Source of the DNA: an uncultured bacterium
GTDB taxonomy: Bacteria > Patescibacteriota > Patescibacteriia > UBA1558 > GWA2-36-10
NCBI GenBank assembly: GCA_937870675.1
Contig: CALMZN010000018.1
Location: 1-43,869, forward strand
Length of the DNA: 43,869 nt
Reading direction: 5' to 3'
In this document: positions 1 to 43,869 of the stretch, piece by piece
Numbering within the stretch: the stretch's first letter is position 1
How the letters are laid out: each line of letters opens with the position of its first letter
Translations under genes and position numbers: made by a program
The notes under the pieces: model-generated
Told to the model about the DNA's origin: nothing
What the model saw: the letters and a program-made list of their open reading frames with translations, nothing else
Database searches by the model: none

Positions 1-1319
1 CCTCTTATTTTAATTTCCTTAACCAAATCATCAAGCTGATCTTTACTGGAACGAATTTCGATAGTCGGATCCAAAATAAAAGTCGGCCTTACTAATTGCT
101 CGGCAATACTTTGCGATTTATTTAATTCATACTCGGCTGGCGTAGCGGAAATATATATAGCTTGTTTATACTGCTGATTGAACTCTTCAAAATTCAAAGG
201 ACGATTGTCATAAGCTGCCTGCAGACGAAAGCCAAACTCAATCAAATTTTTCTTGCGGGCTCTGTCCCCCAAATACATACCGCCAATTTGGGGCAAGGTC
301 ATGTGCGATTCATCAACGATCAACAAAAAATCATCAGGAAAATAGTCCATCAAACTATTAGGGGAATCATTTTTTTGCCGGCCATCAAAATAACGGGAAT
401 AATTCTCAATGCCATTGCAAAAACCCGTTTCCAAAATCATTTCTAAATCATTGTTGACTCTGGTTTTTAATCTTTCGGCTTCCAAAATTTTACCCTGCTT
501 TTGAAATTCAACTAATTCCAAGTCCAAATCATATCTTATCTCCGCCACAATATCTTTTATGTTTTCTGGACTGACCATAAAATGCTTGGCCGGAAAAATA
601 AATACTTCTGGGGGTTTGTCTATTACTTGGTGTCCCAACAAACTGATTGTCTCAATGCTTTCTAAGACATCCGCAAAAAAAGTTAGCCGATAAAATTCTT
701 TTTCTTGGCCCGAAGCAAAAATATCAATAATTTCACCTTTGACCGTATAGTTAGAACGCGTCAAAACCAAATCATTGCGGTGATATTGTAAATTATTCAA
801 ATTCTTGAGCAACTTGAATCTATTGTAGCTCTCGCCTACTTTCAAATTTATCTTAAAATGCTGATACTCGGCTGGATTGCCTAAATTATAAATACAAGAA
901 ACCGAAGCCACAATCAAAACATCGCGCCTAGTCAACAAGCTCTGCGTACTGACATGACGCAAACGATCTATTTCTTCATTGATCTGGGTTTCTTTTTCAA
1001 TATAGGTATCGGATGATGGTATATATGCCTCCGGCTGATAATAATCATAGTAAGAAACAAAATAATGCACAGCATTGTCCGGAAAAAAATCCTGAAACTC
1101 CGAAGCCAACTGCGCGGCCAAGGTCTTGTTGTGAGAAATCACTAAAGTCGGCTTATTGATTTGCGCCACCACATTGGCAATAGTAAAGGTCTTGCCTGAG
1201 CCAGTGACCCCCAACAATGTTTGATCTTGGTAGCCGGCTTGCAAACCCTTAACCAGCTTTTTTATGGCTGGGGCTTGGTGGCCGGCTGGCTTGAATTGTG
1301 AAACCAATTTGAAGTCCAT
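1..1319 (-). CDS. uvrB: Excinuclease ABC subunit B, N-terminal ~439 codons (C-terminus lies beyond the left edge)
   Basis: Absent from the ORF track because it runs off the edge. Reverse-complement translation from ATG 1319..1317 reads MDFKLVSQFKPAGHQAPAIKKLVKGLQAGYQDQTLLGVTGSGKTFTIANVVAQINKPTLVISHNKTLAAQLASEFQDFFPDNAVHYFVSYYDYYQPEAY. This contains the Walker A GSGKT and the UvrB YYDYYQPEAY signature. The frame stays open to position 1 (..DPTIEIRSSKDQLDDLVKEIKIR). Confidence 0.9.
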   Translation of the reverse strand, partial: MDFKLVSQFKPAGHQAPAIKKLVKGLQAGYQDQTLLGVTGSGKTFTIANVVAQINKPTLVISHNKTLAAQLASEFQDFFPDNAVHYFVSYYDYYQPEAYIPSSDTYIEKETQINEEIDRLRHVSTQSLLTRRDVLIVASVSCIYNLGNPAEYQHFKINLKVGESYNRFKLLKNLNNLQYHRNDLVLTRSNYTVKGEIIDIFASGQEKEFYRLTFFADVLESIETISLLGHQVIDKPPEVFIFPAKHFMVSPENIKDIVAEIRYDLDLELVEFQKQGKILEAERLKTRVNNDLEMILETGFCNGIENYSRYFDGRQKNDSPNSLMDYFPDDFLLIVDESHMTLPQIGGMYLGDRARKKNLIEFGFRLQAAYDNRPLNFEEFNQQYKQAIYISATPAEYELNKSQSIAEQLVRPTFILDPTIEIRSSKDQLDDLVKEIKIR

Positions 1320-1328
1320 ATCTAAGAT

Positions 1329-1357
1329 ATAATAGTGTTTTTTTACTTTGGTGGCAA
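1329..1357 (-). promoter_or_regulatory. Candidate uvrB promoter, TTGCCA-17 nt-TATTAT, with the -10 ending 9 nt before the ATG
   Basis: The minus strand reads TTGCCAccaaagtaaaaaaacacTATTATatcttagatATG. There is no SD between the -10 and the start. Confidence 0.5.
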
Positions 1358-1367
1358 GTATCAAAAT

Positions 1368-1397
1368 CCAGCCCTGCACCGTACGGTGCAGGGCTGG
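1368..1397 (-). terminator. GC-rich hairpin downstream of the PBP1A gene
   Basis: Perfect palindrome CCAGCCCTGCACC-GTAC-GGTGCAGGGCTGG, 10 nt after the PBP1A stop. It is followed on the minus strand by ATTTTGA. Confidence 0.6.
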
Positions 1398-1407
1398 ATG
1401 GATAATA

Positions 1408-4290
1408 TTATTGTATATTGACACTTATTTCCGGCGTAGTCATCAGACCATTACCCTGATCTTGCACTACCATATAGAGTCGGTAAGTGCCTGACGGCAA
1501 ACCCTTGCCCCAAAGCGTGCTTGGTGAATTGCTCGGATTCTCAACATAAGCAAACCACTGGGAATTATTGCTTTGATCTTTATAATAAAAATCTATTTTT
1601 TTTATATTTTGCGGTTTGTCCAAACTTAGACGCAAATTATATGGCAAACTATTACTGGAGATATTAGTATTATTTTGCGGATCAATCCATTGCAAATTAA
1701 ATTGTCTCAGTGAGGGGTCAAGCTGAATATTGATATTGATACTGACTTCTTTGTAGTCACCAATATCATCAGAGGCAATCGCCCGTAAGCGATGCGCGCC
1801 ATTGCTGACAAATGGATTGATATTATAGCTCAAACCAAATGGGGCTAGATTGCTTTCACCAACCTTATCATTGTCCAAAAAATATTCTACTTTTTTTACA
1901 CCAAGTGGAGCGCTGACCTGTACAGAAATATTGACACTAGCGGAATTGATGGTTTGATTTTCACTGGGCGACAGGATGCTGATACTCGGTTGATTTTCTG
2001 GCTTGTGAGTGTCGTCAAACTCTGTCGGCACGGGACCAGTGTTGTAGCCATTATCGGTAGCCCATTTTTTGATCGGCTCTTCCCAAGCAACATACTGCGG
2101 ATCATTGCTAGGATTATCAAGGGGCGGGCCCAGTGGATCATTGATATTTACATATTGCAAAATTTCATGCACTTCTAAGTATTTTTTTTCTTCAATTTGG
2201 TCATAGGGTGTATAAGCCGTGGCTAACTTGCCAGTGACTTTGTCAATTTTTACAATCTGCTCTTTGGCTAGCTGACCGCAAACCATGGTTTTATTGCAGG
2301 GCTCCAAGAATTCTTTTTCAAAACCCTTGACCGGCATCTTAGCAGTCACCTCGCGCATAAATTTATTCCAAATTGGCGCCGCAACGACAGAGCCATCAGC
2401 TCCCGGCTTCATGGCTCGATTGTCACTGTTGCCTACCCAGACGCCAACCGCAATATCAGGCGTAAAGCCCACTGTCCAAGCATCGTGGTAATCATTGGTT
2501 GTACCGGTTTTGGCGGCCACTGGTCTATCTGGCAAGGTTAAAAAATTTGCTTCACCAAAGATAAAAGCTCGAGCTGAATTATCCGACATAACATCAGATA
2601 AAATTCTAGTGTATTTTTTATCAACTACTCGACGTCCTTTGTTTTCTTTATTTTCTTTGACTATCTCACCCTTAGCATCCTCTATTTTTAATATGGGGCG
2701 ATAATCTTGAACCACTCCCTCGCGAGCAATAGCCGCGTAAGCATTGACATGCTCCAATAATTTTACCTCTGCTCCTCCCAAGACCAGTGACAAGCCATAG
2801 CGATCTGGATTGGTCAGTGTAGTATAGCCCAGCTGAGTAGCCAAATCAGTGACACTCTTTACTCCAGCCAAATACAATACTTTGACAGCTGGAATATTAA
2901 GTGAGCCGGCCAAGGCCTGCCTGATAGAAACTGGCCCTCTTTCTTTGCCATCATAGTCCAACGGCTTGTAGGGTGTGCCATCGGCTTTGATGCCAAACTT
3001 GGTAGCCAAGTCAAAAAGAATGGTGTCTGGCCTATAGCCCTTTATAAAAGCTGTTAAATAAACAATGGGCTTAATAGAGCTACCGGGCTGTCTATCAGCT
3101 ACGGCCACATTGACCTGTCCATCAATCTCATCATCAAAAAAGTCCTTGGAGCCCACCATGGCTTTGATATCGCCACTAGCCACATCAATAGCCACCAGAG
3201 CGGCATTATCAGCGTCGTATTTTTCTTTGTTCTTTGGCGCCACCTCAGCCACAGCTCGTTCGGCCGCTTGTTGCATTTCCCAATCTAAAGAAGTAGTTAT
3301 TTTCCAACCGCTTTGCTCAACCATAGTAGTACCGTATTCTTCCTCTAGCTGTTGCTTGACATAGGTGACAAAATGCGGAGCGCGCATATTCTCCGCTCTT
3401 TTTTTGAATTTTAATTCTTGCTGTTTGGCTTCGTCGGCTTTTTCTTGGCTGATATATCCTTGATCAACCATCAAATTCAAAACCGTGTGCTGACGAGTAA
3501 TCAATTTGTTTTTATTATTACCAAATGGCGACAAATATGTTGGTGACTGCGGTAAGGCGGCCAAAACTGCGGCCTCACCCAAAGTCAAATCTTTGGCTGG
3601 CTTATCAAAATAATAATGAGCCGCGGATTCAATACCATAAGCTGATCCGCCATAGGGAATTTCGTTCAAATACAATTGCAAGATTTCGTCTTTGGTAAAT
3701 TTTTTTTCAATGCGATAAGACAAAACCCATTCTTTTATTTTTCTGGATACGCGACGCTCATTAGTCAAAATAGCGTTTTTTACAAATTGCTGAGTGAGGG
3801 TCGAGCCACCCTGCGCTCTTTGGCCACTGAGGCGGGGCACAATCTGCCCACGGATGATCCCTTTGATAGAAATACCGCCGTGGTTATAAAAATCTTTATC
3901 TTCAATGGCAATGGTGGCTTGTTTGACATAATCAGGCAACTCGCTAATAGTGACCAAAGTTCTTTGCTCTGGCCCATGCACTTCATAAAGCAATGTTTCA
4001 CCTTTGTTATCATAAATCTTGGTGCTAAGTGGCGAACTTCGGTCAATAAGTTTATTGACATCTGGCAAGTCCTTGGAATACCAAGCCACCAGAGCAATAA
4101 AAGCAATGCCCAACAATAAAATTAAGGCGACAATATATAACCAGTATTTTTTAAACAACTTTTTGAAAAATCCCTTTTTAGGGGTCTTGGGTTGTCTATG
4201 ACCAGAGCCGATTGTTGTCTTAGAAAAAAAGCTTGGCTTTTGGTCTATTTTTTTATGTTGAAAAGTTGGTTCTAATTGGGGGATGGGCAT
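1408..4290 (-). CDS. Bifunctional class A penicillin-binding protein (PBP1A-type transglycosylase/transpeptidase) with a C-terminal Ig-like extension
   Basis: 960-aa ORF. It has a TM anchor (YWLYIVALILLLGIAFIALVAWY) and the GT51 motifs EDKDFYNHGGI and RKIKEW. The transpeptidase motifs are SxxK (GSSIKP), SxN (GSLNIP) and KTG (AKTGTTND). About 260 extra C-terminal residues form two beta-rich repeats. Confidence 0.9.
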   Translation of the reverse strand: MPIPQLEPTFQHKKIDQKPSFFSKTTIGSGHRQPKTPKKGFFKKLFKKYWLYIVALILLLGIAFIALVAWYSKDLPDVNKLIDRSSPLSTKIYDNKGETLLYEVHGPEQRTLVTISELPDYVKQATIAIEDKDFYNHGGISIKGIIRGQIVPRLSGQRAQGGSTLTQQFVKNAILTNERRVSRKIKEWVLSYRIEKKFTKDEILQLYLNEIPYGGSAYGIESAAHYYFDKPAKDLTLGEAAVLAALPQSPTYLSPFGNNKNKLITRQHTVLNLMVDQGYISQEKADEAKQQELKFKKRAENMRAPHFVTYVKQQLEEEYGTTMVEQSGWKITTSLDWEMQQAAERAVAEVAPKNKEKYDADNAALVAIDVASGDIKAMVGSKDFFDDEIDGQVNVAVADRQPGSSIKPIVYLTAFIKGYRPDTILFDLATKFGIKADGTPYKPLDYDGKERGPVSIRQALAGSLNIPAVKVLYLAGVKSVTDLATQLGYTTLTNPDRYGLSLVLGGAEVKLLEHVNAYAAIAREGVVQDYRPILKIEDAKGEIVKENKENKGRRVVDKKYTRILSDVMSDNSARAFIFGEANFLTLPDRPVAAKTGTTNDYHDAWTVGFTPDIAVGVWVGNSDNRAMKPGADGSVVAAPIWNKFMREVTAKMPVKGFEKEFLEPCNKTMVCGQLAKEQIVKIDKVTGKLATAYTPYDQIEEKKYLEVHEILQYVNINDPLGPPLDNPSNDPQYVAWEEPIKKWATDNGYNTGPVPTEFDDTHKPENQPSISILSPSENQTINSASVNISVQVSAPLGVKKVEYFLDNDKVGESNLAPFGLSYNINPFVSNGAHRLRAIASDDIGDYKEVSININIQLDPSLRQFNLQWIDPQNNTNISSNSLPYNLRLSLDKPQNIKKIDFYYKDQSNNSQWFAYVENPSNSPSTLWGKGLPSGTYRLYMVVQDQGNGLMTTPEISVNIQ

Positions 4291-4305
4291 ATTTGTAATT
4301 AGTAT

Positions 4306-4333
4306 TTGAATTATAGCAAAAATAAGCTATAAT
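4306..4333 (+). promoter_or_regulatory. Candidate tyrS promoter, TTGAAT-16 nt-TATAAT
   Basis: TTGAAT at 4306-4311 and TATAAT at 4328-4333. The roughly 26-nt leader has no obvious SD. Confidence 0.55.
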
Positions 4334-4338
4334 TTGAA
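4310..4338 (-). promoter_or_regulatory. Candidate PBP1A promoter, TTCAAA-17 nt-TATAAT, interleaved with the tyrS promoter
   Basis: The minus strand reads TTCAAAttatagcttatttttgcTATAATtcaaatactaattacaaatATG. Its -10 overlaps the -35 of the divergent tyrS promoter, and its -35 overlaps that promoter's -10. Confidence 0.5.
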
Positions 4339-4365
4339 TATACTTAATTAAGAAAAATCGAAACT

Positions 4366-5574
4366 ATGGCTAAAATTAGCACGGATCAAGCAAAAATTCA
4401 AGAACTATTGGAAAGGGGTGTAGAAAATGTCTACCCCAGTAAGGAATACTTAAAAAAACAACTACTGTCTGGCAAACAGTTGACATTGTATTTGGGTATT
4501 GATCCTACTGGTCCGACACTGCATTTGGGCCATGCTATCACCATAGAGAAGCTTAGACAATTCCAAGAATTGGGCCATAAAATAATATTATTGATTGGTG
4601 ATTTTACTGGCATGGTTGGCGATCCGACAGACAAAACAGCCACCCGCCAAGCATTGACCAGAGAGCAGGTTTTGAAAAATGCCAAGAGCTATAAAAATCA
4701 AGCTAACAAGCTAATCAATTTTTCGGGTAATAATAAAGCGGAAATAAAATTCAACAGCCAGTGGCAAAGCAAAATGAATTTCAATCAAGTCATGGATTTG
4801 GCCAAACACTTCACTGTCCAGCGCTTACTAGAGCGGGATATGTTCCAAGAACGCATCAAGTCAGCCAAAGCGATTTACTTACACGAATTCATGTACCCGA
4901 TCTTGCAGGCCTATGACTGCGTGGCTATGGATGTTGACGGTGAAATCGGTGGCAATGACCAGACCTTCAATATGCTGGCTGGCCGTGATTTGATGAAAGA
5001 ATTGAAGCACAAAGAAAAGTTTGTCATCACCATGCGCTTGTTGACTGACACCAGTGGCAAAAAAATGGGCAAATCCGAGGGTAATATGGCTGCCTTATCA
5101 GACACAGCTCAAGACATGTTTGGCAAAATTATGTCTTGGACTGACGGCATGATTATTTCCGGCTTTGAACTTTGCACCAGAGTGTCGTTGACTGAAATAA
5201 AACAACTTGATAAAGATTTGAAGGCCGGCAAAAATCCCCGCGATATAAAATTCCGGTTAGCTGGTGAAATTGTAAAAATTTATTTTAGTGAAAATGCGGC
5301 CACCAAAGCTGGCCAAGAGTTCACCAATATTTTTGCTAAAAAAGCCAATCCTGATGAGATACAAGAATTTGCTATTGGCAAAAATAAAATAAGTCCTATT
5401 GATTTGCTATTACAAATGAAATTAGTCAATTCCAAGGGCGAAGCCAGACGCCTGATAGACGGTGGTGGTATGAAACTCAATCATGAAAAAGTATCAGTTT
5501 GGGATAAAGATATTGCTATAAAATCCGGCGATGTTGTTCAGGCCGGCAAAAGGAAGTTTGGAAAGATTAAATAA
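4366..5574 (+). CDS. tyrS: Tyrosine--tRNA ligase
   Basis: 402 aa. It has the class I HIGH-type motif (TLHLGHAI), the KMSKS-type motif (KKMGKSEG) and a C-terminal S4-like domain (GEARRLIDGGGMKLN). Confidence 0.95.
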   Translation: MAKISTDQAKIQELLERGVENVYPSKEYLKKQLLSGKQLTLYLGIDPTGPTLHLGHAITIEKLRQFQELGHKIILLIGDFTGMVGDPTDKTATRQALTREQVLKNAKSYKNQANKLINFSGNNKAEIKFNSQWQSKMNFNQVMDLAKHFTVQRLLERDMFQERIKSAKAIYLHEFMYPILQAYDCVAMDVDGEIGGNDQTFNMLAGRDLMKELKHKEKFVITMRLLTDTSGKKMGKSEGNMAALSDTAQDMFGKIMSWTDGMIISGFELCTRVSLTEIKQLDKDLKAGKNPRDIKFRLAGEIVKIYFSENAATKAGQEFTNIFAKKANPDEIQEFAIGKNKISPIDLLLQMKLVNSKGEARRLIDGGGMKLNHEKVSVWDKDIAIKSGDVVQAGKRKFGKIK

Positions 5575-5596
5575 ATATTTACCCAATATTAGTCAA

Positions 5597-5629
5597 AAAA
5601 AGTAGAGAGCTATTAACTTTCTACTTTTT
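5597..5629. terminator. A/T-flanked hairpin between the convergent tyrS and GalT-family genes
   Basis: AAAAAGTAGA-13 nt loop-TCTACTTTTT. The stem is symmetric, so it could act in both directions, but it is AT-rich and weak. Confidence 0.4.
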
Positions 5630-5638
5630 ACTTTCAAC

Positions 5639-6571
5639 TTATTTCAAGCCCAATCTATAAAACCTAGCCGCCTCCTCTGGGGCAATAGGATTGATTATCA
5701 ATCCTGAGCCAATCTCTACTCCAGCCCAGACCGAGCCACGAGGCACTATCTTCATGTACAAATGCTGATCTTCGTCGTGAATCACTTGATGAAAATAATA
5801 ATTGTAAGGCAGATTGAGCAAACTTATTTTCTTCAAACTGTGTTTCAAAATCTTAGCCCAAGACAATTTTTCTGCTGCAGTAAGCAGGGTAATATTATCA
5901 ATATGCCTTTTGGGCATAATCCATATCTCGTAGTTAAACATTGAAGCATAAGGCGTGAAGGCAATAATATTTTTGTCCTGCCAGACAAAACGCGGGCCCT
6001 TTTTTTCTTTTTTTATCACATCACAATAAACACAAGTGCCTTTTTGTAGTTTGTAGGCCTGTTGGCGTTGAGATTTGTCAGCCAAATGCGGTGGCAAAAA
6101 ATTAGTGGCAAAAATTTGCGAATGCGAATGTTGTAGAGAGGCGCCGGCTGTGCCACCATTATTTTTGAATATCAAAATATATTCTATTTTTTTATTTTTA
6201 GTAATGGCTTTTGTTCTTTCAGCATAAGTTGTCAGCAACTCGGCCAAATGCTCCACCGGCAAATCCTCCAGCTCCCTAAGATGGTCTGGTGTTTCTATGA
6301 CCACTTCCTGCTGACCATAGGCCCGAGGGTTGTTGAGGGTCACCACTGGATATTTGTTGGCCTTGGTGGCGATGCGCCAATTTTTGGCTGGTCCAAGACG
6401 ATAAAGAAACTTGTCGCCTTTCAAATGACCAGAACAAAACTGACAGGCCTCATCAAATTGCTTAGTGGTCTGATCGACTGGCACTCTGACATCATTTGGC
6501 CGTTTTATCCGTCGCGGAGCAATGATGACATATTTTTCTTGAATATAATCTTTTCTAAATTCTGACTTCAT
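5639..6571 (-). CDS. GalT-family (HIT superfamily) hexose-1-phosphate nucleotidyltransferase / nucleoside-diphosphate-sugar phosphorylase
   Basis: 310 aa. It has a zinc knuckle (CQFCSGH) and the active-site His-x-His-x-Gln (QHSHSQ) typical of galactose-1-phosphate uridylyltransferase-type enzymes. The SD GGGGGT sits 4 nt before the ATG. Confidence 0.8.
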   Translation of the reverse strand: MKSEFRKDYIQEKYVIIAPRRIKRPNDVRVPVDQTTKQFDEACQFCSGHLKGDKFLYRLGPAKNWRIATKANKYPVVTLNNPRAYGQQEVVIETPDHLRELEDLPVEHLAELLTTYAERTKAITKNKKIEYILIFKNNGGTAGASLQHSHSQIFATNFLPPHLADKSQRQQAYKLQKGTCVYCDVIKKEKKGPRFVWQDKNIIAFTPYASMFNYEIWIMPKRHIDNITLLTAAEKLSWAKILKHSLKKISLLNLPYNYYFHQVIHDEDQHLYMKIVPRGSVWAGVEIGSGLIINPIAPEEAARFYRLGLK

Positions 6572-6573
6572 AT

Positions 6574-6831
6574 TTACCCCCTGAAATAAGATTTGAGCCG
6601 CTTCTTTAAAAACATCTTGCCATAATGGGTTTTCAAATACCCCTCTCTTTTGGTAGCATCTTTACGTTCGGTACAAATTTCACAATAAATTAGTTTTAAT
6701 GGCCTACGATTTTTAGTAGATGTTACCAATCCTTTTTTATGTTGCTCAAATCTTAATTTTAAATTATTAGTAAAACCTATATATAATTTATTATCCTTAT
6801 CGCTTTTTAAAACATACGTATAGTATAGCAT
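6574..6831 (-). CDS. Stand-alone GIY-YIG nuclease-domain protein
   Basis: 85 aa. YYTYVLKSDKDNKLYIGFTNNLKLRFEQH matches the GIY..YIG..R..E pattern. There is no additional domain. Confidence 0.8.
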   Translation of the reverse strand: MLYYTYVLKSDKDNKLYIGFTNNLKLRFEQHKKGLVTSTKNRRPLKLIYCEICTERKDATKREGYLKTHYGKMFLKKRLKSYFRG

Positions 6832-6862
6832 AAAAAATAAATTTAAAATTATTTCAGGGGGT
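6576..6862. repeat. 14-bp perfect inverted repeat bracketing the GIY-YIG ORF
   Basis: The plus strand has ACCCCCTGAAATAA at 6576-6589 and TTATTTCAGGGGGT at 6849-6862 (16 of 17 if extended). Confidence 0.9.
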
Positions 6863-6865
6863 GAA

Positions 6866-8338
6866 TTATTTTAATAATTTTTTATAAAGTTTTTGATAAG
6901 CAAGAGCTGATTTTTTCCAAGAAAAATCTAACTGCATATCGTATTTTACCATGTTATTAAACATCCGAGGAGCATTATATAATCTTAGGGCTTTTTTTAT
7001 CATTCTTTCCAATTCACTTTGACTATATTTTTTAAAAACCAAACCACTCTGACTACTGACTGTGTCTTTGAGACCGCCAGTTGCTCTGACAATGGGTATA
7101 GAGCCATAGCGCATGGCAATCATCTGCCCCAAGCCACAGGGCTCAAAAAATGAAGGCATCAAGAAAAAATCCGAGGCCGCGTAAATTTTTTGCGCCAAGC
7201 GAGCATCAAAACCAATTTTGACAGCTACTGTTTTGGGGTATTTGCTTTGCAAATTTTTTAGCGCTTTTTCATATTCTACTTGACCAGAACCCAAAACCAC
7301 TAATTGAAACTTCTCTTTTTTTAAAAACTGTTCAATGGCCGGCAACAAAATATCCAAACCCTTTTGTTTGAATAAGCGCGTCACCAAACCAAACAATGGT
7401 ATGCGCTGATCGACACTCAAGCCAAAAGTTTTCTGTAATTTTTGCTTATTTACTTTCTTGCCAATCCCAAAATTTTTGTAATTATATTTTTGATAAATTA
7501 ATTTGTCTTTATTGGGATCAAAAAAATCTACATCAATGCCATTGACTATGCCACTAAGATTTTTCTGACGCCTTAGCAAATACTTTTCTAAATGCTCGCC
7601 ATATTGCTTGGTCAATATTTCCTTGGCATAGCTAGGGCTGACTGTATTTATGTGGTCAGCCGATAAAATACCAATTTTCATCAAATCCAAAATTTGACCA
7701 TCCTGATCATAATAATCTTCCATCACTGCTGGAGTAAGATCATGATGCAGGCCAGCATAATCCAATATGTCCAAATGACTGAGTCCTTGGTTGGCTAAAT
7801 TGTGTATGGTTAGCAGTGTCTTGGTGTTGGGAAAACTACTATATTTCACTGCATATTCATCAATAAAAGTCGGGACTAGTGCTGTGTGCCAATCATGGCA
7901 ATGAACTATATCTATTTGCCAATCCAGCGCTTTCATAAGCTCAACCACGGCTTTAGAGAAAAAAGTATAACGCTCGACATCACTTATTAATCTTTTATTT
8001 AAACTAATTTTTTTAGCGCCAAAGTAAATCTCCGGATAATCAAAAAATTTATGTTTGACTAAATACACTGGCACTTTACTGTTCGGCAAGGTGGTTTGAT
8101 AAAGATCAAAACGCTGTTGCTGACCATCCAAGCTAATCGGTAAATCTTTCTTTACTAACTTAGTTTTGTATTTTCCCTTGATGACAGCGTAATACGGTAA
8201 AATCAAGTGAACATCAAGGCCAATTTTAACCAAAGCTTTTGGTAGAGAACCAACCACATCCGCCAAACCACCCACCTTAGCCAAAGGGCTGGCTTCGGCA
8301 GCGCAGAATAGAATTTTTGTTTTATTTTTATTTGACAT
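6866..8338 (-). CDS. glgA: Glycogen/starch synthase (GT5), paralog 1
   Basis: 490 aa. It has the N-terminal KVGGLADVVGSLPKAL motif and the C-terminal FFLMPSFFEPCGLGQMIAMRYGSIPIV motif. Confidence 0.9.
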   Translation of the reverse strand: MSNKNKTKILFCAAEASPLAKVGGLADVVGSLPKALVKIGLDVHLILPYYAVIKGKYKTKLVKKDLPISLDGQQQRFDLYQTTLPNSKVPVYLVKHKFFDYPEIYFGAKKISLNKRLISDVERYTFFSKAVVELMKALDWQIDIVHCHDWHTALVPTFIDEYAVKYSSFPNTKTLLTIHNLANQGLSHLDILDYAGLHHDLTPAVMEDYYDQDGQILDLMKIGILSADHINTVSPSYAKEILTKQYGEHLEKYLLRRQKNLSGIVNGIDVDFFDPNKDKLIYQKYNYKNFGIGKKVNKQKLQKTFGLSVDQRIPLFGLVTRLFKQKGLDILLPAIEQFLKKEKFQLVVLGSGQVEYEKALKNLQSKYPKTVAVKIGFDARLAQKIYAASDFFLMPSFFEPCGLGQMIAMRYGSIPIVRATGGLKDTVSSQSGLVFKKYSQSELERMIKKALRLYNAPRMFNNMVKYDMQLDFSWKKSALAYQKLYKKLLK

Positions 8339-8349
8339 GGATGAAAAAA

Positions 8350-9411
8350 TTAATACAAGTTTATTTTTCTTTGGCTACTTTCAGCCAAGCTCAAATAGCG
8401 ATCTATTTCTTCGATCAATTCACCTAGGGGGTGAATGGCTGACTTGGCATAAAAAAGCAACAAAGTGGTGCGCAAAACTACCCAGGCCTGATATAAATTT
8501 ATTCTATTCAAATCATTGATATCAATATCTTCAAATTTTTTATTAAAATAATATTCCAAAAAAATAGTTTTATACTTATTTATATTAGCCCTACTCAAAC
8601 ACTCAAAGCCCATAAAATCTATCTGCTGAATAAACGACCCCAAGTCCACCATAGGATCACCCAATGACAAATCAGTAAAATCAATAACTTTTATTTTATC
8701 TGGCTCCAACTTTTTTACAATAATATTTTCTGGGTGATAATCACCGTGTATAATAGATACCGGAAAAGTGTTGAAATTTTTTTTCTTCAAATCAGCCAAG
8801 CGATGAAAAGTACTATCCAAACGCTGACCTAATTCCGGATAAACTTTGCTCATGTCATCCAAAAACTTCTGTGGCTTGGGTGACATTTCGCTAAAATCAA
8901 AAAAAACAAACTTACTGTCTTGATCAACTGGGCAATCGTGCATTTTTTTTATCCACCTAGCCGCCAGATTCAAGATCGCTGAAAAATCTTGATCGGGCTT
9001 TTCTTGCATAACTTTGCGAAAAGTGCGACCCAGCACTGCTTCATAAAAAAAAGCAAACTGCCCATCAAGATAAAATAAGGGTCGGCCAACCAAAAAATTG
9101 CCTTGATCAAAACCATGATCATATAAATAACTTTGGCCATAAAAAGATCTTGTTCTAGAGCCATCCGAGTGCGCCGAAGAAAACAAGTTAATTTTTTTTA
9201 TTTTTTCATCTATTGTTAAATAATTTAACACATATTCCACCACCATTATCATGCTGGTTTTGCCAACGTGACGCTTGTAGGGATGAAAAATAAGGCCATC
9301 TACTTGCTTAAAATCTGGATAAAATTTATTGAGCCGTTGATTAAACAAGGCCATAATAAAATCCTGGTCCAGCAATTTGTCCATGTTCTGCTTAATGCTT
9401 GTGATCTTCAT
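8350..9411 (-). CDS. Aminoglycoside-phosphotransferase-fold (APH/choline-kinase-like) kinase, substrate unknown
   Basis: 353 aa. It has the catalytic loop IIHGDYHPENIIV and the metal-binding IDFTDLSLGDP. It is embedded between glycogen genes. Confidence 0.65.
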   Translation of the reverse strand: MKITSIKQNMDKLLDQDFIMALFNQRLNKFYPDFKQVDGLIFHPYKRHVGKTSMIMVVEYVLNYLTIDEKIKKINLFSSAHSDGSRTRSFYGQSYLYDHGFDQGNFLVGRPLFYLDGQFAFFYEAVLGRTFRKVMQEKPDQDFSAILNLAARWIKKMHDCPVDQDSKFVFFDFSEMSPKPQKFLDDMSKVYPELGQRLDSTFHRLADLKKKNFNTFPVSIIHGDYHPENIIVKKLEPDKIKVIDFTDLSLGDPMVDLGSFIQQIDFMGFECLSRANINKYKTIFLEYYFNKKFEDIDINDLNRINLYQAWVVLRTTLLLFYAKSAIHPLGELIEEIDRYLSLAESSQRKINLY

Positions 9412-9516
9412 CCCGTTGCAAATTATTTAATAAAATGTTTAAAAAAATAAAGGTGAAACAATTATTTATAATTCCTACTTTTGCCCGTTACATTGTGTGG
9501 TAAATTTGCAACGGGA
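9411..9516. repeat. 14-nt perfect inverted repeat spanning the GH57-kinase intergenic region
   Basis: The plus strand has TCCCGTTGCAAATT at 9411-9424 and AATTTGCAACGGGA at 9503-9516. A third partner, CCCGTT, lies at 9484-9489. Confidence 0.9.
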
Positions 9517-9522
9517 TAAATA

Positions 9523-10674
9523 TTATTTGCTATATTTTTTCCAATGAATCATCCAGGTGTTTTTTTTGACTTCCAAATATAACTTCTCGGCTTGTATTTT
9601 TTCTTGGCTTGTTGCTCGCTGTAGAGATCGCACACTACGCACCAACTCTTCAACACCATTGTCAATCATGTCTGGATGCCAAGTCAAGGGAGAAAAGTCG
9701 GAGGGCTTCCTAGCTGAAGCCCACCAAAAAGTGCAAGAAATCAAACCCTGATCAAGATGCATTCTGGCCCATTGAAAACTAGGATCTTTTTTGTATTTTT
9801 TTAGCAACTTACTAGCTAGAGCAACTAAGGCCCATAAGTCCCGCTGGATTTTATTGCGTGGATCAGACCACATTACAAAGGGCTTATTAGATTTTAGCTC
9901 TTGTGCTGTTGACTCCCAAGTTCCTGGACGCAAAACAATAGTTTTTTTCTTACTTAGTCCAAGTATATATTGAGACACTGTTTTGCTTTCCAAATTTTTA
10001 TTAGAAATCACTTTTTCAATATGCCCCTGCCAATCTTCATGGCGATGACCATATATTTCACCATCAGTAGCGGTGATTATTGTTTCATTGGCCGTTATTT
10101 TTTCTAGCTTATGATAAATCTCTTCGGCTGGATATTTTTTTGATATTATTCTATCGCGAAAAATAACTGACAAACCAATATTTTTAATACTATAGTGTAT
10201 ATTATTATCAATCTTTTCGTTGGCGCATATTGGATCTAGTATTATCCATTTATAACCTAACCGCTTGATAATTTTTGCCACTCCTTGGCTATAGGCCATC
10301 TCCGGCAAATAAAAACCACTTGGTTTCAAATTTGGGAAAAACTTTTTTAAGGTCTCGGTGTTTAATTTTATTTGCCTAATTACTTCTTCTTGACTTAATA
10401 ATGGCAAAAGCGGGTGAAATTTGGCTGTGGCTGTTAATTCAATTTGTTTTCGGCTTACTAGCTTTTGTAATTCTTTGATCAAATCCGGCCGGATTTCAAA
10501 AAGCATGTCCAGTAAACAACCGCTGATATTTATAGTGGCTCGATATTTTGGATATTTTTTAAAAAGATAAACCAAATACTCGTAGCTTTGGCTAGCTATT
10601 TGCTGTACCACTCCGACTGTCTGCCATGGTGGCTGATAGATGTGTAAAAAGTTAACCCAAATTATCTTTTTCAT
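9523..10674 (-). CDS. Glycoside hydrolase family 57-like alpha-glucan-acting enzyme
   Basis: 383 aa. It has the N-terminal WVNFLHIYQPPWQ (the GH57 H-Q-P region) and ATDGEIYGHRHEDW (the D-x-E-x-[FY]-G-H region). Its start overlaps the upstream glgA paralog by 23 nt. Confidence 0.7.
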   Translation of the reverse strand: MKKIIWVNFLHIYQPPWQTVGVVQQIASQSYEYLVYLFKKYPKYRATINISGCLLDMLFEIRPDLIKELQKLVSRKQIELTATAKFHPLLPLLSQEEVIRQIKLNTETLKKFFPNLKPSGFYLPEMAYSQGVAKIIKRLGYKWIILDPICANEKIDNNIHYSIKNIGLSVIFRDRIISKKYPAEEIYHKLEKITANETIITATDGEIYGHRHEDWQGHIEKVISNKNLESKTVSQYILGLSKKKTIVLRPGTWESTAQELKSNKPFVMWSDPRNKIQRDLWALVALASKLLKKYKKDPSFQWARMHLDQGLISCTFWWASARKPSDFSPLTWHPDMIDNGVEELVRSVRSLQRATSQEKIQAEKLYLEVKKNTWMIHWKKYSK

Positions 10675-12139
10675 TTTTTATCTTAATAGCGTGCTGATAA
10701 AGCTCTAGATATTCTTTGGCCGGTATTTCCCAAGAATAGGAGGCCTTCATACCACGACAAGCCAAGTCGCGCCACACTTTTTTGTGTTTGTAGGTCTCCA
10801 GGGCTCTAGTCAAGGCAATCAAAAATTCTTTCTGATCGTAATTTTTGAAGGTAAAACCATTACTGGCCTCATTGTTTGGTTCAAAATTTTCTACTGTGTC
10901 ATTCAGGCCACCAGTTTGCCTGACAATGGGCACACAACCATAACGAAAACTAATCAGCTGATTGATACCGCAGGGCTCATGGTGTGATGGTAAAAGAAAC
11001 ATATCTGAACCAGCATAAACCAAGGTCTCATATTTTTGATTTTCCTTATGTGAAGGTATGACTGCCAATTGTTTGGGATATTTTTTGGCTAGTTTCATGA
11101 ATTCACTGATATAGCTTCTATCGCCAGCGCCGATGACAATTAGTTGAGCACCCATATCCATGATATTGCTGATCGTGCTCAATATCAACTCAAAGCCCTT
11201 TTGGTAAGTGACTCGCGAAGTGGTGCATAAAACTGGCGCGTCTTGGTCAATTTTAAGATTAAATAATTTTTGAATGCGCTCTTTGTTCACTTTTTTTCGT
11301 TGAATTTTTTTATGGTCATAATTCAATACCAAGTTAGGATCATTGATGGGATTATAATCCTTGTAGTCAATGCCATTGACAATGCCAAAAAGATTTTCTT
11401 TTCTATTTCTCAAAATGCGGTGCAAATCCTGCCCAAAACTTGGTTGCAATATTTCTTCGGCATAGGTCTCGGAAACCGTGTTGATAACATCGGCATTGAG
11501 AATGCCTCGTTTGGCAAAATTGATGTACTCAATTTTTTTATCACCAAACAATGGCAAAGTTTTAGTTCCCTTATCTTTATACTTCTCTGGCACTTCCCAC
11601 CAATTATGGCCCAGTTGAAATACCAAGTTATGAATGGTATAAACTGTGGCGGCCTTGGAAAGAGTTTCGCTTTTTTTGAAACGACTTTGCTTCAAATAGG
11701 GCACTAAACCAGAATGCCAATCATGACAATGAATAATATCAGCTTTGAATTTTAACAGTGATATTAATTTTAGAGCGGCTATATCAAAAAGATAAAAACG
11801 AGCATTTTCGTGCTCCGAACCATACAATTTTTTGTGACGAGAAAAATACTTTTCATTGCCAATAAAATATACTTTCAAACCCGGCAATAATTCGGCGCGC
11901 AAGTAGCTAACTGATTCTTCATTTTTGGCGTCAATATTTAATTTGACGTTGCTAAAAATTTTTTCTAACTTAAATTTTCCCTGGTCTATGACCTTGGCAT
12001 AAAACGGAGTAATAATAATCACCTCGTGCCCCAAGCGATGAAAGGCCTTGGGCAATGACCGCGCCACATCACCCAAACCACCAGTTTTGGAGTAAGGATG
12101 AACCTCGGCTGAAATTGAGACGATTTTTAATTTTTTCAT
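10652..12139 (-). CDS. glgA: Glycogen/starch synthase (GT5), paralog 2
   Basis: 495 aa. It has the motifs KTGGLGDVARSLPKAF and FLLPSHHEPCGINQLISFRYGCVPIV. Confidence 0.9.
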   Translation of the reverse strand: MKKLKIVSISAEVHPYSKTGGLGDVARSLPKAFHRLGHEVIIITPFYAKVIDQGKFKLEKIFSNVKLNIDAKNEESVSYLRAELLPGLKVYFIGNEKYFSRHKKLYGSEHENARFYLFDIAALKLISLLKFKADIIHCHDWHSGLVPYLKQSRFKKSETLSKAATVYTIHNLVFQLGHNWWEVPEKYKDKGTKTLPLFGDKKIEYINFAKRGILNADVINTVSETYAEEILQPSFGQDLHRILRNRKENLFGIVNGIDYKDYNPINDPNLVLNYDHKKIQRKKVNKERIQKLFNLKIDQDAPVLCTTSRVTYQKGFELILSTISNIMDMGAQLIVIGAGDRSYISEFMKLAKKYPKQLAVIPSHKENQKYETLVYAGSDMFLLPSHHEPCGINQLISFRYGCVPIVRQTGGLNDTVENFEPNNEASNGFTFKNYDQKEFLIALTRALETYKHKKVWRDLACRGMKASYSWEIPAKEYLELYQHAIKIKNEKDNLG

Positions 12140-12151
12140 CCCCTTAGAAAA

Positions 12152-12646
12152 CTAATTTATTATATATTTATTAAATGAAGCTCCGGCAATAGCAATGGCC
12201 AAAGCATCAGCCGCATCATCGGGCTTGGGTACAGCCGACAATTGCAACAGGGTTTTGACCATGACCCCAATTTGACGCTTACTGGCCTGTCCAGAGCCCG
12301 TCACTGCTTGTTTTACCTGCAAAGGCGTCAATTCCACCAAAGTTTTTTTCTGTTCAACAATGGCCAGTAGTAGCACTCCTCTGGCTTGACTGACATCAAT
12401 AGCTGTTTTGGTGTTTTTGGCGAAAAAAAGTTTTTCCACGGCCACTAAGTCAGGATCATATTCCTTTATCAAGCTACTTACTTCCAGATATATTTCTAAT
12501 ATCCGGCTAGAAAAATTTTTCCTAGCCGCGGTTTTTATACTGCCACAAGTCAGATAACGCAATTTATTGTTTTCACGACAAACCACACCAAAGCCAGTAT
12601 CGGCTAGTCCTGGATCAAATCCTAAAATAGTAAATTTTTTTGTCAT
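12152..12646 (-). CDS. ruvC: Holliday junction resolvase RuvC
   Basis: 164 aa. It has ILGFDPGLADTGFGVV at the N-terminus and DAADALAIAI near the C-terminus. Confidence 0.9.
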   Translation of the reverse strand: MTKKFTILGFDPGLADTGFGVVCRENNKLRYLTCGSIKTAARKNFSSRILEIYLEVSSLIKEYDPDLVAVEKLFFAKNTKTAIDVSQARGVLLLAIVEQKKTLVELTPLQVKQAVTGSGQASKRQIGVMVKTLLQLSAVPKPDDAADALAIAIAGASFNKYIIN

Positions 12647-12649
12647 GAT

Positions 12650-13354
12650 TTATATATTGGCGTTGGTATAGATGTTGTTGACATCGTCCAGCTCGTCCAG
12701 TTCATCCAATAATTTTATCAATTTTTCACTATCCTTTACTTCTACCTTATTTTTTGATAAATAAACCATTTCCGAAGAACTAATTTCAAAACCCATGTTT
12801 TGTAAATTATTTTTAATTTTTTCTAAATCATTTATTTCTGTAATCAGTTTGACTGGCTCTTCATTGATAACATCAATAAGGCCCATTTCAATGACTTGCA
12901 ACTCCTCTTGCTCGTTGAGCATTTTTTTATTCAAAATTATTTCACCTCTGATATCAAACATCCATAGCACGCTACCACTGCCGGCCAAACTGCCGTCATA
13001 TTTTCCCAAAATATGCTTGAGGGTAGCCACGGCTCGGTTTTTATTATCAGTAATGGCTTCTATCAATATAGCGACTCCCTCTGGCCCATAGGCCTCGTAC
13101 AATAAATTTTCAATATTACTATCGCCACCTACCCCAGTGGCTCTTTTGATGGCGCGCTCAATATTGTCTTTGGGCATATTATAATTACGGGCCTTATCAA
13201 TAGCGATGCGCAACTTAAAGTTTGTTTCTGGATCAACACCGTTTCTGGCGGCAATAGTTATATTTTTTGACAACTTAGTAAAAAGATTACCCCGCTTAGC
13301 GTCAATAGCTGATTTGGCTCTTTTGGTTGTTGCCCACTTGGAATGTCCACTCAT
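12650..13354 (-). CDS. yebC: YebC/PmpR-family DNA-binding regulator
   Basis: The ORF-track frame 12650..13396 is trimmed here to the Met of MSGHSKWATTKRAKSAIDAKRG, the canonical family N-terminus. The upstream 14 codons overlap the predicted -10 of its own promoter. Confidence 0.88.
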   Translation of the reverse strand: MSGHSKWATTKRAKSAIDAKRGNLFTKLSKNITIAARNGVDPETNFKLRIAIDKARNYNMPKDNIERAIKRATGVGGDSNIENLLYEAYGPEGVAILIEAITDNKNRAVATLKHILGKYDGSLAGSGSVLWMFDIRGEIILNKKMLNEQEELQVIEMGLIDVINEEPVKLITEINDLEKIKNNLQNMGFEISSSEMVYLSKNKVEVKDSEKLIKLLDELDELDDVNNIYTNANI

Positions 13355-13386
13355 AAAAACAAAATATAATCTTAATTTATGTAGGT

Positions 13387-13415
13387 ATCTTAACAATATT
13401 GGAGCAAAAAATCAA
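13387..13415 (-). promoter_or_regulatory. Candidate yebC-ruvC promoter, TTGATT-17 nt-TAAGAT
   Basis: The minus strand reads TTGATTttttgctccaatattgtTAAGAT, about 32 nt upstream of the MSGHSKW start. Confidence 0.5.
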
Positions 13416-13468
13416 CCATTTTTACTTATACACTTGACTTCGCTTTTGAATAATAATAAACTATAATC

Positions 13469-13555
13469 AGTTATAAACTCTTTGCTCTTGAGGAAAACCG
13501 CCCCGCCCCAAAAACACCGTATCTCCGCGCCCATGCCTGGCGGAGATATTTTTTT
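13469..13555 (+). ncRNA. Candidate ~85-nt small transcript (possible promoter followed by a good intrinsic terminator)
   Basis: A possible TTGACT-17 nt-TAAACT promoter lies at 13434-13462. A C-rich tract follows (CCGCCCCGCCCC, 13499-13510). The terminator has a 9-bp stem, TATCTCCGC/GCGGAGATA (13520-13528 and 13540-13548), followed by seven T (13549-13555). No plus-strand ORF ends here. Confidence 0.3.
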
Positions 13556-13695
13556 ATCGACGCCCTGAATGGGACTGAATGGGCGGAGATATTTTTTTAT
13601 CGACGCCCTGAATGGGACTGAATGGGCGGAGATATTTTGTTATCGACGCCCTTAGTCCGCCAGCTGGCGGATCGAATGAGCGGAGATATTTTTCT
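13541..13695. repeat. GC-rich tandem repeat: 43-bp unit x2 identical, then a diverged 54-bp unit and a partial fourth
   Basis: The unit CGGAGATATTTTTTTATCGACGCCCTGAATGGGACTGAATGGG occurs at 13541-13583 and identically at 13584-13626. The third unit (13627-13680) diverges after CGACGCCCT and contains the 16-bp palindrome TCCGCCAGCTGGCGGA. CGGAGATATTTTTC restarts at 13681. Confidence 0.92.
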
Positions 13696-13719
13696 TTTCT
13701 TTATTGTTTATTTTTTTTC

Positions 13720-13728
13720 TGATAGAAT
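13720..13728 (+). promoter_or_regulatory. Extended -10 (TGaTAGAAT) 6 nt upstream of the ATG of the GT-C membrane protein gene
   Basis: The sequence reads tcTGaTAGAATtgacccATG, with no room for a leader or an SD. Confidence 0.45.
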
Positions 13729-13734
13729 TGACCC

Positions 13735-15336
13735 ATGACAGCTGACGAGAAATGGCGAAAATTTAAAAAAACCTTTTTTCAGTTCAAACTAGACTATTGG
13801 CTGATTTTTCTGGTTTTAGCTTTTTATTATGCTTGCCTACAGTGGAATGGCTATATAGGCGACCCTGACGGCTTTTATCACGCCAAGATAGCTGATTTCC
13901 TAAGACAGGGTATATTACTCAAAGAACTGCCTTGGATGCAATACAGCTCAATTACTGAGCATTTTACTGATCACCACCTGCTTTACCATCTATTATTAGT
14001 GCCTTTTACTTACATTCAATCACCCCTGATCGGGGTCAAGGTGGCCACGGTATTTTTCGCCACTTTAATGGGGTTAACTTTCTACTGGTTATTTAAAAAA
14101 CTAAACATTGTCTGGCCGTGGCTGTGGACTTTTTTACTAATTAGCTTGCCAGATCTTACTTTTCGCCTAACTCTAATCAAAGTAAACAGTTTATCTTTAA
14201 TATTTATTTGCTTTTTTATTTACGGCTTGTATTACAAAAAACGCTGGCTGATTTTTACTTTGGGATTTCTTTTTGTGTGGCTCTATGGTGGCTGGCCGAT
14301 TGCCTTTTTGCTGGGACTTATTTTTTTGCTAGCTACAGCTATTTATGATTTTATACACCACAAAAAAATCAAGCTCTTTCACCAGCGCTTGCTCATATCT
14401 TGGGATGATAAAAATAAATTCATTGCTGATAAAAAAACCTTACTATTCTTGATGAGCGGTTTGTTGGCTGGCGTAATAATCAACCCCTACTTTCCTCATA
14501 ATCTAAAATTTTACTATGAACAATTTTTTCTAATCGGCGTCATCAACTATGGCTATCTTTTTTCTGTTGGCGGTGAGTGGTATGGTCGCTCAATCCCGCA
14601 GGTAATATATTCGGGCGATTATTTTTTTATTTTGGGAATCATAGCTATAATAATTTTGTTTTTCAATTACAAAAAAATTAGCCACTTAAGCTGGTTTAGC
14701 TTTTTGCTAAGCTTTTTATTTTTGTTATTGACCCTAAAATCATACCGTTTTATTGAATATTATCTTCCTTTTTTATTAATTTTTACAGCCAGCGCTTGGA
14801 CTGATATTGTTAAAAAAATTGGCTTCAAAACAATTACCAAAAACATCAAATCTCTGCTTGAGTGGCAAAAAATATTTTTGCTAATTTATTTAGCTATTTT
14901 TTGTATTATTGCCCAACCAAATATTTACAAAAAAATATTGGATACCAAAACACCCAAAGACCTCCCAATTGATCGTTATCAGTCAAGCGCCAATTGGCTA
15001 AAAAACAACACTCCAAAAAATAGCGTGGTCTTCCACGAGGATTGGGATGAATGGCCAATGCTTTTTTATTATAACGACCACAATTACTATATTGTCGGCT
15101 TAGATTTTTCTTTTATGTATTTTTCGCATCCGGCTTTACAAAAAAAATACATTGCTATCACCAAGGGCGATCTAAAAGACAACTTGGCTTGGGAAATAAA
15201 AAATGGTTTCAATGCTAGCTATATTTTTGTGGAAAAAACTCGGCACGAAAATCTGATCGCCAATATAAAAAAAGACCGGAATATTTCCTTGTCCTATGAA
15301 GATAAATATTTTCTAATTTACAAAATAGCTTACTAA
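13735..15336 (+). CDS. Polytopic GT-C-fold membrane glycosyltransferase-like protein (PMT_2/ArnT/STT3-like)
   Basis: 533 aa with at least 10 hydrophobic helices. An early-loop D-x-D motif (GDPDGFYH) is present, and the C-terminal soluble part contains HEDWDEWP. Confidence 0.6.
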   Translation: MTADEKWRKFKKTFFQFKLDYWLIFLVLAFYYACLQWNGYIGDPDGFYHAKIADFLRQGILLKELPWMQYSSITEHFTDHHLLYHLLLVPFTYIQSPLIGVKVATVFFATLMGLTFYWLFKKLNIVWPWLWTFLLISLPDLTFRLTLIKVNSLSLIFICFFIYGLYYKKRWLIFTLGFLFVWLYGGWPIAFLLGLIFLLATAIYDFIHHKKIKLFHQRLLISWDDKNKFIADKKTLLFLMSGLLAGVIINPYFPHNLKFYYEQFFLIGVINYGYLFSVGGEWYGRSIPQVIYSGDYFFILGIIAIIILFFNYKKISHLSWFSFLLSFLFLLLTLKSYRFIEYYLPFLLIFTASAWTDIVKKIGFKTITKNIKSLLEWQKIFLLIYLAIFCIIAQPNIYKKILDTKTPKDLPIDRYQSSANWLKNNTPKNSVVFHEDWDEWPMLFYYNDHNYYIVGLDFSFMYFSHPALQKKYIAITKGDLKDNLAWEIKNGFNASYIFVEKTRHENLIANIKKDRNISLSYEDKYFLIYKIAY

Positions 15337-15344
15337 CTTATTTA

Positions 15345-17234
15345 TTATTGGCTAAAATAAGTTCTATCAAACACTTTTTCTCTTTTGATAAGCAGACCCA
15401 AGTTGCTCCTGTCGCCCAAGACATTGCGACTCTCATAGCGATAAATTTCAAAAGAGTCAACCTGATTATTCAAATAATAATAAACTGTTGCTGTTTGCCC
15501 AGCTTTGTTTTGGGCCAAGGAATAAAGCCCATAATCAAAAAGTACTTCCCAATATTGGTCATTCTGATAAAATCTGACCAGATAATAATTGCTTACTAAA
15601 TTATTATAATTTATTTTTAAGGTCTGTGCCTCAGCCGACTGTGTCAATGACCATGCTTTGAGTAGACCATCTTCTCCGCTCGTCACTGACTCAAGCTCAA
15701 AATAAGGCATACTCTTTTCACCAGAAGTGTCTTTGCTCTGCCACAAAAAAATATTGTCCTTGGCATAAGTCAAGTTGTAATCCGCCAAAACAGCCCCCCA
15801 GCGATCCGGCATAGTCAGTGGATCGCCGTGCTTCCAATATAGCGGACTATTGCTGTCATTTTTGGTGGAAATAAATTGGCTCATATCCATCAAGATATAA
15901 TCTACTTTTGGCAAGCTAAAATCTCTTTCCGCAAATATTGTCTTGCCGTAATAAGCATAGTCAATATTGTAGATCTCTCTGCGTGTGCTCAAGGCCGGCA
16001 AAAATGACGAATCCGCGCATACTGTTGCTTGGGGTGGAATCAAGTCAATTATTTTTTGCCTATCTTGATGGTAATTTGGCAAAAATTTCTTGCCAAGTAC
16101 TGAAAAAACGGGTGTGTCAAATATCACAAAAAATAAAATAGAAAAAATAAATAGGACAACAAAAAATGGCTGGTGTTTATAAATCAACCCTAATTTTTGA
16201 GTATTTTTTTTGCTAAATATGGTCCAAAGCCCAAAAATATAAGCCAAGAAAATTCCGGGCATCAAAAACATCACATAGTGGGTCTGTAGCTGGACGCCAT
16301 TGATGCCACCGTTCTTCATCAGATATAGTGAAAACGGAAATAGCGACAAAAGTAAATATTTTTTGGCTAAAAAAGGAACAAAAAGAAATGGCAAAAAATA
16401 ATAAAAAATAAGAATAACATTATTTATAGTAAAAATGTGAGTAAGCACAGCTAGGGGATGCTTCAGCCAGTTAAAAATAACGCCCAACAAACTATCGCCA
16501 CCCAGCCAATTGTAATATACCAAAAATTTGAAACTATTGGCTGGCGAAACCAAGCTAATAATATAAATGGCCGCAAAAAAATATATTAAAGAACTAATAA
16601 AAATATTTATACTGAACTTTAGCGATCTTTTTTCTAATACGCTAAACAAGGCCAAACCCAAAAATAAAAAAGCAGCATCTTCGCGAGTAAGCAAGGTGAG
16701 GACAAAAAATAACACAAACCACTTGAGCTTTTTTTGTTGGTAAAAATAAAAAGCCCAAAAAAACAAAAAAACCATCAGGTGCAACATGTGAAACTCAAAT
16801 AACACTTGACGATGCACAAAGGGATTGGTCAGCCACAAAAAAGCAGTAGTATAAGCGAAAATGACATTGCTGGAATATTTTTTGGCAATAAGGTAAATTG
16901 GCCAAGCTGCTAGAGCGGTGATTATCACTTGAATAATTAAGAGAGTGATGGCTGATGGCTTGATAGCATAAAACGGCAACAACAAAAGCAGGGCTGGTGA
17001 AAAATGATCAGCCAGATAATTGTTCAAAGTAATGGTTTCAGCAAACCAGCGACCATGCCAAGTATTAAAAAAAGTTTGGTTAAAAATCCCCAAGTCAGAG
17101 ATGTTGTAGCCAAAATAATAATATTTTTTGAGAACCAAAAAAATAAAGAACAAAATAAAGACCAGAATACTGACCCAAAGATATCTTTGGCTATGTTTGG
17201 CTAGGTCGGATTTTATTCTACTAACAAAATTCAT
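15345..17234 (-). CDS. DUF2079-family polytopic membrane protein
   Basis: 629 aa. The N-terminal GYNISDLGIFNQTFFNTWHGRWF resembles the DUF2079 signature as I remember it. It has many TM helices and a ~200-aa C-terminal extracytoplasmic domain. Confidence 0.65.
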   Translation of the reverse strand: MNFVSRIKSDLAKHSQRYLWVSILVFILFFIFLVLKKYYYFGYNISDLGIFNQTFFNTWHGRWFAETITLNNYLADHFSPALLLLLPFYAIKPSAITLLIIQVIITALAAWPIYLIAKKYSSNVIFAYTTAFLWLTNPFVHRQVLFEFHMLHLMVFLFFWAFYFYQQKKLKWFVLFFVLTLLTREDAAFLFLGLALFSVLEKRSLKFSINIFISSLIYFFAAIYIISLVSPANSFKFLVYYNWLGGDSLLGVIFNWLKHPLAVLTHIFTINNVILIFYYFLPFLFVPFLAKKYLLLSLFPFSLYLMKNGGINGVQLQTHYVMFLMPGIFLAYIFGLWTIFSKKNTQKLGLIYKHQPFFVVLFIFSILFFVIFDTPVFSVLGKKFLPNYHQDRQKIIDLIPPQATVCADSSFLPALSTRREIYNIDYAYYGKTIFAERDFSLPKVDYILMDMSQFISTKNDSNSPLYWKHGDPLTMPDRWGAVLADYNLTYAKDNIFLWQSKDTSGEKSMPYFELESVTSGEDGLLKAWSLTQSAEAQTLKINYNNLVSNYYLVRFYQNDQYWEVLFDYGLYSLAQNKAGQTATVYYYLNNQVDSFEIYRYESRNVLGDRSNLGLLIKREKVFDRTYFSQ

Positions 17235-17241
17235 TAGTATA

Positions 17242-17250
17242 ATTATAGCA
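17242..17250 (-). promoter_or_regulatory. Extended -10 (TGcTATAAT) 7 nt upstream of the DUF2079 ATG
   Basis: The minus strand reads gtgTGcTATAATtatactaATG. This spacing puts the expected TSS at the A of the start codon. Confidence 0.5.
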
Positions 17251-17289
17251 CACCAAATTCAACCCAACGGATTGATTTTGAACCAGACA

Positions 17290-17318
17290 TTGACAAATAT
17301 TGATATTTAGTATATAAT
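17290..17318 (+). promoter_or_regulatory. Perfect consensus sigma70-type promoter, TTGACA-17 nt-TATAAT
   Basis: TTGACA at 17290-17295, a 17-nt spacer, and TATAAT at 17313-17318. It lies about 60 nt upstream of ATG 17379. Confidence 0.75.
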
Positions 17319-17334
17319 ATAATGTTAGTAAAAG

Positions 17335-18150
17335 CCCTATTTTGGGCACAAATCCGAACCTTGAAAGTGAGGTGCTATATGCGTCGCTATGTGCTTATCT
17401 CCTGTCTGCTGATGGCCCTACTGCCACTCTGTGGCTGTGCTGGCCACCGCCTTCCCTTTGGTCTGGGTGTCGATTACCGGGACTCTGAAGGTCGCGCTCT
17501 GGACTGGCCCCGCGGTGACAATCCGGTCACCGTGGAGATGTTCTTTATCCTGAACTACAATGAGCCGGTGTATATCTCTGTCAACGGCGGGCCCCGAAAC
17601 GAGCTAAGGCCGGGAAGAAACAGCGTCGTCACCCTGACTTCGAAGAAGTCCATACCTTTCGAGGTCTGGTGGGGCAAACGTGTCGGTTACGACACTTTCC
17701 TTGAAGGTGATCCTCACTATGTGGTTGGTCTGTACACTGGCCAGCCAATCATCATTGATGAGTTGTTCCTCCGAAATCTGGTGCGTCTCGAGTTCGTGGT
17801 GGCCAACATTTCTGGTGAAAGCATTGACTTTGTTGACGGTCACGGAAATGTCTTCACTCTCAAGCCGGGAGAAGACAGGGTCTTGAATATCCTTGCCGGG
17901 GACTACATCTTGACCTGGCGACCTTCGGACAAAAGTTATGCTGGTTCCAGTATGAGGGGTCGCCGAATGGTCCGACCTGGACAACCGATTTTCTGGAAGG
18001 AAGTGCTTTACGACGCCGGAACACTGATCGACCGTAGTAGGCCAACTTGGGCTGAAGACATCCTGTTCCGCAATGGTGGATACATCCCCATATAACCTGC
18101 ACCGCACCAAAAACAAGCGGCTCCAACCACCGTGGTTGGAGCCGCTATTA
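17335..18150. other. Compositional island (about 55 % G+C in hand-counted samples, against about 30-38 % in the flanks)
   Basis: I hand-counted 60-nt lines. Inside the island: 17401-17460 is 38/60 G+C, 17701-17760 is 28/60 and 17941-18000 is 34/60. In the flanks: 17221-17280 is 18/60 and 18301-18360 is 23/60. Confidence 0.85.
17379..18095 (+). CDS. Orphan secreted lipoprotein (no family recognised)
   Basis: The ORF-track frame 17322..18095 is trimmed here to ATG 17379, which has the SD GTGAGGTG 5 nt upstream. The N-terminus MRRYVLISCLLMALLPLCGC is a signal peptide with a lipobox-like L-C-G-C. The ORF fills the GC-rich island exactly. There is an internal duplication of a ~48-aa module. Confidence 0.7.
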   Translation: MRRYVLISCLLMALLPLCGCAGHRLPFGLGVDYRDSEGRALDWPRGDNPVTVEMFFILNYNEPVYISVNGGPRNELRPGRNSVVTLTSKKSIPFEVWWGKRVGYDTFLEGDPHYVVGLYTGQPIIIDELFLRNLVRLEFVVANISGESIDFVDGHGNVFTLKPGEDRVLNILAGDYILTWRPSDKSYAGSSMRGRRMVRPGQPIFWKEVLYDAGTLIDRSRPTWAEDILFRNGGYIPI

Positions 18151-18155
18151 TTTTT
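18117..18155. terminator. Bidirectional intrinsic terminator between the island gene and pilin-like gene 1
   Basis: The stem is GCGGCTCCAACCA-CCG-TGGTTGGAGCCGC (13 bp). It is followed by TATTATTTTT on the plus strand and TTGTTTTTGG on the minus strand. Confidence 0.8.
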
Positions 18156-18192
18156 ACAAAAATTACAATTCGATATAACTAGTAAAAAACTA

Positions 18193-18591
18193 TTAGCCAG
18201 CTGGCGGTATTGGCACTGCGGCTGGAGTAGTTCCTCCCCCAACACCAATACCTTCAATCAATCTTAACATCACAAAATTGACTATCACATAAGACGCAAA
18301 AATAATAGCCAAGCCAATCGTAGCATTGATAATGGTCTCTCGTGATTTTTTGATGGCTTCGGTGTTGCCAGCTGAAGTCATCCACTTGAAACCCGCCCAA
18401 AGCATCAGAACAATGACTATGGCCCCCACAAAATAAAGGATGGTGTTGATAATGGAAGTAATAATTTGAATCGGAGTTTTATTGCTCACTAAACCAGTGC
18501 CTCCAGCCGCTTCGTTCAAGGAGTCCAAAGGATTCACTGCTAGAGCAGTAAAAGGCAACAATAGAAATAAGGAAATAATATATTTATACAT
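18193..18591 (-). CDS. TrbC/VirB2-like (type IV secretion pilin-like) small membrane protein, paralog 1
   Basis: I prefer the start at ATG 18591 (MYKYIISLFLLLPFTALA signal peptide, SD AAGGTG 6 nt upstream) over the track's GTG at 18600. It has two TM helices flanking WAGFKWMTSAGNTEAIKKSRET, and a Gly/Pro-rich tail. Confidence 0.7.
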   Translation of the reverse strand: MYKYIISLFLLLPFTALAVNPLDSLNEAAGGTGLVSNKTPIQIITSIINTILYFVGAIVIVLMLWAGFKWMTSAGNTEAIKKSRETIINATIGLAIIFASYVIVNFVMLRLIEGIGVGGGTTPAAVPIPPAG

Positions 18592-18604
18592 ATAATTCAC
18601 ACCT

Positions 18605-18643
18605 TAGTAGGCAAAAAGCTTGCCTACTATAGTCTAGACTATA
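18605..18643. repeat. Two adjacent perfect palindromes in the pilin-2/pilin-1 spacer
   Basis: The first is TAGTAGGCAA-AAAGC-TTGCCTACTA (18605-18629). The second is TATAGTCTAGACTATA (18628-18643). Confidence 0.9.
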
Positions 18644-18661
18644 TGTCTTAGTTCAAATACA

Positions 18662-19018
18662 CTACGTTAAAAGTTGGTTTGACAATTGGTCAAAGATGTA
18701 TTGAGCGGCGGCGTATGAAGCGAAAATAATGGCCAAGCCAACAACAGCGGCGCCCATGATTTTCTTGGCGGCCTCAATCTGCTCACTATTACCCTGAGAA
18801 GTGAACCATTTGAATCCACCATAAAGGAATAACAAGACGGCAATCGCGCCTAAGAAGGTCAAAATAATGTTCGTAATATTTGCAACAACCTCGAATATAT
18901 CTTTACTGGTTTCTGGAGCTGTGGATAGATTCTGTAAACTATTTCGGCCAAATGGATCATCTTGAGCCATAGCCATACCTGGCGCTAAAAGCATTAGGGA
19001 AACTAATAATTTTTTCAT
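18662..19018 (-). CDS. TrbC/VirB2-like small membrane protein, paralog 2
   Basis: The track ORF 18662..19111 is trimmed here to ATG 19018 (MKKLLVSLMLLAPGMAMA signal peptide), which has the SD AAAGGGGGTGA upstream. The removed extension overlaps a good promoter. The core motif is YGGFKWFTSQGNSEQIEAAKK. Confidence 0.72.
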   Translation of the reverse strand: MKKLLVSLMLLAPGMAMAQDDPFGRNSLQNLSTAPETSKDIFEVVANITNIILTFLGAIAVLLFLYGGFKWFTSQGNSEQIEAAKKIMGAAVVGLAIIFASYAAAQYIFDQLSNQLLT

Positions 19019-19082
19019 TTCTTCACCCCCTTTCAATTTTAAGATTTTAATAATTAATAACAAGGTACTTTTTACTAATAAT

Positions 19083-19111
19083 ATTATAGTCCAAAAACCA
19101 CAAAACATCAA
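19083..19111 (-). promoter_or_regulatory. Candidate promoter of pilin-like paralog 2, TTGATG-17 nt-TATAAT
   Basis: The minus strand reads TTGATGttttgtggtttttggacTATAAT, about 65 nt upstream of ATG 19018. Confidence 0.6.
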
Positions 19112-19128
19112 GAACCGAGAAATTATGT

Positions 19129-19518
19129 TTATTTTAAAAATTCGGTAAAAACATAATTCAATATTACATAGCTAAAGAAAATCATAGCTAGGCCAAATAT
19201 CGCCCAGACCAATGTCTCTCTGCCTTTCTTTACTTTTTCGGGATTGCCTTGGGAAGTGAGCCAGGTAAAACCACCCAAAACCAGATACAATAAAGCCACA
19301 GCCCCAACTATGCCTAAGATGGCTTTGATGACATTGTTGATAAGTAAGGGGACGGTATCAACTGATAGGGGGTTGTCTAGGGAAATTCTATCATCTGTTG
19401 CTGCCCAAGCCGACAAGGGAAGCGTGGCTAGCCAAAATAAATTTATTATTTTTTTTACCCCGTTAAATAAATTTTTTCGGGGCTTACCAACATTATTCAT
19501 ATTTTTTATATTTTTCAT
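19129..19518 (-). CDS. TrbC/VirB2-like small membrane protein, paralog 3
   Basis: 129 aa. The core motif is LGGFTWLTSQGNPEKVKKGRET, between two TM helices. The signal-peptide-like KKIINLFWLATLPLSAWA is preceded by about 20 extra residues, so the true start is uncertain. Confidence 0.65.
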   Translation of the reverse strand: MKNIKNMNNVGKPRKNLFNGVKKIINLFWLATLPLSAWAATDDRISLDNPLSVDTVPLLINNVIKAILGIVGAVALLYLVLGGFTWLTSQGNPEKVKKGRETLVWAIFGLAMIFFSYVILNYVFTEFLK

Positions 19519-19589
19519 TGGTGTCTAATTTATATAGTCATGCAATAAATTTAAAATTTAAACTATGTTTAAATTTTATTTAACGGGGT
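19457..19589. repeat. 15-nt perfect inverted repeat enclosing the start codon of pilin-like paralog 3
   Basis: The plus strand has ACCCCGTTAAATAAA at 19457-19471 and TTTATTTAACGGGGT at 19575-19589. A third partner, CGGGGC, lies at 19478-19483. Confidence 0.9.
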
Positions 19590-19608
19590 GAATATATTTA
19601 TGATTGTC

Positions 19609-19649
19609 ATTGCGAGTTCCGTCGCGTCAGACGCGACGGAACTCGCAAT
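19609..19649. repeat. 18-bp-stem perfect palindromic hairpin; its 21-nt core recurs at 25419-25439
   Basis: The hairpin is ATTGCGAGTTCCGTCGCG-TCAGA-CGCGACGGAACTCGCAAT. The core CCGTCGCGTCAGACGCGACGG is identical, including loop orientation, to the recA terminator hairpin. Confidence 0.9.
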
Positions 19650-19663
19650 CACAGCTTTATTTT

Positions 19664-20341
19664 TTATATTCCTGGTATCACTGGTAAATCATCTAAGGGA
19701 TTCATCATGACACAAATATAGTGTTCATCGCCGGGGCACAAATTCTTCTCATAATATTCACTTATTGCTGGCAACAAAGACAGATCTAATACATTATAAC
19801 ACTTCCAGCTCTCAAAATTAGGTAACCCTTCTATGGGATTCATTTCCGCCTTGACCTCACACTTGGTGACACACTCCTCGTGCCAACAAACATAGGGATT
19901 GATGGCCGTACTACCCGCAATCACGTTGCAAGGTGTTTCATCTGACTTGCCATCGCATTGGTCCGCCACAGCGCCAATCTGATAGTCACTCTTTACATCT
20001 AAAATATCATTCACGAAAAAATTTAATAACAAATAACTAGTAAAAGCAATGAACAGAGCAATGACTGTGTTGGTCATGGTCTGTTGGCCTTTGCGCACTT
20101 TTTCTTGGTTACCTTGTGATGTCATCCACTGGAAACCGCCAATTACAAAGTACAACAAGGCCACCGCCCCCATAGCGCCGAGCAATAACTTGGTTAATAA
20201 AATAAAACCAGTGGCCACGTCAACTAATTGACAATCTCCATCAGTAATACAATTCAAAGAATCCAAAAATCCTGACTCAGCCGCAAAAGCTACTAGTGGC
20301 AAAGCAAAAATTGTTAAAATTATTATTTTAAAATATTTCAT
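19664..20341 (-). CDS. TrbC/VirB2-like small membrane protein, paralog 4, fused to a Cys-rich C-terminal domain
   Basis: 225 aa. It has a signal peptide (MKYFKIIILTIFALPLVAFA) and the core IGGFQWMTSQGNQEKVRKGQQT. A ~110-aa tail follows with 8 Cys (10 Cys in total). Its ATG overlaps the stop of the upstream binding-protein gene (ATGA). Confidence 0.7.
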   Translation of the reverse strand: MKYFKIIILTIFALPLVAFAAESGFLDSLNCITDGDCQLVDVATGFILLTKLLLGAMGAVALLYFVIGGFQWMTSQGNQEKVRKGQQTMTNTVIALFIAFTSYLLLNFFVNDILDVKSDYQIGAVADQCDGKSDETPCNVIAGSTAINPYVCWHEECVTKCEVKAEMNPIEGLPNFESWKCYNVLDLSLLPAISEYYEKNLCPGDEHYICVMMNPLDDLPVIPGI

Positions 20342-21702
20342 TGGCTGGGCTGATAAGTTTGATTTATTCTATCAATAAATAATTTCAAATCTGACTGGTT
20401 GTTGATGTCAATTTTGTTGTCAGCCAAACCATTGATAAAATCGGCCATATAGCTTTCGGCTTTGGGGTAATCATAACCAGTGTACCAGTTGTCGGCGGTC
20501 AAAACCTGATTGGCAAAAGGAGCAATGTCGGGATTATTCTTTTGCTCAATGATCAATGAACGCAAAGCAGTTGGTTTTTTGTTTTGATCCAAATATTTTT
20601 TGACATTTTGGGCGCTGGCTGTGTTTTGGATAAAGTTCCAAGCTACGCCTTGATTCTTGGATTTTTTGGCGACCACATTGACCCAGTAGTCGGCATAATA
20701 CTTTGTGCCTTGTGATCCTTCGGTTTGTGGAAAATTGGTAATGCCCCATTCAAATGGCACTCCGGCTTTACGCAAAGCGTCGGCGTGATAGCTATAACCA
20801 AAGAAATAGGCCAGTTTGCCAGAGCTAAACATATCAAAAGCATTGGGCAAACTCTTGCTCCAAGAATATGAAGCCAAGCCCGGTCGAGCAAAGCTAATAT
20901 AAAAATTTATAGCTTCTTGAAATCTAGCGGCTGATTGCTCTTCACCAACTGGATTAAACTTTGTGCCTTTTAGATTAACTTGGGTTTGGAGCATCAAGCT
21001 AGAAACTATATCAAAAAATCTTGGTATGTTGTCGGCCGTGCCCAAGGCCACACCTGATTGAACTATTTTATTGTCAGTGGTCACTTTGGTCAGCTGACTG
21101 GTCTGATCCACCAGATCATTGAAGGTAATGATTTTTTCGGGCAAGCTAGCTTGGTCAAGTAAGTCCTCGTTATAAAAAGTGACTAGCGTGTCTAGCGAAT
21201 AAGGCAAAGCATATATTTGATTGTTTTTGACCACATTGTTGTACACCACATCAACATACTGGTTCTTAACTTCGTTGGCGCTAAGCCCTTTTACTGTCTG
21301 CAAAGTGACGACTGTTTCTTTTTTTATGGTGCCTTTTATTTCCTGCACTGGAATTTGGACTGTGCTGGGCATGGGCACAATGCGATTTTGGTATTTATTG
21401 AGCCAGCTGGCTGGAATAGCAAAAACATCCGGCCCCCGATCATCAGCCCAGGCCTCTAATAATTTTCTTTCATATTCTTCATAACGAAGCTGTTTGTAGG
21501 TGACTTTCACGGTAGGGTGGCTAGCTTGGTAGTCCTGTATCAAGCTAGCTACTTGTGTGGGGCTATCCCACACTCCCCAGTAGGTCAAAGCCACGGGTTG
21601 ACTGGCACTATCTGTGGAGCAACCCAAGCCCTTACAACCAAAACCAGAGGTGATGACAAACACTCCGATCAATAATAATGTAATTATTTTGTAGCCACGC
21701 AT
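20338..21702 (-). CDS. Extracellular solute-binding lipoprotein (ABC family-1, sugar-type) without cognate permease or ATPase nearby
   Basis: 454 aa. It has a signal peptide plus lipobox (LLLIGVFVITSGFGC). The size and sequence character fit sugar-binding proteins. Confidence 0.7.
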   Translation of the reverse strand: MRGYKIITLLLIGVFVITSGFGCKGLGCSTDSASQPVALTYWGVWDSPTQVASLIQDYQASHPTVKVTYKQLRYEEYERKLLEAWADDRGPDVFAIPASWLNKYQNRIVPMPSTVQIPVQEIKGTIKKETVVTLQTVKGLSANEVKNQYVDVVYNNVVKNNQIYALPYSLDTLVTFYNEDLLDQASLPEKIITFNDLVDQTSQLTKVTTDNKIVQSGVALGTADNIPRFFDIVSSLMLQTQVNLKGTKFNPVGEEQSAARFQEAINFYISFARPGLASYSWSKSLPNAFDMFSSGKLAYFFGYSYHADALRKAGVPFEWGITNFPQTEGSQGTKYYADYWVNVVAKKSKNQGVAWNFIQNTASAQNVKKYLDQNKKPTALRSLIIEQKNNPDIAPFANQVLTADNWYTGYDYPKAESYMADFINGLADNKIDINNQSDLKLFIDRINQTYQPSQ

Positions 21703-21703
21703 A

Positions 21704-22606
21704 TTAATTTACTATTTGACGTAAATATTTTTTTAATTCTTTCTTAAAGGCCGATCTTTTTAGGCCAAAATTTATAATGGCCTTCATAAATTCCAGCTTG
21801 TTGCCACAGTCATAATAATCTCCCTCATAAAGACAAGCATAGCCAACTCGCTCTTTGATGTAACGAGCAATAGCATCGGTCAGCTGGATCTCGCCACCAG
21901 CGCCGGGTTTTTGCTTGGCCAAAAAGTCAAATATCTCTGGGGTCAATATATAGCGACCAGTGACAGCCAAATTGGAAGGCGCTTTGCTGGGAGTGGGTTT
22001 TTCAATCAACTTTTTTATTTCAGCTGTGCGCTCGTCAATTTTTAGAGAGTCAATAATGCCGTATTTGTAAGTTTCTTTTTTGTTGACTTTGGTGACACCC
22101 AAAACTATGTCTTCATATTTTTCATAAACCCGCATTAGTTGTTTTATGGCTGGCACCCTGGAATCAATAATGTCATCGCCAGCAATTACCACAAATGGCT
22201 CATCACCGATCAGCTCTCGAGCAGTCAGTACAGCATGTCCCAAACCCTTTGGTGTTTTTTGTCGAACATAAATGAATTTAGCCATGTCCGAAATTTTTAG
22301 CATCTCAGCCAGCTCGGTCTTTTTTCCTTTCTGACGAAGTCGGTACTCTAGCTCAAAATTGCGGTCAAAATGATCTTCAATGGCGCGCTTATTGGCTGAA
22401 GTGACAAAAATTATTTCTTCAATACCGGATTGCACGGCCTCCTCCACGATATATTGGATAATCGGCTTGTCAACCACAGTCAGCATTTCCTTGGGTTGGA
22501 CTTTGGTGGCTGGCAAAAACCTAGTGCCAAGCCCCGCCACCGGAATTACTGCCTTCCTAATCTTTTTCACCCCGTTAGAAATTATCATTATTATAAACCA
22601 ACACAA
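21704..22606 (-). CDS. galU: UTP--glucose-1-phosphate uridylyltransferase
   Basis: KAVIPVAGLGTRFLPATKVQPKEMLTVVDKP matches the GalU/GtaB N-terminus. By analogy with the family N-terminus (as I recall it from B. subtilis GtaB, beginning roughly MKK.RKA.IP), the true start is probably internal: GTG at 22570 or ATG at 22588. Confidence 0.88.
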   Translation of the reverse strand: MCWFIIMIISNGVKKIRKAVIPVAGLGTRFLPATKVQPKEMLTVVDKPIIQYIVEEAVQSGIEEIIFVTSANKRAIEDHFDRNFELEYRLRQKGKKTELAEMLKISDMAKFIYVRQKTPKGLGHAVLTARELIGDEPFVVIAGDDIIDSRVPAIKQLMRVYEKYEDIVLGVTKVNKKETYKYGIIDSLKIDERTAEIKKLIEKPTPSKAPSNLAVTGRYILTPEIFDFLAKQKPGAGGEIQLTDAIARYIKERVGYACLYEGDYYDCGNKLEFMKAIINFGLKRSAFKKELKKYLRQIVN

Positions 22607-22652
22607 CTACTTACTTGGCGATTATTTAATCCCCGCAAATTTATAACGGGGT
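22569..22652. repeat. 9-nt inverted repeat (same ACCCCGTTA core as at 19457) enclosing the galU start region
   Basis: The plus strand has ACCCCGTTA at 22569-22577 and TAACGGGGT at 22644-22652. A third partner, CCCCGC, lies at 22631-22636. Confidence 0.85.
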
Positions 22653-22668
22653 ACATGTCTATATTATA

Positions 22669-23958
22669 CTAAAATTCCACCTCCTTGTAAATTGTTTTTA
22701 TATTTCTAGCTCGCGCGGTCAGAGCCAAGAATATAAAAAATAATAAACTCAAGTCATTTTTAAAATAAGGCACATCGGCCAAGCCATGAATCAGCCAAAT
22801 AAGCCAGAAAATTAACAAGGGCCAGGATAAATTATTTTTTTCAAAAAATAATTTTTTTATTTCCTGACCAATAAAATACAAAATAAGCAAAAAAGCCAAT
22901 AAGCCAAGGAGCCCCAGCTCCACCCAAAAATTTAAAAATATATTGTGTGGATACAAAAATATTTCTAACCAAGCTGTTTTGTGATACGGGACCAGCTTAA
23001 TTTGATAAGCATTGAACCCTGCGCCCCTAAACCAGTTGTCTTTGAGCAGGGTGTAAGTTTCTTGCCACTGGCTACTGCGTATCTCCAGTGAAGTGGCCCG
23101 CAAATCAAGAACTGGATGGAAAAGTTGTTGGCTAAGGTCAGACCTTAAGCGACTATTGAAAAATACTAATAACAAAGAAATGGTTATTAAAAAAAATAAA
23201 TATTTTTGTTTTCTAATCTTTAATTTTTTATATAATTTTACTGCGCCAAAAAAAATAAGAGCAAACAAAATGGCCAGTAAGGCCCCTTGACTGACTGCCC
23301 ACCAAGATAAAAAAATTCCCAAGATCCCGATGGCCAAATATTCCCATTTCCGCTGGCTACAAATATAATAAACCACCAAAAATCCACTGACGCCGGCCGT
23401 CAGCAAGCTCAAGGCATTGGGATAAGAAAAAATTGAAGTTAATCTTTTTACATTAGGATAATAATAGGCCGCTGGTAAATTGACGCCGGTAAAATTTTGA
23501 ATAATAGCAAAAATAGCCAGCCAGAAAATTAAAATAGCTGTTGATTTTATTATCATCTGATAATCTTTTTCGTTTTTCAAGCTAGTGACAAGCACCACAA
23601 AAAATAACAGCGGTTCCAAAAAATAAGCGCGCCAAAGACCCAAAGATTTCAGAGTTGGGTTATACAGCCAAGCTACCAAGCTAACTACTAGCCAAAGTAT
23701 TGATAAATAAAACCATTTTTTTTCTATTGTCTGCGCCAACCAAAATTCTTTTTTATACGGCTTGGCATAAATTACCCAAATAAAAAATAATATTAAAATC
23801 ATCAGCTCCAAAAATGTCGAGGGTAGAGCCAATATTTTGAAGCGCCAGAGATAACTTGGCAAAAAAATAATAATTAGTGACAGGCCCCACAAAATATTTT
23901 TTTTAGCAACATAAGCAAAAATAAACCCCGCGATTAAAATAAAAAATAAATTCAACAT
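22669..23958 (-). CDS. O-antigen-ligase/Wzy-like polytopic membrane protein
   Basis: 429 aa with about 11-12 TM helices and a larger loop late in the protein. The call rests on overall architecture and on context next to a flippase. Confidence 0.6.
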   Translation of the reverse strand: MLNLFFILIAGFIFAYVAKKNILWGLSLIIIFLPSYLWRFKILALPSTFLELMILILFFIWVIYAKPYKKEFWLAQTIEKKWFYLSILWLVVSLVAWLYNPTLKSLGLWRAYFLEPLLFFVVLVTSLKNEKDYQMIIKSTAILIFWLAIFAIIQNFTGVNLPAAYYYPNVKRLTSIFSYPNALSLLTAGVSGFLVVYYICSQRKWEYLAIGILGIFLSWWAVSQGALLAILFALIFFGAVKLYKKLKIRKQKYLFFLITISLLLVFFNSRLRSDLSQQLFHPVLDLRATSLEIRSSQWQETYTLLKDNWFRGAGFNAYQIKLVPYHKTAWLEIFLYPHNIFLNFWVELGLLGLLAFLLILYFIGQEIKKLFFEKNNLSWPLLIFWLIWLIHGLADVPYFKNDLSLLFFIFLALTARARNIKTIYKEVEF

Positions 23959-23959
23959 T

Positions 23960-25381
23960 TTATTTATTTAATATAATTTTTAGCTCGTCTTTTTTGATGA
24001 CCCGCAAAACAAAAAGCATTAGAAAATAAAAAGCCGAAACAGCCAGCCCCAAAAACATTACCGGCCAATCACGGAATGGCCAAAATAAAACAAAACTAAG
24101 CCCGGCGGCTAATATAGCGCGTGCCAAAACTCCTGTTTTTAAGCTAATATTAGCGCTTTTTTTAACCAAAAAATAAGCGGCTATCCAAACAAAAATTTCC
24201 GCTAGCACAGTGACAATAGCGGCCGCCCAATAGCCGTACTTGGGGATGAACAGAAAATAAGCCACCAAACCAAACACAGCTGTCAAAAAATAATACTTGA
24301 GCATTTTTTTCTGCAAACCCATGGCCACAACTAGATAGGTGAACATGGTGCCAAAAAATATGGCCACCACCGCCAAAACCAAAATATTTAGAATCGGCGC
24401 TGACTGGGCAAACTCTTGACCAGTAATCAACAGCATAATTTTTTCACTCATCAGCCAAACAACCAAAATCATCCAAATATTGATAATAGAAAAAAAATCA
24501 AAAGTATGTTGTTGGATAACTCTCAATTTTTCAAAATCTTTTTTTATCCAAGAGGCCACAAAAAGTGGTAGAATCAATCCCATAAACATGTGCGGGAAAG
24601 TCACTAAGACCTCCAATATTTTGTAAGCCGCACCATAGAGCCCGACTTTTTCGGCTGAATGATAAGCGGACAAAATCAGGGTATCGGCTTTGAAATACAC
24701 TAGGTTGAGCACTACACCCAAAGATAATGGCCAAGCAATTTTAAAAACTTTTTTCCAGTACAAAAAATCCCAAGCCATCCCCAAGCGCTGATGTTTTTTT
24801 ATAAAAATTAACAAAACAAAAAAACCAATGGCTGTGCTAAGTGTGTTCCAAAAAAGTATTTGATTTAAGGTGCCACTGTGTTGATAGATATATATGAGCG
24901 ACAATAAATAAACTACCCTAGCCATTAAATAGGCCAAACTTGCTTTGGCCATATCCAAATATTTGGCAAATACGGCTGTCAAAGTAGAAACTAAACTTTG
25001 CCAAAAAAATGCGCCCGCTAAAAAAATCACCCCAACCATAACTCTCTGATCATAAGGAAAAAATCTTATCAATAATGGCGCCAAAGCAAAAATCGCTAGC
25101 GCTGAAACAAGACGAATGGCAAAAATATTGTCGATTCTTTTCTTCTCTTCTTTTTTGTCCTGAGTAGCCGACACTTCATTCAGTAGGGTCAAATACAAGC
25201 CGAAATCACCGATAGTCATCACTGTCTGTAAAAATACAAAAATTGTGGTATAAAAACCAAATTGTGTTTGACCCAAAACACGAGTAATTATTCCGATGTT
25301 TATAACACCAACAATAACATCAAAAAACCTGATCACTATCTGCCAAATAGTATTGGTAAATATTTTATTCATTACAGACAT
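23960..25381 (-). CDS. MOP-superfamily oligosaccharide/lipid-linked glycan flippase (Wzx/MurJ-like)
   Basis: 473 aa with about 14 TM helices. The N-terminal region (TNTIWQIVIRFFDVIVGVINIGIITRVLG) is typical of polysaccharide-biosynthesis flippases. Confidence 0.65.
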   Translation of the reverse strand: MSVMNKIFTNTIWQIVIRFFDVIVGVINIGIITRVLGQTQFGFYTTIFVFLQTVMTIGDFGLYLTLLNEVSATQDKKEEKKRIDNIFAIRLVSALAIFALAPLLIRFFPYDQRVMVGVIFLAGAFFWQSLVSTLTAVFAKYLDMAKASLAYLMARVVYLLSLIYIYQHSGTLNQILFWNTLSTAIGFFVLLIFIKKHQRLGMAWDFLYWKKVFKIAWPLSLGVVLNLVYFKADTLILSAYHSAEKVGLYGAAYKILEVLVTFPHMFMGLILPLFVASWIKKDFEKLRVIQQHTFDFFSIINIWMILVVWLMSEKIMLLITGQEFAQSAPILNILVLAVVAIFFGTMFTYLVVAMGLQKKMLKYYFLTAVFGLVAYFLFIPKYGYWAAAIVTVLAEIFVWIAAYFLVKKSANISLKTGVLARAILAAGLSFVLFWPFRDWPVMFLGLAVSAFYFLMLFVLRVIKKDELKIILNK

Positions 25382-25417
25382 GAGTTTATTATACTAATTT
25401 GTGGTGAATAAAACAAA

Positions 25418-25440
25418 CCCGTCGCGTCAGACGCGACGGG
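25418..25440 (-). terminator. recA terminator hairpin
   Basis: The hairpin is CCCGTCGCG-TCAGA-CGCGACGGG, 15 nt after the recA stop. It is followed on the minus strand by TTTGTTTTATT and on the plus strand by TTTTTT. Confidence 0.7.
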
Positions 25441-25454
25441 TTTTTTGAAAAAAT

Positions 25455-26480
25455 TTATAATTCTACTTCAGCGGACTTGTGCACCTTCCAGACCTCTTTT
25501 TTTATGCTAGCCATTAGATCAGGATTTTCTTTCAAATAGCTCTTGGCATTTTCACGACCGACTCCTAGCTTGGTTTCTCCATAAGAATAGGAATTACCAC
25601 TCTTGTTGATAATATGATATTCCAAGCCCATATCCAAGACATCGCCGGCCACAGAAATGCCTTCGTTGTACATAATATCAAAAGTACAGGCCTTGAATGG
25701 AGCGGCTACTTTGTTTTTTACCACTTTGGCTTTGACTTGGTTACCAATGATTTTCTCGCCCTGCTTGATTTGAGCTGAACGCCTGACTTCTATTCTGACC
25801 GAAGAATAAAATTTCAAAGCATTACCGCCAGTAGTGGTCTCGGGATTGCCAAAAAACACCCCAATTTTCATCCTGATCTGGTTGATAAAAATTACTAGAG
25901 TATTGCTCTTGCTGACTATGCCAGCTAGTTTGCGTAAGGCCTGGCTCATCAATCTGGCCTGCAAGCCCATGTGCTGAGCGCCCATTTCACCCTCTATTTC
26001 TGCTTTGGGCACTAGAGCGGCCACGGAGTCAACCACAATGACCCCTACGCCCCCAGATCTGACCAAGGCCTCTACTATTTCTAGAGCTTGCTCGCCAGTG
26101 TCGGGCTGGGAAATCAACAATTCGTTGACGTTCACTCCAATACGCTTAGCATAATCTGGGTCTAAAGCGTGCTCGGCATCAATAAAAGCCGCTACTATGC
26201 CAGCTTTTTGGGCTTCCGAAACAATGTGCTGAGCCAAAGTGGTCTTGCCCGAGGCCTCTGGACCATATATTTCAATAATCCTGCCCTTTGGCACACCCCC
26301 CACACCCAAAGCCAAATCTAAAGACAAACAGCCCGTGCTAATGGTGTCAACGTTCATGGCCTTGGCATCGCCCAAGCTCATAATCGCACCCTCACCAAAA
26401 CGCTCCCGTATCTGATCAATAGCCGTTTTGGTGGCCTGATCAAAGTTATTCTTCACTTTTTTCTCTTTCTCTTGCGCCAT
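25455..26480 (-). CDS. recA: Recombinase RecA
   Basis: It has the Walker [14 protein letters not shown] and the motif [16 protein letters not shown] prefer ATG 26480 (SD AAAGGAG 10 nt upstream) over the track's TTG at 26486. Confidence 0.95.
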
Positions 26481-26529
26481 ATACAAATAGCTCCTTTCTA
26501 CAAACCTGCCTGCGAAAGCTTGCTATTAA

Positions 26530-27207
26530 TTATTCTGCTAATTCCCTTAAGATTAATAATTCCAAATACTTTGTTCGACTATGCTTCTTTTTAGCACTAA
26601 TCTGTAAATTATTCAAGCCGATCGTCAAATTGACCGCTTTTTTAAATTTTCCCTCCTGATCTAGGGCTATCAATTCTCCATTGATCATAACCTGGGCTTC
26701 GCTCTTGGTCTGGCCGATTATTTCTACGCTGGTCTCTTTGGTTTTAAAATTATTACTGGGCTGAGTGATATTTAAGTATGGTGGAAAAATGATATTAACG
26801 ATTTCAAAGACCAGGTAGACCAGCAGAACCAAAACCACTCCTCCAACTACCAACCAACGCAAAGTCCTTGGCCGCAAAAATCGACTGCTTTTGATGGCCC
26901 TCTTGTTTTCTATTTTTATGTCCTTGCTGATCTTGCTATTTATATTTTTTTCTAGCTGATAATCAACTAGCAAACCATTGGCATCAATTTCATAAAAATT
27001 AGCTATTTTTTTTAGCCAAGCACGCACATAAATATCACCCGGTAAATTATCCTGCTGACCATTTTCTAAGCTGACGATATATTTAGTTGGAATATTTATT
27101 TTTTTGGCCAAAGTTTCTACGGTGATTTCTTTATTTAGCCGCAAATTTTTTAACTTGTCAGCCATGGTGTGAGTGCGCCGTAGTTCTTTGCGTTCAAAAT
27201 TTGACAT
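26530..27207 (-). CDS. RodZ-like protein: XRE-type HTH, single TM helix, extracytoplasmic domain
   Basis: 225 aa. The HTH is ITVETLAKKINIPTKYIVSLENG and the TM helix is LRWLVVGGVVLVLLVYLVFEIV. Confidence 0.6.
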   Translation of the reverse strand: MSNFERKELRRTHTMADKLKNLRLNKEITVETLAKKINIPTKYIVSLENGQQDNLPGDIYVRAWLKKIANFYEIDANGLLVDYQLEKNINSKISKDIKIENKRAIKSSRFLRPRTLRWLVVGGVVLVLLVYLVFEIVNIIFPPYLNITQPSNNFKTKETSVEIIGQTKSEAQVMINGELIALDQEGKFKKAVNLTIGLNNLQISAKKKHSRTKYLELLILRELAE

Positions 27208-27210
27208 GGA

Positions 27211-29442
27211 CTAATAATTTTTATGATCTTGGCTGGCCAAATAATCTTCTCCGCCATCCTCTTTTTCGTCTTCGCCCATTTCATCATCAGCCACCACTTC
27301 TTCATCCAAGGCCGATGAAAAATTTTCTTCCAAATCATCCTGTTTGATTAATACGTCCCTGGCCTTGGAGCCATCAGCTGGACCGACTACTCCCATTTCT
27401 TCCAAAATATCCAGCAACCTAGCGGCTCGCGCATAGCCGACTCTCAAGCGTCGCTGTAATAGCGTGGCTGAGGCCTTACCGGCTCTAATTACTATTTCCT
27501 TGGCTTCTTGAGAAAGAGTATCTTCTTGGTTGTTATATCCTCCACCAACAATAGTTGCTCCGCCTTGATGTTCGGTGACTTTGGGGTTGTATTGTGGCTC
27601 GCCTTGTTCTTTCAAGAAAGCCACTACGTCAGAAATCTCCTCATCAGTGACATAAGCGCCTTGGATGCGTTTTAATTTTGATGAATCTGCGGTCATAAAC
27701 AACATGTCTCCCTTGCCAAGTAATTTATCAGCGCCCGAAGAGTCCAAAATAGTTCGTGAATCCATGGCCGAGGCCACTGCAAAAGCAATACGCGAGGTAA
27801 TATTGGCCTTGATCAAACCAGTAATAACGTCAACCGAAGGACGTTGGGTAGCCAAAATCAAATGAATGCCAGCGGCTCGACCCAATTGAGCTAAGCTTAC
27901 TACCGCTGCCTCTACTTCTTTGGAGGCCAGTGACATCAGGGCGGCAAATTCATCAACTATCACCACATAATACGGCAAACGATTAACAATCACCGCTTTA
28001 TTGTAAGAATCAATATTTTTTTTGTTGGCCGCTTGTAATAATTTATAACGCCCATGCATTTCATTGACCACAAAACGTAAAGCGTTGATAATTTTGTCAG
28101 TGTCAGTAATAACTGGCGACTCTAAATAAATAACATCATTATAAATTGAAAGCTCCACTCGCTTGGGGTCAATCAAGATAAAGCGCAAATCATCTGGCGA
28201 GTTTTGATACATCAAACTCAAAATAATACTATTAATACAAATGGACTTTCCTGAGCCAGTGGAACCAGCTATCAAAAGATGGGGCATGCTGGCTAGGTTG
28301 GCCATTATGGCTGTACCCGAAACATCTTTACCCAAGACAATGCTTAAATTACTCTTGCGTCTAGTGTAAGCTGGACTCTCCAAAACATCTCTAACTTTGA
28401 CTACCGAAATGCTCTGGTTTGGCACTTCTATACCCACCAAAGATTTCCCAGGAATAGGCGCCTCCATTCTGATGGGATGTGCGGCTAGGGCCAGAGCCAG
28501 ATCATTTTGCAAGGTCAAAACTTGTGCCAAACGCACGCCTTCGGCTGGACGTAAAGTATATTGAGTGACCGTTGGGCCAACATTGACTTCACCCATGGTG
28601 ACTTCAATACCAAAATTTTCAAATGTTTTTTTTATTTTTTGAGTATTAGCATCGATATCTCCAGAATCTGGCTTGGTATTTGATCTGGTCAGTAAATCCA
28701 TTGGTATGACAATCTTTTTCCTGGGCCTGCGACTAGGTTCGCTTGCTTCCAAACTGGTCAAGCCACTTTTGTCGGTTTCAATTATTTCTTCCGGTTCAAG
28801 GGGTGCTTCTTTTTCTGTGTTTAATATTTCCTCGGGCACAAATTCTTCTTCGTCTTCCTCTTCTTGGGGGGTGGGGGGAATTATTTTTTCTTTCAACAAA
28901 CCAAAGGATCTGGCTCGCGCGCTAATATCTTTGAATGAGGTGTTGAAACTAATAAATAGACCAATAATCATCATGGCTACCAAAACTCCCAATGAGCCCC
29001 AAAAACCTAAAAAAGTAGAAAAAATATAGCCAGCCCCAAAACCCAAAGAACCACCGCCAATGCCAGTTTTGCTAATTTCAGAAAAAGTATAATCTTGCAC
29101 TAAAAAATTAAGCAAACCCGTGATAGCCAATATCAATAAGAATAAACCCAAATAAACCACAAATTTCAAGCGATGTCTTTGGCTACGCAAAAGAAAATAA
29201 CCAACCAACAATAGGATAATAATAAACAGCCAATCAGCCCAACCAAATAAGAAGCCCAAACCATAGTTTAGGCCCCGACCAAATGGTCCGGCTAAGTTGA
29301 AAAATGACATGATAGACAAAAAAGCCATTAAAAATACCACGATGGTAATTATGGCGCCCTTGGTATCTGGCGACATATTAAAACCCACGGCCAAATCTTG
29401 ATCAAATTTTTCTCCCTGCTTTCGTTTGTTTTTTCTAGACAT
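27211..29442 (-). CDS. ftsK: DNA translocase FtsK/SpoIIIE
   Basis: 743 aa with N-terminal TM helices. It has the Walker A IAGSTGSGKS, the Walker B VVIVDEFAALM and the gamma winged-helix domain LLQRRLRVGYARAARLLDILEEMGVVGP. Confidence 0.93.
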   Translation of the reverse strand: MSRKNKRKQGEKFDQDLAVGFNMSPDTKGAIITIVVFLMAFLSIMSFFNLAGPFGRGLNYGLGFLFGWADWLFIIILLLVGYFLLRSQRHRLKFVVYLGLFLLILAITGLLNFLVQDYTFSEISKTGIGGGSLGFGAGYIFSTFLGFWGSLGVLVAMMIIGLFISFNTSFKDISARARSFGLLKEKIIPPTPQEEEDEEEFVPEEILNTEKEAPLEPEEIIETDKSGLTSLEASEPSRRPRKKIVIPMDLLTRSNTKPDSGDIDANTQKIKKTFENFGIEVTMGEVNVGPTVTQYTLRPAEGVRLAQVLTLQNDLALALAAHPIRMEAPIPGKSLVGIEVPNQSISVVKVRDVLESPAYTRRKSNLSIVLGKDVSGTAIMANLASMPHLLIAGSTGSGKSICINSIILSLMYQNSPDDLRFILIDPKRVELSIYNDVIYLESPVITDTDKIINALRFVVNEMHGRYKLLQAANKKNIDSYNKAVIVNRLPYYVVIVDEFAALMSLASKEVEAAVVSLAQLGRAAGIHLILATQRPSVDVITGLIKANITSRIAFAVASAMDSRTILDSSGADKLLGKGDMLFMTADSSKLKRIQGAYVTDEEISDVVAFLKEQGEPQYNPKVTEHQGGATIVGGGYNNQEDTLSQEAKEIVIRAGKASATLLQRRLRVGYARAARLLDILEEMGVVGPADGSKARDVLIKQDDLEENFSSALDEEVVADDEMGEDEKEDGGEDYLASQDHKNY

Positions 29443-29521
29443 AATAAAAAGCTTATTATACAGCTATCTTATCGATATATTTTATCACAATCTAGCATAA
29501 AAATAAAATCCACCTTCCACC

Positions 29522-29551
29522 AAAAAAGCCCCCAATATTGGGGGCTTTTTT
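29522..29551. terminator. rpoC terminator (bidirectional palindrome)
   Basis: The sequence is AAAAAAGCCCCCAATATTGGGGGCTTTTTTT, abutting and slightly overlapping the rpoC stop codon (29551-29553). Confidence 0.85.
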
Positions 29552-32500
29552 TATTTGGTTGTTTTGTCTATGAATCCTGTGCCAGCTGGTATTTTGCGAC
29601 CAATAATCACATTCTCCTTCAATCCCCTGAGGTGATCAACACGGCCAGAAATAGCGGCGTCAATTAAGACCCTAGCTGTTTCTTGGAAAGAAGCCGCTGA
29701 CAAAAATGAATCTGAGGTCAGAGCCGCCTTTGTAATACCCATCAACAAAACCTCTCCTTTGGCCATTTGACCCCTGGTCTTGTGGTTGGCCTCGCTAAAC
29801 TGAGTGCTAGTAATAATCTCTCCTGGCAATAGGTCGGTGTCACCAATGTCCTTGATAAAAATTCTAGAAAACATTTGTTTGACAATGAGCTCTACGTGCT
29901 TATCATTTAGGTTTTGACCCTGTAGAGAATAAATACTTTTAATCTCTTTGATAATATATTTTTGTACGGCTAGCTGTCCTTTGATCTGATACAGTTCGTG
30001 CAAATCAACGCTACCTTCAGTCATTGACTGCCCCTCAACTACTATGTCTTTATTTTTTATATAAAGTTTGTAGCCGGCTGGTATAATAACATCGATCACT
30101 TCGTTTTTGTGACTTATGATTTGTAATTGATCGTCGGTCAACTTGGCAATGCCGGCAAAAGTAGCTCTTATCTCCTGTTCTTCGTTGATAATCAACAGTT
30201 GTTCTTTGGCCACCTCTTCTCCGTCTTTGACTTTGAGCTCGGTGGATTTGTCTAAATCATATTTAGCAATACGCGCGCCCTGTGGTTCTATTTTGATAAC
30301 TTGATTATCCTTGCTAATCAATTTATTTGTTTCGGTGATCAAGACCACACCATTGACTGGAGCAATGATGGCCGGCTTCTTTGGTAGACGCGCTTCAAAC
30401 AGCTCTTCAACTCGGGGCAGACCTTGGGTAATGTCACCCTCGGACACACCGCCCGTGTGGAAGGTGCGCATAGTCAGCTGAGTACCGGGCTCACCAATGC
30501 TTTGAGCGGCTACTATACCAACAGCCGTGCCTTTTTCCACCAAACGATTATAGCCCAAATCATAACCATAACACTTTTGACACACGCCACGTATGGCCTT
30601 GCAGGTCAAAACAGAACGAATACGGATGGATTCTAGGTCGGCTTTAGCAATGTGGTCGGCTAATTCTTTGGTAACTAGCGTTCCTTTTTTAATTAAAACT
30701 TTTTTACTGTTTGGGTCTTTGATGTCATTTATCAAAACGCGGCCAATGATACGCTCATACAAGGGCTCATTAAAATTGGCGCTTTCTTCTTTGTCAATAA
30801 GCAGACCCTCTTTGTCTCCACAATCTTCTTCCAAAACCACCACATCTTGAGAAACGTCAACTAAGCGTCTAGTCAAATAACCGGCGCTGGCTGTACGTAA
30901 GGCCGTATCAGACAATCCTTTTCTAGTGCCATGAGTAGAAATAAAATACTCCAAAACATCCAAGCCCTCACGAAAACTGGCCTTGATGGGCAACTCAATA
31001 ACCTCACCAGCTGGATTGATAACCGTGCCTTTCAAACCCATGATTTGCAATACCTGTGACCAAGTACCGCGAGCACCAGAATTGATAATTGAAGCAATGG
31101 AATTTTCTTGATTAAACACTAGTTTACACTGTTCGCTAATACGATTTTTAATCTCATTCCAAACTTCAATTACTTTTATGTAGCGCTCGTGATTGGTCAG
31201 CAAACCATTGTTGTATTGTTCTTTTATTTCTTCTACCTGTTTTTCCGCCTCCTTGATCAGGGCGGCCTTGGCCTCCACTAGTGGTATGTCGTCCATGCCC
31301 CAAGACATACCCGAATCAGTGATATAGCGGAAGGCCAAATCTTTAATGTCGTCTAATAAATGAACTGTTCGGTCATGTGGCAAAATACGAAAGGCCTCGG
31401 CCACAATGTTTTTCATAGCTTTTTTATCTACAGCATGATTCACAAAAGAAATTTCTTTTGGCAAAATTTTATTAAATAAAATGCGCCCAATTGAGGTTTC
31501 TAAAATTTGATTGTTTACTTTCCCAACTCTGACCTTAATCAGATCCTGCAATTTTATCAGGCCCATAGTAAACACTTTTTCGGCCTCATCCTCGTCAGTA
31601 AAGACCTTAACCACTTTAGCGTCTTTGCGGATGTAGGTCATGTAATAACCACCCCAAACCATGTCTTGGGTCGGCATGGTCACTGGTTCACCGGTGGCTG
31701 GTTTTAATAGATTGTTGGATGATAACATCAAGCTTGAGGCCTCAAGTTTAGCTTCTTCGGTCAGGGGAACGTGTACGGCCATTTGGTCGCCATCAAAATC
31801 AGCATTGAAGGCTGTGCAGACAAGCGGGTGCAACTGTATGGCCTTGCCTTCTATCAATATTGGTCGAAAGGCCTGGATACCCAAACGATGCAAAGTTGGA
31901 GCGCGATTAAGCATAACGTGAGCATCCTTAATGATGTCTTCCAAGATGGCCCAAACCTCGGGATGGCCGGCCTCAATATATTTATTGGCACTGCGCACAT
32001 TGTGCACTAATTCGGCTTTGATTAATTTGGAAATTACAAATGGTCTGAATAATTCTAGAGCCATTGTTTTTGGCAAACCACACTGGTTTAATTTTAAGTG
32101 AGGGCCAACAACAATAACTGAACGACCAGAGTAGTCAACCCTTTTCCCCAACAAATTCTGCCTGAAGCGACCCTGTTTGCCCTTCAACATATCGGCAATG
32201 CTCTTGAGCATTCTTTTTTGCCCGGTTGAAGCTGTCACTGTTTTGCCGTGTCTGGCATTGTTGTCTATCAAGGCATCAACGGCCTCTTGCAACATTCTTT
32301 TTTCATTACGTTGTATAACTTCTGGAGCATTTAATTCTTTGAGGCGTTTCAAACGGTTATTGCGGTTGATCACCCGACGATATAAATCATTAAGGTCAGA
32401 GGAGGCAAAACGTCCACCATCTAGCTGAACCATGGGACGCAAATCCGGAGGTATAACTGGTATGGCTGACATAATCATCCACTCTGGCCTGATTTTGTTT

Positions 32501-33444
32501 ATGACCAAACTCTTAATCAAACGTGAGCGTCTAATGAGTTTTTTGGTCTTGGATGGCAGGGCTGTTTTGGTTTCTTCTTCTAGATCATTCAACAATTTTG
32601 TTAAACTAATTTTTTTAAGTAAATCAAAAATTGCTTCGGCACCAATGCCAGCTTCAAAAACGTGACCATAGCGCAAAGAAAGTTCTTGATATTTATTTTC
32701 CGAAACAATTTGTAGCTCGTGCAAATCCTTAAGCTCCTTGATGGCGATTTCAGCGGCCTCTTCTAGGGTCTTAACTTTATCAATTTTGGCAACATTCAGA
32801 GCCAACAATTCTTGCTCGGTTTTTTTGTCTACTTTTTCTTTGGCCTCGCCATCGGCCAACATTTTTACTTTACTCTTGTTTATTTCCTGAGAACGTTGAT
32901 TGAACTCATTGTCAATTTGTTTGCGCTTACTTTTTAATTCGGTTTTTATTTGCTCTAGGGTTTCTTGACGAGCTGGTTCATCAATTTTGATCACAATAAA
33001 AGAAGCAAAATAAATTACTTTTTCCAACGACTGAATACTCAGGTCAAGCACCAAACCAATCTTTGAAGGAATACCCCGCAAAAACCAAATGTGAGATACT
33101 GGAGCAGCCAGGTCAATGTGACCCATGCGCTCGCGACGAACTACGGCTCTGGTGACTTCGACTCCGCATTTGTCGCAAATAATGCCCTTGTATCTGATGC
33201 GTTTATATTTCCCGCAATAACACTCCCAGTCCTTGGTTGGTCCAAATATTTTTTCGCAAAACAACCCGTCTTTTTCCGGCTTTTGAGTGCGATAATTCAG
33301 CGTCTCTGGCTTCAGGACTTCGCCGTGTGACCAGCCATGAATGTCTTCTGGTGAGGCCAGACGTAATTTTATGGCATCAAATTCCAAAACCGTATTTTTG
33401 TCATTACCGACAAAGGTTGTTTTGGTTGACGATGGAGTTGGCAT
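29551..33444 (-). CDS. rpoC: DNA-directed RNA polymerase subunit beta-prime
   Basis: 1297 aa. It has the catalytic [12 protein letters not shown] motif and an N-terminal zinc-binding [23 protein letters not shown]. Confidence 0.97.
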
Positions 33445-33465
33445 ATATTTTATTGGCTAATTTAT

Positions 33466-36400
33466 TTATTCTTCTCTCTCGGCTATATCGCCAGCTGGAG
33501 CATCCATAATTATTGGGGCTTGCTCATCCAAAATTTCTCTGGTCTCGTAATCCACTTCCTCAATCTTTCTTTCTCGCTGACCAATCAATTCAACCTCCAA
33601 ACCTAGGCCCTTTAATTCTCTGACCAAGACATTGAATGACTCTGGTATGTTCAAACGAGTGATTGGTTCACCTTTAATAATTGATTCGTAGGCCTTGGAG
33701 CGACCAGGCACATCATCGGATTTGATGGTAATCATTTCTTGCAAAGTATTGGCAGCGCCATAGGCCTCCAGAGCCCAAACTTCCATTTCACCAAAACGCT
33801 GTCCGCCAAATTGAGCCTTACCGCCCAAAGGTTGCTGGGTGACTAAAGAGTATGGTCCAATTGATCTTTGGTGAATTTTGTCTTCTACCAAGTGGTTCAA
33901 CTTCATCATGTAGGCCACGCCAACCGTTGTTTGGTGTTCAAAAGCTCGGCCATTGCGACCATCATAAAGTTGTAATTTGCCACTGGCTGGCAAACCAGCG
34001 CGCTTCAATTCGGTACGGATTATTTCTTCGGGCACACTATTCAAAGACGGGCTAGCTACTTTGTAGCCCAGTGTTCTAGCTGCCAAGCCAAGGTGCGTTT
34101 CTAATAGTTGACCCAAGTTCATACGAGAAATAACACCCAGTGGGTTTAAAATAATATCTACTGGGGTGCCATCAGCCAAGAAAGGCATATCAGCATCAGC
34201 CACCACTCTAGAAATAACTCCTTTATTACCGTGGCGACCAGCCATTTTATCACCAACCTGAATCTTTCTAAGTTGAGCAATAGTAATTTGGATTGTCTTA
34301 ATCACGCCGGCTGGTAATTTGTCACCTTTATCCCTAGAAAATATTTTTATATCAATTACTTTTCCACGCTCCCCGTGTTTTATGTACAATGAAGTGTCGC
34401 GGACATCCTTGGCTTTTTCGCCAAAAATAGCGCGCAACAATTTTTCTTCAGCCGAAAGCTCGGTCTCACCTTTGGGCGTGATCTTGCCCACCAAAATATC
34501 ACCGGAAGAAACATTGGCGCCGATACGCACCACGCCTTCTCGATCTAGATCTTTTAATTTTTCTTCGCTGACATTGGGGATGTCTCTAGTGACCATTTCT
34601 GGTCCTAGCTTGGTGTCGCGCACATCAATAGAATAATCCTCAATGCTGATTGAGGTATAAAAATCTTCTTTGACCACTCGCTCCGAAATCAAAATAGCGT
34701 CTTCATAATTTCCACCATCCCAAGTCATGTAGGCCACCAAAACATTGCGACCCAGAGCCAGCTCGCCCTGGTCAGTAGCGGCGCCATCAGCAATGGCTTG
34801 ACCTTTTTTCACGTGCTCGGCCTTGTTGACTATAGGATGTTGGTTCATGCTGGTCGAGGTATTGGAACGAGCAAACTTATTTAAATGATAAATGGTGGCC
34901 ACACCATCTTTGTTGGTCACTTCAATGTGGCGTCCATCAACCATGGTAATCTCACCCTCCTCTTTGCTAACCACTACTTGTCCTGAATCAATGGCCGCCT
35001 TGGCCTCAACACCGGTGCCCACAATTGGCGCTTCGGGCTTGATCAGAGAAACCGATTGGCGCTGCATATTGGTGCCCATCAAAGCGCGAGTAGCATCGTC
35101 ATTCTCTAAAAAAGGAATCAAGGCCGTGGCAATACTAATAATCTGATGCGGTGCCACATCCATTAAATCTATTTTATCAACTGTGTCAAAAGTCGGGTTG
35201 CCTTTTATTCTGATCTCAGCAAAACCATTTTCAAAATAACCATGTTCATCAGTGGCCGCGGTCGAAGCGCAAGTGTTGTATTTTTCTTCTTCAAAGGCGT
35301 CCAAATAAACAATTTCTTTGGTGACTAGTGGCTTAATCGGCACCACTTCTATTTCTTTTATCTTGGCTAATTCCTTGGCGCGGCTTGCACTAATAACCTC
35401 GTTGGCGCTTATTAAAACTTTTTTGCTTTTTGGGTCTTTAATATCTACTCTAGCAATCTTGCCTTCGGTGATTTTTGGATCATTTTCAATATCGTGCAAA
35501 ACTTTTCTAAATGGTGTTTCAATAAAACCAAAATCATTGACCCTAGCATAAGAGGCCAAGTGCCCGACCAAACCAATGTTTGGCCCTTCGGGTGTGGCAA
35601 TTGGACAAATGCGACCATAGTGGGTGCGGTGCACATCACGAACCTCAAAGCCCGCTCTTTCGCGAGAAAGACCGCCTGGCCCCATAGCAGAAAGTCGGCG
35701 CTTGTGTTCTAGCTCGGCCAAAGGATTGACCTGATCCATGAATTGTGAAAGTTGGGAGCTCATAAAAAACTCCTTAATAACACCAATAACCGGCCGGGCA
35801 TTAATCAATTGACTGGGCGTCAAATTATTGATGTCTAAGGTGCTCATGCGATCTTTGACAATGCGCTCCATGCGAGCCAAACCAATTCTAAATCTATTTT
35901 GCACCAACTCACCAACTGCTCTGACGCGTCGATTACCCAAGTGATCAATGTCATCGGCCTCGTCTTGAGTCAGGTTCAATCTAATAATTTCTTTAATAAC
36001 CAAAACCAAGTCCTCCACGCGCAATACTCTGGTTTCTTTGTTGTTGGGAATATCCAAACTAAAACGCGCGTTTATCTTGTAGCGACCCACCCGTCCAAAA
36101 TCATAACGATCAAAATTAAAAAATATAGAGCGGATCAAACTGCGCGCGTTGTCAACCGTGGCTAGATCGCCTGGTCTGATGCGACGATATACCTCTCGCA
36201 AACCATCAGCTTCATTGTGCGCAATATCTTTGGCAATAGTTGCTTTGATAAATTTCACTTCAGGGTGAGTATCAACATCAGAAAATAATTTTAATATTTC
36301 CTCGTCGCTAGAAACACCGAAAGCTCGCAATAGTGAAGTGACTGGCACTTTGCGCTTGCGATCTATTTTTACATAAATTACATTGCTGGCATCAGTTTCT

Positions 36401-36903
36401 ATTTCTAACCAAGCTCCGCGGTTGGGGATAATTTTGGCGCCATAGTAACGACGACCACGGTGTATTTCTGAAGAAAAGAAAACTCCGGCACTACGAATCA
36501 ATTGAGACACCACCACTCTTTCCACACCATTGACTATGAAGGTGCCTCGATCAGTCATCAAGGGGAAGTCCCCTAAATAAATTTCCTGCTCCTTGACCTC
36601 GTTGGTGCGTTTGTTTGACAAACGGACATTGACTCTCAGTGGCGCCTCAAAAGTAAGATTTTTACTTTTAGCAGTCACCTCATCAAACTTCGGCTCATCC
36701 AAATAATATTCTAAAAAGAATAATTCTAAATCTCGGCCAATAAAATCTTTAATGGGTGAAATCTCATCAAATAATTCCTTTAAGCCATCTTGAAAAAACC
36801 AATGGTATGATTTTTTTTGGATTTCTATCAAATCGGGCAAGGGAATGGCCTCACGTAAAGGTGTAAAATATTTACGAGAGGTCGCAAGCTTAGTTTGAGA
36901 CAT
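33466..36903 (-). CDS. rpoB: DNA-directed RNA polymerase subunit beta
   Basis: 1145 aa. It contains GDKMAGRHGNKGVISRV and GGQRFGEMEVWALEAYGA. Confidence 0.97.
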   Translation of the reverse strand: MSQTKLATSRKYFTPLREAIPLPDLIEIQKKSYHWFFQDGLKELFDEISPIKDFIGRDLELFFLEYYLDEPKFDEVTAKSKNLTFEAPLRVNVRLSNKRTNEVKEQEIYLGDFPLMTDRGTFIVNGVERVVVSQLIRSAGVFFSSEIHRGRRYYGAKIIPNRGAWLEIETDASNVIYVKIDRKRKVPVTSLLRAFGVSSDEEILKLFSDVDTHPEVKFIKATIAKDIAHNEADGLREVYRRIRPGDLATVDNARSLIRSIFFNFDRYDFGRVGRYKINARFSLDIPNNKETRVLRVEDLVLVIKEIIRLNLTQDEADDIDHLGNRRVRAVGELVQNRFRIGLARMERIVKDRMSTLDINNLTPSQLINARPVIGVIKEFFMSSQLSQFMDQVNPLAELEHKRRLSAMGPGGLSRERAGFEVRDVHRTHYGRICPIATPEGPNIGLVGHLASYARVNDFGFIETPFRKVLHDIENDPKITEGKIARVDIKDPKSKKVLISANEVISASRAKELAKIKEIEVVPIKPLVTKEIVYLDAFEEEKYNTCASTAATDEHGYFENGFAEIRIKGNPTFDTVDKIDLMDVAPHQIISIATALIPFLENDDATRALMGTNMQRQSVSLIKPEAPIVGTGVEAKAAIDSGQVVVSKEEGEITMVDGRHIEVTNKDGVATIYHLNKFARSNTSTSMNQHPIVNKAEHVKKGQAIADGAATDQGELALGRNVLVAYMTWDGGNYEDAILISERVVKEDFYTSISIEDYSIDVRDTKLGPEMVTRDIPNVSEEKLKDLDREGVVRIGANVSSGDILVGKITPKGETELSAEEKLLRAIFGEKAKDVRDTSLYIKHGERGKVIDIKIFSRDKGDKLPAGVIKTIQITIAQLRKIQVGDKMAGRHGNKGVISRVVADADMPFLADGTPVDIILNPLGVISRMNLGQLLETHLGLAARTLGYKVASPSLNSVPEEIIRTELKRAGLPASGKLQLYDGRNGRAFEHQTTVGVAYMMKLNHLVEDKIHQRSIGPYSLVTQQPLGGKAQFGGQRFGEMEVWALEAYGAANTLQEMITIKSDDVPGRSKAYESIIKGEPITRLNIPESFNVLVRELKGLGLEVELIGQRERKIEEVDYETREILDEQAPIIMDAPAGDIAEREE

Positions 36904-37054
36904 AAACCTTTATATTTAGTAATAAATATTTAGCTAAGCGTCACAAAATTGCTTATTTTGTAGCATAAAAAAAGAAACTCACCCATATATTTTGGGTCAG
37001 TCTTTGATTACAAATTGACTAATCTATATTAGTCGCGAAAAAATTCATGTCTGG

Positions 37055-37083
37055 ATGATAACAAAATTTAGGGTCCATGTCAA
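37055..37083 (-). promoter_or_regulatory. Candidate rpoBC promoter, TTGACA-17 nt-TATCAT
   Basis: The minus strand reads TTGACAtggaccctaaattttgtTATCAT, about 150 nt upstream of the rpoB ATG. A second candidate (TTGACA at 37180..37175 with TATATA) lies about 100 nt further upstream. Confidence 0.5.
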
Positions 37084-37202
37084 GGATTTGACCCATTTTT
37101 TTTCTTTAAATATTTTTTTTATAAACAAATTGCTAATATTAGCCAAAAATACTATATATACAATTTTTTATGTTTGTCAAATTTTAACGAATTTTTGCTA
37201 AA

Positions 37203-37242
37203 ATATCCACAAAAACCACTCTTTGCACACACTTTATCCACA
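37203..37242 (+). promoter_or_regulatory. Two co-oriented DnaA-box matches
   Basis: aTATCCACA at 37203-37211 is 8 of 9. TTATCCACA at 37234-37242 is a perfect E. coli-type consensus. The starts are 31 bp apart. Confidence 0.5.
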
Positions 37243-37277
37243 CTGTTAAACTGGTCGCTACACGACGTTTAACAGTG
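37241..37277. other. 11-bp-stem hairpin downstream of the murE-like gene
   Basis: The hairpin is CACTGTTAAAC-15 nt loop-GTTTAACAGTG. There is no U-tract on either strand. Confidence 0.6.
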
Positions 37278-37305
37278 CGAGCACCACCACGCCTTATAAA
37301 AACCC

Positions 37306-38616
37306 TTATTTTGTTGACAAATTAAGGTTTTTCAACTCTTCTTTGACAACCATTCTATCGTCCCAAGGTATCTTTTTTTCATTGGCCACACAAATAAATT
37401 GTTCGGCGCCCTTACCGGTTATTAAGACAAAATCATTTTCCTTGGCCTCAGATAGCGCCCTTTTAATGGCTTTTCGGCGATCAAGATACTTTAATAATGT
37501 CTTATTAAGCTCTTTTCCGGCCTCCAGCGCTCCTTGGGCCACATTATCAATAATCATTTGCGGGTCATCGTCATAGGGATCTTCATTGGTTACTATCACT
37601 AGATCGGCCATTTTACCGGCCATTTTACCTAAAATCGGACGCCTAGCTTGATCACGACCACCGCCACACGAGCCCAAAACATGAATGAGTTTGTTTCTAC
37701 TTACTTCTTTGATGGCCTCATAAAGCTGTCCCAAGCTCTCTGGTTCTGGGGCATAGTCAACCATTATTTTAAAATTTTGTCCTAATTTGATCCATTCTTG
37801 GCGACCAGGTATGTTGCGCAAGCCACAAGAAACTGCTTGCTTGGTGTCTAACCCCAAAGCACTCAAACAAGTCAGAGCAGCCAAAATATTATAGGCGTTA
37901 AATTTGCCCAAATATTTGGCCCTGATTTCTTGGCTATTTAATTTAAATGAAACCATACCCTCTCCGGCTTGCAGGTTTGTCCCCTGGTAGTCGCCGCTAT
38001 TTTCAAACCCATAGGTTAGAAATTTATCGGGCTGATATTTTTTCAAGCGAAGTGTTTCTGAATCATCAATGTTGCTAATTATAATTTTTTTTATTTCCTG
38101 GCCATTGATGTTTTTCTTTGGCAAAGAATTCAGCCCAGCAAAAAGTTTTTCTTTGGCCGCTCGATAATTTTCAAAACTACCGTGCGCCTCAATGTGCTCG
38201 GGGCTTAAATTAGTAAAAATCAATACATCATAATTGATGCCAATGTGACGATACTGCTCAATGCCCTGCGAAGATGTTTCAATGATGGCATACTCGCAAC
38301 CGGCTTTTAGCATTTGTCTGAGTAGGGCTTGGGTTTGAAAACGACCGAGCATGGTCATCTTCTTTTTGTTAAGCCATTTTTTATCACCAACTTTAAAATT
38401 CACGGTTGAGGCCAGGCCGTTTTTCTTTTGTAAGCAATCTAGGTATTGGGAAATAATGTTTACGGTAGTAGTTTTGCCATTGGTGCCGGTCACGCCAATG
38501 ACAATCATTTTTTCACTGGGCGATCCATAGACAAAAGAAGCGGTTCGCGCCAAAAAATAATGATAGCGCGATAATATTTTTTTTCCGATTAATTTTTTTA
38601 TTATTTTTTTAATCAT
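37306..38616 (-). CDS. murE: Mur ligase family protein, MurE-like (short N-terminal region)
   Basis: 436 aa. It has the ATP-binding VIGVTGTNGKTTT, then DYAPEPESL, and a C-terminal ITGKGAEQ..WDDR. Only about 40 residues precede the P-loop. Confidence 0.75.
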   Translation of the reverse strand: MIKKIIKKLIGKKILSRYHYFLARTASFVYGSPSEKMIVIGVTGTNGKTTTVNIISQYLDCLQKKNGLASTVNFKVGDKKWLNKKKMTMLGRFQTQALLRQMLKAGCEYAIIETSSQGIEQYRHIGINYDVLIFTNLSPEHIEAHGSFENYRAAKEKLFAGLNSLPKKNINGQEIKKIIISNIDDSETLRLKKYQPDKFLTYGFENSGDYQGTNLQAGEGMVSFKLNSQEIRAKYLGKFNAYNILAALTCLSALGLDTKQAVSCGLRNIPGRQEWIKLGQNFKIMVDYAPEPESLGQLYEAIKEVSRNKLIHVLGSCGGGRDQARRPILGKMAGKMADLVIVTNEDPYDDDPQMIIDNVAQGALEAGKELNKTLLKYLDRRKAIKRALSEAKENDFVLITGKGAEQFICVANEKKIPWDDRMVVKEELKNLNLSTK

Positions 38617-39331
38617 GCCCGTTCAAATAGTTTTCTACTTTTGGTATATCGGCTGGTTTCCCAAAATCCAACCAAATTCCTTTAACACTCATTACCTTAA
38701 CCTTGCCGTCTTTGGCCATCAGATTGACAACATCGGTCAGCTCATACTCGCCGCGCGGTGACAAACCAATTCTATCTAAATAACTAAACACCTCTGGACT
38801 GAATTTGTAAAGACCAGTATTAATAAGATTGCCAACTGGACTTTTTGGTTTTTCAACAATGTTTTTTAATAAACCATTTTCGTCTACTTGTAAGACGCCG
38901 TAGTTTTGTGGCTCAGGATGTGGAAAGCCAGCCACATAGGAAAAATCATCAACTGTGTTTAGGTTAGCTAGGTCTTCTACGGCATAAATATTATCACCAT
39001 TCACTGACAAGAAATTGTCGCCACTCATCAGCTGACGAATGCACTCTAGTGGACAGGCCGTGCCATAACGCTGGTCTCCCAAAATTTCAAACTGATTTAC
39101 TAGGGAGATATTGAATTCGTCTTGATGCTGGCTAAAAAATTTTTCCATAAATTCTTTTTTGTAGCCAACCACCATGGTTATGTCACTAAAACCAGCTTTT
39201 TTCAAATTACTTAGCAAATAATACAAAAAGGGCCTATTATTGACCTCGATTAAGTGTTTGGGCTTGTCTTTACCCAAATCAAGCATGCGAGTACCACGAC
39301 CGGCTGCGGAAATCAAAACCTTTTTGATCAT
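38609..39331 (-). CDS. Sugar-1-phosphate nucleotidyltransferase (NTP_transferase fold)
   Basis: 240 aa. The N-terminal LISAAGRGTRMLDLGKDKPKHLIEV is the G-x-G-T-R nucleotide-binding signature. It overlaps the murE-like gene by 8 nt and the FemAB gene by 4 nt. Confidence 0.75.
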   Translation of the reverse strand: MIKKVLISAAGRGTRMLDLGKDKPKHLIEVNNRPFLYYLLSNLKKAGFSDITMVVGYKKEFMEKFFSQHQDEFNISLVNQFEILGDQRYGTACPLECIRQLMSGDNFLSVNGDNIYAVEDLANLNTVDDFSYVAGFPHPEPQNYGVLQVDENGLLKNIVEKPKSPVGNLINTGLYKFSPEVFSYLDRIGLSPRGEYELTDVVNLMAKDGKVKVMSVKGIWLDFGKPADIPKVENYLNGHD

Positions 39332-40347
39332 CGTAAATTTCTTACTTTATTAACTAGCTTTCGACCAAGATGATAAACCTGATACCAAGTGGGGTGATAA
39401 ACAAAATCATAAGCCCCACAAGAAACCAGGCGTTGCCCACCAAAGCCCTTCTTAAAGCGCGTAATGCCCTCCCAGCGAGGATGGCTATCACCTTTTGGTG
39501 CAATACCCCAAAAATCATAAACCAAAAAACCAGCGACCTTTGCCTGCCTGATACTCTCCCACTGCAAAAGGTGAGGAGCCATCAGGTGTCGATGTTCATA
39601 ATCTGAGCCACCATGCAAATAAACACAACTCTGCCCAAAATTTACCAAAAGATTAGCGGCAATTACCTCACCACGATATTCGGCCACGGCCAAAATGCCA
39701 GCGCGATTATCCACTAGCGTTTCCCAGAGCAATTTGTAGTACTCGTCGCTGTGTATGGAAATCTGATTACGAGTAGCTGTTAATTTTATCAAACGCAAAA
39801 ATTCTTTAAGATCATTTTTTTCTCGACTAAATTTTATTTGCACGCCATTTTTTTTGGCCAAAGCAATGTTGTATCTGACTTTAGGGCGCATCTTGCTCAA
39901 AATTTCTTCTTCACTTTGCTGTAAATCCAAAATCCAAGTGTCGCGCGGGTGAATATCCTTGCTTTTTTTTAGCTTAGGAATTTTAATATCCGTATTTGGT
40001 TCTAGACGAAAAAATATTTCTTCTCTTTTTTTTGTAGACAAGCAAATATCTCTGGCTTTTGACAAAAGTAACTTGCTTAATTCCTGTTTTTTTTCTACGC
40101 TTATTTTTTTTAAAAAAATCGGACCCTTTGGTGCCGTCAAATAACTCAAGCCCAAGGGCAAGTCGGTCTCATACACCAAGCACAAAGCCAAAACAACACC
40201 CTCATCAGTGGCCACCAGTGGCCAATATTTTTTATTTTGCCTTTTTAAAAAATCTTTCCAAACACTACTCTGCAAAAAGTTGCCCGAAATAAAATTTCGG
40301 TACAACAAATTATCATAGTTTTTTTCTTGGTCAACAACTATGTTCAT
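39328..40347 (-). CDS. FemAB-family peptidoglycan interpeptide-bridge peptidyltransferase
   Basis: 339 aa. It has the N-terminal GNFLQSSVWKDFLKRQ and a GNAT-like duplicated architecture typical of FemX/FemAB. Confidence 0.75.
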   Translation of the reverse strand: MNIVVDQEKNYDNLLYRNFISGNFLQSSVWKDFLKRQNKKYWPLVATDEGVVLALCLVYETDLPLGLSYLTAPKGPIFLKKISVEKKQELSKLLLSKARDICLSTKKREEIFFRLEPNTDIKIPKLKKSKDIHPRDTWILDLQQSEEEILSKMRPKVRYNIALAKKNGVQIKFSREKNDLKEFLRLIKLTATRNQISIHSDEYYKLLWETLVDNRAGILAVAEYRGEVIAANLLVNFGQSCVYLHGGSDYEHRHLMAPHLLQWESIRQAKVAGFLVYDFWGIAPKGDSHPRWEGITRFKKGFGGQRLVSCGAYDFVYHPTWYQVYHLGRKLVNKVRNLR

Positions 40348-40349
40348 GA

Positions 40350-40916
40350 TTATTTTTTGGTATTTTTTAAGACCTGTTTTATTTTATCTGACAAGTCGCC
40401 CTCAAGTTCCAGGCCCCTAGTCATTTCCATAACCTCGCGCTCTTTGTACCCCAAGGAGACCAAGGCCGATATTACTTGTTGGTCAGTGTTGATAAGAGCG
40501 CCGTCGGCTGACACCTCATCAATAAATTTTTCTTTCAGTTCCACCACTAGGCGCTCAGCTGTTTTTTTGCCAATACCAGAGACCTGTTGCAAAAAACTGG
40601 GGTTACCACTGGTAATGGCTCGCTTCAGGTCCAGCACTTCAGCCAAAGACATAACGCTCATAGCTGTCTTAGGGCCAATGCCAGACACCTGCAGTAGTTG
40701 TTTGAAAAAGGCCAGTTCTTCTGGATTGACAAAGCCGTAGAGGTCTAAGGCGTCTTCTTTTACATAAGAGTGAATAAAAAACTCCACAAATTCATTGACT
40801 TGAAGATTGGCAATGTCTTTGTTTTTCAAAAAAACCTCATAACCAACACCATTAACATTTATTATGGTGGCTTTTTGGTCTTTTTTTAATACGCTTCCCT
40901 TTAAATAAGCTATCAT
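40350..40916 (-). CDS. ruvA: Holliday junction DNA helicase subunit RuvA
   Basis: 188 aa. It has MIAYLKGSV..VNGVGYEV and two helix-hairpin-helix motifs (VSGIGPKTA, VSGIGKKTAERL). Confidence 0.92.
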   Translation of the reverse strand: MIAYLKGSVLKKDQKATIINVNGVGYEVFLKNKDIANLQVNEFVEFFIHSYVKEDALDLYGFVNPEELAFFKQLLQVSGIGPKTAMSVMSLAEVLDLKRAITSGNPSFLQQVSGIGKKTAERLVVELKEKFIDEVSADGALINTDQQVISALVSLGYKEREVMEMTRGLELEGDLSDKIKQVLKNTKK

Positions 40917-40922
40917 GTCCTT

Positions 40923-40951
40923 ATAATAACAAATTTAAAATATCTGGGCAA
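40923..40951 (-). promoter_or_regulatory. Candidate ruvA promoter, TTGCCC-17 nt-TATTAT, with the -10 ending 6 nt before the ATG
   Basis: The minus strand reads TTGCCCagatattttaaatttgtTATTATaaggacATG. Confidence 0.5.
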
Positions 40952-40962
40952 TTTACTGTTAA

Positions 40963-41075
40963 TAAAAACAAAAAACACCCTAGATCGCGCACGGATGTTT
41001 CTTGCTTCATTTCTGAAATTACATATATCTATAGCGCCCGACAAATTCCTGTTCGACGCAGGGATTTTCGAGTGT
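40963..41075 (-). ncRNA. Candidate ~110-nt orphan transcript between dnaN and ruvA
   Basis: It is bounded by a TTTACA-17 nt-(TGc)TATAAT promoter (41110..41082). At the other end is a weak hairpin ACATCC-12 nt-GGGTGT (40998..40975) followed by TTTTTTGTTTTT. I recognised no known RNA family. Confidence 0.2.
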
Positions 41076-41081
41076 CAATAT

Positions 41082-41110
41082 ATTATAGCAAATTTATAAT
41101 AATTTGTAAA
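41082..41110 (-). promoter_or_regulatory. Promoter-like TTTACA-17 nt-TGcTATAAT immediately after the dnaN stop
   Basis: On the minus strand, the -35 is at 41110..41105, the extended -10 TG at 41090..41089 and TATAAT at 41087..41082. Confidence 0.5.
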
Positions 41111-41125
41111 AAACATTTCCACAAG

Positions 41126-42232
41126 CTATTGCCTAATGGGCATAACTAGATAAATATAATCGTCGTGGCCCACTGGCCCTATCAGCCCTGGGGAGGTGTT
41201 GTTGTTTATGTTAATAAACACCTCTTTTTGATCAATATTATTTAACCCATCTATAATATAGCGGTAGTTAAAAATAATGTCGTTATTTTCTCCTTTTATT
41301 TCGGCTGGCACCTTGGCCAAGCTTTTGCCAGCGTGCGCTGAAGCGGTGGTAATAACAATTTCGTTGGTGACATTATCAAAACTAACCCGAACGTCATTAA
41401 TCCCCTGTTTACAAAAAAGTGACACGGCCTTGATGGCTGGCAATAGTTTATCAGCATCACACTTGATGTTGGTATTAAATTTATCGGGAATAATTTGCTT
41501 ATAGTCCGGGTAGTTGCCATCAATCACCCGCGAGACCAGCTCCACACCATCTAATGAAAACATTATTTGATTTTCATTAAAATATATTTTTAGATTTTTT
41601 TCGGAATTTTCATTTAAAATGCGCAACAATTCTTGTAGTGTTTTTAGGGGGATTATTAAATTACTTTCTTTGCTCTGGTTGGCAATTTTTATTTTCTTTT
41701 CGGCCAAACGATAGCTGTCGGTGGCCGCCAAAGTCAGCTGTTCTCCTTTGAAATTAAAATTAACCGCGTTTATTTCTACCCTAGTATTGTCTAGTGAGGC
41801 GGCAAATATTACTTGGCTTAAACTTTTTTTAAGGTCTAAGGATAAAATCTCAATTTCATTGTCCTTGGGGATTTCTGGTATAAGTGGAAAGTCCTCGGCT
41901 TCCATACCACGAATAGTGGTATCTTGATTCTTGCTTTTCACTTCCAAATTATTATCTTCACCCAAGGTCAGGGTAATATTTTCTTTTGGTAATAAATTAA
42001 TAAAATTGTTTAATAATTTGGCATCCACGGTAAAAGCACCCTCCTCCTCTACTTTACTGCGCACAAAAACTTTTACACCAATCTCTAGGTCGGTGGTTAT
42101 TAGGGTAATACCTTCTTTCTCCGCTTTTATTAAAACATTATTTAATATGGGTAAATTGCTGTTTTTATTAGCAATATGTGAGACCAAGCCCAACCCATAG
42201 TTTAAATTTTCTTGCGTACAAATGATTTTCAT
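41126..42232 (-). CDS. dnaN: DNA polymerase III beta sliding clamp
   Basis: 368 aa with three-domain beta-clamp length and sequence character. It lies directly downstream of dnaA. Confidence 0.93.
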   Translation of the reverse strand: MKIICTQENLNYGLGLVSHIANKNSNLPILNNVLIKAEKEGITLITTDLEIGVKVFVRSKVEEEGAFTVDAKLLNNFINLLPKENITLTLGEDNNLEVKSKNQDTTIRGMEAEDFPLIPEIPKDNEIEILSLDLKKSLSQVIFAASLDNTRVEINAVNFNFKGEQLTLAATDSYRLAEKKIKIANQSKESNLIIPLKTLQELLRILNENSEKNLKIYFNENQIMFSLDGVELVSRVIDGNYPDYKQIIPDKFNTNIKCDADKLLPAIKAVSLFCKQGINDVRVSFDNVTNEIVITTASAHAGKSLAKVPAEIKGENNDIIFNYRYIIDGLNNIDQKEVFININNNTSPGLIGPVGHDDYIYLVMPIRQ

Positions 42233-42461
42233 ATACTTATTATTAGTTTATATATTATATAGTCGTAGTAGGTGTGGTGCATATGTTGATAAGTTAGTGT
42301 TGTATAAAGTATTTGTTCAGTAATTTTGCGTTTATTTGTTAATCCACCTTGTGCATCACCACAGGACAACTTTGTGTAAAAAAAAGTAATTTTGGTTTTA
42401 GTTTCAAAAAAAAATTATTTTCAAAGACATTCACACAGAATCACACCGACTAATTAACAGT

Positions 42462-43869
42462 TTATTCATAGAGCTTTTGTTTAAGCACAGCAACATCATT
42501 TTTTACACGCTCGTCGCTTGCCACCAATTCAGATATTTTTACGCAAGCGTGCATGGCTGTGGTGTGATCACGACTACCAATCTCGTGTCCAATGTTTGGG
42601 AAAGAGGATTTCATTTGCTCGCGCATCAAGTACATAGCAATTTGTCGTGGCATGACCAATTCTTTTTTGCGACTGGCGCCAAGCAACTCGTCCATGTTAA
42701 TATCAAAAAATTCAGCAACAGTTTTTAATAATTTTTTGGTAGTTAGCCCGGCCTTTTTTGGGTTGGCTGAAATGCCACCCAAAAGTGAGCGCACACTTTC
42801 TAAAGATGGTCGCGTGTTGTTTAGTTGATGAAAGGCAATGATTCTGTTTAGCGCTCCTTCTAGCTCGCGGATATTTTCCTGGATACTTTCAGCTACCAGT
42901 TGAGTCAGAGCTTTTTCTAAATGATAATTTTTTTGTTGACATTTTATTTCTAAGATAGCCACTCTGGTTTCTAGATCCGGGAAAGAAATGTCAGCAATCA
43001 TGCCCCACTCAAAACGGGAGATTAATCTATTTTCAACACCACCAAGCGCTTTTGGTGGCCGATCAGAAGAAAGTACTATTTGCTTGTTGTTTTGGTGTAA
43101 GGCATTGAAGGTGTGAAAAAATTCCTCTTGGGTTTGCTCTTTTCCGGCAATAAACTGAATATCATCTATCAACAAGACATCGACATTGCGATAAATGTTC
43201 TTAAATTCATCTGTTTGGCCCCTTTTTATGGCAAAAATAAAGTCATTGGTGAATTTTTCACTGTTTATATAAAGCACCTTTTTTTGGGGATTTTTAGCTA
43301 AAATATAGTTGCCAACGGCTTGGGCTAGGTGGGTTTTGCCCAAACCAACACCACCATATATAAACAAAGGATTATACATTTCCCCCGGTTTTTGGGCTGC
43401 GGCCATAGCTGCTGCCTGAGCCAACTCATTACCTGGGCCAACAACAAAGGAATTAAAGGTATAATTTTGGTTTAAGCCATATTTATTACTTGTTTTTGGC
43501 CGTGGGTTTGGGTTGTGCACAAGCTCTTCTACTGGCTTGTCAATAACTTTAACATCTTTGCTAATATTAGCTAAATTTCCCCTATTTTCGACTCTGTAGA
43601 TAACTTGTAGATTACTTTTTGATAAAATGTTTTCTAGGGCCTTGGTAATATGGTCGTGGTATTTTTTTTCTAGCCAAACCTTGGTAAAGGAATTGGGCAC
43701 TCCAATCACAATTTGCTGGTTATCAAACTCGGCCAAAAAAGTATTTTTGAACCAGGTGGTAAAATTAGCCCTGCTGATCAATAATTCCAACTGACCCAGG
43801 ACACTTTGCCAAATTTTTTCGTCAAGTTGTTGATTCTGATGGATGTTTCCATGCTGTCCTCTCTTTAGG
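42462..43869 (-). CDS. dnaA: Chromosomal replication initiator DnaA (5' end unresolved; frame open to the window edge)
   Basis: It has the Walker A GGVGLGKTHLAQAVG, the box VLLIDDIQFIAGKEQTQEEFFHTFNAL and the C-terminal DNA-binding IGSRDHTTAMHACVKI. The track starts at TTG 43790. However, the same frame continues upstream as ..QNQQLDEKIWQSVLGQ without a stop or a canonical start up to 43869. Confidence 0.9.
   Translation of the reverse strand, partial: LKRGQHGNIHQNQQLDEKIWQSVLGQLELLISRANFTTWFKNTFLAEFDNQQIVIGVPNSFTKVWLEKKYHDHITKALENILSKSNLQVIYRVENRGNLANISKDVKVIDKPVEELVHNPNPRPKTSNKYGLNQNYTFNSFVVGPGNELAQAAAMAAAQKPGEMYNPLFIYGGVGLGKTHLAQAVGNYILAKNPQKKVLYINSEKFTNDFIFAIKRGQTDEFKNIYRNVDVLLIDDIQFIAGKEQTQEEFFHTFNALHQNNKQIVLSSDRPPKALGGVENRLISRFEWGMIADISFPDLETRVAILEIKCQQKNYHLEKALTQLVAESIQENIRELEGALNRIIAFHQLNNTRPSLESVRSLLGGISANPKKAGLTTKKLLKTVAEFFDINMDELLGASRKKELVMPRQIAMYLMREQMKSSFPNIGHEIGSRDHTTAMHACVKISELVASDERVKNDVAVLKQKLYE

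Follow-up and report, generated by a model that had tools for sequence, protein, structure and literature searches.

In this work we describe a lipoprotein gene that lies between a DUF2079 membrane protein gene and an array of VirB2-like pilin genes. It was analysed in a window, the whole stretch of DNA under study, of 44 kb with 31 genes, and was compared with the 30 others. The locus carries the following features:

15345-17234, minus strand: DUF2079 membrane protein (PF09852, E = 1.5e-58), the divergent left neighbour
17290-17318, plus strand: sigma-70 consensus promoter TTGACA-17 nt-TATAAT (-35 at 17290-17295, -10 at 17313-17318)
17334-17347, plus strand: 5'-UTR stem-loop GCCC-TATTTT-GGGC, from predicted fold and conservation
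17358-17373, plus strand: predicted pairing element of ACCUU (17358-17362) with the Shine-Dalgarno GAGGU (17369-17373), from MFE folds
17379-18095, plus strand: lipoprotein precursor CDS, 238 aa, from the ORF, pN < pS, family alignment and AF2 model
17436-17438, plus strand: codon of Cys20 in the lipobox L-C-G-C, after a signal peptide of residues 1-19, from sequence
17526-17759, plus strand: beta-sandwich domain 1, about residues 50-127, from the AF2 model
17781-18032, plus strand: beta-sandwich domain 2, about residues 135-218, from the AF2 model
17604-18257, minus strand: antisense ORF of 217 aa, from the ORF list
17400-18240, no strand: hypervariable block of mature lipoprotein, terminator, spacer and last ~15 codons of pilin 1, from identity profile and blastn breaks
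18116-18146, both strands: bidirectional intrinsic terminator common to the lipoprotein gene and the convergent pilin gene, from stem and T-runs
18193-18591, minus strand: VirB2-like T4SS pilin 1 (PF18895 T4SS_pilin), convergent to the lipoprotein gene
18193-18240, minus strand: C-terminal Gly/Pro tail of pilin 1, variable in comparison with relatives
18662-20341, minus strand: three more VirB2-like pilin genes (18662-19021/19111, 19129-19518, 19664-20341; PF18895), synteny conserved

The lipoprotein gene forms one self-contained expression unit of promoter, Shine-Dalgarno sequence, a 238-codon ORF from ATG 17379 and terminator, as the sequence-only reading had proposed. The promoter is the sole perfect match in the window (0.01 expected) and is perfectly kept in all ten aligned orthologues as well as in L017 and L021; L019 keeps TTGACA without a perfect consensus promoter, and TTGACA-17-TATATT can be read there by eye. 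Two of the proposed elements exist with slightly different dimensions. The strong Shine-Dalgarno sequence GTGAGGTG (17367-17374) is spaced 4 nt, not 5, from the ATG, and the GC-rich terminator stem with T-runs on both strands has 14 pairs, not 13 (9 G-C, 3-nt loop). This terminator hairpin is retained in every orthologue with differing stem sequences. The stem-loop in the 5'-UTR follows closely behind the -10 box and is therefore probably close to the transcript's 5' end. All 7 UTRs folded are predicted to form a hairpin at this position, again with stems that differ in sequence (GCCC/GGGC, GGCCUAA/UUAGGCC, GCCCCA/UGGGGC, GCCAUC/GAUGGC). Its single-sequence z-scores are only -0.1 to -2.5, hence conservation and not energy argues for it. 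Of 10 UTRs, 7 share the block CGAACCTTGA and the others have CCUU/UCUUU as equivalent; in the predicted MFE folds the ACCUU block pairs with the Shine-Dalgarno sequence.

The product is predicted to be a lipoprotein, in agreement with the earlier proposal. The N-terminus MRRY-VLISCLLMALLPL combines a basic n-region with a hydrophobic h-region, the AF2 model places a helix at residues 2-19, and the lipobox Cys20 does not vary among 18 family members. LAGC, LSGC, LSAC or VAGC stands in most of them, largely in the classic form L-[AS]-G-C, while L-C-G-C in the clade of the window carries an unusual -2 residue. The invariant residues of the family alignment A2 are C20, G38, G117 and N143 (18 members). 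Lgt and lspA are both absent from the 31 window genes by Pfam. Two similar modules had been suspected in the protein, and the AF2 model (pLDDT 86.8; only 45.7 with a 4-sequence alignment) indeed predicts two beta-sandwich domains, to which hhalign of the two halves lends weak sequence support (P = 1.5e-4, probability 52 %). Foldseek returned only generic tandem Ig-like matches (PepT1/2 ectodomain, phage tail proteins) with TMq <= 0.29. No named family was found, and Pfam, PHROG and PADLOC searches gave no match. A PDB sequence search with the family profile retrieved designed 'Cake' and 'Bagel' propellers only, with no single significant stretch, and these were judged spurious. The HMM matches P0013, P0015, P0019, P0022 and P0023 are unrelated Ig-like, cadherin and RCC1 repeat proteins with 35-90 residues matched and were left out of the family count. 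The protein would be membrane-anchored, with a polymorphic exposed part.

The GC-rich island itself is real, and the hand counts of 60-nt lines were right (63.3, 46.7 and 56.7 % inside, 30.0 and 38.3 % outside). The CDS has a G+C content of 53.6 %, compared with 39.2 +/- 3.6 % and a maximum of 48.8 % in 717-nt sliding windows elsewhere (z = 4.0). Its GC3 of 0.593-0.603 lies about 6 SD above that of the 30 other ORFs (0.401 +/- 0.030), among which RecA is highest with 0.50. All three codon positions are shifted to G+C and A and T are equally depleted. With G = 0.276 and C = 0.259 the GC skew is about 0.03, and G-runs of at least three (13.9 per kb vs 8.4 per kb for C-runs) are unremarkable and do not cluster. 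The G+C excess stops at the terminator, and the next 35 nt have 6-29 % G+C in all alleles.

We show here that this composition is not the mark of a newcomer. About 13 homologues from independent assemblies are, in loci that extend far enough to be scored, all convergent with the first VirB2-like pilin gene and usually adjoin DUF2079. Homologues that adjoin a T4SS_pilin gene are those of L001-L006, L008-L011, L013-L015, L017, L019 and L021, mostly with DUF2079 too; the left neighbour in L019 is not DUF2079. No relative with the DUF2079/pilin junction lacks the gene, over DUF2079 identities from 91-92 % down to 39 %. Every allele has a G+C content of 0.48-0.55 and a GC3 of 0.54-0.73, compared with 0.30-0.39 for the host genomes. 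GC-rich orthologues thus occupy the same locus in all relatives with the junction, which speaks directly against the recent horizontal acquisition favoured by the sequence-only reading. An empty site, with DUF2079 abutting the pilin array, was not encountered among the relatives examined; L007 and L012 hold a DUF2079 paralogue or orthologue in another context and are uninformative on this point. The 8-mer TAGTAAAA, considered as a target-site duplication, is not one, because it has 10 copies in the window (3.3 expected) and its downstream copy is missing in relatives. Integrase, transposase or other mobility genes gave no Pfam matches in the window, no tRNA was found there, and Rfam gave no match. 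An assembly chimera, the other option raised, can be ruled out, as independent assemblies (JGI, ENA, Logan, NCBI) show these junctions again. A 99.8 % identical copy of window positions 16513-17933, including the 5' junction, is found in the assembly of another sample. One low-coverage contig, L018, joins the lipoprotein gene to unrelated GC-rich DNA. In searches of 1.84 billion cluster representatives, 5.8 billion proteins and viral contigs, the family was not seen away from the pilin context of Patescibacteria. A phage or defence origin was likewise rejected (no PHROG or PADLOC match for the lipoprotein, no viral-contig homologue). Judged by its synteny, the lipoprotein gene is an old fixed resident of the pilus locus of this ultra-small bacterium (Patescibacteria) and not an import, convergent to the first pilin gene since before the sampled genomes diverged.

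What distinguishes the gene is a selective change of codons. The fraction of C at two-fold NNY codons is 0.53-0.81 in lipoprotein alleles vs 0.12-0.43 in other window genes, and the Leu CTN fraction is 0.71-1.0 vs 0.15-0.61. TTT, TAT, ATT, AAT, AAA and TTR are replaced by TTC, TAC, ATC, AAC, AAG and CTN. Val, Thr, Ser and Leu-CTY show a moderate shift, Ala, Gly and Arg-CGN choice is unchanged, and four-fold GC3 is only modestly up; in terms of odds, NNY two-fold sites are shifted about 6-fold and four-fold sites about 1.7-fold. The codon usage of a GC-rich donor, which had been read into the gene, is therefore not what we find, as Ala, Gly and Arg-CGN codons are chosen just as they are in the host genome. 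Highly expressed prokaryotic genes follow a 'fold rule', in which two- and three-fold amino acids, but not the four-fold boxes, favour codons ending in C (PMC3424539). The codon pattern of the lipoprotein alleles conforms to this rule. No ribosomal-protein or EF-Tu genes were found in the window or the fetched loci. The only other genes that lean to C-ending NNY codons are the pilin-2 orthologues (0.39-0.69). In its amino acids, the product favours Arg over Lys and Val over Ile and is enriched in Gly, Pro and Trp; these shifts, like the use of Leu CTN, fall outside the fold rule and look like general G+C pressure. The Nc of 44-61 is like that of other genes, hence the bias differs in direction and not in strength, and avoidance of A/T-runs beyond codon choice is not significant (P = 0.22). 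Synonymous sites are saturated between alleles, yet GC3 is kept at 0.54-0.73; thus, on these alignments, the composition is maintained and not a fading relic. Consensus promoter, 5' stem-loop, strong Shine-Dalgarno sequence, strong 3' hairpin and codon replacement would together be a design for very high expression, and the lipoprotein is probably very abundant. Selection on translation and/or mRNA stability would then hold the gene at about 54 % G+C in a 39 % genome. From a codon-specific excess that ends at the terminator, and from the conserved consensus promoter, we infer selection and not foreign origin; the GC excess and the promoter point to selection tied to very high expression.

The lipoprotein gene is also the most variable gene in the locus, its product being 42-45 % identical where neighbouring proteins are mostly 86-97 %. 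In comparison with L003 and L009, the flanks are 76-98 % identical; within 17400-18240, identity is mostly 28-60 % (range 15-73 %), and blastn alignments stop at 17437 and 17562 and restart at 18236. The AT-rich 35 nt past the terminator still lie within this block. Between the window and L003, L004 and L009, the lipoprotein gene has a dS of 1.6-2.0 and a dN of 0.52-0.61, compared with 0.33-0.97 (pilin 4 up to 1.82) and 0.005-0.18 for flanking genes of the same pairs. Towards L001, which carries the same allele class, its dS is 0.41 and that of the flanks 0.47-0.59. Since these values are alike, there is, as far as dS can tell, no local hypermutation at the lipoprotein gene. The dN/dS of 0.28 in this pair is the highest in the locus. 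Divergence covers the whole mature lipoprotein, pN < pS holds in every allele pair, and sliding dN/dS of the gene never exceeds 1, hence gives no sign of positive selection. The N-terminus is a mosaic, with residues 1-20 nearest to L003 (82 % nt), 21-33 nearest to L009 (92 %) and the remainder nearest to L001. The protein of L003 shares 61 % identity with its counterpart in the distant L011 and only 40-45 % with those of close relatives; in such comparisons, allele classes are common to distant lineages. Neither blastn nor tblastn detected partial copies of the gene within the 44 kb of the window, nor did protein databases (1.84 billion representatives; 5.8 billion proteins) contain extra family members usable as cassettes; within this scope, with no partial copies and no skew, vls-like cassettes are unlikely. 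A DGR target was rejected as well: no reverse transcriptase is among the window genes by Pfam, there is no template repeat, A and T are equally depleted and divergence runs across the mature protein.

Taken together, we put a probability of roughly 0.55 on a lineage-specific, resident lipoprotein gene that is selected for high expression and has recombining polymorphic allele classes, and that is not an import. The alleles would fall into several deep classes that predate the split of the carrier genomes and are exchanged between lineages. The swap may proceed via homologous recombination in the conserved flanks, with promoter, UTR and signal peptide on one side and the pilin gene on the other, and recombination would occur within the lipoprotein gene too. 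Balancing or diversifying selection at the cell surface, exerted by host, phage or a pilus-associated partner, might maintain the classes; surface exposure, the selective agent and the link to the pilus are all proposed in this conditional sense.

The composition might instead be driven by recombination, the locus being a hot spot or variation site with GC-biased gene conversion or a need for GC-rich DNA as at Borrelia vls. Recombination is evident from sharp block edges, the mosaic N-terminus and allele classes across lineages, a precedent exists in the GC-rich cassettes of the variable surface lipoprotein of vls (PMC11499132), and amino acids, Leu CTN and, somewhat, four-fold GC3 are GC-shifted. 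However, the shift is codon-specific (about 6-fold at NNY vs 1.7-fold at four-fold sites, none for Ala, Gly and Arg-CGN), the non-transcribed spacer within the variable block has only 6-29 % G+C, skew is about 0.03 with unclustered G-runs, and neither partial copies in 44 kb nor cassette-like extra members among 1.84 billion representatives were found. We regard this account as possible, if rather unlikely. Still less probable is an old acquisition after which alleles kept arriving anew from a GC-rich reservoir that has escaped sampling, for instance host bacteria, plasmids or phages of the epibiont's host, so that every allele is foreign although the slot is old. Allele divergence does exceed and conflict with genome divergence, the G+C shift reaches all three codon positions, and Patescibacteria dwell on hosts and have DNA-uptake-like machinery (PMC12102498). 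Yet the family is unseen outside the Patescibacteria pilin context in any search, GCG, GCC, GGC and CGC do not dominate as in GC-rich genomes, the four-fold boxes match the host, and the AT-rich promoter and UTR are conserved along with the gene. Furthermore, dS within an allele class equals that of the flanks, hence alleles were vertically inherited over that time scale. A recent one-off transfer into the window genome, or a chimera, could draw on the sharp-edged compositional contrast and on contig L018, but is hardly credible with a GC-rich gene at the same place in every relative examined (at least 8 independent samples/assemblers), no mobility genes, tRNA or meaningful direct repeats, and the 5' junction found again at 99.8 % identity. 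G+C richness due to the antisense ORF or a structured RNA is just as implausible, because the frame, though 217 aa long in the window and open for >120 codons in 6/10 alleles (frame a0), is not conserved (broken in L001, L003 and L015, with longest open runs of 61-67 codons), every allele has an intact sense frame with pN < pS, the window matches no Rfam family, and the alleles are too diverged for a conserved RNA structure.

Patescibacteria are mostly uncultured epibionts, and little is known of the molecules with which they meet their hosts. The group is marked by VirB2-like pilin arrays close to the replication origin, one of which was reported to be essential in a cultivated Saccharibacterium (PMC12102498). 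The undescribed lipoprotein family is locked to such arrays in one clade. As the most variable gene with the strongest promoter signal in the locus, the lipoprotein gene is an obvious candidate for a determinant of host range, a phage receptor or a pilus-associated factor. It also runs counter to the common practice in annotation of reading atypical G+C as a sign of recent transfer, as it stays about 15 points above genomic G+C despite saturated synonymous sites across the sampled lineages. The cause of this excess would be translational or mRNA selection, or a recombination-linked bias. It is a speculative and distinctly doubtful extension that the lipoprotein and the variable tail of pilin 1 form one exchangeable specificity cassette for host or phage engagement by the pilus, with GC-richness mechanistically required for locus-specific diversification and allele exchange as suspected for vls. 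If true, this would be a new kind of surface-variation system in Patescibacteria.

Parts of this picture resemble known systems. Like a horizontally acquired genomic island, the locus shows a sharp compositional contrast, here confined to one gene; in contrast to an island, the gene sits at the same site in all relatives, has no mobility genes, tRNA or target-site duplication, and its composition is at equilibrium though synonymous divergence is saturated. VirB7 is small, fast-evolving and without HMM, and the T4SS of the lineage of the window is of the monoderm type (PMC12102498). A fast-evolving lipoprotein beside T4SS pilus genes recalls VirB7, but VirB7 has about 50 aa and belongs to the diderm outer-membrane core complex, while the protein here has 238 aa and two predicted beta-sandwich domains. 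VirB4, VirB9 and VirB10 are absent from the window genes, and adjacency to VirB2-like pilins is the only likeness; the protein does not qualify as a VirB7-like lipoprotein. The vls cassettes of Borrelia code for a variable surface lipoprotein and have about 49 % G+C, compared with 28.6 % for the genome; strains agree in this excess, which is probably under selection (PMC11499132). As in VlsE/vls of Lyme-disease Borrelia, the gene here is that of a variable, putative surface lipoprotein with G+C far above an AT-rich genome. However, vls has a coding-strand GC skew of about 0.52 and G-runs, compared with about 0.03 and unclustered G-runs here, and adjacent silent cassettes that feed gene conversion, whereas no partial copies lie in our 44 kb. 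Variation is seen here between lineages, and there is no sequence or fold relationship.

The lpp and ompA genes of E. coli have a strong promoter, a stabilising 5' hairpin, a strong terminator and biased codons. The lipoprotein gene shares with them the consensus promoter, the predicted 5'-end stem-loop, the strong Shine-Dalgarno sequence and the strong 3' hairpin, and with them and the fold rule the C-ending codons for two- and three-fold amino acids with GCN, GGN and CGN unshifted. It differs in its moderate codon bias (Nc about 49) and its amino-acid shift, and its product has no homology to Lpp or OmpA. Borrelia OspC and Neisseria fHbp are encoded by single-copy lipoprotein genes at a fixed locus, with deep allele classes reassorted by recombination. 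Like these, the gene described here is single-copy at a fixed locus and has conserved flanks, a conserved signal peptide and divergent allele classes common to several lineages; in contrast to it, the OspC and fHbp genes are not known to have an anomalous composition. Selection there comes from vertebrate immunity, while here it could come only from a host bacterium, a phage or some partner protein.

The GC-rich lipoprotein gene stands out clearly from the composition of its surroundings. The ORF of 238 codons has 53.6 % G+C, whereas 717-nt sliding windows elsewhere in the window average 39.2 ± 3.6 % and reach 48.8 % at most, and its GC3 (third-position G+C) of 0.59-0.60 compares with 0.401 ± 0.030 in 30 other long ORFs (maximum 0.50, recA). 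The sequence is as the sequence-only reading had described it, and its five hand-counted 60-nt lines were exact on recount. The promoter described there as perfect is indeed the sole perfect TTGACA-17-TATAAT in 43.9 kb (0.01 expected). Shine-Dalgarno (SD) sequence and terminator are present with small corrections: the SD GTGAGGTG ends 4 nt ahead of the ATG and not 5, and the hairpin, with T-tracts on both strands, has a stem of 14 pairs instead of 13. The window contains ten copies of the octamer TAGTAAAA (3.3 ± 1.7 expected; no shuffle reached ten), and the copy downstream of the gene is missing in relatives, hence the octamer carries no information on insertion. The elements of the locus are as follows:

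13735-15336, + strand, polytopic membrane protein of 533 aa without Pfam family, conserved adjoining DUF2079
15345-17234, - strand, DUF2079 gene
17290-17318, perfect promoter
17355-17373, + strand, 5'-UTR block CGAACCUUGA
17379-18095, + strand, GC-rich lipoprotein gene
18116-18146, terminator stem
18193-20341, four VirB2-like T4SS_pilin genes, including pilin 1 (18193-18591, - strand) and pilin 2 (18662-19021, - strand)
20338-21702, - strand, second lipoprotein of the locus, 454 aa, own lipobox SGFGC, ordinary composition (GC3 0.45)

Judged by Pfam annotation of all long ORFs, the window is unremarkable Patescibacteria chromosomal DNA, which encodes dnaA, dnaN, ruvA, FemAB, a Mur ligase, rpoB, rpoC, ftsK, recA, a flippase, Wzy, two nucleotidyl transferases, an SBP-like lipoprotein, yebC, ruvC, two glycogen-synthase-like proteins, GH57, a kinase, a tRNA synthetase and a class A PBP; tRNAs, Rfam matches and mobility genes were not found in the window. 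VirB2-like pilin arrays close to the origin are a known feature of Patescibacteria (PMC12102498). The 454-aa protein has no Pfam match at E <= 1e-5, its orthologue in the related locus L015 carries a precomputed SBP_bac_8 match, and the conservation of the protein is 82-96 % among closer relatives and 62 % in the most distant loci; the stop codon of its gene overlaps the pilin 4 start by 4 nt. Two loci, L004 (5758-7885) and L005, have two additional genes (GT2 glycosyltransferase and PMT_2-like) between the 533-aa membrane protein and DUF2079, which suggests a role of the entire neighbourhood in envelope glycosylation.

Among 5.8 billion proteins, four lipoprotein homologues were found, and 1.84 billion representatives, searched exhaustively with a profile, gave 21 matches, about 16 of them same-family lipoproteins of 215-240 aa. 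Wherever genomic context could be read (L001-L005, L006, L008-L011, L013-L015, L017, L019, L021), the homologue is convergent to a T4SS_pilin gene, and DUF2079 nearly always lies on the opposite side. These loci range in DUF2079 identity to that of the window from 91-92 % down to 39 %, and throughout this series the G+C of the gene is 48-55 % and its GC3 0.54-0.73, with 30-39 % G+C in the remaining locus. In the distant family member L019 (Logan SRR13959604) a methyltransferase replaces DUF2079 as left neighbour and the convergent pilin gene is retained; thus, it is the pilin array and not DUF2079 that constantly accompanies the lipoprotein gene. The compositional jump had been taken for recent horizontal acquisition or, alternatively, an assembly chimera. 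Both are highly improbable: equally GC-rich orthologues occupy the same locus in all relatives, the outcome that the sequence-only reading had itself named as refuting acquisition, and the recurrence of the same junctions in independent assemblies excludes a chimera. Contig L018, from a different sample, reproduces window positions 16513-17933 at 99.8 % identity. Beyond this part, L018 (ENA ERZ781239 NODE_26702, coverage 2.2) continues with 345 nt of unrelated GC-rich sequence, resulting in the truncated protein P0001, probably by a low-coverage mis-join within the GC-rich gene. Five loci, L007-L010 and L012 (TPA assemblies CAYVXP01, CAYRIU01, CAZILH01, CAYUER01), are of Patescibacteria type with about 38 % G+C and bear the record title 'uncultured Gammaproteobacteria bacterium', likely a taxonomic mislabel in public records.

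In line with the earlier assignment to no named family, the lipoprotein has no match in Pfam, NCBIfam, PHROG or PADLOC. Every family member has an N-terminal signal peptide and lipobox, mostly LAGC, LSGC or LSAC; the proposed L-C-G-C is the form of the window clade, and the lipobox Cys is invariant across the 18-sequence family alignment. AlphaFold2 on this alignment yielded a confident model (pLDDT 86.8), with a predicted flexible tether and two predicted beta-sandwich domains (about residues 50-127 and 135-218). Foldseek recovered generic tandem Ig-like proteins alone, at low TM-scores. The two predicted domains agree with the suggested duplicated beta-sandwich module, while the duplication itself is plausible and not proven, the halves resembling each other weakly (hhalign P = 1.5e-4). 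Conserved motifs follow the lipobox (FRDxxGxxLDxPxG) and connect the domains (GLYTGxPIxIDExFLRG), and the beta-sandwich surfaces vary across the family.

The expression signals are conserved as well. The perfect promoter is found in all ten aligned orthologues and in L017 and L021, although other intergenic sequence has diverged. Every 5' UTR examined has a stem-loop just behind the -10 box, with differing stem sequences. A conserved CCUU is able to pair with the SD. The 3' hairpin is likewise kept with altered stems (folded 3' region, dG -21 to -37 kcal/mol). Together, these signals suggest selection of the unit for strong, stable expression. Within CGAACCUUGA, the CCUU can pair with the SD GAGG over 4-5 bp, a weak pairing that could serve to control translation or act as a thermosensor-like hairpin.

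Variation in the locus peaks at the lipoprotein gene, whose product is 42-45 % identical in genomes in which most proteins encoded nearby keep 86-97 % identity, and pilins 3 and 4 keep 69-87 %. Synonymous sites are saturated between alleles (pS 0.63-0.81), and against L003, L004 and L009 the gene has a dS of 1.6-2.0, compared with 0.33-0.97 in flanking genes of the same genome pairs (pilin 4 higher, up to 1.82). Within one allele class, that is, a group of similar versions (window and L001), its dS of 0.41 resembles the flanks (0.47-0.59), indicating that there is no local hypermutation. Since the GC-rich composition has persisted through saturation in over ten lineages, it is the equilibrium of a process acting on the gene and cannot reflect slow amelioration of an old import. 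Nucleotide identity to L003 and L009 is 76-98 % until about 17400, mostly 28-60 % to about 18240 and 83-98 % thereafter; the variable block spans the mature protein, terminator, spacer and the end of pilin 1, where ~15 codons specify a Gly/Pro-rich tail. The window allele has a mosaic N-terminus, with codons 1-20 like L003 (82 % nt), 21-33 like L009 (92 %), 34-50 like L001 and L004 and the remainder like L001 only. Allele classes also cross genome relatedness, the L003 protein being 61 % identical to the distant L011 and 40-45 % to close relatives. In all allele pairs pN is below pS, and no other gene of the locus reaches the within-class dN/dS of 0.28, a ratio that nowhere exceeds 1. Judged from these sequence comparisons (pN/pS, block edges, mosaicism and cross-lineage classes), the gene truly codes for protein and its constraint is relaxed or diversifying, with old allele classes reassorted by recombination. 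The pilin 1 tail itself (18193-18240, - strand; Gly/Pro/Thr-rich, ~15 aa) is hypervariable, the rest of the pilin being 87-97 % conserved among close relatives; an ending ...PATVAD is common to L003 and L011, as is the lipoprotein allele class. Tail and lipoprotein may be transferred together or co-evolve.

The G+C excess is non-uniform. Pooled lipoprotein alleles, compared with other window genes, prefer C over T at two- and three-fold NNY codons, those ending in C or T (Phe TTC 0.62 vs 0.15, Tyr TAC 0.80 vs 0.23, Ile ATC 0.76 vs 0.18, Asn 0.60 vs 0.30, Asp 0.70 vs 0.34), and Leu moves from TTR to CTN (0.71-1.0 vs 0.15-0.61); codon usage for Ala, Gly and Arg-CGN stays the same, with no more than a modest rise in four-fold GC3. 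The shift scales with the A/T content of codon positions 1 and 2. The synonymous shifts match the 'fold rule' described for highly expressed prokaryotic genes (PMC3424539). The rule does not account for the amino-acid shifts (Arg 6.8 vs 4.0 %, Lys 3.8 vs 8.6 %; Val, Gly, Pro and Trp increased, Ile decreased), the Nc of 44-61 is not below that of other genes, and avoidance of A/T runs is not significant once codon choice is allowed for. Among 195 long ORFs of the loci, integral membrane proteins have the lowest NNY-C fraction (0.12-0.20), and the sole others with a higher one are pilin 2 orthologues. In the window, L003, L006 and L008-L011, pilin 2 has a two-fold NNY-C of 0.39-0.69 against a mean of 0.29, which hints that it could be the major, most expressed pilin.

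Overall, we favor, with a probability of roughly 0.55, a clade-specific and probably abundant lipoprotein linked to the pilin array, whose G+C richness would be a selected property of the transcript and whose exposed domains would be old allele classes swapped through recombination; the descriptive core of this explanation is very likely correct. A recombination-linked G+C bias or a vls-like mechanism, as in the Borrelia variable lipoprotein locus, is unlikely: the 35 nt past the terminator have 6-29 % G+C in every allele, though they lie within the variable block, and an excess that ends with the transcript speaks for selection on mRNA or translation rather than for a process acting on the whole region, such as biased gene conversion. 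Re-import of alleles from an unsampled GC-rich pool is more doubtful still, and an overlapping antisense gene or structured RNA has hardly any probability. Among known systems, the nearest analogy for its composition is VlsE, for its population structure polymorphic lipoproteins of the OspC and fHbp type, and for its expression design the E. coli high-expression genes lpp and ompA; the lipoprotein itself belongs to no family among these.

Follow-up and report, generated by a model that had tools for sequence, protein, structure and literature searches.

A tandem array of four divergent VirB2-like pilin genes near dnaA in a putative Komeilibacteria-like Patescibacterium

A large share of the uncultured bacteria belongs to the Patescibacteria, which live attached to other microbes. 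Arrays of VirB2-like pilin genes have been described from this group in two recent papers. One is a survey that counts, in 383 assemblies, 441 arrays with 2-11 VirB2-like genes each (Quinonero-Coronel et al. 2025, PMC12102498), and the other reports that the unusual T4SS and its pilin series, located in the cluster SEML1_0006-0019, are essential in Southlakia epibionticum ML1, the one species tested (Wang et al. 2023, PMC10633639). The 'Sec secreted array' of TM7x is a related known pilin array. As far as the available published accounts state, no VirB2-type pilus has been reported seen on a Patescibacterium. F-pilus subunits have both termini on the outside, and the loop between their helices faces the lumen (PMC5018250).

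The window analyzed here is one whole contig of 43,869 bp that adjoins dnaA. Its DnaA is 72-96% identical to those of Patescibacteria/Komeilibacteria MAGs, and judged by this identity the source organism is a Komeilibacteria-like Patescibacterium of class ABY1, the class in which Komeilibacteria are placed by Table S1 of the survey (PMC12102498). This supports the link to Patescibacteria drawn in a preliminary description of the contig, which had singled out four adjacent minus-strand ORFs at 18193-20341, P4 being the first and P1 the last. We read these genes, with a probability of roughly 0.6, as encoding four differentiated VirB2-like pilins of the chromosomal, non-conjugative T4SS present in most Patescibacteria, arranged in an 'orphan' array that lies near the origin and apart from the VirB4 machinery.

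Family membership and architecture of the four pilins

The preliminary description had proposed a TrbC/VirB2-like identity for the four proteins and profile-HMM searches as a check. Those searches bear out the family assignment and place all four in the Pfam family T4SS_pilin (PF18895), and not in an unrelated family, with scores above the gathering threshold of 26.6 bits (Table 1), E values of 1e-7 to 1e-15 and 89-99% of the 71-position model covered. P3 also exceeds the gathering threshold of TrbC/VirB2 (PF04956, 27.9 bits), whereas P1 falls below it (23.2 bits) and P2 and P4 gave no match at E <= 1. The best NCBIfam match for all four was NF045849 (Mbov_0395), at 34.5, 22.3, 32.4 and 15.2 bits; all of these lie under its 40-bit cut-off, and the four pilins are therefore not Mbov_0395 members. 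By the definition of a VirB2 array given in PMC12102498, namely 2-11 genes matching PF04956 or PF18895 (i-Evalue < 0.001, HMM coverage > 50%) in tandem or with one non-pilin gene between them, the locus is such an array, with four consecutive matches, coverage of at least 89% and a Patescibacterium host.

Table 1. Features of the pilin array and its surroundings in the 43,869-bp window.
Feature	Coordinates	Strand	Basis or remark
Convergent lipoprotein, ~238 aa, LLPLCGC lipobox	17379..18095	+	positional orthologs in all loci
Bidirectional intrinsic terminator	18116..18146	.	9 GC pairs in a 14-bp stem; each strand has a T-run
P1, short pilin, 132 aa, last gene of the array	18193..18591	-	PF18895 32.3 bits
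Conserved stem-loop in pilin mRNA	18588..18646	-	roughly 60 nt, covers P1 RBS and start codon
P2, short pilin, 118 aa	18662..19018	-	PF18895 32.5 bits
Sigma-70-like promoter TTGATG-17-TATAAT (10/12), internal, upstream of P2	19083..19111	-	consensus scan
P3, short pilin, 129 aa, most canonical member	19129..19518	-	PF18895 57.6 bits, PF04956 28.3 bits
GC-rich palindrome between P4 and P3, 24-nt arms	19605..19653	.	arms 96% complementary
P4, long pilin, 225 aa	19664..20341	-	PF18895 35.2 bits, gathering 26.6
SBP, 454-aa lipoprotein, carbohydrate solute-binding family (SBP_bac_1-like)	20338..21702	-	
galU, UTP-glucose-1-phosphate uridylyltransferase, first conserved gene of the module	21704..22606	-	TIGR01099 375 bits, cut-off 326.8
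Promoter-like TTTACA-17-TATAAT (11/12) upstream of galU	22663..22691	-	consensus match only

The VirB2-type architecture of cleavable leader, two helices and short basic loop is present in all four proteins. Signal-peptidase sites of the AxA type are predicted at ALA, AMA, AWA and AFA, and two hydrophobic helices are connected by a K/R-rich loop in each, so that the single plan first noticed in these minus-strand genes (signal peptide, two TM helices, conserved basic loop) holds throughout. The loop consensus as first written was slightly overstated: the paralogs share the core [G/A]GFxW[MLF]TSxGNxE plus L..F.SY, but P1 has A-G-F for G-G-F and P2 has no K. Outside these motifs the proteins are divergent, with 36-41% pairwise identity over their full length, and the separate tails reported earlier for P1 (Gly/Pro-rich) and P4 (with 8 Cys) are indeed there, that of P4 being 112 aa long.

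Could unrelated small hydrophobic proteins have matched PF18895 merely by transmembrane composition? The domain spans a short, largely hydrophobic stretch of 71 positions, and P1, P2 and P4 score just 6-9 bits above gathering. We consider this highly improbable, since four of four match one family over nearly the whole model, the polar loop motif TSxGNxE is conserved in all of them, and sub-threshold matches extend to NF045849, a second and independent pilin model. In addition, NCBI already names orthologs of these proteins 'pilin', and a profile of the array found Agrobacterium tumefaciens VirB2 as its sole match in the PDB at E <= 10, although with E values of 1 and 4.9 these matches are not significant.

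Several details concern the short pilins. The start codon of P3 is displaced by an insertion between P4 and P3, which added an N-terminal extension; the ortholog in the closest relative (L001) begins MKKIINLFW. P2 is listed as an ORF at 18662-19111, and its likely true start is the ATG at 19018, after a strong Shine-Dalgarno sequence, GGGGGTGA; for P1, listed at 18193-18600, the likely true start is the ATG at 18591. Gly, Thr, Pro and Ala are abundant in the tail of P1, which ends in GIGVGGGTTPAAVPIPPAG and differs from that of the L001 ortholog. N-glycosylation of P1 (N-K-T) and P2 (N-L-S) was considered and set aside: the sites lie in exposed segments and are not conserved in orthologs.

P4 consists of a signal peptide, a C31-x5-C37 loop, two TM helices and the C-terminal tail. 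Two further Cys in the N-terminal exposed segment join the eight of the tail, all ten fall in segments predicted to lie outside the cell, and this set is kept in 21 of 25 homologs (28 full-length homologs were found). Between P4 and its close relatives the TM core is 94-99% identical and the tail only 43-69%, and dN for P4 is 0.18, compared with 0.01-0.07 for neighboring genes. Because of this gap and the raised dN, the tail is a fast-evolving domain that is predicted to be exposed at the surface. The AF2 model (pLDDT 76.8) contains two long helices, at 39-74 and 79-113. Foldseek searches of this model against the PDB returned nothing at E <= 0.001 for either the helical core or the Cys-rich tail; the second-ranked hit was an archaeal conjugation pilin, 8dfu, which is not significant (E = 1.7, TM 0.56 on target). 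The fast-evolving, disulfide-rich domain makes P4 a candidate determinant of host specificity.

The same array was found again in about 20 other loci from relatives, and together with four adjoining PF18895 matches this recurrence establishes that it is not a product of chance. P4, P3, P2 and P1 constitute four ortholog types whose order is fixed in the five genomes compared, with core identity averaging 58-60% among members of one type and 31-34% across types; one relative (L003) has a duplicate of the P2 type, and the two copies are 96% identical. The P3 core had no tblastn match in a set of 72,556 plasmids.

These patterns bear on an alternative in which the array is a cassette for host range or antigenic variation, its members being interchangeable major pilins used singly or mixed for different host strains or for evading recognition. 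Such a role has been proposed for virB2 paralogs of Bartonella and Anaplasma and is suggested for Patescibacteria in PMC12102498. A cassette of this type predicts copy-number flux or gene conversion, whereas the four types are old, stable and fixed in order (~59% identity within type versus 31-34% between), and the extra domain is limited to P4, which argues for division of labor. We therefore regard this alternative as unlikely, even though the core evolves more slowly than the P4 tail and the exposed N- and C-terminal segments, the duplication in L003 is recent, and an internal promoter and RNA switch, described below, could permit differential expression.

Conserved partners and control elements

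The core kept across about 21 syntenic loci comprises galU, SBP, the pilins and the convergent lipoprotein gene. The galU product also matches Pfam NTP_transferase, and the gene is syntenic in relatives. SBP itself has sub-threshold matches to GanS/MalE, and its orthologs match PF01547/PF13416; no ABC permease or ATPase gene to accompany it was found in the window. The P4 ATG overlaps the SBP stop codon as ATGA, and in all loci compared the SBP gene and P4 either overlap or directly adjoin each other. Other neighbors encode a Wzy_C protein, a flippase (Wzx), a DUF2079 protein and an STT3-like membrane protein of 533 aa (sub-threshold TIGR04154 match, E 1.4e-7), and none of these four is a constant neighbor across loci. 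The linkage to envelope-glycan genes pointed out previously thus stands for galU and the binding protein, which are conserved in relatives, but not for Wzx and Wzy.

On the other side of the array, the convergent lipoprotein is a constant, hypervariable partner. It shares 43% amino-acid identity with its L001 ortholog, compared with 87-98% for its neighbors, and its gene is anomalously GC-rich (52.6% versus 39.1%). An exhaustive search found only 19 relatives among 1.84 billion representatives, and a word-indexed search found only 4 homologs; Pfam and NCBIfam gave no match, and the AF2 model is poor (pLDDT 46.6).

This setting raises the alternative of an envelope module independent of any T4SS, in which the two-helix proteins would be membrane anchors or stalks that act with the translationally coupled SBP, the convergent lipoprotein and the glycan genes in glycan capture or surface display, and the Wzy_C-family enzyme would possibly O-glycosylate the pilins. 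The Wzy_C family includes PglL and PilO, two enzymes that glycosylate type IV pilins. The Gly-, Thr-, Pro- and Ala-rich tail of P1 would suit the idea, as would the recurrence of the galU-SBP-pilins-lipoprotein core in about 21 loci with no secretion ATPase in view, the overlap of the SBP stop with the P4 start and the presence of Wzy_C, flippase, DUF2079 and STT3-like genes nearby. However, Wzx, Wzy, DUF2079 and the STT3-like gene vary as neighbors, and shared gene order inside a single family-level clade says little about function where rpoC, ftsK and recA are likewise syntenic. The N-x-S/T sites of P1 and P2 are, as described, unconserved, all members pass the T4SS pilin HMM, and most Patescibacteria have VirB4. 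This explanation seems to us quite improbable.

The promoter-like sites were identified by a consensus scan, which in this AT-rich region found 24 sites where 13 were expected. The promoter-like site upstream of galU is a possible start of a galU-SBP-P4-P3 transcript. For P2, the promoter-like TTGATG-17-TATAAT site noticed originally is present, and its -35 and -10 positions are conserved in an alignment of P3-P2 spacers from five genomes. The intrinsic terminator closes both the array and the convergent lipoprotein gene. The large hairpin between P4 and P3 exists as first described, but it is not a conserved regulator. This palindrome, unique in the window, sits within the insertion of ~145 nt that displaced the P3 start; it is absent from the closest relative, where the spacer is 16 nt, and another relative (L099) carries a different copy at a different position. 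It is a lineage-specific insertion that looks like a small mobile palindromic element.

The palindromes seen between P2 and P1 have proved to be part of a conserved element. A perfect 16-nt palindrome, TATAGTCTAGACTATA (18628-18643), is adjoined by an apical GTAGG...CCTAC hairpin and a 3' arm that holds the P1 Shine-Dalgarno sequence and ATG, and both palindrome and hairpin are conserved in relatives. The stem-loop has an MFE of -28.6 kcal/mol (z -5.3), and its sense strand is the more stable in 13 of 16 cases. In the alignment, the 24 pairs are formed in 92.2% of cells, as opposed to 29-40% when slid, and 5 pairs show compensatory changes, in addition to G-U wobbles. All 15 metagenome matches to its invariant 21-mer lie inside pilin arrays, and the 21-mer was not found in 80 dnaA loci of relatives. 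No Rfam family matches either hairpin. The 16-nt palindrome was also considered as a regulon operator and rejected, since neither the window nor the 80 dnaA loci contain another copy.

T4SS machinery and the proposed filament

Pfam scans of window ORFs of at least 100 aa found no VirB4, VirD4, VirB6, relaxase or pilus ATPase, in agreement with the preliminary description. There is no VirB4-like domain across 12 genes on one side of the array and 18 on the other, and the array accordingly has no virB4 within about 20 genes of a pilin gene. None of VirB4, VirB6 or VirD4 was seen in about 21 syntenic loci and their flanks of up to 10 kb, the first 10 kb beyond dnaA contain no VirB4-sized ORF in either of the two closest relatives, and no VirB4 was found in the neighborhoods of nine pilin homologs. 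Among ORFs of at least 500 aa in 80 dnaA-centered loci of relatives there were PilB-type T2SSE ATPases, ComM and other unrelated proteins, and no VirB4.

The weight previously placed on this missing machinery was too great: because the window is a single whole contig and VirB4 is widespread in Patescibacteria, its absence says little. VirB4 is reported in 2,417 of 3,035 (80%) Patescibacteria assemblies. In the survey, pilins lie near virB4 in only 1,135 of the 1,948 assemblies that have both, and away from it in ~40%, and Table S1 gives VirB4 as Yes in all seven Komeilibacteria entries consulted, including the assemblies of two of our loci, L023 and L050 (PMC12102498). Given these reports, a complete T4SS elsewhere in the genome probably accounts for the array as one of ordinary pilins; the presumed dependence of the array on a T4SS rests on these literature statistics.

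In the T4SS reading, each pilin precursor would be exported by Sec and cut after its AxA site, and on insertion into the membrane its two termini would face outward and its basic loop the cytoplasm. The pilins would then be extracted and polymerized into a filament for contact with the host bacterium by a VirB4/VirB6-type machine whose genes lie elsewhere in the genome. P2 and P1 may be the abundant structural subunits because they have their own promoter, and P4 and P3 the minor ones because they would be made at a lower level by read-through from galU-SBP. The stem-loop could set the output of P1, either by occluding the RBS or as an RNase III-type processing site. We infer the major and minor roles, and an adhesin role, from gene order, promoters and evolutionary rates.

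A more far-reaching proposal is that galU, SBP, an adhesin-tailed pilin, three short pilins and the lipoprotein form a self-contained host-contact organelle locus of one ABY1 clade, in which the internal promoter, together with an RNA stem-loop switch not described before, would set the subunit ratios. Its filament might assemble without a linked T4SS, or without any, and SBP and the variable lipoprotein would be pilus-associated and capture or recognize host glycans. We think this a long shot. The stability of the set of four subunits points to a filament composed of several kinds of pilin, and the conserved RNA element is a candidate control point as well as a sequence tag for finding arrays in metagenomes.

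Comparison with known pilin systems

Among more distant systems, Aeropyrum pernix CedA1 (Ced/Ted, 8dfu) is a helical-hairpin pilin of VirB2-like fold from an organism that likewise has no outer membrane, and its Foldseek match to P4 is not significant; Ced/Ted pili belong to an archaeal DNA-import system, and no sequence relationship to the array pilins was detected. Mbov_0395 of Mycoplasma ICEs is pilin-like and small, has two helices and serves an MPF-FATA-related transfer system of monoderms, but such proteins are ICE-borne and linked to conjugation, and the array pilins score below their 40-bit cut-off. VirB2 (A. tumefaciens T-pilus), TrbC (RP4) and TraA (F/pED208) share the long leader with a signal-peptidase site, the two hydrophobic helices, the short basic loop and the small mature size. 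They differ in belonging to diderm systems and in being encoded inside the T4SS operon, usually in one copy; VirB2 and TrbC are cyclized, a C-terminal domain like the 112-aa one of P4 is not a feature of these pilins, and similarity to their solved structures is not significant.

Bartonella and Anaplasma phagocytophilum likewise have tandem, divergent virB2 genes, a host-associated life and a non-conjugative T4SS, and surface variation has been proposed for them. These are diderm pathogens of eukaryotes whose paralogs are thought to be antigenically variable, whereas here we find stable orthologs with distinct architectures.

The closest systems are the Patescibacteria VirB2 arrays. As described in the two papers, they have in common with this locus the PF18895/PF04956 families, tandem runs of 2-11 genes, a monoderm host and a chromosomal position near dnaA without a relaxase, and paralog identity is low in both (25% on average in the survey arrays, PMC12102498, and 36-41% over the full length here). 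The S. epibionticum pilins lie inside the T4SS gene cluster, while those described here are at least 12-18 genes from any machinery, and the present array belongs to class ABY1, in which arrays are less prominent in the survey. Because such arrays were published in 2023-2025 (PMC12102498, PMC10633639) and NCBI names the orthologs, the novelty implied by the preliminary description was overstated: the locus is another example with new details, not a new system. It leaves the overall picture of Patescibacteria T4SS pilins unchanged and supplies testable handles. The available text of the two papers does not mention four fixed ortholog types, a Cys-rich tailed pilin, coupling to an SBP, an RNA stem-loop or a hypervariable lipoprotein partner. 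The details new here are the four stable types in fixed order, the 10-Cys scaffold and fast-evolving C-terminal domain of P4, the SBP coupling, the lineage-specific nature of the P4-P3 hairpin, the conserved P2 promoter-like site and the P1 stem-loop with its array-restricted 21-mer.

The four pilin genes and their protein family

Four consecutive minus-strand genes for small pilin-like proteins had been described from this locus, and all four open reading frames (P4, P3, P2 and P1 in array order) are real. For P2 and P1, the DNA favors start codons downstream of those listed (table). The proteins are 36-41% identical in pairwise alignment and have in common a loop motif, [G/A]GFxW[MLF]TSxGNxE, followed by L..F.SY. 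The motif as first written was nearly right, except that P1 carries AGF and P2 lacks the lysine. Each protein contains an AxA signal-peptidase site and two hydrophobic helices, connected by a loop rich in lysine and arginine. The individual tails are also as described, with a Gly/Pro-rich C-terminus in P1 and a 112-aa tail containing eight cysteines in P4, whose exposed N-terminal segment adds two more (C31 and C37).

Features of the array and of related loci
Feature	Location	Strand	Remarks
P4	19664-20341	-	225-aa ORF
P3	19129-19518	-	129-aa ORF
P2	18662-19111 (listed ORF)	-	Most likely start ATG 19018, after GGGGGTGA Shine-Dalgarno (DNA reading)
P1	18193-18600 (listed ORF)	-	Most likely start ATG 18591, after AAGGTG (DNA reading)
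P2-P1 stem-loop	18588-18646	-	~24 bp, ~60 nt
Bidirectional terminator	18116-18146		Strong; after P1
Palindromic units	19453-19653; L099 1890-2057		Core GTCATTGCGAG...CTCGCAATGAC, in AT-rich spacer
Convergent lipoprotein gene	17379-18095	+	GC island
Its orthologs in relatives	L001 12023-12703; L004 3040-3729; L085 11374-12075; L099 3454-4137	-
Solute-binding lipoprotein	20338-21702	-	Upstream of P4
Large polytopic membrane proteins	13735-15336; 15345-17234	+; -	Adjoin the array
Lone pilin and six genes, L102	2316-8226		GCA_054018555.1, JBPLYY010000050.1

All four proteins score above the PF18895 (T4SS_pilin) gathering threshold of 26.6 bits (32.3, 32.5, 57.6 and 35.2 for P1, P2, P3 and P4), and P3 also exceeds that of PF04956, TrbC/VirB2 (28.3 versus 27.9 bits). 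Pilin is, moreover, the existing NCBI name of the orthologs. Among NCBIfam models the best was NF045849, a Mycoplasma ICE pilin-like family, and all four score under its cut-off. A profile built from 21 array members and searched against the PDB (E <= 10) returned only two sequences, both A. tumefaciens VirB2 and non-significant (E = 1 and 4.9). The AlphaFold model of P4 (pLDDT 76.8) combines a leader helix with two long helices and a tail rich in beta structure; Foldseek gave it no significant match, with an archaeal conjugation pilin (8dfu, E = 1.7) at rank 2. The proteins almost certainly belong to the T4SS pilin family, and it is most improbable that the matches are compositional false positives.

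Across five genomes, the array members resolve into four ortholog types in the constant order P4-P3-P2-P1, with mean core identities of 58-60% within types versus 31-34% between them. One relative (L003) carries a recent P2-type duplication with copies 96% identical. The locus might be read as a cassette of alternative pilins that generates variation by fast turnover, but the stable types in constant order appear to fit a differentiated multi-subunit set better, and we consider such a cassette unlikely. Divergence is pronounced in P4, for which 28 full-length homologs were found. Its ten cysteines are kept in 21 of 25 aligned homologs. Between close relatives, identity is 94-99% in the two-helix core but falls to 43-69% in the tail. 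Compared with the closest relative (DnaA 96% identical), P4 shows 74% identity and a dN of 0.18, versus 87-98% and 0.01-0.07 for neighboring genes.

Genomic setting and the conserved module

Pfam annotation of every ORF of at least 100 aa identified the window as a near-origin chromosomal housekeeping region. The gene order is dnaA, dnaN, ruvA, FemAB, Mur ligase, rpoB, rpoC, ftsK, recA, Wzx flippase, Wzy_C, galU, solute-binding lipoprotein, pilins, convergent lipoprotein, DUF2079, STT3-like membrane protein, yebC, ruvC, glycogen genes and PBP1. None of these ORFs encodes VirB4, VirD4, VirB6, a relaxase or a pilus ATPase, so the earlier remark that no machinery is in view holds within the 44 kb; because the window is the entire 43,869-bp contig, this absence concerns just a few percent of a ~1-Mb genome. 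DnaA relatives place the organism in Patescibacteria, nearest to Komeilibacteria-type MAGs, a group assigned to class ABY1 in a 2025 survey (PMC12102498). Many TPA MAGs titled 'uncultured Gammaproteobacteria bacterium' (L005, L006, L007, L012 and others) encode DnaA proteins 52-96% identical to that of the window and share Patescibacteria-type synteny; these organism labels look wrong.

We compared ~21 loci, collected as neighborhoods of pilin homologs and of copies of a conserved spacer 21-mer. Their common core comprises galU, a carbohydrate-type binding lipoprotein of 452-459 aa, a long P4-type pilin, with its start overlapping or abutting the stop of the binding protein, three or four short pilins, and, convergent to these, a lipoprotein of 160-260 aa. 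Assemblies GCA_964540095.1 and GCA_964992075.1 carry this module, as do the MAGs containing contigs JBAYIQ010000004.1 and JBAZKN010000003.1. Often, though not always, Wzx, Wzy_C, DUF2079 and the STT3-like gene lie nearby. No secretion ATPase lies within the flanks of any of these loci. An envelope or glycan module working independently of a T4SS, the binding protein included, is a doubtful reading, to which we give still less credence than to the variation cassette. In all loci examined, the solute-binding lipoprotein and the first pilin are translationally coupled, and no ABC permease or ATPase gene for the lipoprotein occurs anywhere in the contig.

The convergent lipoprotein gene stands out in composition, at 52.6% GC (59% GC3) versus 39% in the remainder of the window. 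Its orthologs have 45-56% GC against backgrounds of 35-40%, an anomaly that fades in genomes of 23-26% GC. The cause may be GC-biased conversion, repeated transfer or selection on the mRNA. The protein is 43% identical to that of the closest relative, versus 87-98% for its neighbors; only 19 relatives were found among 1.84 billion representatives, and neither Pfam nor NCBIfam gave a match.

Two further observations concern neighboring genes. One of the two large membrane proteins beside the array, 533 aa long, matches STT3/oligosaccharyltransferase below threshold (TIGR04154, E 1.4e-7), and the other is a DUF2079 protein; some relatives (L085, L101) carry two or three genes of the 533-aa type in tandem. 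This suggests a protein- or envelope-glycosylation function beside the pilins. Separately, in locus L102 a single PF18895 pilin (133 aa) precedes six genes on the same strand (273, 204, 458, 241, 275 and 162 aa) that have no Pfam match and may be a hitherto unrecognised cluster of accessory genes for the family.

Spacer elements within the array

The promoter-like site reported before P2 (TTGATG-17-TATAAT) is present, and five genomes keep its -35 and -10 positions in their P3-P2 spacers, which supports a putative internal promoter for P2 and P1. The TTG at 19111, listed as the start of P2, is the -35 hexamer of this site.

The most striking regulatory feature is the P2-P1 spacer, where palindromes had been noted and are indeed present. 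A 21-mer, TATAGTCTAGACTATAGTAGG, is invariant across genomes whose pilins share just 40-60% identity, and with downstream sequence it forms a stem-loop that takes in the Shine-Dalgarno and AUG of P1 (MFE -28.6 kcal/mol, z = -5.3). Across 16 distinct sequences, 92.2% of cells are paired versus 29-40% in slid controls, the structure having been derived from one of the 16 sequences scored. Compensatory changes occur at five pairs, so the element is supported by covariation. Several positions alternate between G-C and G-U or between U-A and U-G, which is workable on the sense RNA only, and the sense fold is better than the antisense in 13 of the 16. Exact matching against JGI metagenome contigs turned up 15 more copies of the 21-mer, all between two pilin genes in arrays with 2-5 visible pilins; the 21-mer was absent from 80 dnaA loci and from the rest of the window, and the stem-loop matched no Rfam family. 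We favor translational occlusion or RNase III-type processing as its role. Because the 5' arm is invariant and the 3' arm variable, the palindrome may in addition be a protein-binding site, or fold into a smaller alternative hairpin (-13.2 kcal/mol together with the apical stem) that would free the ribosome-binding site. In the window and in loci L086-L100, 21-mer and stem-loop were confined to spacers between pilin genes in arrays of this type, and they could be used as a sequence tag when metagenomes are searched for further arrays.

The large hairpin described between P4 and P3 exists, with 24-nt arms, but is ruled out as a conserved regulator: it is a GC-rich palindromic insertion, absent in the closest relative (L001) and differently placed in L099. 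The insertion displaced the P3 start codon, giving P3 a 20-aa N-terminal extension. Between relatives 95-96% identical in DnaA, small GC-rich palindromic units of this kind differ in presence and position, and thus look like a miniature mobile palindromic element.

Proposed assembly and comparison with published arrays

Subunits of the F pilus have their inter-helix loop on the lumen side and both termini outside (PMC5018250). We propose that each pilin precursor would be exported by Sec, cleaved after its AxA site and kept in the membrane with its two ends facing outward, from where a VirB4/VirB6 machine encoded elsewhere would pull the pilins out and polymerise them. P2 and P1 would be the abundant subunits and P3 and P4 minor ones, with P4 a host-specific adhesin. 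We put the probability of this scheme as a whole at about 0.6.

Quinonero-Coronel et al. (2025) applied PF04956 and PF18895 to 3,035 Patescibacteria genomes and report VirB4 in 2,417 assemblies; VirB2-like pilins and VirB4 occur together in 1,948, with pilins near virB4 in only 1,135 (PMC12102498). Pilin genes form arrays of 2-11 members in 383 assemblies (441 arrays in all, averaging 25% identity), and the survey names the dnaA vicinity as a frequent location of T4SS components. In its Table S1, VirB4 is scored Yes in 7 of 7 Komeilibacteria entries examined, including the assemblies of two of our loci (L023, L050). A T4SS is probably present elsewhere in this genome, a circumstance that the preliminary description had taken to count against its reading. 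In Southlakia epibionticum, a T4SS cluster that includes a predicted pilin series is essential for epibiotic growth by Tn-seq and is described as being without a recognisable coupling protein or relaxase (Wang et al. 2023, PMC10633639). A 2025 review restates these points and says that a pilus is not yet demonstrated.

The preliminary description was largely right on family and context but overstated the mystery, since such arrays, the phenomenon that it flagged, are already published. The local details merit a short follow-up, not the priority of a major discovery. The locus is a further example of the published kind of array, to which it adds a stable four-type set, a pilin with a cysteine-scaffold tail, coupling to a binding protein, a conserved RNA stem-loop and a GC-rich, hypervariable lipoprotein partner.
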